Source of the DNA: Micavibrio sp.
GTDB taxonomy: Bacteria; Patescibacteriota; Minisyncoccia; Moranbacterales; GCA-2747515
Assembly: GCA_020718085.1 (NCBI GenBank)
Contig: DYDB01000002.1
Span: forward strand, 113,161 to 177,160
Direction: 5' to 3'
DNA length: 64,000 nucleotides
In this document: positions 1-64,000 of the stretch, in pieces
Numbering within the stretch: the stretch's first letter is position 1
Layout: every line of letters starts with the position of its first letter
Made by a program: the position numbers and the translations under genes
The notes under the pieces: model-generated
The model's database searches: none
Told to the model about the DNA's origin: nothing
The model's input: the letters and a program-made list of their open reading frames with translations, nothing else

Positions 1-426
1 CAGATCAAAAAATGGCTTGATGAGGGATGTGCAGTTGTCTTGGATCGTTATGTGAGCGCCAATCAAATTCATCAGGGTGGCAAGATCTCTGATGCACATA
101 AACGAAAAGATTTTCTTGCATGGTTACACAAAATGGAGTATGAGATTTTCAAACTCCCACAACCGGACATGGTAATCTATTTGGATGTGCCGCTCGATAT
201 GTCGGTTGAGTTGCTTGCGGGTGCACAGAATAAAAAGAGCTATCTCAAAGAGGGAGATACTGATCTTGTAGAACAAAATGTTGCATACTTGCGCAACGCG
301 CGTAATAGTGCTCTATGGCTTGCGCGAAATGAGACTGGATGGCATAAAATACAATGTGTCAAAGATGATCAATTGCGCACAATTGATGATATTCATGAAG
401 AAATGTTATCCTTAATTCAAAGATGA
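1..426 (+). CDS. tmk: thymidylate kinase, C-terminal part (5' end lies outside the window)
   Basis: Frame 1 is open from nt 1 (QIKKWLDEGCAVVLDRYVSANQ...). The LDRY motif and dTMP kinase-like C-terminal region are present. It sits immediately beside a thymidylate synthase gene. Confidence 0.6.
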   Translation, partial: QIKKWLDEGCAVVLDRYVSANQIHQGGKISDAHKRKDFLAWLHKMEYEIFKLPQPDMVIYLDVPLDMSVELLAGAQNKKSYLKEGDTDLVEQNVAYLRNARNSALWLARNETGWHKIQCVKDDQLRTIDDIHEEMLSLIQR

Positions 427-427
427 A

Positions 428-1873
428 CTATCGTTTTATTTCGATATCATGTGCGCCACGGCGTACATCAAACTCATGCGGCTCTGTATCCAGGTGGAGA
501 ACAAGGCCGCATTTTTTATATGTTTTGAGAAGATATTGTGCCATTTGTATTGCGCGTTTGCGTAGTGTGGGATGGACGAAGCGTGTGGAACGAAGTTCCA
601 CGAGGTAAGTGAGTCCGCCCAGATCGCCAACGATACGATTTGCTGTTTTGTAGCCCATGGCGATATAGTATTGACGCATTTCCGGAGTAACAGGAAGAGT
701 GGAGATTGCTTTTTCCTGCGCCATGAGGAGTTTCTGCGCCTTCTGTGCAATGTGTGGTGGTAATTCGTTGAGATACCATGATTCAAAGCCGATCTCTGTC
801 GTGAGGAGAGGCATGCGTTGTGTGATCGCACGATGTCTTTGAATATCCCGAAATGAGCCGAAGTCGAGTGTGAAATCAAACATAACATCGCCAAATTCAC
901 GACAATAGCGCGGCAATTCCGTTTTCATTGGGCGATTGTGCAAAATATCATAGGGAAGAAGTTTTTTGTCGATACGATTTTTTGTTATTGCAAAATCTGG
1001 GTGTTTTGCATTATGAAAATAATATGATTTTTCCATGATCTGTGCGTTATAATTTTCTGTATGATCAAATCGTTCATGATCGAAAGAATTTGGATATTGT
1101 TTACGTAGAGCGCGGTCGATCGCATTGGCAATATCTTGCACTTCTGTAAGAGGATGATGACGCAAGAGCATGAGCTTATCTGCTGCTTGGCGTAAGTTCG
1201 TGTGCCATGCAAGATTTGTGGTTGCACCGGCAGGAAGAAATCCACGTAGGATATCAAATGCGCGTGCATTAATAGCTTTGGTATACATCTTTTCGTTTTT
1301 TTCGTCATTGCAGGGAAATTGTTGTGTGAGGTGTGCGCGCACGTCGTCCATTGATGTGATATAAAATGTGCGCCATTTTTCCAGAATGTCGGAACCCTTT
1401 TTTGTTTGTAAGGGATTTAAAAAAGGTTGGTTTTTAAAATCAATATATCGTGTGGAAGATTCTTGTCCCGAATATAGAGGCCAATCTTGAATTGCCTTTG
1501 CTGCAAGCATCGACACGCCTTCTATGAAGATCGTTGCTGTACCACAATCCCCGATTGACTTGTGTCCATAACCAACATAGAAGCTCTTAATAAAATCGCC
1601 AGCACCTTTTTCTGCAAGGATCTTCAGGTGATGTTTCACTCCGCCTGTGGACCGAGAGTGTAGAGCTTGAAGCATTGCTGATGCCTCTGCATTGATCACA
1701 GCACCAGTATCCAATACAAAAATTGTTGCACCGGAAGGTGTTTTGGCTATAGTGTGTTCGAGCAGATCAGTTCTTTCGATTGATTTGATGATGGATTCTG
1801 TGGCTTCTGGGGAGCTCTGTTGCGCTGTGAGGATCTGTGCAATGGCTTTCTGTAATTTTTTTCGATTCTTCAT
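428..1873 (-). CDS. thyX: flavin-dependent thymidylate synthase ThyX, long tandem-domain form (~482 aa from the Met at 1873)
   Basis: Two ThyX-like halves. The first carries IEGVS...SGQESSTRY and the second RHRAITQRM (RHR motif). It is adjacent to and convergent with tmk. The ORF-track 5' extension to 1948 would overlap the next gene, so the ATG at 1873 is preferred. Confidence 0.55.
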   Translation of the reverse strand: MKNRKKLQKAIAQILTAQQSSPEATESIIKSIERTDLLEHTIAKTPSGATIFVLDTGAVINAEASAMLQALHSRSTGGVKHHLKILAEKGAGDFIKSFYVGYGHKSIGDCGTATIFIEGVSMLAAKAIQDWPLYSGQESSTRYIDFKNQPFLNPLQTKKGSDILEKWRTFYITSMDDVRAHLTQQFPCNDEKNEKMYTKAINARAFDILRGFLPAGATTNLAWHTNLRQAADKLMLLRHHPLTEVQDIANAIDRALRKQYPNSFDHERFDHTENYNAQIMEKSYYFHNAKHPDFAITKNRIDKKLLPYDILHNRPMKTELPRYCREFGDVMFDFTLDFGSFRDIQRHRAITQRMPLLTTEIGFESWYLNELPPHIAQKAQKLLMAQEKAISTLPVTPEMRQYYIAMGYKTANRIVGDLGGLTYLVELRSTRFVHPTLRKRAIQMAQYLLKTYKKCGLVLHLDTEPHEFDVRRGAHDIEIKR

Positions 1874-1898
1874 AAGCCTAATAAGTTTACTGATAAAT

Positions 1899-3161
1899 TT
1901 AGAGATAAAGATTTGGATTGACTGTTGCGCCACTGGGAATATATACATCAGCCACCTTTGATGATTCTACCACTTCAAATGTAGTTTCTGCAAAAACGCT
2001 AAAATGAAGATGGGTGCCGGTAGAAAATCCCGTATTGCCCATTGTACCGATCTTATCGCCTTTATCGATCTTTTCACCGCGAGAAACTTTTACGGAACTC
2101 ATGTGCCCATAAAGTGTTACAAGTCCGTTGCCATGGTCGATTGCTGCCCATTTACCATAACCATATCTACCCATATCACCAGTTGCCTTGACCTTACCGT
2201 CCGCAGGAGCGATGATGCTTTTATCGCCTTGTGCGACAAAATCAATGCCATTATGCACACCTGTGGAATAGTTGTGTGAAAATGTCGTTTTGCCATAACC
2301 TTGTGTGATGGTGTATGGTTTTTTGACAGGGTAATCAAAATCAGCGTCACCTCTGTCCGGAAGGTCTGCAAGCGAAAAAGTACCAACTTGACCCGTGGAA
2401 AGATCACTGATCTCTTGCTGAATTGCCAATTGTTCTTGTACAACCTTGGATAGTTTCTCTTGATATTTTCCTTCCTCTACCGATACTTCTGCAGCTAAGA
2501 CTTTTTTATAATTTTTGGAATCTTCAAGATTGTTGTTGCGTTGTTCCAATTCGTACTTTGCATCCTGAATGCGTTGATTTTTTTTCTCCAGTATTTCTTG
2601 ATCTTTTTTCAACTCTTCTTGTTCAGTATGAATTCTTTTTACAAAATCTCCTACGCCAGAAGTGGCAAATGAGAGATTTCCTTTATGTGTTGTTTGGTCA
2701 CTTATGCCGATATTAAGTGCAGTAAAATATTTGGTTTTTTCGGAATAATTTTGATATTTTTCCCGAAGAAATTTTTCCAAAATCCTCTTCTGTAGGACAA
2801 TATGTTGTTCTTTTTGCGCGATCTCATTCTTTGTACGTTCAATATCTTTCGTTAATTCTTCTATTTCCTGAGCGCTTTCTTGAATTGTTTTTTCAATTTT
2901 TGTGCTCTCACTCTCGATCTTTGTGATCTGTGCACTGATGATCTCTTTTTCCTTTTGTTTTAATTCAATGATATCGCGATATTTCTGTTCTTTCTTTTCC
3001 AGATCTTCCAATTCATTATAACGATCATCAATTGCATCGTCTGTTGAGGGTGTCTCTGCGGCAAAAATAGGCAATGTTGACCATTGCAAAGATAGAACCA
3101 AAAAAATTGCACAGGTAGTGAAGTTTATATGTAGATATTTGTATATTTTTCTATTTTTCAT
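1899..3161 (-). CDS. secreted M23 (LytM) family metallopeptidase with N-terminal coiled coil (EnvC-like)
   Basis: N-terminal signal peptide, followed by a long E/K-rich heptad region. The C-terminus has M23 motifs HNGIDF ... HLHFSVF. Confidence 0.8.
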   Translation of the reverse strand: MKNRKIYKYLHINFTTCAIFLVLSLQWSTLPIFAAETPSTDDAIDDRYNELEDLEKKEQKYRDIIELKQKEKEIISAQITKIESESTKIEKTIQESAQEIEELTKDIERTKNEIAQKEQHIVLQKRILEKFLREKYQNYSEKTKYFTALNIGISDQTTHKGNLSFATSGVGDFVKRIHTEQEELKKDQEILEKKNQRIQDAKYELEQRNNNLEDSKNYKKVLAAEVSVEEGKYQEKLSKVVQEQLAIQQEISDLSTGQVGTFSLADLPDRGDADFDYPVKKPYTITQGYGKTTFSHNYSTGVHNGIDFVAQGDKSIIAPADGKVKATGDMGRYGYGKWAAIDHGNGLVTLYGHMSSVKVSRGEKIDKGDKIGTMGNTGFSTGTHLHFSVFAETTFEVVESSKVADVYIPSGATVNPNLYL

Positions 3162-3205
3162 AACGTGTCTATTGTAACAAAAGATCGTGTAAATATCCAG
3201 AATTT

Positions 3206-3233
3206 GACAAATGTTCGTATTACTGTAAAATAA
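3206..3233 (+). promoter_or_regulatory. sigma70-like promoter candidate (TTGACA-16-TAAAAT)
   Basis: TTGACA at 3206, 16-nt spacer, TAAAAT. Lies in the 550-bp intergenic region upstream of a tyrA leader region. Confidence 0.3.
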
Positions 3234-3378
3234 TCATTGTTATCAATTAATGTACGATTTGTGCATATAAACGGAGCAAAATTTTGGTATTATTTTGCTT
3301 TCTACTTTACAAGTAGAGACCGTTTTGTTTTTGCGCAAATTTATACATAGATAATAGAAAAAATTTGCAGTAAAAATA

Positions 3379-3410
3379 GGCCGGTCTCACGTGTGAGACG
3401 GGTTTTTTGT
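3379..3410 (+). terminator. intrinsic terminator-like hairpin (GGTCTCAC/GTGAGACC) plus T6
   Basis: ccggtctcacgtgtgagacgg followed by gttttttg. Confidence 0.5.
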
Positions 3411-3462
3411 TCTTTGAGGCGTCACACAAAAGTCAAATACTCACTATAGGAGAGGTCAGCAC

Positions 3463-3621
3463 ATGAAGGTTACAAATCAGGAAGAAAAACAACAACAGAT
3501 CACTGAATTAAAAGTTGGAAAATCACCAGGGGATCAGGATATTGTTGATAAGAAACAGACAGATCCAAGATATGGTTCTCGTGATCTAAAAAGTGAGATT
3601 GGGCGCGACGCCGGTTGGTGA
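3463..3621 (+). CDS. small hypothetical protein (52 aa) in the tyrA upstream region
   Basis: ATG preceded by AGGAGAGG at -7 nt. Translates to MKVTNQEEKQQQITELKVGKSPGDQDIVDKKQTDPRYGSRDLKSEIGRDAGW. It falls below the ORF-track cutoff. Confidence 0.3.
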   Translation: MKVTNQEEKQQQITELKVGKSPGDQDIVDKKQTDPRYGSRDLKSEIGRDAGW

Positions 3622-3650
3622 GAAAAAGATTTCTGCTGCAATATAAGCCT

Positions 3651-3683
3651 GGGACAGAGCATGTAACACATGTTCTGTCCCGA
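3651..3683 (+). promoter_or_regulatory. 14-bp stem-loop (loop AAC) between the small ORF and tyrA
   Basis: gggacagagcatgt aac acatgttctgtccc, near-perfect stem with no downstream T-run. Confidence 0.35.
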
Positions 3684-3712
3684 TAATAAATCCATCTATT
3701 TAAAAAAAGATT

Positions 3713-4558
3713 ATGCAAAAAATTTATACGCCACATACAGTGGGAATAATTGGTGGCAAAGGCCGCATGGGGCAAAAATTTCAACAGGCATTAACAGGCT
3801 GTGGTATGCATGTGATCGTAGCGGACGTTGATACACCGAAAACAAATCGTGATGTGGCAGCGGAAAGTGATGTAGTGATCGTTTCTGTGCCAATTCGTTA
3901 CACAGAACATGTTCTTCGCGATATTGCACCGGTCATGCAAGCGGGATCACTTCTTACTGATCTTACATCTGTTAAAATATTGCCCATGACTGTCATGCAG
4001 GAACGTGTTGGTGATGATGTGGGATTTGTGGGAGGGCATCCGCTCTTTGCGCCATCAACAGATTGGAAAAAACAACATTTTATTCTTTGTGAAGGTGCGG
4101 AAAGTATGTTCACGGCATGGTACAGGAATTTTTTGCTTTCTCTGGGTTTGGAGATCATTGATATGTCCGCGGTTGAACATGATCGACACATGGCGATCAT
4201 TCAATGTTTAACTCACTTTTCCAATGTTGCACTTGGGTCCGCACTCGAGAAGTTACACTACGATCTTCACAGGGGGGAAAAAATTTCTACATCGGTGTAC
4301 AAGATGCGATTGTATGGTGTCGGTCGTATTCTTGCGCAAGATCCAATGCTCTATGCAGATATTCAAAAATTCAATCCATATGCGAAAGAGGTGAGTGAGG
4401 TGTATCTTGCATCTGTACAAGAATTGTGTGCGTCCATTACGGATGGAGACGGTTTTGTGGAAATTTTTAAGAGGGATCAGAAATATTTTGGTGACTTTAC
4501 ACAAAAATCACTTCAGATCACAGACCAATTAATTAAAACCATGAACAAATATGAATAA
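3713..4558 (+). CDS. tyrA: prephenate dehydrogenase
   Basis: Rossmann motif IIGGKGRMG and the PDH family dimerisation domain. First gene of an operon with pheA and an aminotransferase. Confidence 0.8.
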   Translation: MQKIYTPHTVGIIGGKGRMGQKFQQALTGCGMHVIVADVDTPKTNRDVAAESDVVIVSVPIRYTEHVLRDIAPVMQAGSLLTDLTSVKILPMTVMQERVGDDVGFVGGHPLFAPSTDWKKQHFILCEGAESMFTAWYRNFLLSLGLEIIDMSAVEHDRHMAIIQCLTHFSNVALGSALEKLHYDLHRGEKISTSVYKMRLYGVGRILAQDPMLYADIQKFNPYAKEVSEVYLASVQELCASITDGDGFVEIFKRDQKYFGDFTQKSLQITDQLIKTMNKYE

Positions 4559-5354
4559 AATCTATGCTCTCGGACCACAATTTAGTTATTCTTATAATTT
4601 GGCAGTACGCGCTTATGATGCAAAGTGTGTGTATTGTGTGCAAAATATCCATGATGTATTCACACATGTAATGCAGGAAAATGATGCAAGGGGCATTGTG
4701 CCAATCGAAAATATGCTCACAGGGTCTGTGCGTGAAAGTCTTCTCGCTCTTAAAAAATATAGCATTTGTATTGAACGATCTTTTGATCTGCACATTGAAC
4801 ATGTTCTTGCATCGCATAACCGTACATATACAAAGATCGTTTCACACGGGCAACCCCTCGCACAATGTAGTGAGTTCATACGTACAAAAAAATGTGAAAT
4901 TGTGGAGGCGTCATCTACATCTGCAGCAATGCAAATGGCAGCATCAGATCCATCTGTTGCAGCTATTGGTAATGTAGAAGCAACACAATATTATAATGTG
5001 CCAATCGTGGAGCAACGTATCAGTGATCGAACTCATAATATCACACGATTTATTGAAATTCGTAACAATACGAGAACTTGTACGAATTCTGGTACAAAAA
5101 CGTCAATGATCATTACACCACGAGAGGATCGCGCAGGGTTATTGTTCGAGATCTTGTCTGTTTTTGAAATTAAGGAGATCAATTTAACAAAGATCGAATC
5201 CATGCCGACGGGAAATAAAATGAATGATTATATCTTTTATATTGACATTGATGGTGCACTGAAAGAAACGCGTGTGCAAGATGCGATCAATTTCTTACGC
5301 ACATTTGTTACTGTGGATGTATTTGGAAGTTATAATATAGAAGAAATAAATTAA
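4551..5354 (+). CDS. pheA: prephenate dehydratase with C-terminal ACT domain
   Basis: PDT domain with the TKIESMP (ESRP-like) motif and an ACT regulatory domain. Overlaps tyrA by 8 nt. Confidence 0.8.
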   Translation: MNKIYALGPQFSYSYNLAVRAYDAKCVYCVQNIHDVFTHVMQENDARGIVPIENMLTGSVRESLLALKKYSICIERSFDLHIEHVLASHNRTYTKIVSHGQPLAQCSEFIRTKKCEIVEASSTSAAMQMAASDPSVAAIGNVEATQYYNVPIVEQRISDRTHNITRFIEIRNNTRTCTNSGTKTSMIITPREDRAGLLFEILSVFEIKEINLTKIESMPTGNKMNDYIFYIDIDGALKETRVQDAINFLRTFVTVDVFGSYNIEEIN

Positions 5355-5363
5355 TATAACATC

Positions 5364-6470
5364 ATGAAAATATCAAAGCGTGTACAGGCTATGGATGCAA
5401 GTGGGATCAGAAAGGTTTTTGCACTTGCCAAAGAATTAAAAGACCCGATCGATCTCAGTATTGGACAGCCAGATTTTATGGTGCCAAAAAATATTAAAGA
5501 TTCGGCATGTCATGCAATTCAGACTGACTATAATCGTTATTCATTGACGCAGGGCATTGATGAATTGCGTGATGAGGTCGTAAGTAAATTAAAAAACAAA
5601 AATAAGATCAGTGCGTGCAGGAAAAATATTCTAATCACCTCGGCTGTTTCTGGTGGACTTAGTGTTATTTTGCCATGTATCCTTGATCACGGTGATGAAG
5701 TGGTCATTTTTGATCCGCACTTTGTAGGATATAAGCAGCTCGTTCTTCTCTATGGTGGTGTACCGATAAATGTAAATAAAAGATTTGATTTTTCAATCGA
5801 CTTCAATGCATTGGAGCAGGTTATAACACAAAAAACACGGGCAATTGTCTTTAATACGCCAGAAAATCCAACAGGTCATGTGAGTGATCACGAGGAAATT
5901 CGTATGTTGGCAGAATTTGCGCGTAAATATGATCTCTATGTGATCTCTGATGAAATATATGAAGATTTTGTCTATGACGGTGAGCACATTTCCATCGGTT
6001 CTCTCTATGAAAAAACAATAACAGTGGGAGGATTTTCCAAATCACATGCCATGACAGGGTGGCGCGTGGGTTATTTGTGCGCGCCAGATGATTTAGTGAA
6101 TGAAATGGTCAAAGTACAACAATACACATTTGTTTGTGCTCCAGCACCTTTTCAATATGCGGCCATAGATGCTCTGCATACAGATATGTCGGATTTTGTG
6201 TTGCAATATAAGAAAAAGCGCACTACCATCTATGATGGACTGAAAGATTATTATGAGATGATGCAGTCAGGTGGAGCGTTTTATTTTTTTATAAAATATC
6301 CTTATGATCCGGAAAAATTCATTGCACGATGTATGGAAAATAATTTACTTGTCATTCCGGGAAATGTTTTTAGTGCACATAATACACACTTTCGTATTTC
6401 TTTTGCAACAACTGATGAAAAATTACATAAAGCGATTACAATATTGCAGCATATCGCAAAAGAGGTGTAA
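5364..6470 (+). CDS. class I/II PLP-dependent aminotransferase (aromatic/histidinol-phosphate type)
   Basis: SKSHAMTGWRVGY PLP-lysine region. Third gene of the tyrA-pheA operon. Confidence 0.75.
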   Translation: MKISKRVQAMDASGIRKVFALAKELKDPIDLSIGQPDFMVPKNIKDSACHAIQTDYNRYSLTQGIDELRDEVVSKLKNKNKISACRKNILITSAVSGGLSVILPCILDHGDEVVIFDPHFVGYKQLVLLYGGVPINVNKRFDFSIDFNALEQVITQKTRAIVFNTPENPTGHVSDHEEIRMLAEFARKYDLYVISDEIYEDFVYDGEHISIGSLYEKTITVGGFSKSHAMTGWRVGYLCAPDDLVNEMVKVQQYTFVCAPAPFQYAAIDALHTDMSDFVLQYKKKRTTIYDGLKDYYEMMQSGGAFYFFIKYPYDPEKFIARCMENNLLVIPGNVFSAHNTHFRISFATTDEKLHKAITILQHIAKEV

Positions 6471-6521
6471 GAGTGTACATTTTTAAGATGTCCCAAGTGT
6501 GAATAGTTGCTGTGTGAGATT

Positions 6522-6550
6522 TTGACAAAAAAAAGAAATGGCATATAATG
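6522..6550 (+). promoter_or_regulatory. near-consensus sigma70 promoter TTGACA-17-TATAAT
   Basis: TTGACA at 6522-6527, 17-nt spacer, TATAAT at 6545-6550. It lies just downstream of the aminotransferase stop. Confidence 0.55.
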
Positions 6551-6558
6551 GAAATGTT

Positions 6559-6657
6559 ATGACAATATATTCAACGCAAAAATTTTATTCAGTGGTGGTC
6601 TCAATTATTATTATGCTGACAGCGAGAAGTCAGTTCGTTTTTGCGGGTAGAGAATAA
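6559..6657 (+). CDS. candidate 32-codon hydrophobic small ORF / leader peptide inside a ~150-nt promoter-to-terminator unit (possibly an sRNA instead)
   Basis: ATG only ~9 nt after the -10 element. Translates to MTIYSTQKFYSVVVSIIIMLTARSQFVFAGRE. Its 3' part is complementary to the 5' arm of the downstream terminator. Confidence 0.25.
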   Translation: MTIYSTQKFYSVVVSIIIMLTARSQFVFAGRE

Positions 6658-6681
6658 AAATCTTCACATGCCAATAAAAAC

Positions 6682-6712
6682 AAGCTGACTTCTCAGGGAG
6701 TCAGCTTTTTTG
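6682..6712 (+). terminator. intrinsic terminator (AAGCTGACT/AGTCAGCTT stem, T6)
   Basis: aagctgacttctcagggagtcagcttttttg. Confidence 0.65.
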
Positions 6713-6760
6713 TTCTTTAAGAGAAAAAGATATTATCACAAAAATTTCAGTGAGGTATGT

Positions 6761-7069
6761 ATGAGCAAATGTATTGACTTTTATCATCAAAGGCTTCCTT
6801 TGGAACATGTTATTGTTGTCATGCAATTAGAAAAAGGAGGATCTTGGGTTTCACATGGTGATGCGATTCCTGTAGATGAGCGTTGGGATAATGGTATGGT
6901 TGTGGATGCGCATGTTATTGGTGCATGTATGTTCAATAATTCTGGTGTATGCGTTCTATATCGTACGTCACAAAATTCTCTCATTTCTCTTTTCGTGGAC
7001 AAGGGGGAAAAAGGGAGTGTTTTTCAACAATTAATGGATCGCAAAAAGGAGGTATTGGAAACTGTATGA
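6761..7069 (+). CDS. hypothetical protein (103 aa from ATG 6761)
   Basis: ORF with a GAGGT RBS. The 6710 start in the ORF track would overlap the terminator, so 6761 is preferred. Confidence 0.45.
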   Translation: MSKCIDFYHQRLPLEHVIVVMQLEKGGSWVSHGDAIPVDERWDNGMVVDAHVIGACMFNNSGVCVLYRTSQNSLISLFVDKGEKGSVFQQLMDRKKEVLETV

Positions 7070-7128
7070 TAGTTATGTGATGTAAAGAATTGTGTACTGC
7101 AAAAAAAATTATTGTAAGGAGAAACACA

Positions 7129-7308
7129 ATGGCTGGAGCTGGTTCTACTGGGGAAAAAAATGTGATGCGTGTTGTTGAAGAGATCGAGGGAGGTGGATCA
7201 GTGACTCTTTTTGAAAAACCGATCGATCCTGTAGGTCCGACGCGAGAGGAGATAGAAAGTCTTGCGGAGTGGGAAAAAAACCTCTTCAAACCGCCTGAAA
7301 AAGAGTAA
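7129..7308 (+). CDS. small acidic hypothetical protein (59 aa)
   Basis: AAGGAG RBS 7 nt upstream of the ATG at 7129. Sequence MAGAGSTGEKNVMRVVEEIEGGGSVTLFEKPIDPVGPTREEIESLAEWEKNLFKPPEKE. Confidence 0.4.
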   Translation: MAGAGSTGEKNVMRVVEEIEGGGSVTLFEKPIDPVGPTREEIESLAEWEKNLFKPPEKE

Positions 7309-7378
7309 AATTTTTGTGATGATCATCATTTAGTATTGTGAAATGATATAAACGATCACAATACAATGCAAAAAATAC

Positions 7379-7409
7379 CAAGAGGGAGTCGTATAATGCG
7401 TCTCCCTCT
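7379..7409. terminator. bidirectional terminator hairpin (12-bp stem, one mismatch) between convergent genes
   Basis: aagagggagtcgtataatgcgtctccctctt with T-runs on both strands. It abuts the stop of the minus-strand phosphoesterase gene. Confidence 0.5.
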
Positions 7410-7907
7410 TTAATTTTTGATGATCATTTCTGTGGCTTGTGTCAGTGTATCAAAAATTGCAAAACTTATGATATTGTTTGGATATAGTGTTAGTTTGCCA
7501 GGGTTGATCATCGGCACTGTGCCAATCTTCTCATTACACATAATATGTGTATGACCATGAAAAACAGCATCATAGTCATGACTTTTTGCAGCATTTTCTG
7601 CAAGTTCTTTGTAATGGGAAAGAAAATAGCGGTTTTCCTCCAGTATGATCTCTCCAAACTCTCGCGAGGCAAATGTGCATTGTGGATTTTTTTGTGATGC
7701 TAGAAACATAGTTTGCTTGTCGCCGTCATTATTGCCCCATATGCCAAAGATCGGGATAGGAGCAGTGATCAATCTTTCGATGATATACGGAGAACAATAA
7801 TCACCTAATGCAAAAATATACGATATATCATACTTTTTTATTTCATCAAGAAACCATGTGAGATGATCAATCTGATCATGAATATCAGAAACAATGGCAA
7901 TTTTCAT
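7410..7907 (-). CDS. metallophosphoesterase (calcineurin-like, YfcE family)
   Basis: Motifs MKIAIVSDIHD, GDYCSP, GNNDGD and GHTH. Confidence 0.75.
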   Translation of the reverse strand: MKIAIVSDIHDQIDHLTWFLDEIKKYDISYIFALGDYCSPYIIERLITAPIPIFGIWGNNDGDKQTMFLASQKNPQCTFASREFGEIILEENRYFLSHYKELAENAAKSHDYDAVFHGHTHIMCNEKIGTVPMINPGKLTLYPNNIISFAIFDTLTQATEMIIKN

Positions 7908-7916
7908 AGTGCAGAT

Positions 7917-8753
7917 CTAATAATTATTACGATATGTGTGAAAAATTTCTGATAATTTCACTGTTAGTGTGCCGGGTTTTCCAGTGCCAATTTTGTGCTT
8001 GTCGATCTTTGTAATGGGGAGGATATGTTTTGCGGATCCTGTAATAAAAATTTCATCTGCAGAAAGCAATTCTTCCACAGTTATTTCTCGTTCTGATACA
8101 GGGATGTGGTTTTTACGTGCAAGAGACAGAACAACTTTACGTGTCACGCCATGAAATATATTATTGCGAGTTGTTGTAAGTATGCCATCGGTAATCATGA
8201 ATATATTACTTGTGGCACACTCGAGTATGAGACCATCATGCGTATATAATATTTCCATCGCTTTTAGGGCATTGCGATTTTTTTGGTTTTTGATCGCTTC
8301 GATGTAGGATGTTGTTTTGCTGGAAAAATGCGCGCGCATATAATCATCTGTGATGATCTTTGCACCTTTTTTATATACGTCTTCTGGTGGTGTGAATTGA
8401 TCCATGTCATGCAAGAGGATAAAGAACGTTGGATCAGCAGGTAAAGAAATTCCATTGGGGCTTATACCTCCTGTAAGAACTGTGCGTATGCTAGTGTTGC
8501 GATAAGGACTTTTGGCGAGAAGTTTTGAAATGATCTGTGTGTATTCTTCTCGTGTCACAGGAAGTGAGAGTTGCAGATCCTTGGCACTTTTTACCAAGCC
8601 ATTCCAGTGATCCAAAAGATGAAATGGCTTGCCATTTGTAGCACACATAACATCGAATACGCCGTAACCGCGCAACATACCTAGGTCAAATGGACTGATG
8701 CAAGCCTTTGATTCTTCAATGATCTTTCCGTTTATATAACAGTATTTTTTCAT
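7917..8753 (-). CDS. class IV PLP aminotransferase (branched-chain / D-amino-acid aminotransferase or ADC lyase family)
   Basis: Fold-type IV aminotransferase architecture, ~278 aa. Confidence 0.65.
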   Translation of the reverse strand: MKKYCYINGKIIEESKACISPFDLGMLRGYGVFDVMCATNGKPFHLLDHWNGLVKSAKDLQLSLPVTREEYTQIISKLLAKSPYRNTSIRTVLTGGISPNGISLPADPTFFILLHDMDQFTPPEDVYKKGAKIITDDYMRAHFSSKTTSYIEAIKNQKNRNALKAMEILYTHDGLILECATSNIFMITDGILTTTRNNIFHGVTRKVVLSLARKNHIPVSEREITVEELLSADEIFITGSAKHILPITKIDKHKIGTGKPGTLTVKLSEIFHTYRNNY

Positions 8754-8855
8754 AACGATCTTTAAACATGTAAGGAATTTTCATTATAGCATGATGAGGA
8801 GCTGATTAAAATATCCAATTGATCTTGTTTGATGAGATTTATGGCTAGACTGTTG

Positions 8856-8884
8856 ACATGTGATAGATTCAGTGATAGTATTTT
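8856..8884 (+). promoter_or_regulatory. sigma70-like promoter TTGACA-17-TAGTAT with GTGATAG direct repeats
   Basis: ttgacatgtgatagattcagtgatagtat. GTGATAG occurs twice with a 5-nt gap. Confidence 0.4.
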
Positions 8885-8944
8885 ATGTCGTTAAAAAATA
8901 ACCGATAGAGATAAACAATCCAATTCATTTCCAAGGAGGTAAAA

Positions 8945-9187
8945 GTGAACGTTATAACGCGTACATTTAAAAAACCAGAAGATTTTACGGCATTTATGTC
9001 AATTGTTCATGCGCATGGAGGAAAATTGCTTTGTGAACAGACGGAGATAAAGACGGCACATGGTATATTTGAAGGACATCAATATGTCTCTATTTCTGTT
9101 GAGGTTCCAAAAAATAATATTCGAAGCTTTGAAATGATCACATCCGTATTGATCTCAGAAGATGACCTATTAAATGACACCTGGTAA
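8945..9187 (+). CDS. small hypothetical protein (80 aa), GTG start with a perfect AAGGAGGT RBS
   Basis: Strong RBS 8 nt upstream of the GTG. Monocistronic, lying between a promoter and a terminator-like hairpin. Confidence 0.5.
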   Translation: MNVITRTFKKPEDFTAFMSIVHAHGGKLLCEQTEIKTAHGIFEGHQYVSISVEVPKNNIRSFEMITSVLISEDDLLNDTW

Positions 9188-9213
9188 ATATTTATCGGCA
9201 AGACGGTCGCAAA

Positions 9214-9250
9214 AAGGCAATCAACTCAGACGAGGGGATTGCTTTTTTAT
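9214..9250 (+). terminator. terminator-like hairpin plus T-run
   Basis: aaggcaatc ... gattgctttttta. Confidence 0.4.
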
Positions 9251-9297
9251 TTGTTCGATAAGCGTCCTATTAGTTGGGCATGCCAGATTCGAATTTT

Positions 9298-9804
9298 TTA
9301 AAGTGACAGCTTTTTTTCAATAGCAATTACTTCGTCTATTGGTTTTTCATGAAATTTGATATTGACGTTGTTTGGAAATTTGAGCACGAGTTCGGCGTTT
9401 ATTTTTCTGTCTTTATATATAAAGGAATGTGATGGATATCTTTGCATCATATCATATAGGGGGATATCCACGACAAATTCCGCATGCTCCAAACCTTTGC
9501 GATACACATTGTCTTTAGCTGGTGCAAGAATTTCGAAAAAACGAATTTGCATACCTTTATATTGTAGAGGTTCGTGAAGTTTCATGATTGCAACACGTCG
9601 ATCTCGGATGATCTTTTCTGAGAGCGCTTCTCCATATGTAAAAAGATCATTTTTCAATTTTTCATAATCTTCTGCGGATGTGGTTCTATATGCAATATGG
9701 TCCACATAAAAAGCGGACACGTCGATTTTTGTTTTGCGTAGATTTTCATGGACGATATCCAGAAATTTCTTATAATCGCCAATCATGTCTGAGATCGTAT
9801 TCAT
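9298..9804 (-). CDS. hypothetical protein, possibly VOC/YecM-like fold (weak)
   Basis: ~168 aa from the Met at 9804. HIAYRT and HAEFVV motifs vaguely resemble the glyoxalase/YecM fold. The ORF-track extension to 9858 reads through a tRNA fragment and is unlikely to be real. Confidence 0.3.
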   Translation of the reverse strand: MNTISDMIGDYKKFLDIVHENLRKTKIDVSAFYVDHIAYRTTSAEDYEKLKNDLFTYGEALSEKIIRDRRVAIMKLHEPLQYKGMQIRFFEILAPAKDNVYRKGLEHAEFVVDIPLYDMMQRYPSHSFIYKDRKINAELVLKFPNNVNIKFHEKPIDEVIAIEKKLSL

Positions 9805-10147
9805 TTTTTTTGTAGATAGTGAAGTTGTGTTGTCCGGGCAGGGATCGAACCTGCGCATGTTCCGATTGTAATCGAGATGCTTTGCTTCGGCTATTAGAAA
9901 TCATGTTTTGAATATAGGCATGATTTTTTAAATTTTTGAGATATTTTTCTCTTCTTAGAGCCTCTGATCGACTATTAAAAATTTCCTGATAAATCAATCT
10001 TAGTGGTCGTCTGTGAGTAGTTGCTTTTACGTAACCGGCATTGTGTCTCTCAAGTCTGTTTTGTAGATTGTTTGTTTGACCAATATAAAATCTGGAGTCT
10101 TTTAGGCTTTCTAAAATATATACAAAATATTTTATAGATGTTTCCAT
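9770..10147 (-). CDS. GIY-YIG (URI-domain) nuclease family protein, YhbQ/COG2827-like
   Basis: YFVYILES...FYIGQTNNLQNRLERHN...RREKYLK is a textbook GIY-YIG motif set. The ATG lies 6 nt downstream of the tRNA-Gln 3' end. The C-terminal ~35 codons read through the tRNA-Cys 3' fragment. Confidence 0.75.
   Translation of the reverse strand: METSIKYFVYILESLKDSRFYIGQTNNLQNRLERHNAGYVKATTHRRPLRLIYQEIFNSRSEALRREKYLKNLKNHAYIQNMISNSRSKASRLQSEHAQVRSLPGQHNFTIYKKNEYDLRHDWRL
9830..9874 (-). pseudogene. tRNA-Cys-like 3' portion: variable loop, T-arm and acceptor 3' strand (CATGCGCAGGTTCGATCCCTGCCCGGACA)
   Basis: Canonical T-arm GCAGG-TTCGATC-CCTGC. The acceptor 3' strand CCGGACA is an exact complement of the 5' strand TGTCCGG found at 10307-10313. 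No matching 5' half is adjacent. Confidence 0.55.
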
Positions 10148-10153
10148 ACAAAG

Positions 10154-10225
10154 TTGGACCGGCAGGATTCGAACCTGCGCATGACGGGACCAAAACCCGT
10201 TGCCTTACCGCTTGGCTACGGTCCA
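10154..10225 (-). tRNA. tRNA-Gln(UUG)
   Basis: TGGACCG-TA-GCC-AAGCGGTAA-GGC-A-ACGGG-TTTTGGT-CCCGT-CATGC-GCAGG-TTCGAAT-CCTGC-CGGTCCA-A. U1:A72 and the D-arm match the E. coli tRNA-Gln pattern. CCA is not encoded. Confidence 0.8.
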
Positions 10226-10265
10226 ACCTTGTAGAGAAATTTTTAAACATCGTCATATCTTGTGT

Positions 10266-10314
10266 GCATGTCCCGATTGCAATCGGGATGCCTTACCGCT
10301 TGGCTACCGGACAC
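10266..10314 (-). pseudogene. tRNA-Cys(GCA)-like 5' portion: acceptor 5' strand, D-arm and anticodon arm, with no T-arm
   Basis: (G)TGTCCGG-TA-GCC-AAGCGGTAA-GGC-A-TCCCGATTGCAATCGGGA-CATGC. The anticodon region is an 18-nt perfect palindrome containing GCA. The loop would be 8 nt (or a 6-bp stem with a 6-nt loop), which is non-canonical. It is followed by non-tRNA sequence. Confidence 0.5.
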
Positions 10315-10431
10315 TGTGTAAATCACACGTATTTCTTACATTATACCATTTTGCATTTTTTTTCAAGTGTTTTGGCGTGAAGATGAAAAATAGAATTTTT
10401 TGGCTAAAATGGCAGCTAAAAATGGTTTGAT

Positions 10432-11976
10432 TTAACCTGTGATTGCGCCACCCATAAGCTGTTTGGCATAAGACAGAATTTCCGATGCATCATTTTTTTG
10501 TTCTACTGTGACAGAAATACGCATGGGCCTTTTGAAGTATTCATGTAATACAGATTCGATGATCGTACGGTGGTTGTTTTGCATGATGCGCTCTTGGTAA
10601 AACGTGCGGTCTGTGGTGATCGTGATGGAGTCATCCGTGATCTCACATAATGTGCAATGTACAAGAATTTGCGAAATAGGTCGATGTATTTTTTCAATAA
10701 GTGCGATACATGACTGCCACTGTTCGGAAGCCTGTGCGGGAATTTCTACAGATTCTTTCGGGAGTTGTTCCAATTTTGTTTGTTTTACAGCAGTTGATCG
10801 TGTTGATGATATGTTAGCCGTTTCTTCTTGCTCATTTTTTTTCTGCGGTTGTGAAGGCGTTGCGTTTTGTGTTGTGCTACGATTCAGGAGACAGATGTTC
10901 ACAGTTGCAATTTCGAGAGGGAGTTGGGGAATGGTACTACTTTTTGTCTTTTGCAATGCAGTCGTGCATTCTTCAATGATCGCGACAGCGGAAAAAGTAT
11001 CGCTGTCCTTCGCGATTTCCATAAGAGTGGTGATATCGTTTTTTGGTAACGAAATGAGCTTTTGAATTTCTGTAATGTCGATATTTTTTTGTAGTGTAAA
11101 AAAAAGTATATTTCGTGTTTTTTCGATCAAAGATCGAATGAATGTTTCAAGATTGTAGCCACTTTTTTGAACATCATTGATGATGGTAATTGCTGCCAAT
11201 GTGTCACGTTTTACCAATGCGTGGATCATATTGATAACATCTTGTGATGTGGTTGTGCCAAGAATGGTGGACACCTCTTCTGCTGTCACATTTTTATCTT
11301 CAAGCGCAAAAACTTGCGCAAGAAGACTCTCCGCATCACGCATGCCGCCATTTGCAGTGAGAGCAATCATCTCCAATGCGTCATCGGATATCTTAATCTT
11401 TTCAGCTTTGGAAATTGCACGCAGTTTGGTTGTAATATCTGCAATATTGAAACGTGCAAAATCAAATCGCTGGCAACGTGACAAGATCGTTTCGGGGACT
11501 TTGTGGATCTCTGTGGTTGCAAGAATAAAAATTACATGTGCTGGAGGCTCTTCCAGTGTTTTGAGAAGTGCATTAAAGGCGCTTGTGGAAAGCATGTGAA
11601 CTTCATCGATGATATAGATCTTGAAGCGAGCTTCACTTGGCGTTACGCCAATGGTTTCCTTGAGTGTGCGAATGCCTTCCACGCTTGTACTGGAAGCGGC
11701 ATCAATTTCAATGAGATCCATTGATGTGCCACTGCGCAATCTTTCAGCAACATCTTCACTGACAGGAACAAAATTTTTGCGCGGTGTGGTATTGATCGCA
11801 GTTGCAAAAAGACGTGCAATTGTTGTTTTTCCTGTGCCACGAGGTCCGGTAAAGATATATGCATGACTAATGCGATCGGATGTGAGTGCATTTTGCAAAG
11901 TGTGAACGATGTGTTCTTGTCCCAAAACATCCTTAAATTCCTTTGGACGATATGTGCGATACAGTGTTTTTGACAT
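10432..11976 (-). CDS. dnaX: DNA polymerase III subunit gamma/tau
   Basis: YRPKEFKDVLGQEHIV, Walker A GPRGTGKTT and the clamp-loader AAA+ lid. Confidence 0.85.
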   Translation of the reverse strand: MSKTLYRTYRPKEFKDVLGQEHIVHTLQNALTSDRISHAYIFTGPRGTGKTTIARLFATAINTTPRKNFVPVSEDVAERLRSGTSMDLIEIDAASSTSVEGIRTLKETIGVTPSEARFKIYIIDEVHMLSTSAFNALLKTLEEPPAHVIFILATTEIHKVPETILSRCQRFDFARFNIADITTKLRAISKAEKIKISDDALEMIALTANGGMRDAESLLAQVFALEDKNVTAEEVSTILGTTTSQDVINMIHALVKRDTLAAITIINDVQKSGYNLETFIRSLIEKTRNILFFTLQKNIDITEIQKLISLPKNDITTLMEIAKDSDTFSAVAIIEECTTALQKTKSSTIPQLPLEIATVNICLLNRSTTQNATPSQPQKKNEQEETANISSTRSTAVKQTKLEQLPKESVEIPAQASEQWQSCIALIEKIHRPISQILVHCTLCEITDDSITITTDRTFYQERIMQNNHRTIIESVLHEYFKRPMRISVTVEQKNDASEILSYAKQLMGGAITG

Positions 11977-12064
11977 AATACAGAGACCAGTTTTAGGGAT
12001 TATAACAATTTCGATATGATCATTATATCATATATCGATCAAAGAACGCAGTATATTTTTATGA

Positions 12065-12697
12065 TCATTTTTTGAATACAAAGATCTTGTAACCAATAAA
12101 ATTCCATACAAGTGATGCAAGTGTTGCAGTTGCTGCTGCAATATTGGCAAGTTGCGCATCGCTTAGAGTGTTTGTGGCGTGAAAAGTGAAAACAATCAAT
12201 GATGCAAGTCCCACATTGATCAAAAATCCACTTGTACTTACTGCAATGAATTTAAATACTTCTTGTGAAGTGGATTTTTCTGTTGCGTTGAATGTCCAAT
12301 ATTTATTCCAAAAGTACGCACCGGTTGCAGCTACGACAAAGGAAATGCTTTTGAACAAAGAAAATCCGAGACCACCGGCAATGCCTGTGATAAGAATGAG
12401 AAGATTTAAGACGCCCCAATCAAGAAATGTGTTAAATGCGCCAACTGCACCAAATTTTGCCAATTGAAAGATCACGGGAATTTTTTTGCCCACAAACCAC
12501 GCACATGCCAAAGAAACATTGGCAAGAATCGTAAAAAAAATGACGAGGGCAATAACGAAAGGAATGGATATTTTGATGAAAGGCAGACCAAGATTTGTCA
12601 TGATTGGCAGGGAAAACAGAGCAAAACAAATACCAATGAGAGAAACTAAATAAAAATCTCTGCGCGTAATTAGTGGCGCCCCCATAACGTTTTTCAT
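12065..12697 (-). CDS. GtrA-like polytopic membrane protein
   Basis: FGAVGAFNTFLDWGVLNLL and FWNKYWTF match GtrA family signatures. There are extra TM helices. Confidence 0.45.
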   Translation of the reverse strand: MKNVMGAPLITRRDFYLVSLIGICFALFSLPIMTNLGLPFIKISIPFVIALVIFFTILANVSLACAWFVGKKIPVIFQLAKFGAVGAFNTFLDWGVLNLLILITGIAGGLGFSLFKSISFVVAATGAYFWNKYWTFNATEKSTSQEVFKFIAVSTSGFLINVGLASLIVFTFHATNTLSDAQLANIAAATATLASLVWNFIGYKIFVFKK

Positions 12698-12710
12698 AAG
12701 TATTTTTGGA

Positions 12711-13454
12711 TTATTGAGATTGATTCATTTCTGCACGAATTTCTTTTTCAATTTCATCGATATCCGGAACCCATTCATCAATAATATCACTGCCAGAATC
12801 AAGTGTAGAATCGGTACTGCCTGTGAGAATTTCAGTTGCAGTTTTTGGTTTTGCATCAACCGGTTGTGTGAACTGAGGCATGGTATTTATTGCCGGTGCA
12901 GCACTTGGATTGCCTGTGTGTTGTAAGACAGCCTCGATGGATGCCCATTGCGCATTCGGTTCCTGCGACGTAACAATAGCCACTTCGTCTCCAGGTTCTG
13001 CGTTGAAATATGTAATTGATGCAAGAAGAATCTTGTATGGTCTACCGTCAGCAGCTACAAAATAATTGCCACTGGAATCTTGTCCGACAATGCCGATCTT
13101 ATTTTGTCGTGGAACAGGACCAATTTGTTTATAGATAAACGTACCATCTTGCACAATGGTCAACTTCAAAAAGTCGCCTTCCACAAGCTTGGATTTTGAG
13201 GCATAATTCGCCGGGACGGGGTACTGTTTACCGTTTGTGCCGATCATGATTTGTCCATCAAACGTGCCCTGTACGATATTTCCGTCACCCTCTTCCGCTT
13301 TTTTGTGACGTCCTACCTTCTTTTTCCCTTCAATTTGAAGAAGCATCGCCTTGGCGCTCTGGATCGTTTGTTCTGCGCTATTGATCATCTCGCGCAGAGA
13401 TTGGATTTTTTGCGTCTTTTCCTCTTCGGAAAGAGCATGTGTAATATCAGTCAT
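12711..13454 (-). CDS. hypothetical protein with N-terminal coiled coil and an internal ~55-aa tandem duplication
   Basis: Two similar segments, (GTFDGQIMIGTNGKQYPVPANYASKSKLVEGD...) and (GIVGQDSSGNYFVAADGRPYKILLASITYFNAEPGDEV...). Confidence 0.45.
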   Translation of the reverse strand: MTDITHALSEEEKTQKIQSLREMINSAEQTIQSAKAMLLQIEGKKKVGRHKKAEEGDGNIVQGTFDGQIMIGTNGKQYPVPANYASKSKLVEGDFLKLTIVQDGTFIYKQIGPVPRQNKIGIVGQDSSGNYFVAADGRPYKILLASITYFNAEPGDEVAIVTSQEPNAQWASIEAVLQHTGNPSAAPAINTMPQFTQPVDAKPKTATEILTGSTDSTLDSGSDIIDEWVPDIDEIEKEIRAEMNQSQ

Positions 13455-13657
13455 ATATTTGTGTCTTCATTTGTTTTTATTTTACATTGCAATTATACAG
13501 TATATTGTGCAATGTAGCAAATGATTTCATGTCTTAATACGCTCATTTCAATTAAATTATTTCAAGAGCCTTTCTTTTCTAGCGCAAATCATGTATATTG
13601 TCAAGATAAATGAGTAAAAAAATCCATAAAGCCGAAAGTTTATAAAGTAGAGAAATT

Positions 13658-14854
13658 ATGAATCATTTTTATATTAAGACATTTGGTTGTCAGCAAAATG
13701 TTGCTGATTCAGAACGTGTGAGAAGGTATTATGAGGCTCGGGGATATGTATATGCAACGCAAGAGTGTAATGCTGATGTTGTGGTGATCAATACATGTAT
13801 GATCCGTGGAATGGCTGAGGAAAAGGTATACGGCTATATTCGCAATTTACAAAAAAAAGATCAAAAAGAAGGGAAAAAACGTCGTATTATTCTTACGGGG
13901 TGCATTGTTGGTGCTGCAGCTCGGGAACCAAGCGGAGTCATGAAAAAGAAAATCGCAAAAAGAATTCCCGACGTAGAGCTCATGCCAATTGAGGATGTGG
14001 GCTTTGAGATCGAGCCACATCGTGTTGACGTAAAACATGCATGGGTCACTATTTCCAACGGATGTAATAATTTTTGCGCTTTTTGCATTGTTCCTTTTGC
14101 GCGTGGAAAAGAGATATCGCGTGATTTTGCGCAAATTGTCACAGAAGTTGAAGATTTGGCGCAAAAAGGGTATACATCAATTACACTTCTGGGACAAAAT
14201 GTGAACTCATATGGTGCTGATATTGTCCTTGCACAAAAAGGAGATGACCAAAAGAAATATGTCTTGCCAGATGGTACGGAAGTTCAGCCTGTGATGGTAA
14301 ATCATTTAGGGCGCACACGCATTCCAACACTTTTTCCACATCTTCTTGATGCAGTTGCACAAATTTCTGGTATTGAGACAATTACCTTTACAAGCTCCAA
14401 TCCATGGGATTTCTCGGATGAACTGATCTCGGTGATCGCACGACATGAAAATATCGATCGACTTTTACATTTGCCTGTACAGGCGGGAAGTGATGTAATT
14501 ATTAAAAAAATGAATCGGTGGTACACGGCGGATGATTTTATTGCACTTACTGATCGCATCAAGGCAAAGGTTCCACACGTGACATTCGCAACGGATATTA
14601 TTGTGGGATTTCCTGGGGAAACGGAGGAGGATTTTCAAAAAACAATAGAGCTTTCGCAGCGCGTGGGATTTGTAAAAGCATTCATAGGATGCTACTCGGA
14701 ACGCCCTGGAACGACTGCGTCACGTGACATGCCGGACGAGATCACATGGGAAGAGAAAAAAAGGCGTTGGCATATTATCAATGAGCTTATCAACAAAAAA
14801 AATATGGGTGTAACGTACGATAAAGACTGGGTGCGTACACATAAAAAGAAATGA
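13658..14854 (+). CDS. MiaB/RimO-family radical SAM methylthiotransferase
   Basis: N-terminal MTTase domain with conserved Cys and the radical SAM motif CNNFCAFC. Confidence 0.75.
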   Translation: MNHFYIKTFGCQQNVADSERVRRYYEARGYVYATQECNADVVVINTCMIRGMAEEKVYGYIRNLQKKDQKEGKKRRIILTGCIVGAAAREPSGVMKKKIAKRIPDVELMPIEDVGFEIEPHRVDVKHAWVTISNGCNNFCAFCIVPFARGKEISRDFAQIVTEVEDLAQKGYTSITLLGQNVNSYGADIVLAQKGDDQKKYVLPDGTEVQPVMVNHLGRTRIPTLFPHLLDAVAQISGIETITFTSSNPWDFSDELISVIARHENIDRLLHLPVQAGSDVIIKKMNRWYTADDFIALTDRIKAKVPHVTFATDIIVGFPGETEEDFQKTIELSQRVGFVKAFIGCYSERPGTTASRDMPDEITWEEKKRRWHIINELINKKNMGVTYDKDWVRTHKKK

Positions 14855-14960
14855 TCCATCCTGCGTATTTTTTTGTTTTAATAGAGTGTGCTACAATTTG
14901 TATTAAGTTAAGAAATCTTGTTTATGAGATTTCATATTTTAATAGAAATAAAAATAAAAT

Positions 14961-17900
14961 ATGATATATAAAAAAATCATCGCGTGTATAGTAACGAGCG
15001 TACTCGTGAGTTCTTCTGTGTATGCGCAGGAATCGTTTACTTTTGATCCTGGGGAACTATCTCGAAGTAATGTGCAAAATATCAACATGACGCATAAAGA
15101 CACTTTGCCGCGATATGTTGAAGGGGAGATTCTGGTGAAATTCAAAGAGGATAAAATAAATCTTGCCAAGGGTGAAGGTGGTGCAAAAAAGGCAATGGTA
15201 ACCCTATTTCGAAACGTTGATGAGAAGGAGGTTTTCAAAGATTCAAATATTGTTGTCTATAATATTCAGGGAGATAAAAGTGTGGAAGATGCCATAAAAG
15301 AATTTGAAGAAGATTCTTCGGTGGAGTATGCACAACCAAACTATTTATACAAATTACAAAGTGTATCTACGAGTTATGCGGATTTTGCCAAACAATGGGC
15401 AATGAACAACACGGGACAAATGACTGGTGGAGTGAGTGGAACTGCAGATGCGGACATTGACGCGGTGGAAGCGTGGACCATTACTGATGATACGAACACT
15501 GGTGTGATCGTAGCCGTGATCGATTCTGGCGTTTCTTATTTCCATCCGGATCTTGCTGCAAATATGTGGGTTGGAAGCACCTGTCTTGATCCAAACGGAC
15601 AAACGATTGTTGGTGGATGCATGTATGGCTATGATACATTTGCCGATGATATTGATCCTCGTCCAGACACGGTCTCAGGATCAATTCATGGAACGCATGT
15701 TGCTGGTATCATTGCAGCGGCAGATAACACTATGGGTGTTATAGGTGTGGATCCGCATGCAAGAATCATGGCAATAAAATCTGCCGGTCTCATAGGAAGT
15801 GAATATGGATCAAGAACATCCGATGTAATTGAGGCTATAAATTTTGCACGTCACAATAATGCGGATATTATCAATATGAGCTTGGGAAGCAATGAAAATG
15901 ATCTTGCATTGGCCGCAGCCATCGAAGCATTTCCAGGTTTAGCGGTTGTTGCAGCCGGTAATGATGGCACGGATAATGATATTACGCCAATGTATCCTGC
16001 TTCAAACACGAATGAAAATATTGTGAGTGTTGCTGCTACAGATCAGAATGATGCCTTGGCTGATTTTTCAAATTACGGTGTGACTTCGGTGGATGTGGGG
16101 GCGCCAGGTGTGAATATTTACAGTACTACAAGTGATAGTGTGGCATATTCGGAGGATGTACAGACGGTTGTGCCGCCAAGTGTTCCATTAAATTTTGTGC
16201 GTGATGGAAATTTTGGCACCCGTAATGCTGGTTCTGGGAACAATGTTTTTATAGGTGACACTAACCAGTTGCCATATGCGACAAATCATACGTCCCACTT
16301 GTTTTCCCCGACAATTGATCTTAGTTCGTATGGATCTGATGATCTGGTATATATGGATTTTTTGGTCTATTGTGATACAGAATATAGTGAGACAGAGCTT
16401 AAGGATTATATGGTTTTAGGATTCAGTTCTGATGGTAGTAATTTCAGTACTGCTTTAATGGATACTGATTATAGCGGAACTGGTGATGCTGCAGTGGTTT
16501 TTGACGAATATGTAGCAGGAGCGTTGGCGAGTGGTTCTGGAGAAAAACTCAGTGGGGGCTATTGGGCTCACGTTGCATCTTTATATCCAATCTCACCTAC
16601 CTATAGGACAAGTGATTTTCGTTTTCAATTTATGTGGAAGACGAATGATGTGAACAATAATCATGAAGGATGCTATGTGGATGATATCGTCATACATGGA
16701 TCAAATTCAGAAATTGGCAATGCGTATGCTTTTGAGCAAGGAACATCCATGGCGGCTCCGCACGTAGCTGGTCTTGCAGCGTTGTTGCTAGATTTTGATC
16801 CATCATTAAGCACTGCAGAATTGAAAGCTCTCATTCTAAATTCAGGAGACCCCATATCTTCCCTTGCAGGTAAAACGGTGACAGGTAAGCGTATCAATGC
16901 TTTTAATGCAGTGAATGAACTTTCTGTGGCAATGCATCATTTTAATGTGACCGGTAGCAATACGCAACAAGCGGGTGCATCTCAAAATGTGACAATCACA
17001 GCGACCGATTCCCATGGAAATGTAAATGCGGATTATCAAGGAGATCACGCCATTACGCTTTCCGGTGCCGGAGCGGCGCCAGATAGTACTGTGCCAACAT
17101 GTAAAGATAAAAATAACGCAAACATTGCATTTGGCACACCAACAACATTAACATTCACAAATGGTGTTGCAACGTGTGCAATGACATTGTACAAAAAAGA
17201 AAGTGTGCAAGTCGATGTATCTGATGGCACGTACAATTCTGCGGGTGCAACGACGTATGACTTGGATGTTGCTGTATCGGCTGCGGAAGTAAGTAGTGCA
17301 AAGACGGCATTGTCTGTAACACCGGATCCAACATACAAAAATCACGATACAACATTGACGGTTACAGCTAAGGATGTGTATTTGAACCAACTTTCCGGAG
17401 GCGGTGATACGGTCATAATTGAAGTAACTGGTGCAAATACTGCAACTCCGTCGGTAACTGATAAAAATGATGGTACATATACGGCGATTTATGCACCGAC
17501 CAATATCGGCACAGATTTGATCACGGCAAAGATCAATGGTGAAAATGTGGAAATAGATAAAGATGGAGAACCGGATGGAATATATAATCTGGAAGTTTTG
17601 GAGGAGCAAGAAGTTGATGATGATGAGCCTATAAATGAACTTGAAATAGAAAAGCCAGCGATGGATTTTTCAGGTAAATTGAAAAACCTTGTCTTGTCAA
17701 AAAATAAAACAGCATATATTCCCCGGGATAAAGTAAAATTCAAAGGAAATGTGCAGGAACTTGCGGGAGGTACGGTTGAAATAAAAACCAAAAGTGAGAA
17801 AAAGACCAATAAGAAAAAAACAGATATTGATGATAGCGGCAAATGGAATAAGGAAATAGAATTTGATAAGGATGGAACATGGAATGTCAAGTTCACATTC

Positions 17901-18245
17901 TTTGATAAAAATGGTGAAAAGATCGATACTATTGGATCTTATAATATAAAAGTTGACACAGAGGATCCGTTATTTACAGATTTGCCAGATCGCTTAAATA
18001 AGAAGAAAGGATCAACAGTGTGGTTTGAAGCGCAAGACAGTGAAAGATTCAAAAAATTTAAAGTTTATCTTGATGGACAAACACAAACAATCTATCCTGA
18101 ATCAAAAGTGAAAGACAATGAAGTTGTAAAGGGTCTATTCATGTTACCGCAAGACATTACAGCTGGTAAGCATGTTATGGATGTAAAAGCTTACGATAAG
18201 GCAGGTAATTCGGTAAAAAAATCCGTACTGATCAATATCTGGTAA
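14961..18245 (+). CDS. large secreted S8 (subtilisin) family serine peptidase with C-terminal Ig-like/adhesin-like repeats (1094 aa)
   Basis: Signal peptide. Catalytic triad motifs VIDSGV (Asp), HGTHVAGI (His) and GTSMAAPHVAG (Ser). The long T/S/V-rich C-terminal half looks like beta-sandwich repeats. Confidence 0.85.
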   Translation: MIYKKIIACIVTSVLVSSSVYAQESFTFDPGELSRSNVQNINMTHKDTLPRYVEGEILVKFKEDKINLAKGEGGAKKAMVTLFRNVDEKEVFKDSNIVVYNIQGDKSVEDAIKEFEEDSSVEYAQPNYLYKLQSVSTSYADFAKQWAMNNTGQMTGGVSGTADADIDAVEAWTITDDTNTGVIVAVIDSGVSYFHPDLAANMWVGSTCLDPNGQTIVGGCMYGYDTFADDIDPRPDTVSGSIHGTHVAGIIAAADNTMGVIGVDPHARIMAIKSAGLIGSEYGSRTSDVIEAINFARHNNADIINMSLGSNENDLALAAAIEAFPGLAVVAAGNDGTDNDITPMYPASNTNENIVSVAATDQNDALADFSNYGVTSVDVGAPGVNIYSTTSDSVAYSEDVQTVVPPSVPLNFVRDGNFGTRNAGSGNNVFIGDTNQLPYATNHTSHLFSPTIDLSSYGSDDLVYMDFLVYCDTEYSETELKDYMVLGFSSDGSNFSTALMDTDYSGTGDAAVVFDEYVAGALASGSGEKLSGGYWAHVASLYPISPTYRTSDFRFQFMWKTNDVNNNHEGCYVDDIVIHGSNSEIGNAYAFEQGTSMAAPHVAGLAALLLDFDPSLSTAELKALILNSGDPISSLAGKTVTGKRINAFNAVNELSVAMHHFNVTGSNTQQAGASQNVTITATDSHGNVNADYQGDHAITLSGAGAAPDSTVPTCKDKNNANIAFGTPTTLTFTNGVATCAMTLYKKESVQVDVSDGTYNSAGATTYDLDVAVSAAEVSSAKTALSVTPDPTYKNHDTTLTVTAKDVYLNQLSGGGDTVIIEVTGANTATPSVTDKNDGTYTAIYAPTNIGTDLITAKINGENVEIDKDGEPDGIYNLEVLEEQEVDDDEPINELEIEKPAMDFSGKLKNLVLSKNKTAYIPRDKVKFKGNVQELAGGTVEIKTKSEKKTNKKKTDIDDSGKWNKEIEFDKDGTWNVKFTFFDKNGEKIDTIGSYNIKVDTEDPLFTDLPDRLNKKKGSTVWFEAQDSERFKKFKVYLDGQTQTIYPESKVKDNEVVKGLFMLPQDITAGKHVMDVKAYDKAGNSVKKSVLINIW

Positions 18246-18355
18246 AAAATAGAAGAAATATACAAAAAATGAAGCCCGCTCAGTTAGAGAGGGCTTCATT
18301 GTATATGAAATACAATGGTCGCATGTTCTTGTAATGATCTTACAATAGAAAAAGT

Positions 18356-18916
18356 ATGGTATACTTTTTCTATATGAATGAAAAAAATGTATTACAACCG
18401 TTTTCTCGTGATGTTGTGTTTTTTGATGCAGAATTTTCTGGACATGACATCATCCATGATCAGCTAATGTCTGTGGGTATGGTGTCTTTAGATGGAAGTC
18501 GGGAGATGTATTTTGAACTTGCGTATGATAAAGAACATGTAAGCGAATGGGTTCGAGAGCATGTTGAACCATATCTTACCGGGGAGAAGATCTCTCATGA
18601 AGAGGCACGCATACGCATCCATCGGTTTTGCGGTGCTCATGAACCACATTTGGTAGCAACGGTCAATCATTATGATATGGCTTTCTGGCATAAACTTTTT
18701 GGCATAGAGAAAGAGCCAATTCATTCGATCCCAATCGATTTTGCGTCAATGCTCTTTGCCGTTGGCTTGACACCGGCACGGGAAATTGAGGGAGAAAAAA
18801 GGAAATTTTATGCGCAATTTGGCATTGATCTGGATGCATATCAAATGCATAATGCACTTGATGATGCGCACCTTATGCGCGATCTTTATGTGCGATTGGC
18901 TGGTTATGAAAACTAA
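18356..18916 (+). CDS. DEDDh 3'-5' exonuclease (DnaQ-like fold), stand-alone
   Basis: VFFDAEFSG (Exo I DxE) ... HNALDDAHLMRDLY (Exo III H/D). The start is ambiguous between 18356 and 18374. Confidence 0.6.
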   Translation: MVYFFYMNEKNVLQPFSRDVVFFDAEFSGHDIIHDQLMSVGMVSLDGSREMYFELAYDKEHVSEWVREHVEPYLTGEKISHEEARIRIHRFCGAHEPHLVATVNHYDMAFWHKLFGIEKEPIHSIPIDFASMLFAVGLTPAREIEGEKRKFYAQFGIDLDAYQMHNALDDAHLMRDLYVRLAGYEN

Positions 18917-18981
18917 TGTATCATAAAGACAAGTTCTATTTTTATATACTCTGAACTTTATAAATTTATAATCTAAATTAT

Positions 18982-19362
18982 ATGACAGAACGTGAACAAG
19001 TCTATCGATGTGCAATTTGTGGCAATATTGTGGAAGTTAAACATGCTGGTGCCGGGGAATTGGTATGCTGCGGACAACCGATGAATTTACTTGTTGCAAA
19101 CGTGGAAGACGCTGCAACAGAAAAACATGTACCGGTTATAGAGCGTACGGATGATGGTATTGTTGTGAATATTGGTGCAGTTGATCACCCAATGGACGCA
19201 GATCATTATATTGAATGGATTTCACTTGATATAGAAAATAAAACGTACACAGTATATCTCGCGCCGGGAGATGCACCTCGTGCGATCTTTGACTCTACTG
19301 CAGAAAATGTAATTGCATATGCATATTGTAACTTGCATGGATTGTGGAAAGCGGAGGCATAA
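18982..19362 (+). CDS. dfx: desulfoferrodoxin (2Fe superoxide reductase)
   Basis: N-terminal desulforedoxin Cys cluster (CAICGN...CCGQPM), followed by a neelaredoxin domain (HVPVIE...DHPM...HYIEWI...CNLHGLW). Confidence 0.8.
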   Translation: MTEREQVYRCAICGNIVEVKHAGAGELVCCGQPMNLLVANVEDAATEKHVPVIERTDDGIVVNIGAVDHPMDADHYIEWISLDIENKTYTVYLAPGDAPRAIFDSTAENVIAYAYCNLHGLWKAEA

Positions 19363-19376
19363 AATTCACCTTTTTG

Positions 19377-19406
19377 AAAAATCACTCGAAAACGGGTGAT
19401 TTTTGT
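19377..19406 (+). terminator. terminator-like hairpin plus T5 downstream of dfx
   Basis: aaatcactcgaaaacgggtgatttttg. Confidence 0.45.
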
Positions 19407-19590
19407 GTTCATGAAGGAATCTGAAAATGTCATTATTTTTTTGATCATTATTTTTTATAAAAAAGTTTTTGTTGATGGGCATTCTTCACTGTATTATTAA
19501 TGCTATATCAATTCATTTAACTTGTGATAATATAAGTATTTGTAAAATTGAGATGAGAATTATGTGTGGATAGAAGCGGTAAGTTCTTGT

Positions 19591-19667
19591 TTGCGTCAAA
19601 TAATCGTGTGGTGTATAATGCAAGGTGGAGGGGTGATCTCATGAATAAGCGTTGGACAAGGTCGTAG
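19591..19667 (+). promoter_or_regulatory. promoter (TTGCGT-17-TATAAT) plus an 8-codon uORF (MNKRWTRS) with a strong SD, upstream of the KH-domain gene
   Basis: TATAAT at 19614-19619. GGTGGAGGGG lies 6 nt before the ATG at 19641, and the stop is at 19665-19667. Confidence 0.3.
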
Positions 19668-19721
19668 GCGCTATAGAGACAGTCTATCCGCGTAAATCAG
19701 TTAAGCAGTTGTTTACACATT

Positions 19722-20042
19722 ATGGAGCGAGATGCACAATTTGTTGAAGAGGTAGTAAAAATGCTTGTCGACAATCCTAATGACGTCAAAGTTGATCGCA
19801 AGGTTGATGAAATGGGCGTGCTTATTACATTGGATGTACATCCAGATGATATGGGTATGGTCATTGGCCGCGAGGGTTCTACTGCAAAAGCGCTTCGCAC
19901 ACTACTTCGTGTAGTTGGTGCACGCAACAATGCACGAGTGAACTTGAAGATCAATGAACCGGAGGGTTCCGATCGTCCACGCAGAAATGCTGAGGGTGAG
20001 AAGAAAACTCTTGATGAGGTTGTTGGTGATATTCAAATCTAA
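19722..20042 (+). CDS. KH-domain RNA-binding protein (YlqC/UPF0109 family)
   Basis: LVDNP...GMVIGREGSTAKALRTLLRVVG matches the KH_4 signature. Confidence 0.7.
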   Translation: MERDAQFVEEVVKMLVDNPNDVKVDRKVDEMGVLITLDVHPDDMGMVIGREGSTAKALRTLLRVVGARNNARVNLKINEPEGSDRPRRNAEGEKKTLDEVVGDIQI

Positions 20043-20054
20043 AGAACTTTTCAC

Positions 20055-20084
20055 AAACCCGCCGTAAAGGCGGGTTTTTTGTTT
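20055..20084 (+). terminator. intrinsic terminator (AAACCCGCC/GGCGGGTTT, T6)
   Basis: aaacccgccgtaaaggcgggttttttg. Confidence 0.7.
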
Positions 20085-20191
20085 GACTTTTTATAATAAT
20101 TGTTACAGGATTGTGTTAGTAAACGTAAAGTTCTTTTTCATCATATTATTATATATAAAGGGGACATGTACAATATATAAAAGAAAAAATG

Positions 20192-21006
20192 TTTTGATCA
20201 TTGGAAGTTCTGGATATCTCGGATCCAGTGTTGTGATGTATTTAGCTAGTCATGCAAATGTGACAGTTTCTCATTACACACAAGCAGCTTTTCCGAATTC
20301 CGTAAAGTTTGATTTTTTTAGTGACCATGTGGAAAATACTTTTCAGAAAAAATTTTTTGACGTAGTAATCATTGCAGCAAAGATCGAATTTGACATTCAA
20401 CAGAACTCACTTACTGAAGCAATGAAAAGATTCATCAATTTCTTTCAGGATGCACACATGATCTATATTTCAAGTGACGGAATTTTTGACGGCGTGCGTG
20501 GAATGTATACTGAGATGGATGTGCCAGAGCCAATAACAACATATGGGGAAAACCTTGCAATATGCGAAGAAATTATTAAGAGCAGAAGTTCCGCATGGAG
20601 TATTGTGCGGCCAAGTTATATTTATGGATATTCTCTTGGAATATTGGACGCTCGTTTGGATCGTATGCAAAAGAAGTTGATGGTAGGTGTGGAAAATCCA
20701 TTTGTAGATATGTTCAAGAGTCCTGTGGAAGTGAATTATGCTGCACGAGCAATTGCAGATAGTGCACTTCGTGAAATAGAAGGTATTATACATCTTGCTG
20801 GGTGCAAGATGAGTGTGTACGAATTTTATAAGCGGAGCATGCAGGTGCTTGGAATTTCTGTCAGCAATCTTTTGCCGGGACATATGCCTGCTATGCAACT
20901 TCGCGAGGTGGATATGCTAAAGGACACATCTTTGGATAATACGAAAATGCAAGATCTTTTTGGCCCATGTCCAGTGATAGAAGAATTTTTGAAAGAATTT
21001 TATTGA
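20192..21006 (+). CDS. NAD(P)-dependent epimerase/dehydratase-reductase (SDR, RmlD-like); start uncertain (no in-frame ATG, possible TTG at 20192)
   Basis: Rossmann motif IIGSSGYLGS. The ORF-track start at 20083 overlaps the upstream terminator, and there is no ATG before the Rossmann motif. Confidence 0.5.
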
Positions 21007-21076
21007 AAAGTGGTTTACTGCAAAATATATGCAGTAAACCACTTTTATCTTTTAGGTGGTGATATAATGTGAATAT

Positions 21077-21709
21077 ATGGCAAATTTTAAAACACATATT
21101 GGATGGGGTGCGGTGATTGGTGTAACAATGATTGTTTTGGCTTTACTTTATTCTTTTATTTCCGGCTGGGTAGAGATCTTTATGATATTTGGAGCGATTT
21201 TAGTTGGTTCTTTTTTACCTGATATGGATATGGATGATGGCGTGCCATTCCAGATCCTTTTTGGTTTTTTGAGCATTGGGGTTGCAGGAAGTATTTTTTA
21301 TCAACTTTATTCTGATGGTCAAAGAGATGTGCTCACTCTATTTTTGATAACTGGTGCGATATTTATAGGATTACGATTTGTTGTTGGTGAGATCTTTATG
21401 CGATTTACAGATCATCGTGGTATTTGGCACTCCATTCCTGCGGCAATATTTATGGGACTTGTGAGTATGCAAATCATGCGTCGCATCAGTCCGTCTGAAA
21501 ATGATGAATGGTGTGTGTATGTTGGCATTGCCATAATGATCGGGTATCTCGGACATCTGATCCTTGATGAAATTTATGCTTCAGTTAATCTTTCTGGTCA
21601 TTCGCTTTTGCCAAAAAGATCACTTGGAAGTGCACTAAAAATTTATTCACGATCAAAGATCGCAACTGGCATTGTTTATGGAGGTATTGTGTACTTATTA
21701 TTCTCTTGA
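21077..21709 (+). CDS. membrane-bound metal-dependent hydrolase-like protein (DUF457/YdjM-like)
   Basis: Multi-TM protein with a His-rich GHLILDE segment. Confidence 0.45.
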   Translation: MANFKTHIGWGAVIGVTMIVLALLYSFISGWVEIFMIFGAILVGSFLPDMDMDDGVPFQILFGFLSIGVAGSIFYQLYSDGQRDVLTLFLITGAIFIGLRFVVGEIFMRFTDHRGIWHSIPAAIFMGLVSMQIMRRISPSENDEWCVYVGIAIMIGYLGHLILDEIYASVNLSGHSLLPKRSLGSALKIYSRSKIATGIVYGGIVYLLFS

Positions 21710-21976
21710 TCACAACAAAACGGATCGAAACAGTGAAAGTAATACATAGATCACAATCGAACCAAAGATCGTGATAAAAGGTGCAAACAAGAAGATCATC
21801 CCCTTTTTCTTAGCGTGTGCTTTTTGTATATCATCGGATCTTTCACTACTTTTAGCGAGAAAAATGATTCCTGTGATACAGGATGGGGCCATGCTGATCA
21901 CGCCAATAACACCAATTAGTGATGTAAACCACATCAAGATACGGAGAACTACTGCAAACAGTGATACATCTTCCAT
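21710..21976 (-). CDS. small membrane protein (88 aa), hypothetical
   Basis: Two predicted TM helices. Convergent with the preceding gene. Confidence 0.35.
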   Translation of the reverse strand: MEDVSLFAVVLRILMWFTSLIGVIGVISMAPSCITGIIFLAKSSERSDDIQKAHAKKKGMIFLFAPFITIFGSIVIYVLLSLFRSVLL

Positions 21977-22083
21977 ATATTTTTTAAGATATTTATATCA
22001 CAATTATAGAGCATACTTACAGAAAGACAAAGCGGAGAGTTCATGGTAGAATGCGTGAGTAAAAAGCATGGTGTGCATAACAT

Positions 22084-22773
22084 ATGTATTGTGTGATTTT
22101 GGCAGCAGGATTGGGAACGCGTATGGGAATATTGACAGAAAATTGTCCCAAGCCGATGTTGCTTATTCATGAAAAACCGAAGCTTGCATATAGCATTGAG
22201 ATGTTACCAGATGTTGTGACGGATGTGGTTTTGGTTGTGGGATATTTGAAAGAGCAGATCATGGAATATTTTGGGCAGTGGTATGAGGGACGGCGTATTC
22301 ACTATATTGTGCAGGAAATCTATAATGGCACGGCAGGTGCGGTGCAATTATGTAATGATGTGATCGATGAAGAAAATTTTCTCGTGATCATGGGAGATGA
22401 TCTATATATGCGTGGTGACCTGGAAAAATTATTGCAATATGACCAGTCATTGCTTGCAACTAGGACGTTGCAAGCGGAAAATTTTGGTCTTGTGGATACT
22501 GATGATGAAAAATATCTTACGGTTGTAATGGAGCGTCCTCACGACAAGAAAAATGGATTGGTAAATACAGGAGCGTATTTTCTCAGTAAAAAATATTTTG
22601 AGGCAAAAATGGTGCAAATTTCCTCAAATGAATATGGCCTTCCACAAACACTTGTGAGTATGTATCCTGTGTGTAAGACAAAAGTTGTGGAAGCCAAAAA
22701 ATGGTTGGCAATAGGCACGCCTGAGGATTTGCGGTGTGCACAAGAAGAAATATTTACATTTATTTCACGATGA
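22084..22773 (+). CDS. sugar-phosphate nucleotidyltransferase
   Basis: N-terminal ILAAGLGTRMG nucleotidyltransferase signature. Confidence 0.65.
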   Translation: MYCVILAAGLGTRMGILTENCPKPMLLIHEKPKLAYSIEMLPDVVTDVVLVVGYLKEQIMEYFGQWYEGRRIHYIVQEIYNGTAGAVQLCNDVIDEENFLVIMGDDLYMRGDLEKLLQYDQSLLATRTLQAENFGLVDTDDEKYLTVVMERPHDKKNGLVNTGAYFLSKKYFEAKMVQISSNEYGLPQTLVSMYPVCKTKVVEAKKWLAIGTPEDLRCAQEEIFTFISR

Positions 22774-22774
22774 T

Positions 22775-23797
22775 ATGAAAAAGAAAAAAATTGTGACAAT
22801 CGGTGGAGGAACTGGCTCTTTTACACTACTCTCAGGAATCAAGCAATATCAATATGACATTACGGCAATTGTGACAATGGCGGATGATGGCGGTTCGACC
22901 GGAAAGTTACGTGATGAATTGGGTGTATTGCCCCCGGGCGATGTGAGACAATGTCTTGTGGCATTATCACACTCATCGGAGGAGTTGCGTGCACTTATGA
23001 ACTACCGTTTTGAAAATGGCGGATTGGAAGGACACAATTTTGGCAATATTTTTCTTTCCGCTTTGGAAAAACTCAACGGAAATTTTTCGGACGGTGTTGC
23101 AGAAGCGATTCGCATTTTGAACGTTAGTGGAAATGTTGTACCGGTAAGTGAGGGAGATATGCGACTTAAAATTCGTTTGAATGATGGACGTATTGTAGTG
23201 GGAGAAAAAGAATTGGATGATAATGATGATATACGCACCACAGGAGTTCATGATGTGCAACTTGCAAAGAGCGTTCGTGCAAATCCCGCAGCAATTTCTG
23301 CAATTGAAAAGGCACATTTCATTATCATTGGGCCCGGTGATCATTATGGAAGTATTGTGCCGAATCTGTTGGTAAATGGAATTAAAACAGCAATCAAAAA
23401 ATCGCGTGCTAAAGTGATATTCATTGCACCGTTGACGAACAAGAAGGGGCTAACTAGCGGTTATTCAGTTGGTACATATATTGAAAGCATTGAAAAAATG
23501 ATCGGGAATACTCGTATAAATTTTGTTGTGCATAATGCAACGGCACCACATAAGGAAATTATTGCGCGATATGAACGTCAAGAAGGTAAGAACTCGCTCG
23601 TGCAACTCGAAACATCCTTTGTTCATTCGTACAAGCTTGTTACAGGCGATCTTTTGCGCAAAGAAAAAATTATACATACAAGAGGCGATGTCTTGGCTCA
23701 TACACGAGCGTTCATTCGTCATGATAGTGAAAAACTTGCACGTGCAATTGCACTTATCACAGAATATGATGATTACAAGACATTTACAATTGCGTAA
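22775..23797 (+). CDS. YvcK/CofD-family gluconeogenesis factor (UPF0052)
   Basis: IVTIGGGTGSFTLLSGIK ... MADDGGSTGKLR. The ATG at 22775 immediately follows the upstream stop. Confidence 0.7.
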   Translation: MKKKKIVTIGGGTGSFTLLSGIKQYQYDITAIVTMADDGGSTGKLRDELGVLPPGDVRQCLVALSHSSEELRALMNYRFENGGLEGHNFGNIFLSALEKLNGNFSDGVAEAIRILNVSGNVVPVSEGDMRLKIRLNDGRIVVGEKELDDNDDIRTTGVHDVQLAKSVRANPAAISAIEKAHFIIIGPGDHYGSIVPNLLVNGIKTAIKKSRAKVIFIAPLTNKKGLTSGYSVGTYIESIEKMIGNTRINFVVHNATAPHKEIIARYERQEGKNSLVQLETSFVHSYKLVTGDLLRKEKIIHTRGDVLAHTRAFIRHDSEKLARAIALITEYDDYKTFTIA

Positions 23798-23839
23798 TGA
23801 TCTTATAAAATTACAGGTTCTTAAGGGGTCAATAAAAAA

Positions 23840-23884
23840 ACCACGTGACCGACATTAATAAAATAATGTTTTCATGGTCACGTG
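23840..23884. promoter_or_regulatory. perfect 10-bp inverted repeat CCACGTGACC...GGTCACGTGG (25-nt spacer) between convergent genes
   Basis: Seen directly in sequence. Could be a bidirectional terminator or a protein binding site (CACGTG palindromes). Confidence 0.4.
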
Positions 23885-23892
23885 GGCTGGGG

Positions 23893-24255
23893 TTATTCTT
23901 TTGAAATTGGCCAGTCAGATGGAAGTGGTGGGTTACAACGAGTGCAATAATTTTCCAGCCACCGTTCACAATCAACTAGTTTTGCGAGATCGTCTAATGG
24001 TTTTTTTGTTGCATAGATCACAATTTGCGTACGCTTTTTTGCATCGCTGGTGCTTCGTACTTCGCGACAAGGCTTTTCAATAAAGCCGAAGTTGCGAAAT
24101 TGTTTAATCCAATAATACGATGCGCCATATGTGATCTTTGCTTTGTGTGCGATTTCTGCAGTCAGCACGCCTCTGTTTTCATAGCGAAGCAGATCTGATA
24201 ATGCAGCGTACACTCTAAATGCGTATTCGCTGGGCAATAGTCTTTCAGAATTCAC
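23893..24255 (-). CDS. winged-HTH transcriptional regulator-like protein with a Cys-containing C-terminus
   Basis: GVLTAEIAHKAKITYGASYYWIK looks like an HTH. C-terminal CERWLENYCTRC. Divergent from the ABC exporter. Confidence 0.4.
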   Translation of the reverse strand: MNSERLLPSEYAFRVYAALSDLLRYENRGVLTAEIAHKAKITYGASYYWIKQFRNFGFIEKPCREVRSTSDAKKRTQIVIYATKKPLDDLAKLVDCERWLENYCTRCNPPLPSDWPISKE

Positions 24256-24576
24256 CTTTCTCCTCCCTTAGAAATTGAGAATATATTTTAAGAACAACGT
24301 AGAATTTTATCATATTAATCATGTAATGTCAATACTATGCCGTCCATGCAAAATGATGTAGGCGGGAAGATCAAATATATAAAAATGTGCGTATGATATT
24401 TATGTTTGATGACAGAGTGTGAATATTATTGTATATTCAGTACTACACACAAGGATCATGAAAGACCTGTGATATGACAACACGTAAAAAAGATCACTCT
24501 CTTTGGATAAATGAATGATCTTTTGTGATCAACGCACAAAGAGAATTATAGGATGTAATTTTATAAGAGGATAAAT

Positions 24577-26337
24577 GTGAAAAAAATAAATATGCAAAAA
24601 TTTCAGCATGACCCACACAGTTTTCTGCTTTTCGTCGTTGGTCAAAAAAAACATTTTTGTTTCATGATGATCATATTCGTTGTCTCTGCTCGTCTACTAT
24701 ATATGACCGTGCCATTTTTTACGAAGCAGATCACAGATGCTCTGACGAATTCTTATGAAAATATGGTGTATCTCAATGTTGGATTATTGTTGGCGGCGAT
24801 CATTCTGAGCACGATATTTTATCGCATAACAGGCTTGATCGCAGCGCGCTGGAATGCCTTTATGGAAGTTCATGCGGCGCAATTGGCTTTTGATTATTTA
24901 ATCGGACACAGTGCACAATATTTTGCGAATCGATTGAGTGGGAAATTGCAAAACAAAGTTTTGAATATCTCTACTGCTGTATCTGGTATCATGCCAATCA
25001 TTTTTTGGGATTTTTTGGATCTTGTAGTAAAGCTCATTTTGTCAGTCGCTCTTGCATTTTCGGTGAATGTGTATATCGGTGGCATATTTCTCTTTTTTAT
25101 TCTCATCTCTGTAAGTCTCAGTGCAGCTATGACGAAGCGGCTTTCTCAGTATTCATGGGAGCAGGCTGATGCGTCGTCAGAGGTACGAGGAACAATGGTT
25201 GATGTTGTGAGCAATATTTTGGCTGTAAAGCAAAATGTTGCAACGGTAAGAGAATCAAAAAATGCGGAGAATGTTTTGGCAAATTATTCTCAAAAAAGAA
25301 AAAGAACGTGGACTTTTTTTGAAAAGATCCTATTTTTGAATAACGTGGTCATATTTTTTATGATCTCCAGCGTGATGATCGTTGCAGTATATTTATGGAA
25401 GTTGGATGCATTGAGTCCTGGGGATATTATCATGATGCTCATGCTCATGAATGGATTGTTTGGAGACTTGCAGTTTTTGAGTAGTTCATTTAATCGCTTT
25501 ATGGAGCGATATGGACAAATGCGCGAGGGCTTGGAAGAGGTATTTGCCCCGTACGCGATCGTGGATCACAGTGCTGCAAAGAATGGTGTGATCAAGAATG
25601 GTGTTATTGTATTTGATAATGTACATTTCCGCTATGAAGAGGAGGATACGCAAGTTGTTTTTGATCATTTATCACTTACTATCTCTGCAGGTCAAAAGGT
25701 TGGTCTTGTCGGAGAATCTGGTGCGGGAAAATCGACATTTGTCAGTTTATTGCTTCGTTTTGTGGAACCAGAGAATGGCAATATTCGTATCGATGGATGT
25801 GATATAGCATATATGCGACAAGATGATCTGCGTGATGCGATCGCGTATGTGCCGCAGGATGCCTTGCTTTTTCACAGATCATTGAAAGATAATATTACAT
25901 ATGGTAATCCGAACGCGACAGATGAAGAGGCTATTACTGCTGCAGGACGTGCATATGCACGTGAATTTATCGAAAAAATGCCGGATAAATATGATACCCT
26001 TGTTGGTGAAAGAGGTATAAAATTGTCTGGCGGACAAAAGCAGCGGGTCATGATCGCTCGCGCAATGCTCAAAAAATCTCCGATTCTTGTTTTGGATGAG
26101 GCAACGAGCGCATTAGATTCACGCTCGGAAAAATATATTCAGGAGGCACTAGAAGGATTGATGAAAAATCGTACGACAATTGTGATCGCACATCGTTTGA
26201 GCACGCTCAAAAAAATGGATCGTATCGTGGTTTTTGATAACGGAAATATTGTTGAAGATGGATCGCATGAGGAATTACTTGCCATAAAGGGGAAATACTA
26301 TATGCTGTGGCAACATCAATCCGGCACTTTAATGTAG
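24577..26337 (+). CDS. ABC transporter, fused permease/ATP-binding protein (MsbA-like exporter)
   Basis: 6-TM domain followed by Walker A GESGAGKST, signature LSGGQKQR and Walker B ILVLDEATS. Confidence 0.8.
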   Translation: MKKINMQKFQHDPHSFLLFVVGQKKHFCFMMIIFVVSARLLYMTVPFFTKQITDALTNSYENMVYLNVGLLLAAIILSTIFYRITGLIAARWNAFMEVHAAQLAFDYLIGHSAQYFANRLSGKLQNKVLNISTAVSGIMPIIFWDFLDLVVKLILSVALAFSVNVYIGGIFLFFILISVSLSAAMTKRLSQYSWEQADASSEVRGTMVDVVSNILAVKQNVATVRESKNAENVLANYSQKRKRTWTFFEKILFLNNVVIFFMISSVMIVAVYLWKLDALSPGDIIMMLMLMNGLFGDLQFLSSSFNRFMERYGQMREGLEEVFAPYAIVDHSAAKNGVIKNGVIVFDNVHFRYEEEDTQVVFDHLSLTISAGQKVGLVGESGAGKSTFVSLLLRFVEPENGNIRIDGCDIAYMRQDDLRDAIAYVPQDALLFHRSLKDNITYGNPNATDEEAITAAGRAYAREFIEKMPDKYDTLVGERGIKLSGGQKQRVMIARAMLKKSPILVLDEATSALDSRSEKYIQEALEGLMKNRTTIVIAHRLSTLKKMDRIVVFDNGNIVEDGSHEELLAIKGKYYMLWQHQSGTLM

Positions 26338-26362
26338 ATAAAAAGTTTTTTATAACTATGTC

Positions 26363-26974
26363 ATGAAGATTTTTGTGGATTTTGATGATACGCTCTTTGA
26401 TAAATCATGTGGCTTTGTACAAGCGTACAAGGAAATTTTTATGCAATCCGGTGTAGAAGAAAAAAACTTTTTTGATACATTGCATTTTGTTGGAGAGTCC
26501 TATACGCCACAAAAGCATATAATGCGCATAGTAAGAGAGCAACCATCCGTATGTGCGGATCATATTTTGCAAAATATCACACAGTTTCTGCTGCAAAGCA
26601 AAAAATTTGTTTTTTCTGATGTTGTGCGATCCTTGAAAAAGTTTGATTGTGGTGATCTTGTCATCTTGTCTTATGGTGAAAATGATTTTCAAATGCAAAA
26701 GATCATAAACTCTGGATTGATGCAATATGTAAGTGATGTGATCATTACACGGGGTGATAAGTCGCGAGAGGTCGAGGTATATATGCAAAATGATCCAGAT
26801 CACGATATTGCGGTGATCGATGACAGTGTGAATCATCTTGCAAATATTAAAAAAAGATTTTGTACCGCAGTGACAATTCATAAATTGAAAAACAATGAAA
26901 AATGTGCTGTGCAAACATGCGATCATCATATCCAACATTTTGCAGAAGTGTGTGATATACTTAAAAAATGGTGA
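26363..26974 (+). CDS. HAD-superfamily hydrolase-like protein
   Basis: N-terminal DFDDTL (DxD) motif. Confidence 0.45.
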   Translation: MKIFVDFDDTLFDKSCGFVQAYKEIFMQSGVEEKNFFDTLHFVGESYTPQKHIMRIVREQPSVCADHILQNITQFLLQSKKFVFSDVVRSLKKFDCGDLVILSYGENDFQMQKIINSGLMQYVSDVIITRGDKSREVEVYMQNDPDHDIAVIDDSVNHLANIKKRFCTAVTIHKLKNNEKCAVQTCDHHIQHFAEVCDILKKW

Positions 26975-26989
26975 GATTAAATATATTTT

Positions 26990-29716
26990 ATGGAACAAAA
27001 ACAAACAAAAAAGATCTATGCATACACTACGCAGGAAATTATAGCAAAGTTTCATACATCAGAACATCGTGGACTTACTGACTCTGAAGCACAATCACGA
27101 CTTAAACAGTATGGACGCAATCAACTTGTGCAGAAACGTAGTTGGAAGTGGCTTAAATTAATTCTAAATCAATTCAAAGATGCGCTTGTGTGGATCCTGC
27201 TCGTTGCTGCCGGATTGGCTTTTTTCTTTGGAGAGATGCGGGATGTTGTCATCATTGTCATCATTGTCGGTATTAATGCACTTATTGGGTTTCTCCAAGA
27301 ATTCAAGGCGGAGCGAGTTCTGGCCAGCATCACCAAATTGACAACGGATCAATCACAGGCGATACGCGATGGGAAGAAGCAAGAAATTGATGCGCGTTTT
27401 CTCGTACCGGGTGATGTTGTATTTGTTGCAGCAGGTGATCGTGTGCCGGCGGACGGATTTCTCATTGAGAGCTATGATCTTAAGGTGAACAGTTTCATTT
27501 TTACCGGTGAATCAAAGCCGGAAACAAAATCTGTTAAGACACTTTCTGGAGAAAGCGTTGCGCTTGCAGATATTGATAACATGCTTTTTATGGGAGAAAC
27601 TGTTACGACGGGTGAAGCGCGATATGTGGTGACAGGAACAGGTATGCAAACGGAGCTTGGACGTATTGCACATTTGACCGGTGAGATCAAAGAAGCTCCA
27701 ACGCCCATGCAAAAACAAATGCAACGGTTAAGTAAGAATATTACGATCATTGCTGTGTCGATTGGTACGTGTGTGATGATCATTGGTCAATTTTTTGAGA
27801 TGACAGTATATCATAATTTTCTTTTTGCGCTTGCACTTGCTGTATCAGTGGTACCGGAGGGGCTTCCTGCAGCAATCTCTGTAGCATTGTCACTTGGCAT
27901 GAAAAGGTTGCTTTCAGTAAAGGTGCTGGCAAAAAAGCTCAGTGCGGTGGAGACGCTCGGATCCGTGTCAATTATTTGTACAGATAAAACAGGAACCATC
28001 ACACGAAATGAATTGACTGTGACACATGTTGTGATCAATGACCAAATGCTTACGGTGAGTGGCACGGGCTATAGTTCGGAAGGACATTTTTATATCGATG
28101 GAAAAGCGGTGAATCCTGCACAGGTAAAGAATTTGGAAATGCTCTTTCGTATCGGCACGCTGTGCAATGACGCTAATATCATTTTAAAAGACGGTGTACG
28201 TACAGTTGTGGGTGATCCGACAGAGGGTGCGATCGTTGTTGTGGGAGAAAAGTATAATCCCAAAGAAAATTATTATGAGATTGGTGAGATAAAGATCACG
28301 GAAAATCCATTCTCTTCAGATCGCATGCGCATGAGCGTGGTATATAAAAATCATGATATAAAATCTTTTGTAAAAGGATCTCCGGATGTCATGATCGATC
28401 TCTGTGATACGATCGTGCAAAATGATGTGATCATGCCGTTTACATCAGAGGAAAAGATGCGTATCAAGGAAATGTATAACACCATGTCTGCAGATGCACT
28501 TCGCGTACTTGGATTTGCATATCGCAATCTCACTGATATTGATGCCAAAGATTATCTCGCCGAATCGGAAAAATGCTTAACATGGGTCGGCATGATGGCG
28601 ATGATCGATCCACCTCGCACTGATGTTGCACAGGCAATTTTGGAATGCAAAGAATTGGGGATTAAAGTGGTAATGATCACGGGAGATTATGAAATTACAG
28701 CAAAGGCAATTGCACGAAATATTGATCTTATTGGTGCGGAGGGAACATATGAGATAATTAACGGAAAAACATTGCATGAGCTGTCGGATCGTGACGTGTA
28801 TAACAAGGTAATGAAAAAAGATGTTGTTTTTGCACGTATTGCACCAGAACAAAAGTTACGTATCGCAACAATCCTCAAGGATCATCATCAAGTGATCGCG
28901 ATGACAGGTGACGGTGTAAATGATGCACCAGCACTCAAAAAAGCAGATGTGGGCGTGGCAATGGGCATTATCGGAACGGATGTTTCCAAAGAAGCGGCGG
29001 ATATGATCCTCATGGATGATCGTTTTGCGTCAATTGTTAATGGTGTGAAAGAAGGGCGTACGATCTACCATAATTTACGCAAATTTGTACATTACGTATT
29101 TACATCCAATGCGAGTGAAGTTTTTACGGTCATTATTGGTGTGGTATTTCATATTCCATCGCCGATTACAGCAATTCAGATCCTATCCATTGACTTGGCA
29201 ACGGATGTATTTCCATCTTTTGCGCTTGGCATCGAGCCACCGGAAGGAAAGCATAATGAAAAAGTTGCAAATTCCAAAGAGTCGATCATTAGTTGGCATG
29301 GCGTGTGTCGCTTGGCGTATATGGGCTTAATTATGGCAGTTGGTGCAGCGGGTGCATTTTATTGGTCAATGGTTCGCGGTGGATGGTCATATGGACTGCC
29401 GTATGATGAAAATAGTGAATTATATATGATGGCGACAACAGCTGCCTATGCTGTACTCGCAATGTCACAGATGGCGAATCTCGTACAATCTCGCAGTGAG
29501 ACACTCTCGCCATTCGCATTGGGTTTTTTCAAAAACAAATTTCTTATTGTCTCAATCGGTATGTCATTCGGTATTTTGATGCTGTTCATGTATGTGCCGA
29601 TCTTTCAGACGTATCTTGGTATGCGTCCAATTGTGTGGCAAGACTGGATGATCGTTGGCATCACAACGTTTGCTGTATACATTGCAGAGAACATTCGTAA
29701 AGTGTGGTTTGTGTAG
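26990..29716 (+). CDS. cation-transporting P-type ATPase (P2-type, Ca2+/Mg2+-like)
   Basis: ICTDKTGTIT phosphorylation site, TGDGVNDAPAL, 10 TM segments. Confidence 0.85.
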   Translation: MEQKQTKKIYAYTTQEIIAKFHTSEHRGLTDSEAQSRLKQYGRNQLVQKRSWKWLKLILNQFKDALVWILLVAAGLAFFFGEMRDVVIIVIIVGINALIGFLQEFKAERVLASITKLTTDQSQAIRDGKKQEIDARFLVPGDVVFVAAGDRVPADGFLIESYDLKVNSFIFTGESKPETKSVKTLSGESVALADIDNMLFMGETVTTGEARYVVTGTGMQTELGRIAHLTGEIKEAPTPMQKQMQRLSKNITIIAVSIGTCVMIIGQFFEMTVYHNFLFALALAVSVVPEGLPAAISVALSLGMKRLLSVKVLAKKLSAVETLGSVSIICTDKTGTITRNELTVTHVVINDQMLTVSGTGYSSEGHFYIDGKAVNPAQVKNLEMLFRIGTLCNDANIILKDGVRTVVGDPTEGAIVVVGEKYNPKENYYEIGEIKITENPFSSDRMRMSVVYKNHDIKSFVKGSPDVMIDLCDTIVQNDVIMPFTSEEKMRIKEMYNTMSADALRVLGFAYRNLTDIDAKDYLAESEKCLTWVGMMAMIDPPRTDVAQAILECKELGIKVVMITGDYEITAKAIARNIDLIGAEGTYEIINGKTLHELSDRDVYNKVMKKDVVFARIAPEQKLRIATILKDHHQVIAMTGDGVNDAPALKKADVGVAMGIIGTDVSKEAADMILMDDRFASIVNGVKEGRTIYHNLRKFVHYVFTSNASEVFTVIIGVVFHIPSPITAIQILSIDLATDVFPSFALGIEPPEGKHNEKVANSKESIISWHGVCRLAYMGLIMAVGAAGAFYWSMVRGGWSYGLPYDENSELYMMATTAAYAVLAMSQMANLVQSRSETLSPFALGFFKNKFLIVSIGMSFGILMLFMYVPIFQTYLGMRPIVWQDWMIVGITTFAVYIAENIRKVWFV

Positions 29717-29907
29717 TAATGAAAATACATGGTGTATAATAGAGTACTTTCAGTGTGTGTCGTTCGGCATTTTTCCATTCGAAATTCAATCAAAATGAAC
29801 AATTCATAATTTAAAATTTTTTTAGCAAATAATCCTTTATTTAAGCCAAAAAATTTTGAAATGGGTGTGAATATAAAAATCGAGAAATGCCTAAAAATAA
29901 ATAAAAA

Positions 29908-29916
29908 TGGTACAAT
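29908..29916 (+). promoter_or_regulatory. extended -10 element TGGTACAAT upstream of glmS
   Basis: TGnTACAAT lies 28 nt before the glmS ATG. No glmS ribozyme-like sequence is present. Confidence 0.35.
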
Positions 29917-29943
29917 GATTGCATAAATATTCATACAATTTTT

Positions 29944-31773
29944 ATGTGTGGAATCGTTGGTTATATCGGAAAAAACAAAAACGCACAACAAATATTATTG
30001 GACGGATTACATCGATTGGAATATCGCGGGTATGACAGTGCGGGACTATGTGTAATTAGTGGTAAAAAATGTAAAACGTTTCGTGCGGTGGGAAAAGTTT
30101 CTGCATTGGAGGCAAAAATTGGCGAAAAAGATTTGGCAGCAAAAATTGGTATTGCACATACGCGTTGGGCGACACATGGAAAGCCGAGTGTGGTAAATGC
30201 ACACCCGCACAACTGTGGAAAAATACATTTGGTGCATAATGGTATTATTGAAAACTATGCACAACTCAAAGAAGCGTTGATCGCAAAGGGTCATATTTTT
30301 AGTAGTGAGACGGACAGTGAAGTTGTGGCACATCTCATTGATGAGGCGAATGGGTCTTCGCGATCGTTCGAAGAATCGGTGCAAGATGCTCTCGCACAAA
30401 TTCGTGGAGCATATGCTTTGGTGGTTATGCATGAAGATGAACCGGAGAAATTGATCGCAGTACGCAACAGCTCACCTCTTGTGATTGGGGTGGGTCGAGA
30501 TGAATTCATTGTTGCATCGGATGCATCGGCAATTATCACGCATACAGATCGTGTACTTTATCTCGATGATGGAGAGATGATCGTTTTAACAGCGGATGAT
30601 CATAGGATTACAAACTTTCAAGGTAAATTGAGAAATAAAAAAGAGCATGTACTTGATTGGAATGAGAGTGAGGCGCAAAAAGAGGGATATGCACACTTCA
30701 TGCTCAAAGAGATTTTTGAGCAGCCACATGCAGTAGAAGATGCAATGCGTGGACGAGTGATCATCAAAGAAGGTCTAGCGCGATTGGGTGGATTGTCTGC
30801 GGTGGAAAAAAAAATACGTAGCATCAATCGAATAGTGATCGTGTCATGTGGCACATCGTATCATGCCGGTCTGGTAGGGGAATATATGTTGGAGGAATAT
30901 GCCGGTATACCGACAGAAGTAGAATATGCATCAGAGTTTCGCTATCGTAAACCCCTTATTGATAAAAGAACGGCGGTGATCGCAATTTCACAATCAGGTG
31001 AAACAGCAGATACGCGTGCAGCAATACGTGAGGCGAAGAATAAGGGCGCGCTTACACTTGGTATTATCAACGCTGTGGGATCGACGATCGCTCGAGAAAC
31101 AGATGCTGGTGTGTACAATCATGCTGGTCCGGAAATTAGCGTGGCAAGCACCAAGGCATTTACATCACAATTAACGATCCTTACTTTATTTACGGTGTAT
31201 ATGGGACGACAGCGTGATATGTCGATGACAATGGGCAGGCGTATTCTCACAGAACTGCGTGCGTTACCACATAAAATTGAAGAGATTTTTACACAGGAAA
31301 AACATATTAAAAAAATTGCAAAAAAATACAGTAGTGTACAGAGTATGTTCTATTTGGGGCGAAAATACAATTATCCAATTGCGCTGGAAGGTGCGATCAA
31401 GATCAAGGAGATCTCATATATTCATGCAGAAGGTTATGCATCAGGTGAGATGAAACATGGTCCAATTGCCTTGATCGACAAAAATTTCCCCTCGATCGTG
31501 ATCGCGCCATGTGACAGTGTGTATGAAAAAACACTATCTGCAATTGCAGAGATTCGTGCACGTAGCGGTAAGGTAGTGGTGATCACGACAAGTGACGCAA
31601 CAGAAGCGATAAAAATTGCGGATGATGTGATCATTGTCCCAAAAACTTTGGAGATGCTCATGCCGCTCCTTACGGTTGTGCCACTACAAATTTTGGCATA
31701 TTATGCAGGTGTGACAAGAGGTTATGATGTTGATAAACCGCGTAACTTGGCAAAAAGTGTAACAGTTGAGTAA
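29944..31773 (+). CDS. glmS: glutamine--fructose-6-phosphate aminotransferase
   Basis: MCGIVGY N-terminal nucleophile, two SIS domains, and a C-terminal VE. Confidence 0.9.
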   Translation: MCGIVGYIGKNKNAQQILLDGLHRLEYRGYDSAGLCVISGKKCKTFRAVGKVSALEAKIGEKDLAAKIGIAHTRWATHGKPSVVNAHPHNCGKIHLVHNGIIENYAQLKEALIAKGHIFSSETDSEVVAHLIDEANGSSRSFEESVQDALAQIRGAYALVVMHEDEPEKLIAVRNSSPLVIGVGRDEFIVASDASAIITHTDRVLYLDDGEMIVLTADDHRITNFQGKLRNKKEHVLDWNESEAQKEGYAHFMLKEIFEQPHAVEDAMRGRVIIKEGLARLGGLSAVEKKIRSINRIVIVSCGTSYHAGLVGEYMLEEYAGIPTEVEYASEFRYRKPLIDKRTAVIAISQSGETADTRAAIREAKNKGALTLGIINAVGSTIARETDAGVYNHAGPEISVASTKAFTSQLTILTLFTVYMGRQRDMSMTMGRRILTELRALPHKIEEIFTQEKHIKKIAKKYSSVQSMFYLGRKYNYPIALEGAIKIKEISYIHAEGYASGEMKHGPIALIDKNFPSIVIAPCDSVYEKTLSAIAEIRARSGKVVVITTSDATEAIKIADDVIIVPKTLEMLMPLLTVVPLQILAYYAGVTRGYDVDKPRNLAKSVTVE

Positions 31774-31800
31774 TTAATAATTAATAATTAATAATTAATA
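31771..31800. repeat. heptamer microsatellite (TAATTAA)x4 between glmS and the next gene
   Basis: taattaataattaataattaataattaata. The first TAA is the glmS stop, and the repeat abuts the ATG at 31801. Confidence 0.8.
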
Positions 31801-32343
31801 ATGAAAAATTCATATACAAGAACATTTGTGGCCGTGCTTTGTCTGATTGTGCTGAGTGGTTGTGCTGCGGGGATCGTAAAAAATAAGAATGGATCAACAG
31901 CACTGCCAGAGGCAGTAGTGGATCAAAAGGTAGAAAAATCAAAACGATTTATCTATGTTGTTGTGCCTGACGGCATGCAAGTAAATGGAGCTTCCTATGA
32001 TATTGTTGACAATATTGGATGTGGCGATGCATTGGTGCGCATAGAGGATGATACGCTTACGTCACCTGTGCAGGCATTGGAAAAAATGCTTGCATTTAAC
32101 GATCCTGCGAAGGGTTATCATAACAGTTTTGCTTCGTCTCAATTAAATGTCGTGCATGTGATGACGGATGAGGATGGTGGCACCAATGTTTTTTTGACAG
32201 GTCAATTGCATATTGGTGGTGTGTGCGATGTGCCGCGTATTCAAGCTCAACTGGAACGAACGGTACAACAATATAATGAAAATTCTTTGGTGCATATCTT
32301 TGTGAATGATGTGCCACTGGAGGATTTGCTTTCTGAAAAATGA
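31801..32343 (+). CDS. lipoprotein, hypothetical (GerMN-like?)
   Basis: Signal peptide with lipobox LSGC. Confidence 0.5.
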   Translation: MKNSYTRTFVAVLCLIVLSGCAAGIVKNKNGSTALPEAVVDQKVEKSKRFIYVVVPDGMQVNGASYDIVDNIGCGDALVRIEDDTLTSPVQALEKMLAFNDPAKGYHNSFASSQLNVVHVMTDEDGGTNVFLTGQLHIGGVCDVPRIQAQLERTVQQYNENSLVHIFVNDVPLEDLLSEK

Positions 32344-32427
32344 TACAAAATTTAGAAGTTCTTGCATTGCATATGTGTACAAAGCAGGGTATACTGTGAT
32401 GCAGAGTTACTTGTGAAAACGTATTTT

Positions 32428-33207
32428 ATGGTGGATATGACATGGATTCAAGCACTTATTTTAGGTTGTGTGGAAGGCATAACGGAATTTTTGCCGATTT
32501 CGTCAACAGCACATCTCATTCTCACATCACATGTATTGGGCATTGGTCAGACGGAATTCATGAAAAGTTTTGAAATTATTATACAGCTCGGTGCTATTCT
32601 TGCTGTTGTTGTTTTATATTGGCGAGAACTGATGAATATGGAAGTAATAAAAAGATTGATCGTTGCGTTTGTGCCAACGGGCATATTAGGTGTGTTGTTT
32701 TATAATGTGATCAAGACCTATTTGATGAATAGTGATGCAGTGATTCTTATGGCGTTGTTCCTTGGTGGGCTATTCCTTGTTCTCTTTGAAAAATGGCATG
32801 TAGAAAAAAATGATGTAATTAGTGATATCAGTGCTATTTCTTATAAAAAATGCCTCGTGATCGGTATTTTTCAATCAATTGCGATGATTCCCGGTATATC
32901 GCGTTCTGCCGCAACGATCATCGGTGGACTCGCTCTGGGTTTTAAACGGGAGACAATTGTGGCGTTCTCGTTTCTTTTGGCAGTACCAACAATGATTGCA
33001 GCAACGGGATTTGATTTGATCAAAAACGCATCATCATTTTCATCATCACAATCTGTTGTTCTTGCGATTGGTTTTGTTACCGCATTTGTCACGGCAATTT
33101 TAGGTATTAAGTTTTTCTTGGCATATATACGAAAACATTCTTTTGCAACGTTTGGTATATACCGCATGATCATTGCGATGGTATTTTTTGCATTGTTTTT
33201 TATATAA
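32428..33207 (+). CDS. uppP: undecaprenyl-diphosphatase
   Basis: ILGCVEGITEFLPISSTAHL, a BacA/UppP signature. Confidence 0.8.
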   Translation: MVDMTWIQALILGCVEGITEFLPISSTAHLILTSHVLGIGQTEFMKSFEIIIQLGAILAVVVLYWRELMNMEVIKRLIVAFVPTGILGVLFYNVIKTYLMNSDAVILMALFLGGLFLVLFEKWHVEKNDVISDISAISYKKCLVIGIFQSIAMIPGISRSAATIIGGLALGFKRETIVAFSFLLAVPTMIAATGFDLIKNASSFSSSQSVVLAIGFVTAFVTAILGIKFFLAYIRKHSFATFGIYRMIIAMVFFALFFI

Positions 33208-33211
33208 TGTT

Positions 33212-34081
33212 ATGAAATTGATTGATGGAAAAATGATTGCTGCAAAAAAACTTCTTGCAGTACAGGAATTGATCGAGGATGAGGAACTAGAGCCAAAGCT
33301 TGCAGTAATTCTTGTGGGTAATGATCCTGCATCACAGTTATATGTGAAGCTTAAGGTGAAGGCTGCAAAAGAAGTGGGTATTGAACTTCGAACGTATTTT
33401 TGTGAAGAGGGAACGCCACGCGAAGAGATTGTAGAAAGCATTGCATTTCTCAATGCAGATCCAGATACGCACGGTATCATTGTACAATTACCACTTCCAG
33501 AGCATTTGGATGCGGATGATATTATAGGTCTCATTGATCCGGCAAAGGATGTGGATGGTTTTCACAAAACAAATCAAGAAAAATTTCTTGCTGATCAAGC
33601 GTGCGTGTATCCGGTGTTTCCCGGTGCCATTATGGGACTCATTACATCGTGTGTGGATGATCTGCGGGGGAAAAAAGCCGTTGTTCTCGGTAAGAGTGAT
33701 ATATTTGATCGCGTGATGACACATGCATTTGCACAACGCGAATGTGATGCTATTTTTATCGGTTGTGCACAGAAAAATGAATTTACATTACAAGAAAAAG
33801 ATGTGATCAATCAAGCGGATATCATTGTGACAGCAATCGGCAGACCCGGATTTTTATCCTGTGATCTGATCAAGGATGATGCGATCGTGATCGATGGAGG
33901 AATCAGTAAAGTAGGTGAAAAGGTGGTGGGAGACGTAGATCGCACGCACTGTAATGATCGTGACATCTTTATTTCTGCCGTACCTGGCGGTGTGGGTCCG
34001 GTAACAATTGCGTGTTTACTGGAAAACGTGACACATTTTGCACAATGTAAAGAAAGTCAGTGTACATGTGAACATTGTTAG
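33212..34081 (+). CDS. folD: bifunctional methylenetetrahydrofolate dehydrogenase/cyclohydrolase with a short Cys-rich C-terminal tail
   Basis: ILVGNDPASQLYVKLK ... PGGVGPVT. The tail is CKESQCTCEHC. Confidence 0.8.
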   Translation: MKLIDGKMIAAKKLLAVQELIEDEELEPKLAVILVGNDPASQLYVKLKVKAAKEVGIELRTYFCEEGTPREEIVESIAFLNADPDTHGIIVQLPLPEHLDADDIIGLIDPAKDVDGFHKTNQEKFLADQACVYPVFPGAIMGLITSCVDDLRGKKAVVLGKSDIFDRVMTHAFAQRECDAIFIGCAQKNEFTLQEKDVINQADIIVTAIGRPGFLSCDLIKDDAIVIDGGISKVGEKVVGDVDRTHCNDRDIFISAVPGGVGPVTIACLLENVTHFAQCKESQCTCEHC

Positions 34082-34093
34082 AATCTTTTTTCT

Positions 34094-34831
34094 ATGACAA
34101 AAATTGTTGCAATTGGAGGTGGTGAAATGAGCAAACAGGAAACAGTGGCGATTGATCGGGAGATCATGAGGTTTTCCGGTAAGAAAAAACCGCATCTGCT
34201 TTTTATTCCGACAGCAAGTAAAGATGCTGAGGGATATATAACAAACATCGAAATGTACTTTGGTGAGCGATTGGGTTGTGTCGTGGATGTTTTGCGTGTC
34301 GCAAAAGATTCTCCAAAAAAGAAGTTTCTGGAAGAAAAAATTCTCGGAGCGGATATTATTTATGTTGGTGGTGGTAATACGCTTTTTATGATGATGCGAT
34401 GGCGCAGGCTTGGTATCGATAAAATTTTGGGTAAGGCGTTAGAAAGGGACATTGTGCTTTGTGGAATGAGCGCCGGTTCGATCTGTTGGTTCAATTTTGG
34501 GAACTCAGATTCACGAAAATTTACGAGCGGAAGTGAAAAAATGGTCAAAGTAACGGGATTGGGATTTATCAATGCTTTGCATTGTCCACACTATGATGTG
34601 GAAAAATCACGTAAAAGGGATTTAAAGCGAATGATGAGAAACGATAAGCATGTTGCCATTGCACTGGAAAACAATTGTGCGTTACAAATTTATGATGATA
34701 CATATCGTATAATCACGAGCGATGAGAATGCGCGTGCGTATAAGGCATATTGGAAAAATGGGGAATATCACGAAGATGTTATTACATGTGACAAAAAGTA
34801 TTATTTACTACAAGAATTGTTGCAAAAGTAA
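34094..34831 (+). CDS. S51 family peptidase (dipeptidase E / cyanophycinase-like)
   Basis: LLFIPTAS ... GGGNT ... GMSAGS (Ser nucleophile). Confidence 0.6.
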   Translation: MTKIVAIGGGEMSKQETVAIDREIMRFSGKKKPHLLFIPTASKDAEGYITNIEMYFGERLGCVVDVLRVAKDSPKKKFLEEKILGADIIYVGGGNTLFMMMRWRRLGIDKILGKALERDIVLCGMSAGSICWFNFGNSDSRKFTSGSEKMVKVTGLGFINALHCPHYDVEKSRKRDLKRMMRNDKHVAIALENNCALQIYDDTYRIITSDENARAYKAYWKNGEYHEDVITCDKKYYLLQELLQK

Positions 34832-34852
34832 AATTTATGAGATAAATCAAAA

Positions 34853-34879
34853 AATAGGGCTATGATGCCCTATTTTTTA
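34853..34879 (+). terminator. intrinsic terminator (TAGGGC/GCCCTA, T6)
   Basis: aatagggctatgatgccctatttttta. Confidence 0.65.
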
Positions 34880-34886
34880 TGATACG

Positions 34887-34907
34887 TGCCTCGGGAGAGG
34901 CTCGAAC
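34887..34907 (-). repeat. 21-nt copy of a tRNA 3' end (GTTCGAGCCTCTCCCGAGGCA), direct repeat of the tRNA-Leu 3' end with 1 mismatch
   Basis: TGCCTCGGGAGAGGCTCGAAC on the plus strand. It lacks the rest of the tRNA, and a 9-bp hairpin ttgaaaacc/ggttttcaa lies next to it. Confidence 0.5.
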
Positions 34908-35054
34908 GTCGTTGCACTCCTTGAAAACCCACGGTTTTCAACACTTTCCTTCAACGGGAAAATTATCATTTCCCCGACCCCTTTATTTGTTCGAGTAAAA
35001 TTTTAAATTTATGTTCAGAAATGGCAGGTATAGTTCAATGTGTCAATTTTTATG

Positions 35055-35138
35055 TGCCTCGGGAGAGACTCGAACTCTCACATCCTTGCGAATACTGGAT
35101 TTTGAGTCCAGCGCGTCTACCAATTCCGCCACCGAGGC
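35055..35138 (-). tRNA. tRNA-Leu(CAA)
   Basis: GCCTCGG-TG-GCGGAATTGGTAGACGC-GCTGGA-CTCAAAA-TCCAG-long variable arm-GAGAG-TTCGAGT-CTCTC-CCGAGGC-A, 84 nt. Confidence 0.8.
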
Positions 35139-35294
35139 ATATTTAGTTTGTAAAGTTGTAAGCTTGTAAAGTATATAAGTATTTTTACAAACCCACATAT
35201 CAGATTTTGGAGTACTTGTGCTATTATAGTATAATTGTTGTAGTAAATCAAGGCTCATGCCTTCCAGAATGACTTTATTCTTAAATTACGCGTA

Positions 35295-36059
35295 ATGGCA
35301 CAAATCATTTCATTTATCAATCAAAAAGGTGGTGTAGGTAAGACGACAAGTGCAGTTAATACGGCAAGTTATCTTGCAGATATGGGCAAATTTGTGCTTT
35401 TGGTGGACCTGGATCCGCAGGGTAATGCATCGTCGGGATTAGGTATCGATCCACGACAAGTACAACATAGCTTGTATTCCACAATGGTAGGGGGTGGTAA
35501 TGTGCGTGATGCGATTGTGGGTGCGGGCATGGACGGATTGAGTTTGATTCCTGCAACAGCGGACTTGGCGGGAGCAAATATCGATCTTGTGGAAATGGAA
35601 AATCGTGAATTTCGTCTATATGATGTTTTGCGTCAAATCCGTATGGATTACGATTATATCATTGTTGACTCACCACCAAGCTTAGGACTTCTTACCATTA
35701 ACGGTCTCGTGGCTTCAGACAGTGTCATTATCCCGGTACAAGCAGAGTATTATGCTCTGGAGGGTTTAGGACAATTACTTGAAACGATCCAATTGGTACA
35801 AAATAATCTACAACCGGAACTAAATATTATGGGTGCGGTGATCACATTGTATGATAGACGCAATCGTTTGGCGCGGCAGGTTGTGCGCGAAATGCGACAG
35901 CATTTTCCAGGACGTGTATTTGAAAGTATTATTCCACGTAGTATTCGTTTGGCTGAGGCGCCGAGTTTTGGGCAATCAATTACGATGTTCGATAATTTCA
36001 ATAAAGGTGCAAAGGCATATAAGTCATTAGCAAAAGAGATCATCGCTCTCGAAAAATAA
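35295..36059 (+). CDS. parA: chromosome partitioning ATPase ParA/Soj
   Basis: Deviant Walker A KGGVGKTT. Lies upstream of parB. Confidence 0.85.
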   Translation: MAQIISFINQKGGVGKTTSAVNTASYLADMGKFVLLVDLDPQGNASSGLGIDPRQVQHSLYSTMVGGGNVRDAIVGAGMDGLSLIPATADLAGANIDLVEMENREFRLYDVLRQIRMDYDYIIVDSPPSLGLLTINGLVASDSVIIPVQAEYYALEGLGQLLETIQLVQNNLQPELNIMGAVITLYDRRNRLARQVVREMRQHFPGRVFESIIPRSIRLAEAPSFGQSITMFDNFNKGAKAYKSLAKEIIALEK

Positions 36060-36069
36060 ATAAAAATAT

Positions 36070-37032
36070 ATGATACAGCGACACGGTTTGGGACGAGGAC
36101 TTTCTTCACTTATCCCACAAAAAAACACAACAATACAAAGTGAGCCGCAAAGAACAACAGATCGTGATACACGGTCGGTTTCGCGTCCGTTGCGTGATGA
36201 AAAAACATCAGCGCCTGTGCAAAGTTCTAAAGAAAATTTGAGTGATCATGATATTGTCAAAGAAGTTGCGATCGGTAAAGTGCGAGCCAATGCACAGCAA
36301 CCACGCATGTATTTTGACGAGGCAAAATTGGATGAGTTGGCACATTCGATCAAAACACATGGCGTTTTACAACCACTAATTGTGATCCATAAAGGGGATC
36401 ACTATGAGCTCATTGCCGGTGAGCGACGTTTGCGCGCATCAAAAAAAGCGGGATGTGAAACTGTGCCGGTGATCATCAAAAGGGATATTGATCTTGGTGA
36501 ACAAAAAAAACTGGAACTGGCACTTATTGAAAATATCCAACGACACGACCTCAATGTGATCGAGGAATCAAAATCATACAATCGTCTCGCGGATGAATTT
36601 GGGTTATCACAGGAGGAGATAGCAAATCGTTCTGGAAAAAGTCGCAGTGCTATCGCCAATCGTATGCGCTTAACAGGATTACCGGTTGAAGTGCAAAAAG
36701 GCCTTATCTCCGGAGAAATTACGGAAGGGCACGCAAAGGTCATTCTTAGTCTTGCTGGTATGCAAAAACAACTTGCACTTTATAATATGATTCTTTCTCA
36801 AAGATTGACTGTGCGACAAGCAGAAGATAAGGCACATCTTGCTGAACATACAAAACATGTAAGCAGAAATCATAATAAGACACCACAGGCACGTCGGTTG
36901 GAAGATCAATTGGCGCGATATTTTGGTACACGGGTACGTGTAAATGAGAACAGTGGCGGTGGTAATATTACCGTGTCGTATTTTTCGGAAGAGGAATTGA
37001 AAAACATTTTGTCGCGGCTGAAATTGGCATAG
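36070..37032 (+). CDS. parB: chromosome partitioning protein ParB/Spo0J with an ~80-aa N-terminal extension
   Basis: GERRLRAS box and an HTH. Confidence 0.8.
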   Translation: MIQRHGLGRGLSSLIPQKNTTIQSEPQRTTDRDTRSVSRPLRDEKTSAPVQSSKENLSDHDIVKEVAIGKVRANAQQPRMYFDEAKLDELAHSIKTHGVLQPLIVIHKGDHYELIAGERRLRASKKAGCETVPVIIKRDIDLGEQKKLELALIENIQRHDLNVIEESKSYNRLADEFGLSQEEIANRSGKSRSAIANRMRLTGLPVEVQKGLISGEITEGHAKVILSLAGMQKQLALYNMILSQRLTVRQAEDKAHLAEHTKHVSRNHNKTPQARRLEDQLARYFGTRVRVNENSGGGNITVSYFSEEELKNILSRLKLA

Positions 37033-37207
37033 AGTAAAGTTCGTAAATACACAATTTTTAACATATTATCCACTTGCGTATTCACATAATGACAGGTTAT
37101 CTGAAATTTGTTTTTTCTTTTCTCCTATCGGCGTACGCATTTCTGTAATGAATTAATCGAACTTATTTTTTTAAAGGGAAATAAGAAAGAACGCTTTATT
37201 AATTTTT

Positions 37208-38068
37208 TTGATAAAAATGTTAACGTTATTGAGCTACTTGTTCTATTTTGTCGCAGCTAGTGCCTCACCGCTTCAAAGACGATGGTTAGCAACCAGAAAA
37301 AATAAAAACAATACGGGGCAAATAAATTTTGCTTTTCAAGTGGCGCTTATTACCGTGGTTTTAAGTTTGCTTCTACCTATTTTTAAGCCATTTTATCTGC
37401 AAGGAAATCCATTCGCACTAATTGTACTAACTTTAGTTAGCGGCGTTTTTGGAGCAGGTTATTTCATCTGCTTTTATACGGCGCAAAAATTTGTTGAAGC
37501 AGGGATCAGCACTTTAGTAAACAATATCTATACACCGATAACTATTGTGCTTGCTACTATATTTTTAAACGAGAAACTGACAACTATACAAATTTTTGGA
37601 ACAGTGCTTCTGCTTGTTGGAATGGTAATAGTATCTAAAAAGCATAGAATTGGGAAATTCAAATTTGATAAATATTTTATGCTGATGGTTTTGTCGGGAG
37701 TTATGCTTGGCGTTTCTCTTACCGCAGAACGTGCCTTGCAAAAAGCAACTGGTTTTACTGCAGGCACAATGCTTAGCTGGTGGTCGCAATGTCTATTTCT
37801 TGGAATCATAACGCTCGTTACGAACAATAAGAATGAATACACAAAAAAAGATATCGCCGTAACTGGGGTATTACGATTTTTTCAATCCTTGTCTTGGGTT
37901 ATTTTGATTTTTAGTGTTGGAAATTTAAGTTTAGTATCAGCTATCACGACATTTAAAATAGTTATAATTTTCATTGCCGCTGCAATATTTTTGAATGAAC
38001 GAGAAGATTTGACTAGAAAAATTATTGGTAGCCTTGTTGCTTTGGCTGGATTATTATTAATGAGATAA
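37208..38068 (+). CDS. EamA/DMT-superfamily transporter (10 TM)
   Basis: Two EamA-like 5-TM halves. Confidence 0.5.
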   Translation: MIKMLTLLSYLFYFVAASASPLQRRWLATRKNKNNTGQINFAFQVALITVVLSLLLPIFKPFYLQGNPFALIVLTLVSGVFGAGYFICFYTAQKFVEAGISTLVNNIYTPITIVLATIFLNEKLTTIQIFGTVLLLVGMVIVSKKHRIGKFKFDKYFMLMVLSGVMLGVSLTAERALQKATGFTAGTMLSWWSQCLFLGIITLVTNNKNEYTKKDIAVTGVLRFFQSLSWVILIFSVGNLSLVSAITTFKIVIIFIAAAIFLNEREDLTRKIIGSLVALAGLLLMR

Positions 38069-38217
38069 GACGTCTTTTGTTTTTTGCATTCATCTCCAAT
38101 TCCTCTGTTAAAAATCAAAGACGAAATTCAATTAAATTATTTCGGAAATGTTGTTTCGCTAGACGCGAAATAAAAAAGCAAACATCAGATAACAAAATAG
38201 GTTTTATTTTTTAAATA

Positions 38218-38496
38218 ATGGAAAAAATATTTTTGCTTTATAGTGGTTTCAATTGGTTTATTGCTCTCGGAGTTATGCTGAGCTATGTCATTATCGATGG
38301 TTTATACGCTAGATATACTTTAGAAGTTGTTGCTCTAAAACCTTTTAAGTCAGCGACTATCGGTGCAGGAATGCATTTTCTTTTAGCTTATGGGGTTATT
38401 AATTATACTGAGAACTGGCTTTACATTTTTCCATTGGTTATTGGTTCATGGATTGGAACGTATTTTATTGTAAAGTGTGAAAAAAATAAAAGATAA
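38218..38496 (+). CDS. small membrane protein (92 aa), hypothetical
   Basis: 3 predicted TM helices. Confidence 0.35.
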   Translation: MEKIFLLYSGFNWFIALGVMLSYVIIDGLYARYTLEVVALKPFKSATIGAGMHFLLAYGVINYTENWLYIFPLVIGSWIGTYFIVKCEKNKR

Positions 38497-38605
38497 AACT
38501 CACATTACGCAACACGGCACATGCGGTTCTGATTCGCTCAATATTTGAATACAAGAATTCGATTTATGCAAAGACTAGGATCATGTGAATTTTTTGCCGG
38601 TTTTT

Positions 38606-40108
38606 TTATTCTTCTTGTGCCTTGCGTGCGCGCTTGATCGAACGGCGAATCGCTCCTTTTGCCATTGATGTTTTGACAAAAGTGAGCCAATCCGCATTTG
38701 GACTTTTACGATTTTTATCTGTGATGATCTCGATGATCTGTCCATTGTGTACGGTGGAATCCAAAGAGACCATTTTTCCGTTTAATCGTGCACCTGTCGC
38801 TGAATTGCCGATATCCGTGTGAATGGCATAGGCAAAATCAACGATACTCGCACCTTCTGGCAGTTCAATAATGTCACCCATCGGTGTAAATGCAAAAATA
38901 TGATTTTTGAGAAAATCGACTTTGAGACCCTCGATAAATTCTTCCGGATTATTGCCCAGTTCTTTCTGCCATTCTTGAAGTTGCATGACCCACTCCACTT
39001 CTTTCTTTGATACTTCGTTCTTTTTTGGAAGAAAATAATCTTTCCAACTTTTGTGTTTTCGTGATTCATAAAGCCAATGAGCGGCAATGCCGAATTCTGC
39101 CTCATCATGCATTTTTTGTGTACGAATTTGTATTTCAAGGACACGACCATCCGGACCAAAAACAGTCGTGTGAATTGATTGATAGCCATTTGGTTTGGGT
39201 AGGGAAATATAGTCTTTGATGCGTCCGATCATGGGATGAAATTTTTTGTGTACGATGCCGAGTGTTTCATAACATGCTGCAATATCGTTGACAATGACAC
39301 GTACGGCAACCAGATCATAGACCCGATTGATGTCCATGTCGTGTTTGAGCAGTTTTTGATGAAGACTGTGAATACCTTTGGCACGACCATGTACATCAAC
39401 AAAGATGATCCCTTCGCTTTTTAATTCTTTTTTGATTTCTTCGATTGCTTTTTTGACATAAATTTCCTTTTCTTTTATCTGTGTTTCACTGATATTTTTT
39501 GTACTATGATATGCATCTGGATGAAGATAAAGAAAACAAAGATCAGTGAGTTCACTGCGAATCTCTCCAATACCCAATCTATTGGCGATGGGTACATATA
39601 TCTCCATGGTCTCATTCGCGATACGTTGTTGTTTTTCTTGTGGAAGATGTTCAAGTGTTTGCATATTATGCAAACGGTCTGCAAGTTTGATAATGACTGT
39701 GCGAATGTCTGAGCCCATTGCGAGGAACATGCGACGCCAATTTTCCAATTTGTATTCCTCCTTTGTGCCACGCAATTTGATCTTGCCGAGTTTTGTGATT
39801 CCTTCGATCATTTGTGCAATATCCGGACCGAATTTTTTTGCAATGGTGGCAAGTGTCTCTGGAGTGTCTTCTGGAACATCATGCATAAGTCCTGCAGCTA
39901 CTGTGCGGGCATCCATGCCGATCTTTGCGAGAATGCGTGCTGTGGAGAGGCAATGATGAATGTATGGCATGCCACTTGCACGTACCTGTCCATTGTGTGC
40001 AGCATTGGCAAATTCATATGCTTGCAATATTAATTTGCGACCCTCATTACCCGGAGGTGTTTTAAATGCATGTAGCACATCATCTATTGTTGCAAGAGTC
40101 TGTTTCAT
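38606..40108 (-). CDS. short RelA/SpoT-homolog (HD hydrolase + synthetase + TGS; lacks the C-terminal ACT/RRM region)
   Basis: HD motif, the RelA_SpoT synthetase domain (RLHNM), and a TGS domain at the C-terminal end. Only 500 aa. Confidence 0.75.
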   Translation of the reverse strand: MKQTLATIDDVLHAFKTPPGNEGRKLILQAYEFANAAHNGQVRASGMPYIHHCLSTARILAKIGMDARTVAAGLMHDVPEDTPETLATIAKKFGPDIAQMIEGITKLGKIKLRGTKEEYKLENWRRMFLAMGSDIRTVIIKLADRLHNMQTLEHLPQEKQQRIANETMEIYVPIANRLGIGEIRSELTDLCFLYLHPDAYHSTKNISETQIKEKEIYVKKAIEEIKKELKSEGIIFVDVHGRAKGIHSLHQKLLKHDMDINRVYDLVAVRVIVNDIAACYETLGIVHKKFHPMIGRIKDYISLPKPNGYQSIHTTVFGPDGRVLEIQIRTQKMHDEAEFGIAAHWLYESRKHKSWKDYFLPKKNEVSKKEVEWVMQLQEWQKELGNNPEEFIEGLKVDFLKNHIFAFTPMGDIIELPEGASIVDFAYAIHTDIGNSATGARLNGKMVSLDSTVHNGQIIEIITDKNRKSPNADWLTFVKTSMAKGAIRRSIKRARKAQEE

Positions 40109-40222
40109 AGGAGATGTTTTATAATTTGTATATTTACTATACGGCCTGTACGATGAGTTGACAAGTAAGTGATTTTCGTGTGATTGTCATTATATAAATA
40201 TGTGTCATGTTACAATGTTCAT

Positions 40223-41443
40223 ATGAGTATATATATGCCACTCGCGGAGCGCATGCGTCCCAAAAAAATTGAAGATTTTTACGGTCAAGAACACCTTGTA
40301 AAAAAAGGGGCTGTTTTGCATTCTCTCATCAAAAAAGATCAAATTCCGTCGATGATCCTCTGGGGTCCTCCGGGTACGGGGAAAACGACACTTGCACGGA
40401 TCATTGCCAATGAGACAGCGGCACATTTTGTGCAAATCTCTGCGATCAACGCAGGTGTGAAAGATGTGCGAAAAGCAATTGATGATGCAAAGAGTTATGC
40501 ACGTCTTGGTACAAAAACCATTCTTTTTATCGATGAGGTACATCGATTCAATAAGGCGCAACAAGATGCATTTCTCCCAAGTGTGGAGGATGGCACAATT
40601 ACACTGATCGGTGCAACAACAGAAAATCCCAGCTTTGAAGTAAACAGCGCACTGCTTTCTCGTACACGCGTTTTTGTTTTGGAGTCCCTGTCACTTGAAT
40701 CACTTAAAAAAATTGTTACACATGTTCTACGGAGAAGTGAAGAAATTTTTGGGTATAAAAAAGTTGTCATTGATGATCCTGTTTTGGAGTATTTAGGTGC
40801 TCTCTCTAACGGTGATGCGCGTATCATGCTCAACGCATTGGAAGTTGCGGTACAATTGGCTCAAATGGACAAAAAGAAAGATGTGATCCTCAAAAAGCAC
40901 ATCGAGCAGGCAATTCAAAAAGCGAACATTTTATATGATAAAAACGGTGAAGAACATTACAATTTGATCTCAGCATTACATAAATCAATGCGCGGCGGAG
41001 ATGCTGATGCGGCAATTTATTATCTTGCGCGCATGTTGGAGGGTGGTGAGGATCCCTTGTATATTGCGAGGCGCGTTGTGCGTTTTGCGTCAGAAGATAT
41101 TGGCATGGCAAATTCATTTGCTCTACCACAAGCTGTTGCCGCATATGATGCATGTCGTTTTATCGGCATGCCGGAATGTGGTGTGAATTTGGCACAGGCG
41201 ATTGTATACATGGCAAAAAGTAAAAAGAGCATTGCCATTTATAGTGGGTACACAACGGCGCTACAGGATGTGCGTGACAAAGGCAATTTGCCGGTCCCAT
41301 TACATTTGCGCAATGCGCCGACAAAGTTGATGAAAGAATTAAATTATGGAAAAAATTATAAATACACACCACTTGCATCAGAAGAGGAAAATGCGGAGCA
41401 AGAATTTTTACCGGATGAGCTAAGGGGAAAGAAATATATTTAA
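40223..41443 (+). CDS. rarA: replication-associated recombination protein A (AAA+ ATPase)
   Basis: PLAERMRP N-terminus, Walker A GPPGTGKTT, and the MgsA C-terminal domain. Confidence 0.8.
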   Translation: MSIYMPLAERMRPKKIEDFYGQEHLVKKGAVLHSLIKKDQIPSMILWGPPGTGKTTLARIIANETAAHFVQISAINAGVKDVRKAIDDAKSYARLGTKTILFIDEVHRFNKAQQDAFLPSVEDGTITLIGATTENPSFEVNSALLSRTRVFVLESLSLESLKKIVTHVLRRSEEIFGYKKVVIDDPVLEYLGALSNGDARIMLNALEVAVQLAQMDKKKDVILKKHIEQAIQKANILYDKNGEEHYNLISALHKSMRGGDADAAIYYLARMLEGGEDPLYIARRVVRFASEDIGMANSFALPQAVAAYDACRFIGMPECGVNLAQAIVYMAKSKKSIAIYSGYTTALQDVRDKGNLPVPLHLRNAPTKLMKELNYGKNYKYTPLASEEENAEQEFLPDELRGKKYI

Positions 41444-41478
41444 AAAAGCGTTGTGATGCTGCACAACGCTTTTTTTGA
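41443..41478. terminator. bidirectional intrinsic terminator (GCGTTGTG/CACAACGC; A6 upstream, T7 downstream)
   Basis: aaaaaagcgttgtgatgctgcacaacgcttttttt. Confidence 0.7.
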
Positions 41479-41498
41479 AAATGGAGGATGTTTTTTAT

Positions 41499-42137
41499 TT
41501 ATTGATAATGTTGGAGAATGACCGTGGCACGATCATATGCGCCGTACACGAGCTCTCGCAGTGTTGCAATATGCTCTGTGTTGGAGGAGATCTCTCGCAG
41601 GTCATTTTCTGTATTTTGCAGAATAGTGTTGACATAGTCTTTGTCAACGCGCGCACCTGTCGCGAGTGCGAGAACGATTGATGATGCTTCGAGTAAGATC
41701 TCAGGTTCTTTACATTCGTTTACGAGAGAGTCCAAAGCAAATCGCATGTCGCTTCCACAAATGTCCTGATGATAGTGAGTAAAAGGAATTTGATCCCAAT
41801 TCACTTTTTCAACTGTTTCGACGTAGACGCGTATGAGGTTCTTTCGAATCATTCTTTTAACAGACGGTTCATATGTTGTGTCGATGGACAAGAGGTGTGT
41901 GTGATACAGGTGTTCGGATCCTGTATTGATGGGAACAACAACGATCACGCCCATGATAGCAGCGCCCCTTGAGTCATCATGACATGTGATAATGTAGCCA
42001 TTTTTTTGTAGTGACTGCCAATATGTCCACGTTTGATTTGATTCCTTTGGTCTTACGATGTGAAGGAGATGATTGAGTTCCTCTATACATCGTTCCACAA
42101 CGGTGTTGATGCCTATTGAAAATGATCGCGGATCCAT
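41499..42137 (-). CDS. hypothetical protein (212 aa), no recognisable domain
   Basis: An ORF in clean intergenic context between rarA and scpA. Confidence 0.45.
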   Translation of the reverse strand: MDPRSFSIGINTVVERCIEELNHLLHIVRPKESNQTWTYWQSLQKNGYIITCHDDSRGAAIMGVIVVVPINTGSEHLYHTHLLSIDTTYEPSVKRMIRKNLIRVYVETVEKVNWDQIPFTHYHQDICGSDMRFALDSLVNECKEPEILLEASSIVLALATGARVDKDYVNTILQNTENDLREISSNTEHIATLRELVYGAYDRATVILQHYQ

Positions 42138-42347
42138 CGCCTCCTCCTTTTGTGATGTAGGTATGAATGTTAAACAACAATAATTTTGCCCTCACTGTAA
42201 CATTCTAAAATGATTTTTACAACAGGGAGTGTGCACATCTGGTTATTTTTTTCAAAAATATACTGATGTGAATTTGATTAGGCATCTTCAAAAAATACGA
42301 ATATTGGTGCAAATTCACAATTTTTGCGTTTATGCTATAATATTTTC

Positions 42348-43055
42348 ATGACTTATCAGGTAAAAACAGAGCAGTTTGAAGGTCCGCTGGATCTTCTTTT
42401 GGATTTGATCGAGAAAGAGCGGGTGGACATTACACGCGTGTCGCTTGCACGTATTACAGATCAATATCTTGATTATATCGGCAAAAAAGAAAATATCTCC
42501 TTGCACCATTTGGCTGATTTTTTGACAGTTGCAGCAAAGCTCATTCTTATAAAATCACATGCACTTTTACCACTTTTGAAATTGGAAGATGATGAGGAAG
42601 ATGATCTGCAGGAATTAGAGAGACAACTTGCTGCGCTAAAGGTCTTTAAGGATCATAGTGAAAAATTTGTGCAATTCTTTACGCAGGCAAAAAGTTCTTA
42701 TGGCAACAAGGGCATTTGGGGACAAGAAGCATTTTTTTGTCCTCCAGAAGGAATTGTTGTGCAGGATCTGCGTGGTGCATTTCTTTCATCCTTGCATACG
42801 ATTCCGCGTCTTGAAGCATTGGAGGAGCGAATTATGAGCGATGTTATTTCCTTGGAAAGGCGTATCATGTCCATTCAGCGAAGTGTGCAGGAACGTGCAG
42901 AAGTGGCATTTTCAGAATTAACGGCTCATGCAAAAGATCGTGCAGAAGTAGTAGTGTCATTTTTGGCAATTTTAGAACTTGTGAAACAAAAAATTGTTAT
43001 TGTGAAACAAAAGCGTCTTTTTGACGATATTATTTTGAAAAATGAAAAAATGTAA
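42348..43055 (+). CDS. scpA: segregation and condensation protein A
   Basis: EQFEGPLDLLLDLIEKERVDIT. A TATAAT at 42336-42341 lies only 6 nt before the ATG, suggesting a leaderless mRNA. Confidence 0.75.
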   Translation: MTYQVKTEQFEGPLDLLLDLIEKERVDITRVSLARITDQYLDYIGKKENISLHHLADFLTVAAKLILIKSHALLPLLKLEDDEEDDLQELERQLAALKVFKDHSEKFVQFFTQAKSSYGNKGIWGQEAFFCPPEGIVVQDLRGAFLSSLHTIPRLEALEERIMSDVISLERRIMSIQRSVQERAEVAFSELTAHAKDRAEVVVSFLAILELVKQKIVIVKQKRLFDDIILKNEKM

Positions 43056-43072
43056 CTAATTAATGATCTTTT

Positions 43073-43654
43073 ATGGTTAGTGAAAAAAAAGCAGAAAATA
43101 TGTTAGCGGTAATCGAAGCGATTCTTTTTATGTATGGCAAAGAGGTATCATTTGTACGTATTGCAGAGTTGCTTGAGAGTACGGAGGAAGTGATAAGAGA
43201 GCACGTCGTGAAATTGCAAGAATCGTATGCCGAACGCGATGGAGGCTTGCGCATCATGATCGGAGATCATCATGTACAAATGGTAACGCATCCGGCTGTC
43301 GCAACAATAATTGAACAAATGACAAAAAAAGAGATCGAAGGCCCATTGACATCTGTTGCTATGGAGGTTTTGGCGATCATTGCATATCGTGGTCCGATCG
43401 GGAAAGTGGATGTTGAGGCAATTCGCGGTGTGAATTGTTCATTCACTTTGCGCAATCTTGTGCGACGCGGTTTGATCGAACATGTGCGTGCAGATGAGGG
43501 AAGGCGGGCGCAGCGATATCAAGTAACGATGGATTTCTTACGCATTTTGGGTATTACAACTGTGGAAGAATTGCCAGAATTTATTGAGCTTTCAACAGAT
43601 AAGAGAATTGATGCAATTCTTTATAATGAACAGCATAATACACAGGAGGTGTGA
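43073..43654 (+). CDS. scpB: segregation and condensation protein B
   Basis: LAVIEAILFMYGKEVS, wHTH pair. Confidence 0.7.
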   Translation: MVSEKKAENMLAVIEAILFMYGKEVSFVRIAELLESTEEVIREHVVKLQESYAERDGGLRIMIGDHHVQMVTHPAVATIIEQMTKKEIEGPLTSVAMEVLAIIAYRGPIGKVDVEAIRGVNCSFTLRNLVRRGLIEHVRADEGRRAQRYQVTMDFLRILGITTVEELPEFIELSTDKRIDAILYNEQHNTQEV

Positions 43655-43658
43655 TCTT

Positions 43659-44735
43659 ATGATAGAAAAGATGACCAAAAGGCAACGAGAAGTTTTTGCA
43701 ACGTATCCGATTGCGATATTGGTCTTTTTTGGTTTTCTTGTGGGAGTGAGCGTGTATATGCACCATACGTATATGCGACCAGTTATTGAAGAATCTGAAA
43801 AGCTGATGGTGCTTCCGGAGGATCCTGTGAAACAAAAAGAAAAGCAACGGCGCTTGCATGAGATCTTAGCGCAACAACGTGATCAAACAACGCATGTAAT
43901 TTATCAACCGATCAAAAATAAAAATGCACAGGAATTATTTGTGGATAATGCACATGCGGCAATTGTGCTTGATGCAGAGTCTGGTACGATCTTATGGCAA
44001 AAGAATGCAACAGAACGTCGGTCAATCGCATCAATCACCAAATTAGTGACCGCAATGGTTGTTATTGATCGCATACGCGATCTCAATGAGACTGTGACAA
44101 TCCCGGAGAGTGTTATGAACATTGAAGGAACAAAAGTAGGGTGTCCTACGTCGGTGATCTGTAATTCACCAAGGTTATATGCTGGAGAAGAAGTGCGTGT
44201 CAAAGATCTTTTGGCGGCAATGTTGATGTTCAGTGCAAATGATGCGGCTACGGTTTTGGGTGTACATGTGTCAGGGAGCGAGGAAGAATTTGCAGAATTG
44301 ATGAATGCACGTATGAAAGAGTTGGGTGCGGGAAATTCACATTTTTGTCGGCCATCGGGATTAGAACTTGATGTGAATGAGGAAATGTGCTATTCAAGTG
44401 CTTATGACATTGCGCGTGTGATGGCACATTTAATTCAGCACGATAAATATGATGTACTTTGGGAGATCATGCGAACAGATAAAATGACCTTTGCCTCTTT
44501 GGATGGTACGGTCATACATGAACTTGATAATACGGATCGTTTGATCGGTGATATGCCAAATCTTGTAGGGGCAAAAACAGGATTTACGCCTCGGGCAGGA
44601 TATAGTTTAGCACTCGCAACAGAAGATCCTTCACGCAAACATTTTGTCATTTCCGTTGTTTTGGATGACTATCATCGTTTTGATGATGTTGAGATCATGA
44701 GTGCATGGGCTTTTGCTAATTTTACATGGCAGTAA
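43659..44735 (+). CDS. dacA: D-alanyl-D-alanine carboxypeptidase (S11, PBP5-like)
   Basis: SITK (SxxK), SAND (SxN), KTGFT (KTG). AGGAGGTG RBS before the ATG at 43659. Confidence 0.75.
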   Translation: MIEKMTKRQREVFATYPIAILVFFGFLVGVSVYMHHTYMRPVIEESEKLMVLPEDPVKQKEKQRRLHEILAQQRDQTTHVIYQPIKNKNAQELFVDNAHAAIVLDAESGTILWQKNATERRSIASITKLVTAMVVIDRIRDLNETVTIPESVMNIEGTKVGCPTSVICNSPRLYAGEEVRVKDLLAAMLMFSANDAATVLGVHVSGSEEEFAELMNARMKELGAGNSHFCRPSGLELDVNEEMCYSSAYDIARVMAHLIQHDKYDVLWEIMRTDKMTFASLDGTVIHELDNTDRLIGDMPNLVGAKTGFTPRAGYSLALATEDPSRKHFVISVVLDDYHRFDDVEIMSAWAFANFTWQ

Positions 44736-44765
44736 AAACTATATTTAGTGATATAATAATCTTAT

Positions 44766-45860
44766 ATGATCGATTGGATTTACGCAGAACCAGAAATACA
44801 AGATGTGATCAAAGTGATGTTGACAGGACTCATCTCTTTTGTGATCGCGTTCTTTCTCACGCCACTTTGGACGCATTTTTTGTATAAGTATAAATTTGGC
44901 ATCAAGATCAAAGATCGCGGTGTACAGGGGGATACATTGCAGTATGTAAATACAATGCATGCCGATAAAACCGGTACGCCAACCATGGGCGGTGTCATTG
45001 TATGGGTGACGATATTTATTCTTATCTTTGCATCACAATATGTTTTTCCTATATTTGCATGGCTTACCGATAGCGCATTTATAGAGCGTTTGGATTTCTT
45101 ATCGCGTAAACAGACATGGCTACCACTTTTTGCACTGGTTGCAACAGGCATACTTGGACTTTTTGACGATGTCATGAGTGTGCGCGGATGGGGTGGAAAC
45201 AAGGGAGGCGGCATGCGTTTTGCCGCACGATTCTGGTGGCTTTTTGTGATTGCTGCAGCTGGTGCGTGGTGGTTTTATAGTAAGCTTGGTTGGGATATGA
45301 TCCATATGCCGGCATTTGGTGATTTCAATATCGGCTTATGGTATATTCCCTTATTTATTTTTGTGATCATTTTTGCGGCATTTTCTTCCAATGAAACAGA
45401 TGGGTTGGATGGATTAAATGGCGGTGTGCTCATGATGGCATTTGCGGCATTTACAGTGATCGCCTTTTTGCATAATAAAGTTGATCTTGCGTCATTTTGC
45501 GCCGCAATCACCGGTGCACTTTTAGCATTTTTGTGGTTTAATATTTATCCCGCACGTTTTTTTATGGGTGATACGGGTGCGATCAGTCTTGGGGCAACTC
45601 TTGGTGTAGTTGCGCTACTTACAAATTCTGTGATCATTCTATTTATCATTGTTTTTATTTACGTGTTGGAGTCGGGGAGTGCGCTTGCACAGATGACATC
45701 AAAAAAGTTTTTTAAACGCAAGATATTCCTTGCTGCACCAATTCATCATCACTTTGAAGCGATGGGGTGGCCGGAGCCAAAAATTACCATGCGCGCATGG
45801 ATCTTTACAGCAATTACGGCAGCGCTGGGACTCATTATCGGAATTATTGGCATGGGGTAA
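44766..45860 (+). CDS. mraY: phospho-N-acetylmuramoyl-pentapeptide transferase
   Basis: GLFDDVMSVRG, NETDGLDGL, 10 TM. Confidence 0.85.
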   Translation: MIDWIYAEPEIQDVIKVMLTGLISFVIAFFLTPLWTHFLYKYKFGIKIKDRGVQGDTLQYVNTMHADKTGTPTMGGVIVWVTIFILIFASQYVFPIFAWLTDSAFIERLDFLSRKQTWLPLFALVATGILGLFDDVMSVRGWGGNKGGGMRFAARFWWLFVIAAAGAWWFYSKLGWDMIHMPAFGDFNIGLWYIPLFIFVIIFAAFSSNETDGLDGLNGGVLMMAFAAFTVIAFLHNKVDLASFCAAITGALLAFLWFNIYPARFFMGDTGAISLGATLGVVALLTNSVIILFIIVFIYVLESGSALAQMTSKKFFKRKIFLAAPIHHHFEAMGWPEPKITMRAWIFTAITAALGLIIGIIGMG

Positions 45861-45901
45861 AAAATAAAAAAATAAATATTTAAGAATTAAAAATAAAACA
45901 T

Positions 45902-46951
45902 ATGCAAATCAAAAAAATACAAGATGCAGATGTTCATGGAAAGAAAGTGATCATTCGCGTGGATTTTAATATATCGATCAATGAATTAAAAGATGTTAAA
46001 TCCGCATACAAGCTTCGTGCAGCGATGGAAACAATAGAACATCTTCTGCGAAGCGGTGCAACACATATTGCACTTCTCACTCATTTTGGCAGACCGGAGG
46101 AAAAGAATGATCCTGCGAATTCAGTACAAAATATTGCAGATGATGTGGAGCGTATTTTGGATAGGAAAATTGTGTTTGTGTCAGACTGTATTGGTGAGAA
46201 AGTGGTACATGCTCTCGAAACGACAGAAAATGGTACGATATTGCTTTTGGAAAACGTGCGGTTTTATCCCGAAGAAGAATTAGATGATGCAACGTTTGCA
46301 AGATCCTTATGTGCACCTTTTGACATATATGTAAATGAAGCATTTGCAGTGAGCCATCGCAAGCATGCGTCAGTACATGCGATCACGCAATGTATGGATG
46401 CGTATGCAGGTCTATGGTTGCAAAAAGAATTGGAAAATTTGGAAAAAGTGAAGAATTCTCCGGACCATCCAGCTGTTGCAATTATTGGTGGTGCGAAAAT
46501 TGAAACAAAAATTCCTGTGATCAATGAGTTGGCAAAAAGATACGATAAAGTTCTTGTTGGTGGACGTACGGCAGTGGAGGCGCAAGAGAAAAAAATGATC
46601 TTGGGTGATAATGTTGTTTTGCCAATTGATTATGCATATAAGTTCTATGACATTGGACCAAAAACGATCGAGCGTTTTTGTGAAGAGATCGCACAAGCAC
46701 GCACGATTGTCTGGAATGGACCGATGGGTTTAATTGAGGAAGAGGAATACAAAAAGGGCACGATGGCTTTGATCGAAAAGATCGTTGCGAACACAGAGGC
46801 ATACAGCTTGATTGGTGGTGGAGAGAGTGTGCAAATTGCAGAGGAGAGCGGGCTTCTAGATAAATTGTCTTTCGTTTCAACTGGTGGTGGTGCGACACTT
46901 GTGTATTTAGGAGGAGAGGAGATGCCAGGCATTGATGTGTTAATGAAATAA
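45902..46951 (+). CDS. pgk: phosphoglycerate kinase (compact, 349 aa)
   Basis: RVDFN ... LLLENVRFYPEEE ... STGGGA. Confidence 0.85.
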   Translation: MQIKKIQDADVHGKKVIIRVDFNISINELKDVKSAYKLRAAMETIEHLLRSGATHIALLTHFGRPEEKNDPANSVQNIADDVERILDRKIVFVSDCIGEKVVHALETTENGTILLLENVRFYPEEELDDATFARSLCAPFDIYVNEAFAVSHRKHASVHAITQCMDAYAGLWLQKELENLEKVKNSPDHPAVAIIGGAKIETKIPVINELAKRYDKVLVGGRTAVEAQEKKMILGDNVVLPIDYAYKFYDIGPKTIERFCEEIAQARTIVWNGPMGLIEEEEYKKGTMALIEKIVANTEAYSLIGGGESVQIAEESGLLDKLSFVSTGGGATLVYLGGEEMPGIDVLMK

Positions 46952-47134
46952 AGAGTATAATTTTTTTGAACCAGTTTATTGAGAGGCAAATTTTGGTAAG
47001 CTGATTTTTTGGAATCATTTTTGTGAATATGCTAATATACGTAGTATAGGATTCATGCACACTTTAAATAATAAAATAAAAATATGTAGAAGTTGCTAGT
47101 CATAAAGTTACTAGTTGCTGATTACCACAAAAAA

Positions 47135-48385
47135 ATGACAAAAATTACAAAGATCTTTGCACGAGAGGTATTGGATTCTCGTGGAAATCCAACAGTTGAG
47201 GCTGAAGTGCATCTTGAAAATGGTGTAAAGTCATGGTCACAAGTGCCAAGCGGTGCATCTACGGGAGAATTCGAGGCATTGGAATTACGTGATGGAGATA
47301 AATCGCGTTTTGGAGGTAAAGGAGTATTGAAAGCCGTTGCATTTGTAAATGGAGAAATTGCCGAGAAGATCGTTGGTATGGACGCGCAAGAGCAAAAGAA
47401 GATCGATGAGGCAATGGTTGCGTTAGATGGAACGGAAAATAAGGCTCGATTGGGTGCAAATGCGATTCTCGGTGTGTCTTTGGCAGCGTGTCGTGCAGCG
47501 GCAATCAGTAATGATGTGCCTTTGTATCGTTATATTTCACACATGCACGGTACACAAGAAATGAAAATGCCCATTCCGATGTTCAATGTGATCAATGGTG
47601 GCAAGCATGCGGATAGCGGATTGGCTGTGCAAGAATACAAAGTTGTGCCTCGTGGTATTCAAACATTCAAGGAACAATATCGTGCTGGTGCGGAAATTTT
47701 TCATGCACTACAAGAAAATCTTTCTGCAAAAAAATTATCCACAGCTGTTGGTGATGAGGGGGGTTTTGCACCTCGTTTGGAAGATAATCATGCGCCACTG
47801 GCGGAGATCAAAAATGCGGCAGAAAGTGCTGGATACAAAATGGGTGCACAAATTGGCATTGCGATTGATGTTGCGGCGAATTCTTTTTACTGTGATGATT
47901 GTAAAAAATACGCATTTCAATTGGAAGGAGAATCACTTTCAAAGGGTCAATTGCTTGAACGTTATGAAGAATGGATTGCCAATGATCATGTGTTTAGTAT
48001 TGAAGATGGCTTGACGGAATATGATTGGGGTGGATGGCATGAAATGTATGAAAAATTTAATGATCGCATTATGCTCATTGGTGATGACCTGCTTGTAACA
48101 AACACAAAACGCCTGCAGCGTGCCATTGATGAAAAAGCATGTAACGCAGCGTTGATCAAACCAAATCAAATTGGCACAGTAACGGAAACTTTGCAATGCA
48201 TTGCGCTTGCACAGCAACACAAGATGCGTGTGATTGTATCACATCGTAGTGGTGAAACAATTGATGATTTTATTGCGGATTTTTCTGTTGGAGTTGGTGC
48301 TGATTTTATAAAAACGGGATCGCTTTCTCGCGGTGAACGTTTATGTAAGTACAATCGCTTATTAACGATCGAGGAGCAGCTATAA
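47135..48385 (+). CDS. eno: enolase
   Basis: ITKIFAREVLDSRGNPTVEAEV, catalytic loop, SHRSGETID. Confidence 0.9.
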   Translation: MTKITKIFAREVLDSRGNPTVEAEVHLENGVKSWSQVPSGASTGEFEALELRDGDKSRFGGKGVLKAVAFVNGEIAEKIVGMDAQEQKKIDEAMVALDGTENKARLGANAILGVSLAACRAAAISNDVPLYRYISHMHGTQEMKMPIPMFNVINGGKHADSGLAVQEYKVVPRGIQTFKEQYRAGAEIFHALQENLSAKKLSTAVGDEGGFAPRLEDNHAPLAEIKNAAESAGYKMGAQIGIAIDVAANSFYCDDCKKYAFQLEGESLSKGQLLERYEEWIANDHVFSIEDGLTEYDWGGWHEMYEKFNDRIMLIGDDLLVTNTKRLQRAIDEKACNAALIKPNQIGTVTETLQCIALAQQHKMRVIVSHRSGETIDDFIADFSVGVGADFIKTGSLSRGERLCKYNRLLTIEEQL

Positions 48386-48389
48386 TATT

Positions 48390-49418
48390 ATGATAAACCA
48401 AAAGCCAAAAGTTATCTGTGTGGGGAGCATGGGAAAAGATATATTTTTTCCTATTGATCCAACACAAATGTCACATGGTGCACAATATTCCACGACGGAT
48501 TCCAAATGGTTCAACTTTGAATATGGCAGTAAAATTCATGTTGAGGATCGCTATAATGCTTTGGGTGGATGTGCATGTAATGTGTCGATTGGCTTGGCAA
48601 GATTGGGAGTTCATGTGTCTGCATGTGGCAATATTGGTAGTGATGCGGAAGGTAAATGGATCATGGATGTATTGCAAGAGGAAAGTGTTGATATAGAAAA
48701 AGTGCACATGATCGAAAATGCAAAAACAGATCTCTCTGTCATTTTGGTTGACACTGTTGTAGGTGAACGTACAATTTTTGTGAATCGTGATGTAGGTGAA
48801 CGATTGATCATTACAGAAAATGATATAAATAATGCGCAGTGGTGTTATGTGAGTTCGTTGTATGGAGAAAACTTACGAAATAACATGCATGTTTTGCATC
48901 ACGCAGTTACAAGCGGAAAGATTATGTTGGCATATAACCCTGGAGGAAATAATATTGCGCATGATGCAGATATCGTATTGGATCTCATCCATCATGCACG
49001 CATTGTTTTTGTCAATCGAACAGAAGCGCGAGAAATTATTGCACATTTTGATTCTGTAAAAAATGAAAAAAATGAAAAAGAAGAGTTGTATCTTTTGCAT
49101 ACGTTGAAGCAACATATGAAGGATGATAATGGTGTCGTTGTGCTTACGGATGGACGCAATGGTGCATGGGCATGTGGAAGTGATGAGATCTTGCGTACAA
49201 CTACGATCGATAAAGATCCTCATGACACAACAGGGGCCGGAGATGCTTTCGCAAGTGGATTTTTAGGGGGCTTTCTTTATGGAAAAACACTTACACAGTG
49301 TATGCAATGGGGGGGCGCAAACAGTGACTCTGTTATTGATCACTATGGTGCACAAAAAGGATTATTGCGGTATGATATAATTGAGAAGCAGTCACGGATG
49401 TTTGATGTGAAAAAATAA
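48390..49418 (+). CDS. PfkB-family carbohydrate kinase
   Basis: DTTGAGDAFASGFLGG anion-hole motif. Confidence 0.7.
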   Translation: MINQKPKVICVGSMGKDIFFPIDPTQMSHGAQYSTTDSKWFNFEYGSKIHVEDRYNALGGCACNVSIGLARLGVHVSACGNIGSDAEGKWIMDVLQEESVDIEKVHMIENAKTDLSVILVDTVVGERTIFVNRDVGERLIITENDINNAQWCYVSSLYGENLRNNMHVLHHAVTSGKIMLAYNPGGNNIAHDADIVLDLIHHARIVFVNRTEAREIIAHFDSVKNEKNEKEELYLLHTLKQHMKDDNGVVVLTDGRNGAWACGSDEILRTTTIDKDPHDTTGAGDAFASGFLGGFLYGKTLTQCMQWGGANSDSVIDHYGAQKGLLRYDIIEKQSRMFDVKK

Positions 49419-49427
49419 GAAATTTAC

Positions 49428-50690
49428 ATGGGATTTTTAAGTAAAATCACACATTTAAAAACAGACAAGGAGTATTATCTTGCTCTGGATGTCGGTACAG
49501 AGGTTGTAAAATCTCTTGTTTTTAAGCTTGATAAAAAAGAAAATAAAGGAATCATTGTTGGTGTGGGACGTGAAAAACAAGATCGTGGAAATATGCAAAG
49601 TGGGGCAATCTCTGATATTAGCGGTGTGATTAATACGTGTCGCAAAGCGATTGATCGTGCAAAAAAAAGTGCTGGGATCAAAGAAGTGTCACTCGCAGTT
49701 ATGGGAGTTGCAGGAGAATTGGTAAAAGGCACAACAACAACTGTGCATTATGAACGCGCAAATCCAAATGTGCGCATAGAATTACCTGAACTCAAAGAGA
49801 TCATCCAGCGTGTACAGTGGAAAACATTTGAACGAATTAAGGAACAAGTGGAATGGGAGATCGGGCGGTCCGCGGATGTCAAACTCATTAATGCAGCGAT
49901 CGTTGATGTGCGCATTGACGGGTACCGCGTTACAAATCCGTTGAACTTTCAGGGAAAAAGTTTGTCGATCAGTGTTTTCAACGCATATGCGCCAATGATG
50001 CATCTTGGTGCAGTGGATACAATTGCTGAAGAATTGGATCTTGAGCTAATACGCGTTGCTGCTGAGCCTTATGCGGTTTCTGCATCCGTTGGCTATGAGG
50101 ACATTCTGGATTTTAACGGCATCTTTATTGATATTGGTGGTGGTACGACTGATATTGCCGTAGTTCGTAATGGTGGATTGGAAGGTACAAAGATGTTTGC
50201 ATTGGGTGGACGTGCTTTTTCAAAACGCTTGGCACAAATTTTGCGCATCCCCTATGAAGAAGCGGAGGTCTTGAAAATGAAATATGCCTGTGGTAAACTG
50301 CCGCAGAATGTTTCTGAGCAATTTGCAAAGATCTTATTGCAAGACAGTAAGGTGTGGCTTGGTGGCGTTGAATTGTCTCTCATGGAATTTGCAGAGAAGG
50401 ATCTTTTGCCTGCAAATATTTATTTGTGTGGAGGAGGTAGTGCGTTACCTGAAATTGGACAGGTTTTGTTGAGTGAGGAGTGGGCAAAGAAATTGCCGTT
50501 TACAAAAAAGCCCCGGGTAAATTTCTTACAACCAAAAGATGTGATCAATATTGTGGATCAAACAGGAGAATTGGATAACCCACAAGATGTGACTCCTATG
50601 GCATTGGCAAACTTAATTGTGGAGATGTCAACTAAAGAAAAGGCGATATCGCAAATTCTCCAACGTGCAATGCGTGATGTTCAGAAGTAA
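49428..50690 (+). CDS. actin-like ATPase, FtsA-like
   Basis: ALDVGTE, IDIGGGTTDIAVV, LCGGGSALPEI. The 420-aa size fits FtsA. Confidence 0.55.
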   Translation: MGFLSKITHLKTDKEYYLALDVGTEVVKSLVFKLDKKENKGIIVGVGREKQDRGNMQSGAISDISGVINTCRKAIDRAKKSAGIKEVSLAVMGVAGELVKGTTTTVHYERANPNVRIELPELKEIIQRVQWKTFERIKEQVEWEIGRSADVKLINAAIVDVRIDGYRVTNPLNFQGKSLSISVFNAYAPMMHLGAVDTIAEELDLELIRVAAEPYAVSASVGYEDILDFNGIFIDIGGGTTDIAVVRNGGLEGTKMFALGGRAFSKRLAQILRIPYEEAEVLKMKYACGKLPQNVSEQFAKILLQDSKVWLGGVELSLMEFAEKDLLPANIYLCGGGSALPEIGQVLLSEEWAKKLPFTKKPRVNFLQPKDVINIVDQTGELDNPQDVTPMALANLIVEMSTKEKAISQILQRAMRDVQK

Positions 50691-50714
50691 GTTATAACCT
50701 TATTACAATAATTT

Positions 50715-52880
50715 ATGTCGCACGATGTCGGACAACAGAAGATCATCATTGATGTAGACGAAGAAATTACGACGGTTATTGATCAGTTGCGTTTTGTGCG
50801 TGGTAATGATGTTGGACTTGTTGTACCACAGCGCGCAGTGATCTTACAGAGCGTCATGAATCTCAAGTTATTGGCGCAAGAAGCACAACGTATGCGAAAA
50901 AAGATCGTAATTATCACGCGTGATAATGATGGTATGGTTTTTGCGCAGAGAGCCGGTATCGCAACACAAGCATTTTCTGCGGATGAGGAAACATCTCGCG
51001 CACCTCGCGTTTTTGAAGAGACAAAGAACGTATCACCGATCCAACGAGAAAGAGAGATCATGGACGTTCCTCAGATGCAAAAAATACATAAAAATATTGG
51101 TGCGCAGAGTTTTCTTGCATCGCAACAGCAATCGGCACATTATGTGCAAGGAAATGATCATTATGTTGCACAAAACAGTCGAGAATATGTATCGCAGAAG
51201 AATTATGAGGCCGATGGAATGATAGATCATAAAACATCTCGGCCGACACAGGGTCAATATATGTATCGTCAAGATGGACTACTGCCGCAGCGTACTATTG
51301 CGGCGCAAACACGTCATTCCCAGCAGGTGGTACGTGGTACGGGTTTTGATATTGGAAATAATGGTGCAATACCACAGAAAGTGCGTCAGAGTCAGTCGAC
51401 TTTGGAACAAAGAAGTGCGTTGGCGATGTCTCGAGATATGTTAAATAATGATCATGAACAAAGAGATGACGGTATTGCCCAATATGAAAGAACATTATCC
51501 GAGGCGCGCATTGATCATCTTTCATCACAACAAGCAGTGCGCGATATTCCGCAAAAAGATCAGCCGGATGCACATAAATTATACAATAGTATGCCGTCAC
51601 GTGTGATTGGCACAACGCATACCCGTGACACATCGCGACATATTCCTGTGCATGATGAATCCATACGTTTAAAAACCCATAATACCGGTGATATCACAGC
51701 AGTATCTCCTCGTGCTCGATTTCTAGTAAAGGGTTTATTTTTTGGTGCCGTAACATTGGTTGCAGTGATCATTTTCATTATTATTGCACCAAAAACAGAG
51801 ATCATGATCACACCAAAAAATATTGTCATTAACGATACTGTGGAAATTACTGCACGTGTAGACCAAACTGCAGTTGAAAGTGAGCGACGCATTGTGCCAG
51901 CACGCGTGATTGAGCGCGATATCACGTTTACCAAGAGCTTTTCTGCAACAGGAAAGGGTGATGTAAGTGCGCAAAAAGCACAAGGATCGATCACTATTTA
52001 TAATACATATGATGACAAACCACAGTCACTTGTGGCCAGCACGCGATTTCTTGCGGAAAATGGCATGTTGTTTCGTTTGGTCAAAGCAACGACAATTCCT
52101 GGAATGAAAAATGGTGAACCAGGTAAAGTGGAAGCTTTGGTGATCGCTGATAAAGATGGTGCAGAAGGCAATATTGCACCGACACAATTTTCCATACCCG
52201 GTTTTGATGGAAGTCCGAAGAAGGAGAAGTTCTATGCCATTAGTGAAAAAGCAATGTTGGGTGGTGGTACGGGTGGCAGTGGAGTAGCGCTGGTAAGTGA
52301 AGATGATATTGCGCGTGCGCAAAAAGAAATGGAAACTGAACTAAAACAATATGTTCAAGAACAATTAACCTCCATGATCCGTCCTGAAAGTGAAGTGTTG
52401 CTTCCGGAGGCAATTATATCGGAGATTACGCGATCAGAGCCTAGTGTGAGCGCGCAAACAATGAGCGATCAATTCATGTATGAGATCGTGGCGCACGTGT
52501 ATGCAATGGCCTTTGTTCAGGAAGATGCTACAAATATATTGACGGCAAGTGTGGATATACCAGATAGTGCGAGCGCAAATGATATTGATATGCGCTTATT
52601 GTTCGACAGTGTTCAGATGGATCGTGAGAATGGCATGATGCGGTTTAGTGTGCATGGTAATGCAGAATTGGTGGCAATAGTTGTGATAGATGATTTTAAA
52701 AAAGATATTGTGGGGAAAAAACATGATGATCTTCGTGCCTTGATCGAAAACCGATATAGAAACACGATCGAAAAGATCACGATCGAGAGCGTTTTCCCGC
52801 AAAAACCAAGCTTTTTAGGAGAAAAGATCTCTCGATTTGAATTTATGACACATGTATCTGTCAGTGATCCTGAAAGATGA
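50715..52880 (+). CDS. hypothetical bitopic membrane protein (721 aa; Q/R-rich cytoplasmic half, one TM near residue 335, ~360-aa extracytoplasmic domain)
   Basis: Single hydrophobic segment LFFGAVTLVAVIIFIIIAP. Lies immediately downstream of the ftsA-like gene. Confidence 0.5.
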   Translation: MSHDVGQQKIIIDVDEEITTVIDQLRFVRGNDVGLVVPQRAVILQSVMNLKLLAQEAQRMRKKIVIITRDNDGMVFAQRAGIATQAFSADEETSRAPRVFEETKNVSPIQREREIMDVPQMQKIHKNIGAQSFLASQQQSAHYVQGNDHYVAQNSREYVSQKNYEADGMIDHKTSRPTQGQYMYRQDGLLPQRTIAAQTRHSQQVVRGTGFDIGNNGAIPQKVRQSQSTLEQRSALAMSRDMLNNDHEQRDDGIAQYERTLSEARIDHLSSQQAVRDIPQKDQPDAHKLYNSMPSRVIGTTHTRDTSRHIPVHDESIRLKTHNTGDITAVSPRARFLVKGLFFGAVTLVAVIIFIIIAPKTEIMITPKNIVINDTVEITARVDQTAVESERRIVPARVIERDITFTKSFSATGKGDVSAQKAQGSITIYNTYDDKPQSLVASTRFLAENGMLFRLVKATTIPGMKNGEPGKVEALVIADKDGAEGNIAPTQFSIPGFDGSPKKEKFYAISEKAMLGGGTGGSGVALVSEDDIARAQKEMETELKQYVQEQLTSMIRPESEVLLPEAIISEITRSEPSVSAQTMSDQFMYEIVAHVYAMAFVQEDATNILTASVDIPDSASANDIDMRLLFDSVQMDRENGMMRFSVHGNAELVAIVVIDDFKKDIVGKKHDDLRALIENRYRNTIEKITIESVFPQKPSFLGEKISRFEFMTHVSVSDPER

Positions 52881-53092
52881 AGATGAGCAAAACTAATGCA
52901 AAAAGCAACGCTCTTGACAATTTTTGAATGTTTGGTAGTATGGATACTACATGTTCGAGAAAATATTATACCAATAAGCACGAAGAGGTTTTCCAGTTGT
53001 ATATTGTCAGGATCTAGGAATGAGATTGTGCGGAAATAATACCCTCTTGTTTTTTGTTGTTATAAATATTTTTAGAATATATCACGTAAAAT

Positions 53093-53308
53093 ATGGCAAA
53101 AAAGGATACGATCAAATTGGAAGGAATAATCACTGAAACGTTACCGAGTACAACATTTCGTGTTACATTGGATAACGGACATGAAGTATTGGCGCACATA
53201 TCAGGTCGCATGCGTGTGCATTACATTCGTTTGCTTCCAGGGGATCGTGTTTTGGTGGAGATGAGTCCATATGATCTTACAAAAGGTCGTATCACTCAAA
53301 GACTGTAA
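53093..53308 (+). CDS. infA: translation initiation factor IF-1
   Basis: S1-like fold, near-identical to bacterial IF-1. Confidence 0.9.
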
Positions 53309-53327
53309 ATTTGTAACGTTTGAAAAG

Positions 53328-53441
53328 ATGAAGGTTCGTGCATCAGCAAAGAAAATTTGTAAACAATGTAAGGTCGTTCGTCGTCGCGGGCGTGTGTATG
53401 TTATTTGTGTCAATCCAAAACACAAACAGCGACAAGGGTAA
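53328..53441 (+). CDS. rpmJ: 50S ribosomal protein L36
   Basis: [37 protein letters not shown]. Below the ORF-track size cutoff. Confidence 0.85.
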
Positions 53442-53465
53442 TTTTTAGAAGGTATTTTTATCAAT

Positions 53466-53855
53466 ATGATTCGTATTGCAGGTGTAAACATTCCAGATGA
53501 AAAGTGTATCGATATCTCGTTAACCTATGTTTTTGGCATTGGGATTGCAACAAGTAGAAAAATTCTTGCTGAACTTGGTATTGATCCGACAACGAGAACA
53601 AAGGATATTTCTGAAGCGGATTCGAATAAATTGCGTGATGTGATTGAAAATCAGTACAGTGTTGAAGGAGAGTTGCGTCATGAGCGAAAAATGAATGTTC
53701 GTCGTCTCAAAGAAATTAACTGTTATCGTGGTACGCGACATCAACGAGGTTTGCCTGTTCGCGGACAACGTACAAAAACAAACAATCGTACGGTACGCGG
53801 CAATAAACGTGTGACTATGGGAAGTGGACGAGCTTCTGCAGCGTCTAAGACGTAG
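53466..53855 (+). CDS. rpsM: 30S ribosomal protein S13
   Basis: MIRIAGVNIPDEK ... YRGTRHQRGLPVRGQRT. Confidence 0.9.
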   Translation: MIRIAGVNIPDEKCIDISLTYVFGIGIATSRKILAELGIDPTTRTKDISEADSNKLRDVIENQYSVEGELRHERKMNVRRLKEINCYRGTRHQRGLPVRGQRTKTNNRTVRGNKRVTMGSGRASAASKT

Positions 53856-53911
53856 GAATCAAATTTATATTTGATATTTTTCTCAACAACTAAGATTTTA
53901 TATACAGAGTC

Positions 53912-54367
53912 ATGAGCGATGAAATGATTACAAAAAAAGACGAGCAAACAACAGAAGCACCAGCTAAAGGTGTTGACGCACCTGTAGCAGCAGTTAGTCG
54001 TAAAAAAAGTGGTGTACGACAAATTCGCAAAGGGCAAGCACATATTCAATCCACATATAATAATACAATTATTACTGTGACCGATTTGAATGGTGCTGTT
54101 CTAGGATGGTCAAGTGCAGGATCTTTGGGGTTTAAGGGTGCAAAAAAATCAACCCCATATGCAGCCTCTCAAATTGTCAACGCTGTTGTGGAAAAAATAC
54201 AGAAAAATAATGTGAAGGAGTTGCAGATTTTTGTAAAAGGCGTTGGTGGAGGTCGCGATGCTGCAATTCGCGCTTTTGCTGCAAAGGGATTTGAACTTTC
54301 TCTCATTAAAGATTTGACGCCAGTTGCGCACAATGGTAATCGTCGTCGCAAACCACGTCGCGTGTAG
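53912..54367 (+). CDS. rpsK: 30S ribosomal protein S11
   Basis: AHIQSTYNNTIITVTDLNG ... GGGRDAAIRA. Confidence 0.9.
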   Translation: MSDEMITKKDEQTTEAPAKGVDAPVAAVSRKKSGVRQIRKGQAHIQSTYNNTIITVTDLNGAVLGWSSAGSLGFKGAKKSTPYAASQIVNAVVEKIQKNNVKELQIFVKGVGGGRDAAIRAFAAKGFELSLIKDLTPVAHNGNRRRKPRRV

Positions 54368-54405
54368 TTTATATAAATGTATTAATTTAAGCAGTATACA
54401 AGAAT

Positions 54406-55026
54406 ATGGCCCGATATAGAGGATCAAAAGCGAAGATTTGTCGTCGATTTGGCGAGAATATTTATGGATCAGAAAAATATGATCGTATTTTGGCGCGAAA
54501 AAATTATGCACCTGGCGTGCATGGAAAAAGTTTTTCTCGTACAAAAAGTGAGTTTGGACGACAACTTCTTATGAAGCAGAAGGCAAAACATATTTATGGT
54601 ATATTGGAAAAACAATTTCGCAAACATTATGAAGATGTAAAAAATCGTCCTGGTGTTACTGGTGATCTTTTACTTGCACGATTGGAACAGCGTCTTGACA
54701 ATGTAATCTATCGACTTGGATTTGCAAATACACGACCGCAAGCACGTCAGGTTGTTAATCATGCGATGATCTATGTAAACGGAAAGAAAATGTCAATTCC
54801 TTCATATGAAGTGAAGGTGGGTGATGAGATCATGATTAATCCAACGAAGAAAGACAATGGTTATTTCAAAAATCAAGAGCAATACATTACGAACAAAAAG
54901 AATGTACCAGGATGGCTTTCTTTGGATGCAAAGGGCATGACAGGAAAAGTTGTGGCGTTGCCGAAGCGTGATGATTTTGATGCAAATATCAATGCGCAGA
55001 TCATTGTTGAATTTTATTCTAAATAA
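54406..55026 (+). CDS. rpsD: 30S ribosomal protein S4
   Basis: MARYRGSKAKICRRFG ... S4 domain. Confidence 0.9.
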   Translation: MARYRGSKAKICRRFGENIYGSEKYDRILARKNYAPGVHGKSFSRTKSEFGRQLLMKQKAKHIYGILEKQFRKHYEDVKNRPGVTGDLLLARLEQRLDNVIYRLGFANTRPQARQVVNHAMIYVNGKKMSIPSYEVKVGDEIMINPTKKDNGYFKNQEQYITNKKNVPGWLSLDAKGMTGKVVALPKRDDFDANINAQIIVEFYSK

Positions 55027-55058
55027 TCTCTTTTTTATTAACTTGCTAAATAAAAAGT

Positions 55059-55766
55059 ATGTCAATCATTTCAGTACCACAAGCATCACAATATACTGAA
55101 GGTAAAAACAATACCGGTACGATCGAGATTCCAGCCTGTTTTCCTGGTTATGGTACAACGCTCGGTAATGCGATTCGACGTGTGTTGTTATCTTCCATTG
55201 AAGGTGCTGCGATCACATCTGTGAAGATTAAAGGTGTGTCTCATGAATTTTCTGCGATTGATGGTGTGTTGGAGGATGTTGTGCAGATCATTTTAAATCT
55301 CAAGCAAGTGCGATTTCACATGCATGGCGATGAAAAAATGACGGCAACACTTAAGACAAAGGGTGAGGGTGTGGTTACGGCAGAGGATATTGATGTGTCA
55401 ACGGGCCTTGAGATCGTTGATGGCTCACAACACATTGCAACACTTACAGATAAAAAGGCAAGTTTGGAGATTGAATTCACAATCGAAAAAGGCATTGGTT
55501 ATGTTCCGTCAGATCAGCATACTGCAGAAGAGCGTGAGGTTGGTGCAATTATGATCGATGCTGTATATACACCAGTGAAGCGTGTGAATTACAATGTGGA
55601 AAATATGCGCGTCGGTAAGCGGACAGATTATGAAAAAGTGACTTTGGAGATCGTGACAGATGGAAGTATCACTCCGCAAGAAGCGTTTGATAATGCTGTT
55701 GATATTTTGGTTGAGCAGTTCAGTGTTTTGTCTTCAGGCAATACTCAGACGGCAATCGAAGAATAA
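55059..55766 (+). CDS. rpoA: DNA-directed RNA polymerase alpha subunit, N-terminal domain only (235 aa; no alpha-CTD)
   Basis: GYGTTLGNAIRRVLLSS ... alpha-NTD dimerisation/assembly domain. The stop comes right after the NTD, and rplQ follows immediately. Confidence 0.8.
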   Translation: MSIISVPQASQYTEGKNNTGTIEIPACFPGYGTTLGNAIRRVLLSSIEGAAITSVKIKGVSHEFSAIDGVLEDVVQIILNLKQVRFHMHGDEKMTATLKTKGEGVVTAEDIDVSTGLEIVDGSQHIATLTDKKASLEIEFTIEKGIGYVPSDQHTAEEREVGAIMIDAVYTPVKRVNYNVENMRVGKRTDYEKVTLEIVTDGSITPQEAFDNAVDILVEQFSVLSSGNTQTAIEE

Positions 55767-55784
55767 ATAAGTAATTTTAGAGTC

Positions 55785-56207
55785 ATGAAACACCGAAAAA
55801 CTGGAAGACAATTTGGACGCGTACGCTCGCAACGAAAAGCGTTGATGTACTCACTTTTGAGTAGCTTGTTGATCCATGGTCGTATCGAAACGACTGAAGC
55901 AAAGGCCAAAGAAACGAAAGATGCGATTGATAAGATCATCACAAAGGCAAAACGAGCACAAGGTTCTCGTATGGAAATTGCACGTAAACTGCAAAATGAA
56001 GTTTCAGAAGATGCGGTTGCAGTACTTATGGACAGTATGGAAAAATTTGATGCGCGTGTGAGCGGGTACTCTCGTGTGATCAAACTTATACCTCGTAAAA
56101 GTGATGGCTCCAGTATGGCGGTGATCGAGTTGGTGGATTTTGTCAAAAAACCAGCACAAAAAAAGGTAGAGGTGGCAGAAAAGGTGAAGACTGAGACTGC
56201 TAAATAA
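55785..56207 (+). CDS. rplQ: 50S ribosomal protein L17
   Basis: MKHRKTGRQFGRVRSQRKAL. Confidence 0.9.
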   Translation: MKHRKTGRQFGRVRSQRKALMYSLLSSLLIHGRIETTEAKAKETKDAIDKIITKAKRAQGSRMEIARKLQNEVSEDAVAVLMDSMEKFDARVSGYSRVIKLIPRKSDGSSMAVIELVDFVKKPAQKKVEVAEKVKTETAK

Positions 56208-56230
56208 ATTGTAACGATTGATTCAAAAAC

Positions 56231-56620
56231 ATGGAACGACAATATCATTTATTTGACGCGAATAATAAAGTGCTTGGACGATTATCAACGGAGATCGCAC
56301 GTGTTTTGATGGGTAAAGATAGAGTTGATTATGCACCACATATCGATGGTGGAGATGCTGTTGTCGTAATCAATGCACAGAAGATCAAATTGACAGGTAC
56401 AAAAGATCAGAATAAAAAATATTATGATTTCTCAGGATACTCCAGTGGGATCAGAGAAATAACAGCTGGTGAATTGCGTAAAAAAGATGCTGCAGAGATC
56501 ATTCGTCGATCTGTAAAAGGTATGCTGCCAAAAAATAAATTGAGCAGTCAGATGCAAAAGAGATTGTTTGTTTATAATGATGGTGAATATTCTGAGAAGA
56601 TTGATATTACTCATGAATAA
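56231..56620 (+). CDS. rplM: 50S ribosomal protein L13
   Basis: VLGRLSTEIARVLMGK ... DGGDAVVVINA. Confidence 0.9.
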   Translation: MERQYHLFDANNKVLGRLSTEIARVLMGKDRVDYAPHIDGGDAVVVINAQKIKLTGTKDQNKKYYDFSGYSSGIREITAGELRKKDAAEIIRRSVKGMLPKNKLSSQMQKRLFVYNDGEYSEKIDITHE

Positions 56621-56662
56621 ACGCATTTTCGTGTGCGATCGTAATTTTTCGAAATAACATTT

Positions 56663-57112
56663 ATGGTGACAAAGAAGCAAGTAAAAGAAGTGAAGAATAT
56701 ATTTTTTGATGGTGTATATCATTTTGCTGTGGGTCGCAGAAAAGCTGCAGTTGCACAAGTTCGTGTGTATTGTGATAAAAAAGGTGTTGACAATCAGGGT
56801 TTGATCGTCAATGGAAAGGTCTTTGATGAGTATTTTATGACAAATGCGCAAAAAGAAGCTTTTATGGGTGCGCTTAGAACTACAGGTTTGCAGGATACAT
56901 GTGCAGTTTCTGTTTTGGTAAAGGGTGGTGGTCTTTCTGGACAAGCGGAGGCTGTTCGTCTGGGTATTTCTCGCGCGTTGGTTAAATTTGATGAAACATT
57001 GCGTCCAGCATTGAAATCAGAAGGATTTTTGACGCGTGATGCGCGTGTTGTTGAACGCAAGAAGCCAGGGCTTCGTAAAGCACGTCGTTCACCGCAGTGG
57101 AGCAAGCGTTAA
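56663..57112 (+). CDS. rpsI: 30S ribosomal protein S9
   Basis: C-terminal KKPGLRKARRSPQWSKR. Confidence 0.9.
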   Translation: MVTKKQVKEVKNIFFDGVYHFAVGRRKAAVAQVRVYCDKKGVDNQGLIVNGKVFDEYFMTNAQKEAFMGALRTTGLQDTCAVSVLVKGGGLSGQAEAVRLGISRALVKFDETLRPALKSEGFLTRDARVVERKKPGLRKARRSPQWSKR

Positions 57113-57142
57113 TCCCATTCTTTTTTTGAGATACTTTTTTGA

Positions 57143-57172
57143 AAAACCCACTAGTGAAGTGGGTTTTTGTTT
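57143..57172 (+). terminator. intrinsic terminator after rpsI
   Basis: aaaacccactagtgaagtgggtttttg. Confidence 0.7.
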
Positions 57173-57241
57173 ATTGTATGATCTTTGACTTTTTTTCGTT
57201 TCTGTAGTAGCATGGTATAAGAATTATTTAAGAATGATTAC

Positions 57242-57460
57242 ATGAAAGCATTATTGATTGTACAGGCCGTGGTCTCTGCTTTACTGGTTGTTGCGATTCT
57301 CATGCAAAACAAAGGGGAAGGTTTGGGTGTAATTGCCGGTGATTTTAGTGGTTCATATCATACAAAAAGAGGTTTTGAAAAATTCTTGGTTCGTTCGACA
57401 GTTGTGTTGGCAGTTGCATTTTTGGGTATTGCACTAGTTACCATTACGGTTGGTGCATGA
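57242..57460 (+). CDS. secG: preprotein translocase subunit SecG-like (72 aa, 2 TM)
   Basis: LLVVAILMQNKGEGLG resembles the SecG LLQ..KG.G motif. Confidence 0.55.
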   Translation: MKALLIVQAVVSALLVVAILMQNKGEGLGVIAGDFSGSYHTKRGFEKFLVRSTVVLAVAFLGIALVTITVGA

Positions 57461-57570
57461 TGCGCTTCGATGATGTCGTTTCTAATCTGTAAGATCTGTT
57501 TATAAAAGCCTTTTCTTTTCTCACAATTTTATCACCACGATATTTATTTCATCTAACCAAGGATTTTTCT

Positions 57571-59217
57571 TTGCGTAATAAAATGATCATCGTATTTCTT
57601 CTCGCAGTGATCATAGGTGGTTTTGTGTGGTGGAGCATCGTACTCTATCGATATTTTACTGTGCCTGTGCCAACTTATGGCGGTCATTATATTGAGGCAC
57701 TTGTTGGGCAGCCGCGTTACATTAATCCATTACTTGCACATTCGTCATCGACAGATCGTAGTATGACACAATTGATCTTTAGCAGACTTTTTGATTATGA
57801 CGAAAGTGGTGTGTTGCAGCCAGAGCTTGTGGAATGGTTTGAGATAAGCGATGATGCAAAAGAATACACGCTTCATTTGCGACAAAATGTGCAATGGCAT
57901 GATGATGTGCCATTTACTGCTGATGACGTGATCTATACAACCGGTGTGATGCAGGATATCGCGTATGGTGCTGTAGGTGTAAGCAATGAAATGCGACTTT
58001 TATGGCAGGACGTTCGCGTGGAAAAAATTGATGAATATACAATAAAGCTTGTACTTACAGAGCCGAACAGCATGTTCGTACACAACTTAAATATTGGTAT
58101 ATTACCAAAACATGTATGGGAGAATATTAGTCCGGAACAATTTCAACTTTCAGAGCTCAATCAAAAACCGATTGGTACGGGTCCGTATGAAGTTGTGAAT
58201 TTTGATATTAATGACAGTGGTATTTCCTCCTATATTTTACGGGCCAATAGATCATACTTCGATGGTGAACCATATATCACGAGATTGACGATCAATTTTT
58301 ATGCAACACGAGATGAAGCAGTAATCGCATATCACGATGGTAAGGCATCTGGTGTGGTGGTGGATAAAAAAGAACATGTTGATCTCTTGGGAAGTATTGC
58401 AAAGAAAGAATCTATTGAACTCCCGCATTATTTTGCAGTGTTCTTCAATCAGACCAAAAGTGTGCCACTTGCATATGATGAGGTGCGCGAGGCATTATCG
58501 CGAGCAACTGATCGGAGATCGATCATTGCAGATGTTTTTGGAGAGGATGCAAGTGAGCGATATTCACCGTTCGCAGAAGGTGTTGTAGGGTATAGCGGTG
58601 AAAAACAACAGACGGGATTTGATCGTGAAGGTGCTAACGTTCTTTTGGAAGAAAAAGGATGGAAAAAAGGTGATGATGGTGTACGTGTGAAAGATGGAGA
58701 TCGCTTAGTGATCGCATTACACATTAGTGCAAATCAGCCTCAGTCATATCGCACAGCAGAGCTTTTGAAGGAGCAGTGGAAGGAAATCGGTGCAGAATTG
58801 AATATTCAAGAGCATGAAAAAGATGACCTGGAAAGAAATATCATCCAACCGCGTGATTATGACGCAATTCTTTATGCACATCAAATGCGTTTTGAACCGG
58901 ATCTTTTACCCTTGTGGCATTCACGTGAAAAAAATGATCCCGGTATGAATTATGCACTTTTTGCAGATAAAGATATGGATGATGCATTGGATGATTTTAT
59001 CAAAACAAAAAATCAGGATGAACAGAAAGAATATTATACGAAACAGCAGGAAGTGTTGCAAAAAGAAGTGCCAGCAATATTTCTCTTTGCACCTCGTGTA
59101 TCATTTATGCATAGTGATAAAATAAAAGGTGTTGATATACGGCGTGTCAATGCATCATTCGATCGTTATACAAATGTGCATAAGTGGTTTATTAAAGAAA
59201 AAAGAATAAAAAAGTAA
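57571..59217 (+). CDS. ABC transporter substrate-binding protein, family 5 (peptide/nickel-type), N-terminal TM anchor
   Basis: SBP_bac_5-like length and motifs. N-terminal hydrophobic anchor instead of a lipobox. Confidence 0.65.
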   Translation: MRNKMIIVFLLAVIIGGFVWWSIVLYRYFTVPVPTYGGHYIEALVGQPRYINPLLAHSSSTDRSMTQLIFSRLFDYDESGVLQPELVEWFEISDDAKEYTLHLRQNVQWHDDVPFTADDVIYTTGVMQDIAYGAVGVSNEMRLLWQDVRVEKIDEYTIKLVLTEPNSMFVHNLNIGILPKHVWENISPEQFQLSELNQKPIGTGPYEVVNFDINDSGISSYILRANRSYFDGEPYITRLTINFYATRDEAVIAYHDGKASGVVVDKKEHVDLLGSIAKKESIELPHYFAVFFNQTKSVPLAYDEVREALSRATDRRSIIADVFGEDASERYSPFAEGVVGYSGEKQQTGFDREGANVLLEEKGWKKGDDGVRVKDGDRLVIALHISANQPQSYRTAELLKEQWKEIGAELNIQEHEKDDLERNIIQPRDYDAILYAHQMRFEPDLLPLWHSREKNDPGMNYALFADKDMDDALDDFIKTKNQDEQKEYYTKQQEVLQKEVPAIFLFAPRVSFMHSDKIKGVDIRRVNASFDRYTNVHKWFIKEKRIKK

Positions 59218-59227
59218 AAGATAAAAT

Positions 59228-60259
59228 ATGAAGAAAAAAAATATGAGCATTGATAAAAGTGATCTTCGTCGTGTTATTTTATTGAGTGCTGACCAGTTTG
59301 CTGAAGGTAGTGCAATCGCAAAAGATGTTGTTATTTCAAAGAAGTTTTCTTCCATTGTGATCTCCGGCATGGGTGGCAGTGCTTTGCCTGCGAATGTTCT
59401 GCGTACATATATAAACCACTTTTTCAATCGTCATGTGGAATACGAAAGAATTTCTGTGTTTCAAAACCGGTATTATAAACTACCTCCGGAAGCATACAAA
59501 AACTGTTTGAATATCATCTGTTCACATTCTGGTAATACAGAGGAAACAGTTGCATCTTTTGAAGAAGCCCTAAAGAATAAGTTGCCGTGTGTAGGAATTT
59601 CTGCAGGTGGAAAGATCGAAAAGATGTGTGAAAAGCACGGTGTGCCACATGTGAAGTTGCCGATACCATTTGAAAATTTTCAGCCACGGATGGCTACGGG
59701 TTATTTTGTGGCTGTAATTGTACAACTGATGGTAAACGCAGGTAAATTGCCAAAGAGATCAGTTGCATTCAAGTCAATCGCAGAAAAATTACGCAAGGAA
59801 ATTGTGCGCACAGAGAAGCAGGGGCAAAAAATTGCAGATCGTTTGGTTGGTAAAACGCCAATTGTTTATGCTTCTACAAAATTCAAGTCGTTAGCGATGA
59901 TCTGGAAGATCAAGATCAATGAGCATGCAAAAACGCCGGCGTTTTGGAATTATTTCCCAGAATTAAATCATAATGAATTTGTGGGCTTTACAAATCCGCA
60001 GACAAAGTACTATGTGCTCATGCTTCGTGATCAACAAGATCATCCGCGAAATTTATTACGTTACGATGTAACTGCACAGTGTCTGGAAGAGAAGGGCGTG
60101 GAAACGGAGATCATTGATATGCCGGAAGGTGATCTGTTGTTTCGTATCTTTGCAACACTTGCTTTGGGAGATTGGATCGCTTATTATTTGGCATTGGCAT
60201 ATGGTCAGGATCCCACACCTGTAGACATGGTGGAGGACCTAAAAAAATCCTTAGGTTAA
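59228..60259 (+). CDS. SIS-domain sugar isomerase (bifunctional phosphoglucose/phosphomannose isomerase-like)
   Basis: SGMGGSALPANV SIS motif, ~340 aa. Confidence 0.5.
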   Translation: MKKKNMSIDKSDLRRVILLSADQFAEGSAIAKDVVISKKFSSIVISGMGGSALPANVLRTYINHFFNRHVEYERISVFQNRYYKLPPEAYKNCLNIICSHSGNTEETVASFEEALKNKLPCVGISAGGKIEKMCEKHGVPHVKLPIPFENFQPRMATGYFVAVIVQLMVNAGKLPKRSVAFKSIAEKLRKEIVRTEKQGQKIADRLVGKTPIVYASTKFKSLAMIWKIKINEHAKTPAFWNYFPELNHNEFVGFTNPQTKYYVLMLRDQQDHPRNLLRYDVTAQCLEEKGVETEIIDMPEGDLLFRIFATLALGDWIAYYLALAYGQDPTPVDMVEDLKKSLG

Positions 60260-60622
60260 AGGGCCTTGCATTTATTTGTAAAACATGCTATAGTGAAAGA
60301 CTGAATTACTACTTGCAACCATGATGCATGCTTTCATGGTTGGTAAAAAGCATTTTTCTTTGTACGTGGAAATAGACCTTTTTATGAAATAACCATACAG
60401 CCAGTGTAGTTTTTTGGTTTTATAGTTGAGGACTTACACGTTTGACGCATTTTTTTGTCAAACGTCGTGATGCTCGATGTCGTATGTTTACGTACGACTT
60501 ACTCCTGCATCCAAATGCGTAAGTTCTGATATAGTAACATTCAATTAAATTAATAATCAATTTTTTGATGTAACCGAAACTTTTTTTGGAATACATCAAA
60601 GAAACTTTATAAAAAAATTCAT

Positions 60623-62632
60623 ATGATGAATAATGAACAAGAGGATAAAAACAAAAAGGATAATCCTCATCAAAAAAGTGGTGTGCGCAGACATGCTAGC
60701 ACTAGTCGTGTTGTCGTAAATCGTACAGCACAAAAAAATGTGGAAAAGCTTCGTGTATCTTCAAAAAAGAAGGGATCACAGCAAAAACCGCAGTTTAAAA
60801 AAGAAGAAAAACAAGATGGTGGCAACGGAGCTGTTGCAGCAAAGAAACAAAAGAAAAAACGCATGGGCGGAGGGCGTATGCATGGTCCAAAAACAAATGC
60901 AGAACGTATCGTTTCTTCAACACAGAGCAATGGTGAAAAAAAAGGTGTGCACGTGCCAAAAGTTGAAAGTGGCACATTGCGTATCGTCCCACTTGGCGGA
61001 CAAGAGGAAGTGGGTCGCAACATGGTTGTATTTGAATATGGTAAAGATATTGTGATCGTAGATATCGGTATGCAATTTCCGGAAGAGGACATGCCGGGCG
61101 TGGATTATATTGTACCAAACGTGAATTATCTCAAAGGTAAGGAGCGAAATATTCGTGGTGTTATTTTTACACATGGACATTTGGATCATATTGGTGCCGC
61201 ACCGATCGTGCTTAAACAATTGGGTTATCCGCCAGTGATCGCGCGTGATCTAACTCTTGCACTTATCAAGAAAAAAATGGAAGATTATGATCCAGGATCA
61301 GCAGAAAAGATCCGTACGATCAGTGTAAAAAATATTGATCGCAAGATCCGTCTCGGGGAATTTGTAGCAAACTTTTTTGAAGTGGAGCATTCCATTATGG
61401 ATTCAATGGGTGTGGCTTTGGTCACGCCAGTAGGTACGCCGATCCATATGGGTGATTGGACAATAAATCATAATCCTGTGGAGGGTGAACCAATTTCCTA
61501 TGAAAAACTCAGTCAATTTCCTGAACCACGTATTTTACTTTTGGAAAGCCTCGGTTCGATCAAAAAAGAATCACACAGTGAACAAACTGTACAAAATAAT
61601 CTTGAGCAATTAGTACGAGAATCAAAGGGGCGCGTGATCATTGGAACATTTGCATCGCAGATCAAGCGTATCAAGCTTCTTCTTCAATATGCTGAGCGCA
61701 TTGGTCGCAAAGTTGCATTGGACGGATATTCTATGCGTACAAATATCGAAGTTGCACAACAACTTGGCTATTTGAAGATCCATAAAGATCTTCTCATACC
61801 GATCAATGAAATTGATCGTTATCCTGATAATAAGATGATCGTTCTATGTACAGGTGCGCAGGGCGAACATAATGCTGTGCTCAACCGTATTGTTACGGGC
61901 AATCATCGTTTCATAAAATTGAAAAAATCTGACACGATCGTATTTTCATCCTCTATCATTCCGGGAAATGAGCGTTCAATTCAACGTCTAAAAGATAATC
62001 TCTATCGCAAGTGTGATTATGTTGTGCATTCGGATATTATGGATATTCATATGGGTGGACATGCTACGGCAAAGGATATTCAAGAAGTGATCCGTACAGT
62101 CAAACCACAATACTTTATGCCAATCTATGCAAACTATTTTATGCTCAAAGAAGCAGCAAATCGTGCTGTGGAGGCGGGATTTTCTGAAAAGCGTATTGCA
62201 ATCCTTGATAATGGCGGTATGTTGGAATTTAGTAAGAAGGGATCGCGTATTCGCAAAGAAAAAGCTGATGCAAGTTATGTGTTTATTGATGGACTTGGCG
62301 TGGGGGATATCGGACATGTAGTGCTTCGTGACAGACAAATGCTCTCAGAAGACGGTATGTATGTGATCACAGTACTTGTGGATGGTAAAACAAAAGAAGT
62401 TGTGGGTAATATGCAAATTACGTCACGTGGATTCATCTATGTAAAAGATAACTTTGACCTTGTAAATGAAACCAAGGTTCATGTCAAAAAGGTGATTCAA
62501 AAATCCACAAGTAAAGACACTAAAATGGATTGGCGACAAGTGGAAAACGAGATCCGTGACCGTGTAGGTGAATATCTCTTTCAAAAAACTCAGCGCCGTC
62601 CGATGATACTTCCTGTGGTGATCGAGGTATAG
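60623..62632 (+). CDS. rnj: ribonuclease J (metallo-beta-lactamase/beta-CASP) with a ~110-aa basic N-terminal extension
   Basis: HGHLDHIGA motif, beta-CASP and C-terminal domains. The N-terminus is K/R/Q-rich. Confidence 0.85.
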   Translation: MMNNEQEDKNKKDNPHQKSGVRRHASTSRVVVNRTAQKNVEKLRVSSKKKGSQQKPQFKKEEKQDGGNGAVAAKKQKKKRMGGGRMHGPKTNAERIVSSTQSNGEKKGVHVPKVESGTLRIVPLGGQEEVGRNMVVFEYGKDIVIVDIGMQFPEEDMPGVDYIVPNVNYLKGKERNIRGVIFTHGHLDHIGAAPIVLKQLGYPPVIARDLTLALIKKKMEDYDPGSAEKIRTISVKNIDRKIRLGEFVANFFEVEHSIMDSMGVALVTPVGTPIHMGDWTINHNPVEGEPISYEKLSQFPEPRILLLESLGSIKKESHSEQTVQNNLEQLVRESKGRVIIGTFASQIKRIKLLLQYAERIGRKVALDGYSMRTNIEVAQQLGYLKIHKDLLIPINEIDRYPDNKMIVLCTGAQGEHNAVLNRIVTGNHRFIKLKKSDTIVFSSSIIPGNERSIQRLKDNLYRKCDYVVHSDIMDIHMGGHATAKDIQEVIRTVKPQYFMPIYANYFMLKEAANRAVEAGFSEKRIAILDNGGMLEFSKKGSRIRKEKADASYVFIDGLGVGDIGHVVLRDRQMLSEDGMYVITVLVDGKTKEVVGNMQITSRGFIYVKDNFDLVNETKVHVKKVIQKSTSKDTKMDWRQVENEIRDRVGEYLFQKTQRRPMILPVVIEV

Positions 62633-62662
62633 AATGCAAATATTCATGGTTTGTTAAAACGA

Positions 62663-62690
62663 AAAACCCGTATCTTACGGGTTTTTTTAT
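62663..62690 (+). terminator. intrinsic terminator after rnj
   Basis: aaacccgtatcttacgggttttttt. Confidence 0.7.
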
Positions 62691-62777
62691 ATGTAAGAAA
62701 TGTGATATACTTGCGATGTATAAAATAAAAATAAAAATGTCATCCTTGCGCCGTGCATGAATGACAAAATAAAAAAT

Positions 62778-64000
62778 ATGAATAACACATCTCAATTTTG
62801 TGCAGCTTTGACGCTGATGGTCGCAATATCTTTTTTATGCATCGGTGTGCATACAGCACATGCAGCACAAGCGGGGGATCTTGATCCGACTTTTTTGCAA
62901 AATGGTACAGATGGAACAAATACTGTAATTTATGAATCCACCATTCAATCTGATGGCAAGATTATAATTTGCGGAGAATTCACGTCTTATAACGGAATTT
63001 CCAGAAACCGTATTGCACGTCTCAATGCAGATGGCACGCTGGATACCACATTTAACCCTGGTACGGGTGCAAATAATATTATTGATGCCATCGCTGTTCA
63101 ACCTGACGGTAAAATTCTGATTAGTGGGAGGTTCACTGATTACAATGGCACTGCCAGAATTCGTATTGCTCGTTTAAATGCCAATGGATCACTTGATACA
63201 TCATTTAATCCTGGCACGGGTATGCCAAGTATAACCGATTACGTTGATTCTTTTGCTATTCAATCCGATGGCAAAATTATCATTGGTGGACAATTTTCTA
63301 CGTATAACGGTGTCGCCAGAAAGGGTATCGCTCGTCTAAATACCAATGGATCACTTGATACAACATTCAATCCGGGTACGGGTGCTAGTTCAATTATATA
63401 TAAAGTCATTATTCAATCTAATGGAAAAATTTTGATTGGTGGGGCATTTGTTACATACAACGGTACCTCCGCAAATCGCATTGCTCGTCTAAATAGTAAT
63501 GGATCACTTGATACAACATTCAGCTCTGGCACAGGTCCAAATAGTTCAGTTTTCGCTATGGCTGTTCAATCCGATGGTAAGATCGTAATTAGTGGAATGT
63601 TTACTACATACAAGGGCGCCTCTAGAAATTATATCGCACGCATAAACTCTGATGGCTCTTTGGACACCACATTTGATCCAGGCACAGGAGCAAATGGATG
63701 GATGAAATCAGTTGCTGTTCAATCCGATGGTAAGATCATAATTGGTGGGGATTTTACTACATATAACGGTAATTCCAGAAATAATATCACCCGTTTGAAC
63801 ACCAATGGGTCATTGGATACAACATTTAACACTGGCACGGGCACTAATAATGATGTTGTTGATCTCGATATGCAAGTTGATAATAAAATTATTATTAGTG
63901 GATACTTCACTCTCTATAATGGAGTGGCTAAAAAATACATTGCGCGTCTTGAGAGTATTACAACGACTCCTCAAACTTCTTCAGTAACCACAACCCCCGC
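62778..64000 (+). CDS. secreted delta-60-repeat (beta-propeller-like) protein; 3' end outside the window
   Basis: Signal peptide. At least 8 tandem ~46-aa repeats of DGKIIIGGxFTxYNGxxRNRIARLNxDGSLDTTFNPGTGAN. A T-rich linker (TTTPQTSSVTTTP) begins at the window end. Confidence 0.6.
   Translation, partial: MNNTSQFCAALTLMVAISFLCIGVHTAHAAQAGDLDPTFLQNGTDGTNTVIYESTIQSDGKIIICGEFTSYNGISRNRIARLNADGTLDTTFNPGTGANNIIDAIAVQPDGKILISGRFTDYNGTARIRIARLNANGSLDTSFNPGTGMPSITDYVDSFAIQSDGKIIIGGQFSTYNGVARKGIARLNTNGSLDTTFNPGTGASSIIYKVIIQSNGKILIGGAFVTYNGTSANRIARLNSNGSLDTTFSSGTGPNSSVFAMAVQSDGKIVISGMFTTYKGASRNYIARINSDGSLDTTFDPGTGANGWMKSVAVQSDGKIIIGGDFTTYNGNSRNNITRLNTNGSLDTTFNTGTGTNNDVVDLDMQVDNKIIISGYFTLYNGVAKKYIARLESITTTPQTSSVTTTP
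62990..63950 (+). repeat. DNA-level tandem periodicity (~138 bp) encoding the delta-60 repeats
   Basis: Recurring ggatcacttgatacaacattcaa / attgctcgtctaaat blocks. Confidence 0.5.

Follow-up and report, generated by a model that had tools for sequence, protein, structure and literature searches.

The locus at positions 6522-6712 of the window, the whole 64-kb stretch of DNA analyzed here (64,000 nucleotides), raises the question of what is achieved by setting a consensus promoter, a 32-codon ORF and an intrinsic terminator in immediate succession before two small genes. The window derives from a genome of Candidatus Moraniibacteriota (CPR); Moranbacteria are ultra-small bacteria. An earlier note on this DNA had proposed a ribosome-controlled attenuator resembling the classical branched-chain leaders or, alternatively, a small RNA or a small membrane peptide. 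We argue, from sequence comparison and predicted folding, that the unit is probably a ribosome-mediated (leader-peptide) transcription attenuator. It very probably belongs to an undescribed Moranbacteria family of attenuators, in which different codon runs precede different operons.

Promoter and leader ORF

Features of the 6522 unit are collected in Table 1, together with those of a second copy found in the window (copy A). The promoter hexamers are perfect and lie where the earlier note had placed them, separated by 16 nt and not by the 17 nt it had given. A perfect TTGACA-N16-18-TATAAT arrangement occurs only this once in the 64-kb window (0.11 expected from shuffles), and TTGACA with a 16- or 17-nt spacer to TAnnnT precedes all class-1 and class-3 copies of the family described below. 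The ATG at 6559 lies 9 nt past the -10 element, with no Shine-Dalgarno sequence, and the leader ORF would thus be leaderless or nearly so; this distance agrees with the one first proposed. The listing of ORFs also gives a longer version of this leader, from 6538.

Where a promoter could be assigned, the start codon lies 5 nt (copy A) or 6-9 nt (every class-1 and class-3 copy) beyond the -10 element. In every copy the leader stop codon falls in the apical loop of the antiterminator described below. Insertions and deletions among copies preserve the leader reading frame, including a 66-nt insertion in one copy (L138) that leaves it open. The probability of the frame staying open by chance is approximately 0.03-0.25 per copy, and in several copies a second frame is open as well. 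As judged from sequence, therefore, a short 5'-leader ORF placed for co-transcriptional translation is present, and its start, frame and stop position are conserved.

Table 1. Features of the 6522 unit, its downstream genes and copy A (positions in the window)
Feature	Position	Strand	Details
Sigma-70-type promoter	6522..6549	+	TTGACA, 16-nt spacer, TATAAT; 12/12 consensus matches
-35 and -10 elements	-35 TTGACA 6522-6527; -10 TATAAT 6544-6549	+	
Leader ORF	6559..6657 (TAA 6655-6657)	+	32 codons + TAA, ATG start; MTIYSTQKFYSVVVSIIIMLTARSQFVFAGRE
Candidate regulatory codon run	6592..6612	+	V12 V13 V14 S15 I16 I17 I18; GTG GTG GTC TCA ATT ATT ATT
Segment 1 (GCUGAC)	6615..6620	+	6-bp hairpin with segment-2 GUCAGU, then UCGUUUUUGC
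Antiterminator 5' arm	6624..6649	+	segment 2 GAGAAGUCAGUU, GUUUUUG, GGUA; wholly within leader ORF
Antiterminator 3' arm	6669..6694	+	UGCC, UAAAAAC, segment 3 AAGCUGACUUCUC
Intrinsic terminator	6682..6711	+	11-bp stem 6682-6692/6697-6707, 4-nt loop, T-run 6706-6711
First candidate regulated gene	6761..7069	+	102-aa protein; GAGG ribosome-binding site upstream
Second candidate regulated gene	7129..7308	+	59-aa protein; called in source assembly and relatives
Copy A promoter	3204..3231	+	TTGACA, 16-nt spacer, TAAAAT; 11/12 matches
Copy A leader ORF	3237..3350	+	TTG start (assumed), 5 nt after -10; MLSINVRFVHINGAKFWYYFAFYFTSRDRFVFAQIYT
Copy A aromatic run	3282-3308	+	F16-F24, FWYYFAFYF; 8/9 Phe/Trp/Tyr vs 8.6% background; p < 2e-5
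Copy A antiterminator/terminator core	3283..3408	+	terminator stem 3384-3399, T-run 3403-3408

Competing RNA structures

The clean intrinsic terminator with a T6 run that had been recognized downstream of the promoter is indeed present, past the leader ORF and 50 nt ahead of the first structural gene. Five of the 11 stem pairs are G-C, and across 12 copies the terminator is 93.9% paired. The perfect 10-nt complementarity reported between GAGAAGTCAG (6624-6633) and CTGACTTCTC (6685-6694) proved correct and forms part of a longer pairing, a 24-pair interrupted helix (6624-6649/6669-6694). Folding of the transcript reaches its minimum free energy with this helix (-44.4 kcal/mol, z = -4.7; none of 200 shuffles did as well). 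We refer to this helix as the antiterminator, since its 3' arm shares segment 3 with the 5' arm of the terminator. At -27 to -33 kcal/mol, against -16.5 kcal/mol for the terminator folded alone, it is far more stable, so the 6522 copy is predicted to fold in the ON state without a ribosome. The recurrence of GCTGAC at 6615 and 6684 was also correctly noted. The first of these, segment 1, pairs with segment 2, and an equivalent hairpin occurs in every copy; in the 6522 unit a terminator scan flagged 6615-6634 as a hairpin with a U-tract, the upstream-only fold being -7.3 kcal/mol. This hairpin may act as an anti-antiterminator and, with its U-tract, as a possible (synchronizing) pause site.

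Covariation supports the antiterminator. Its pairing reaches 93% both in 12 orthologues and in 18 copies, and among the latter compensatory change affects 9 pairs (33 cells). Its covariation score in a model-fitted alignment of related sequences (A5) is 0.294, compared with no more than 0.105 for slid controls, and was reached by 0 of 500 shuffles. Within segment 3, column 103 of alignment A3 (window 6690) covaries both with its antiterminator partner and with its terminator partner. Segments 2, 3 and 4 vary between paralogues yet remain mutually complementary. Covariation in a model-fitted alignment thus backs the presence of an antiterminator with one strand in common with the terminator.

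Conservation and family of the element

Among relatives the 6522 element retains 94-96% nucleotide identity, as compared with 71-88% for the flanking coding sequences; between the two main clades the corresponding values are 69% for the element and 51% for the downstream gene. The element moves with the gene for the ~100-aa protein and not with the upstream aminotransferase. At loci selected as syntenic by that aminotransferase, the downstream neighborhood is not shared by the nearest Moraniibacteriota; this locus set included L001, the source of the first distant homologue (found by blastn). Across Moranbacteria lineages, promoter, ORF and both pairings are all retained, compensatory changes included. 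A covariance model (R1) found paralogues of the unit, one of them, copy A (3204-3408), in the same window (48.7 bits, E = 1e-8). These copies share the RNA scaffold and differ in their codon runs. The conservation of ORF and complementary segments that the earlier note had proposed to look for was thus found, and this comparative evidence, in relatives and paralogues alike, is the strongest argument that the unit is more than a chance arrangement.

Searches further afield delimit the family. A metagenome scan with a two-block pattern gave at least 12 true loci among the 120 matches listed, representing about six distinct sequences, with chance matches making up most of the remainder. Viral contigs scanned with a 16-mer yielded 51 matches, none homologous. 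At gathering thresholds Rfam recovered two tRNAs and nothing else in the whole window, and a permissive scan of 6400-6850 returned no leader family at E <= 10; the Rfam comparison suggested earlier for the 6522 unit therefore yielded no family. A promoter-ATG pattern at 52914, upstream of infA, is not a family member.

The same comparisons bear on a quite different reading, in which the functional product is a type-I toxin or small hydrophobic membrane peptide encoded by the ORF and the hairpins serve only for termination and mRNA stability. The 6522 peptide has a hydrophobic core (FYSVVVSIIIMLTA), and the minus strand has a weak promoter-like site (9/12 matches) at 6633-6604. That core is only ~14 residues long, however; a Lys interrupts it in the L001 and L197 orthologues, and Asn/Asp or aromatic runs take its place in paralogues built on the same scaffold. 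No antisense RNA gene is evident on the minus strand beyond the single 9/12 promoter-like site, and the unit stands directly before downstream genes with which its position co-varies. Neither orthologues nor paralogues conserve the hydrophobic core, and we therefore reject the toxin-like peptide that had been entertained earlier as highly improbable.

Codon runs and predicted ribosome positions

If the unit is instead an attenuator, as we favor, the codons just upstream of the competing helices should be informative. The best nine-residue stretch of the 6522 leader contains 7 of 9 Ile, Leu or Val residues against a 24% background (p = 0.009, window clade); only slight enrichment is seen in the clades of L001 (p = 0.19) and L197 (p = 0.05), and the L210 leader has 9/9 (p = 6e-5), with this residue class having been picked post hoc, when the sequence was already known. 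Ile, Leu and Val are frequent residues where a genome is AT-rich. Folding with a ribosome mask, an equilibrium model that assumes a 28-nt footprint, predicted the antiterminator for A-sites at codons 13-18 of the 6522 leader and the terminator for A-sites at codons 21-30; once the mask reaches the stop codon, the antiterminator is again favored at equilibrium. In all six copies to which this model was applied (the 6522 copy and five others), the terminator replaces the antiterminator as the mask comes to the 3' end of the run or close to it, the geometry expected if stalling within the run favors read-through and passage beyond it favors termination. A terminator preferred in all contexts had, together with a lack of conservation, been named beforehand as evidence against attenuation, and neither was observed; folding under both pairings yields one or the other according to the position of the mask.

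These features suggest a sequence of events along the lines of leader-peptide attenuation in general (PMC1183508). Transcription would start ~7 nt after the -10 element, at a start site predicted from the promoter, placing AUG 6559 no more than 3 nt from the mRNA 5' end. A ribosome would load without a Shine-Dalgarno sequence and translate the 32-codon leader, presumably in close coupling with RNA polymerase, along an ORF that spans segment 1 and the antiterminator 5' arm and ends in the apical loop. Slow passage over codons 12-18 (6592-6612) would leave segment 1 covered and segment 2 free to capture segment 3 as it emerges, preventing terminator formation and allowing read-through into the genes for the 102-aa and 59-aa proteins. 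A ribosome that has moved past about codon 20 would occupy the antiterminator 5' arm, leaving segment 3 to pair with segment 4 (6697-6707) and transcription to stop at the T-run. Control in the 6522 unit would be transcriptional, since it is an intrinsic terminator, complete with U-tract, that competes with the antiterminator. The proposal that ribosome position on the Ile/Val-rich ORF switches between the two structures accordingly gains support from conservation, from mask folding and from the runs of the paralogues.

In copy A the run is aromatic, and downstream of the element lie a 52-aa ORF and then tyrA, pheA and the aminotransferase gene (3463-6470; Pfam assignments). Mask folding of this copy gave the antiterminator at W17-F20, and a mixed fold at codon 26 (9 terminator and 3 antiterminator pairs). 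The terminator was predicted for F24, codons 29-35 and the stop, and also when no ribosome was present. In related copies the run is YYFSFSFWF, upstream of a 125-aa ORF, pheA and an aminotransferase gene, in that order. On a metagenome contig, L173 bears NDNNDNDD before genes resembling malate:quinone oxidoreductase (Mqo; PF06039) and aspartate aminotransferase (AspAT). Probabilities for the aromatic and Asn/Asp runs range from 3e-3 to < 2e-5. Two paralogue runs thus match the downstream pathway, aromatic with tyrA-pheA and Asn/Asp with the Mqo-like and AspAT-like genes; another aromatic-type leader (L201) precedes a single small gene of unrecognized function and nothing else.

The match between paralogue runs and their operons points to tRNA charging as what the family senses, and it also bears on the view that the ribosome on the leader responds to a ribosome-targeting compound or to the overall speed of translation, in the manner of erm, cat and yxjB-type attenuators, with the two small proteins forming a translation-stress response. 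Such a view would accommodate downstream genes at 6761 and 7129 that have no tie to Ile/Val metabolism, and a hydrophobic run that is loosely conserved across class-1 clades; tylosin-dependent stalling, as outlined in PMC6851288, offers a precedent. The C-terminal motif R-x-Q-F-V-F-A-G, conserved in classes 1 and 2, could in principle be an arrest motif. QFVFAG was nevertheless rejected as an arrest peptide, because L173 and L138 read identical nucleotides in another frame: the block GUUUUUGCGGGUA is conserved as nucleotides even where the frame differs (L173), which implies that part of the apparent peptide conservation is a constraint on the RNA and that the FVFA block is explained by the helix. 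Given the amino-acid-specific runs, matched to their operons, of paralogues that share the scaffold, we consider a general sensor of translation unlikely.

A role for the RNA itself appears less likely still, namely that the long hairpin is a riboregulator binding a protein or ligand, or that the terminated ~150-nt RNA is a trans-acting sRNA, the ORF being untranslated or incidental. Both GUUUUUGC and AUAAAAAUAAGC are strongly conserved at the nucleotide level in 18 of 18 copies whatever the frame, the fold is very stable (z = -4.7), and sRNAs derived from attenuators exist, rnTrpL being one example as outlined in PMC6614838. This interpretation would leave unexplained the fixed distance of the start codon from the -10 element, the stop codon in the apical loop, the in-frame 66-nt insertion, and the presence immediately 5' of the helix of three kinds of run, two of them pathway-matched; nor does an Rfam family correspond to the hairpin. 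A trans role of the terminated RNA could coexist with attenuation.

Downstream genes and candidate signal

The genes at 6761 and 7129 were described earlier as encoding small proteins of unrecognized function, and we concur, having found no family match. Profile searches gave no Pfam, NCBIfam or PDB match for the 102-aa protein and no Pfam match for the 59-aa protein. A PDB profile search and Pfam and NCBIfam scans covering all the small downstream proteins likewise gave no match, and by these criteria the two genes show no recognizable link to branched-chain amino acids. The AlphaFold model of the 102-aa protein is poor (pLDDT 45, from 7 sequences). The ~100-aa family comprises 11 proteins found, of which all matches with a named source are from Candidatus Moranbacteria, and each homologue retrieved lies in an operon downstream of a class-1 attenuator. 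The gene for the 59-aa protein is the last before convergent minus-strand genes. As the VVVSIII run of the 6522 copy precedes two small genes without assigned function, we infer both its sensed amino acid and its output, the signal presumably being the charging of Ile/Val (perhaps Leu) tRNA.

Relation to known attenuators

Branched-chain leader attenuators of enterobacteria include those of ilvGMEDA (ilvL), ilvBN (ivbL) and the leu leader. In textbook comparison, the 6522 unit resembles them in its short ORF with a Val/Ile(/Leu) run just upstream of segment 1, and in a U-tract and mutually exclusive 2:3 antiterminator and 3:4 terminator, of which stalling favors the former in folding. It differs in having no sequence or Rfam relationship to them, no Shine-Dalgarno sequence and a start at or near the 5' end. 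Its ORF, moreover, covers the entire antiterminator 5' arm and ends in the apical loop, it folds ON without a ribosome, and its outputs are two small proteins rather than ilv or leu enzymes.

Copy A resembles pheL (Phe_leader RF01859; PMC3082878), with a Phe/Tyr/Trp run before prephenate dehydratase and dehydrogenase genes and a predicted fold into the terminator whether the ribosome is absent or has passed the run. It scores 16.5 bits against RF01859, for which the gathering score is 55, and is therefore not a member of that family; unlike pheL, it probably begins with a leaderless TTG, and its scaffold is common to the non-aromatic 6522 copy. Beyond Proteobacteria, leader-peptide attenuators have been predicted in Actinobacteria by comparative genomics and, as outlined there (PMC1262725), likewise combine leader ORFs, regulatory codons and alternative hairpins. 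The present elements differ from that set, so far as its outline goes, in belonging to Patescibacteria/CPR and in using one scaffold for at least three codon classes. The mycobacterial "Cys ribulon" of leaderless polycysteine sORFs, in which a stalled ribosome turns on the operon (bioRxiv 10.1101/834739), offers a further likeness in its leaderless short ORF, its codon run and the occurrence of one design at several loci. According to the outline of that system, its attenuators act on translation by unmasking a downstream ribosome-binding site, whereas the competing structure of the 6522 unit is a terminator that lies 50 nt upstream of the 6761 gene and does not sequester a ribosome-binding site; the amino-acid classes and the phylum differ as well.

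Implications for Moranbacteria

Gene regulation in CPR/Patescibacteria is almost unexplored, and our literature search found no paper linking these organisms with leader-peptide attenuation. In bacteria such as Bacillus, whose transcription outruns translation, attenuation that depends on ribosomes appears to be uncommon. A working attenuator of this design would imply that ribosomes closely trail RNA polymerase and that leaderless mRNAs are efficiently translated in this lineage. As one scaffold carrying swapped codon runs, it would also provide a natural example of how attenuator specificity evolves, and model R1 could be used to annotate such elements and the leader ORFs that gene callers miss.

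A broader reading, which in our judgment falls slightly short of probable, is that a modular cassette specific to Moranbacteria, its codon runs swapped on one scaffold, constitutes an amino-acid-starvation "ribulon" controlling the few retained amino-acid enzymes together with Moranbacteria-only small proteins. The runs would then report aromatic residues, Ile/Val/Leu, Asn/Asp and probably more, and the small-protein families (~100-aa, 59-74-aa and 122-125-aa) would be starvation-induced, for example in scavenging from a host. Such an arrangement would further imply that CPR bacteria couple transcription tightly to translation and initiate efficiently on leaderless messages. Moranbacteria-type organisms are believed to depend on hosts for most of their building blocks. 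From this perspective, the Moranbacteria-only small proteins that lie behind such leaders, near tyrA, pheA and aminotransferase genes, become candidate responses to amino-acid starvation.

Architecture and folding of the 6522-6712 element

Conservation, covariation of both helices, the codon runs of paralogous copies and folding under a simulated ribosome together support the proposal of the earlier note that the element at 6522-6712 would act as a leader-peptide attenuator. Both promoter hexamers lie where that note placed them, although the spacer between them is 16 nt rather than 17, and its 32-codon ORF is present exactly as read; a perfect TTGACA-N16-18-TATAAT occurs only once in the 64-kb window, against 0.11 expected from shuffles. 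The start codon falls 5-9 nt past the -10 hexamer in all copies whose promoter could be assigned, so that these mRNAs would be leaderless or nearly so. In the copies compared, the 5' arm of the antiterminator (segments 2:3) lies wholly inside the ORF, with the stop codon in the apical loop.

Coordinates, codon runs and downstream genes of the element and its paralogues
Feature	Position	Strand	Particulars	Downstream genes
Promoter, this copy	-35 TTGACA 6522-6527; -10 TATAAT 6544-6549	+	16-nt spacer	
Leader ORF, this copy	ATG 6559 to TAA 6655-6657	+	32 codons, MTIYSTQKFYSVVVSIIIMLTARSQFVFAGRE; ATG 9 nt past -10; run VVVSIII	two small uncharacterised proteins, 102 aa and 59 aa
Segment 1, this copy	6615-6620	+	pairs with segment 2 as small hairpin, then UCGUUUUUGC; also flagged by terminator scan	
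Intrinsic terminator, this copy	6682-6692 with 6697-6707; T-run 6706-6711	+	11-bp hairpin, terminator scan	
Copy A (window paralogue)	promoter 3204-3231; ORF 3237-3350; element 3204-3408	+	run ...KFWYYFAFYFT...	52-aa ORF, prephenate dehydrogenase (tyrA), prephenate dehydratase (pheA), aminotransferase
Aromatic counterparts in related loci L001, L109, L197			run YYFSFSFWF and similar	L001: 125-aa ORF, pheA, aminotransferase
Asn/Asp-type copies in related loci L173, L138			run NDNNDNDD	malate:quinone-oxidoreductase-like flavoprotein, class-I aminotransferase

The claimed intrinsic terminator was scored as such by the terminator scan, and the repeat of GCTGAC at 6615 and 6684 was confirmed. The complementarity noticed between GAGAAGTCAG (6624-6633) and CTGACTTCTC (6685-6694) proved to be part of a much larger pairing: the minimum free energy fold of the putative transcript is a single long interrupted hairpin, 6624-6649 with 6669-6694 (-44.4 kcal/mol, z = -4.7; 0/200 shuffles fold as well), which uses up the terminator 5' arm. 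The terminator folded by itself (-11 to -18 kcal/mol) is the less stable of the two structures in every clade, this antiterminator hairpin lying at -20 to -33 kcal/mol. The 1:2 hairpin of trp is a pause hairpin; by analogy, the segment 1:2 hairpin could serve both as pause site and as anti-antiterminator, a dual role that would also account for the invariant U-tract and its A-rich partner. Read on the minus strand, the terminator hairpin (6682-6707) likewise scores like a terminator (tail GTTTTTATTG), because the antiterminator 3' arm is A-rich; a convergent gene to use it is absent.

The ribosome was represented by barring 28 nt from pairing (-15 to +12, counted from where the A-site codon begins), an equilibrium calculation with an assumed footprint that therefore shows feasibility, not kinetics. 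In this copy the antiterminator was obtained when no ribosome was present and for A-site positions at codons 13-18; at codons 21-30 the terminator took its place, with 11 pairs. Copy A folded into the terminator when no ribosome was present and into the antiterminator when the A-site was at W17-F20. The terminator returned at F24, at codons 29-35 and at the stop, and codon 26 gave a mixed fold of 9 terminator and 3 antiterminator pairs. In four further copies the fold switched at, or close to, the 3' end of their runs.

Conservation and covariation

The nearest genomes holding the upstream aminotransferase gene are Candidatus Moraniibacteriota (CPR/Patescibacteria); exact protein matches to the window occur in GCA_017973795.1 (JAEMOL010000003.1), and identical copies in a groundwater metagenome. 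Conserved synteny downstream of the aminotransferase was not found in the fetched loci, against which blastn of the region gave a collinear match elsewhere in L001. The homologous unit there shares the promoter and carries a terminator and a 31-codon ORF, opened by an ATG 8 nt past the -10; it precedes a 98-aa protein distantly homologous (23% identity) to the window's 102-aa protein. Closer relatives were reached via this ~100-aa protein and more were added by a metagenome pattern scan, yielding at least 12 distinct orthologous copies among the matches listed; among these matches, all copies preceding the ~100-aa gene family (class-1) lie on Moranbacteria-type contigs.

From promoter to terminator the element is 94-96% identical within clades, compared with 71-88% for flanking coding sequences and 70-94% for the spacer before the next gene, and 69% identical between the two main clades, where the downstream gene is at 51%. 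The conservation sought by the earlier note thus extends to a stronger nucleotide-level constraint on the element than on the surrounding genes. When 12 copies were aligned with MAFFT, pairing was 93.4% over the 24 antiterminator pairs and 93.9% over the 11 terminator pairs, and one segment-3 column changes jointly with both its antiterminator and its terminator partner. An 18-copy alignment, whose statistics carry the caveat that it was fitted to the covariance model, gave 92.8% pairing in the antiterminator, both-side changes in 9 pairs (33 cells), and a covariation score of 0.294 against at most 0.105 in slid controls, reached by 0/500 shuffles. Among paralogues, segments 2, 3 and 4 vary in sequence and keep their mutual complementarity.

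Between-clade indels in the leader ORF are in frame, and a 66-nt insertion leaves the frame open in L138 (49 codons, 27 in L173); the chance of such a frame staying open is 0.03-0.25 per copy in shuffles. The conserved C-terminal QFVFAG is poor evidence that the peptide itself is functional: in L173 and L138 these nucleotides (UUUUUGCGGGUAA) are read in a different frame, to ...VYFCG and a stop. The block is therefore constrained as RNA, as one helix strand. A second open frame in class-1 copies of L001 (1165-1257), L109 and L210, running from a TTG 4 nt past the -10 to ...CFCG and a stop at GGGTAA, is the one used by the Asn/Asp-type copies; neither the window nor L197 keeps it open, and so it is probably non-functional there.

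Paralogues and codon runs

A covariance model built on the 12-copy alignment and used to search for diverged paralogues found copy A (3283-3407, 48.7 bits, E = 1e-8), with a probable leaderless TTG start at 3237, and others in L001, L109, L197/L201, L138 and L173. These have a scaffold in common but not the residues immediately 5' of the helix, and their codon runs are what we consider decisive evidence for the attenuator reading. Relative to the amino-acid usage of the window itself, the aromatic runs are enriched at p from 3e-3 to < 2e-5 and the Asn/Asp runs at p <= 1e-4; for Ile/Leu/Val, this copy has 7/9 (p = 0.009) and its class-1 orthologues 9/9 in L210 (p = 6e-5), 6/9 in L197 (p = 0.05) and 5/9 in L001 (p = 0.19). 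As judged from composition and geometry only, the signal of this copy would be Ile/Val, possibly Leu; alternatively, though less probably, it may be a general translation-rate sensor, and its terminated RNA may have an additional role in trans.

Of the genes behind the Asn/Asp runs, the L173/L138 flavoprotein matches PF06039 (4e-24, below NCBIfam cut-offs) and the aminotransferase scores highest as aminotransferase A, models for aspartate aminotransferase scoring almost as well, the two plausibly forming a malate to oxaloacetate to aspartate route. For the products downstream of this copy, described earlier as unknown small proteins, the searches found neither a family nor a solved relative, and structure prediction gave no confident model.

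Two attenuators, aromatic (YSFFWF) then Asn/Asp, stand in tandem within 800 bp in L173 (4880-5706), separated by an unknown 119-aa gene. Aromatic- and Ile/Val-type copies lie 1.3-3.3 kb apart in the window and L001, in reversed order. Three direct repeats of ~AAATTTAAC(R)GGG... immediately precede the aromatic-type leader ORF in L001 (2400-2500) and L109 (1240-1345), a lineage in which no clear TTGACA promoter was found there; possible readings are a regulator-binding site or an unusual promoter.

Other elements nearby and in relatives

A promoter-like TTGACA-17-TAGTAT with an ATG 8 nt on (52914-53092) precedes infA (IF-1, 53093-53308) and was rejected as a family member. So was a ~270-bp insertion between pheA and the aminotransferase in L233 (12619-12892; Moranbacteria genome GCA_053613725.1), missing from the otherwise near-identical L232; the insertion gave no match to the covariance model. 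A strong 13-bp hairpin at 3651-3681 (GGGACAGAGCATG / CATGTTCTGTCCC, 5-nt loop TAACA), between the 52-aa ORF and tyrA, has no T-run after it and may act in processing, stability or pausing. Elsewhere in the Moraniibacteriota another kind of unit comes after the aminotransferase, made up of a short promoter, small hairpin and T-run; it stands before nusA in L021 (5095-5180; TTGACA-17-TATTAT and a ~45-nt RNA) and before rplI in L001 (5105-5215), and may represent further small leaders or sRNAs. A 125-aa GIY-YIG nuclease-domain gene adjoining tRNA-Gln (10153-10225), both on the minus strand (9770-10225), possibly belongs to an element of mobile or homing type.

Relation to known attenuators

The element follows the logic of classical leader-peptide attenuation (general model, PMC1183508), its Val/Ile run resembling enterobacterial ilv leaders and copy A resembling pheL (PMC3082878). 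It lies outside every curated RNA family: nothing in the window apart from two tRNAs reached a gathering score, the Rfam check proposed earlier returned no leader family on this copy, and Phe_leader reached 16.5 bits on copy A where 55 are needed. Unlike classical attenuators, the Moranbacteria leader ORF would start at or near the 5' end of its mRNA, lacks a Shine-Dalgarno sequence and spans the whole antiterminator 5' arm; one scaffold serves at least three codon classes, and the putatively regulated genes are mostly uncharacterised small proteins. Mycobacteria also have leaderless sORF attenuators, but these are reported to act by unmasking a ribosome-binding site (10.1101/834739). Full-text literature searches turned up no publication on leader-peptide attenuation in Patescibacteria or CPR. 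The element is very probably a lineage-specific form of this familiar mechanism, and its modular paralogues would make up a small starvation regulon in a CPR bacterium.
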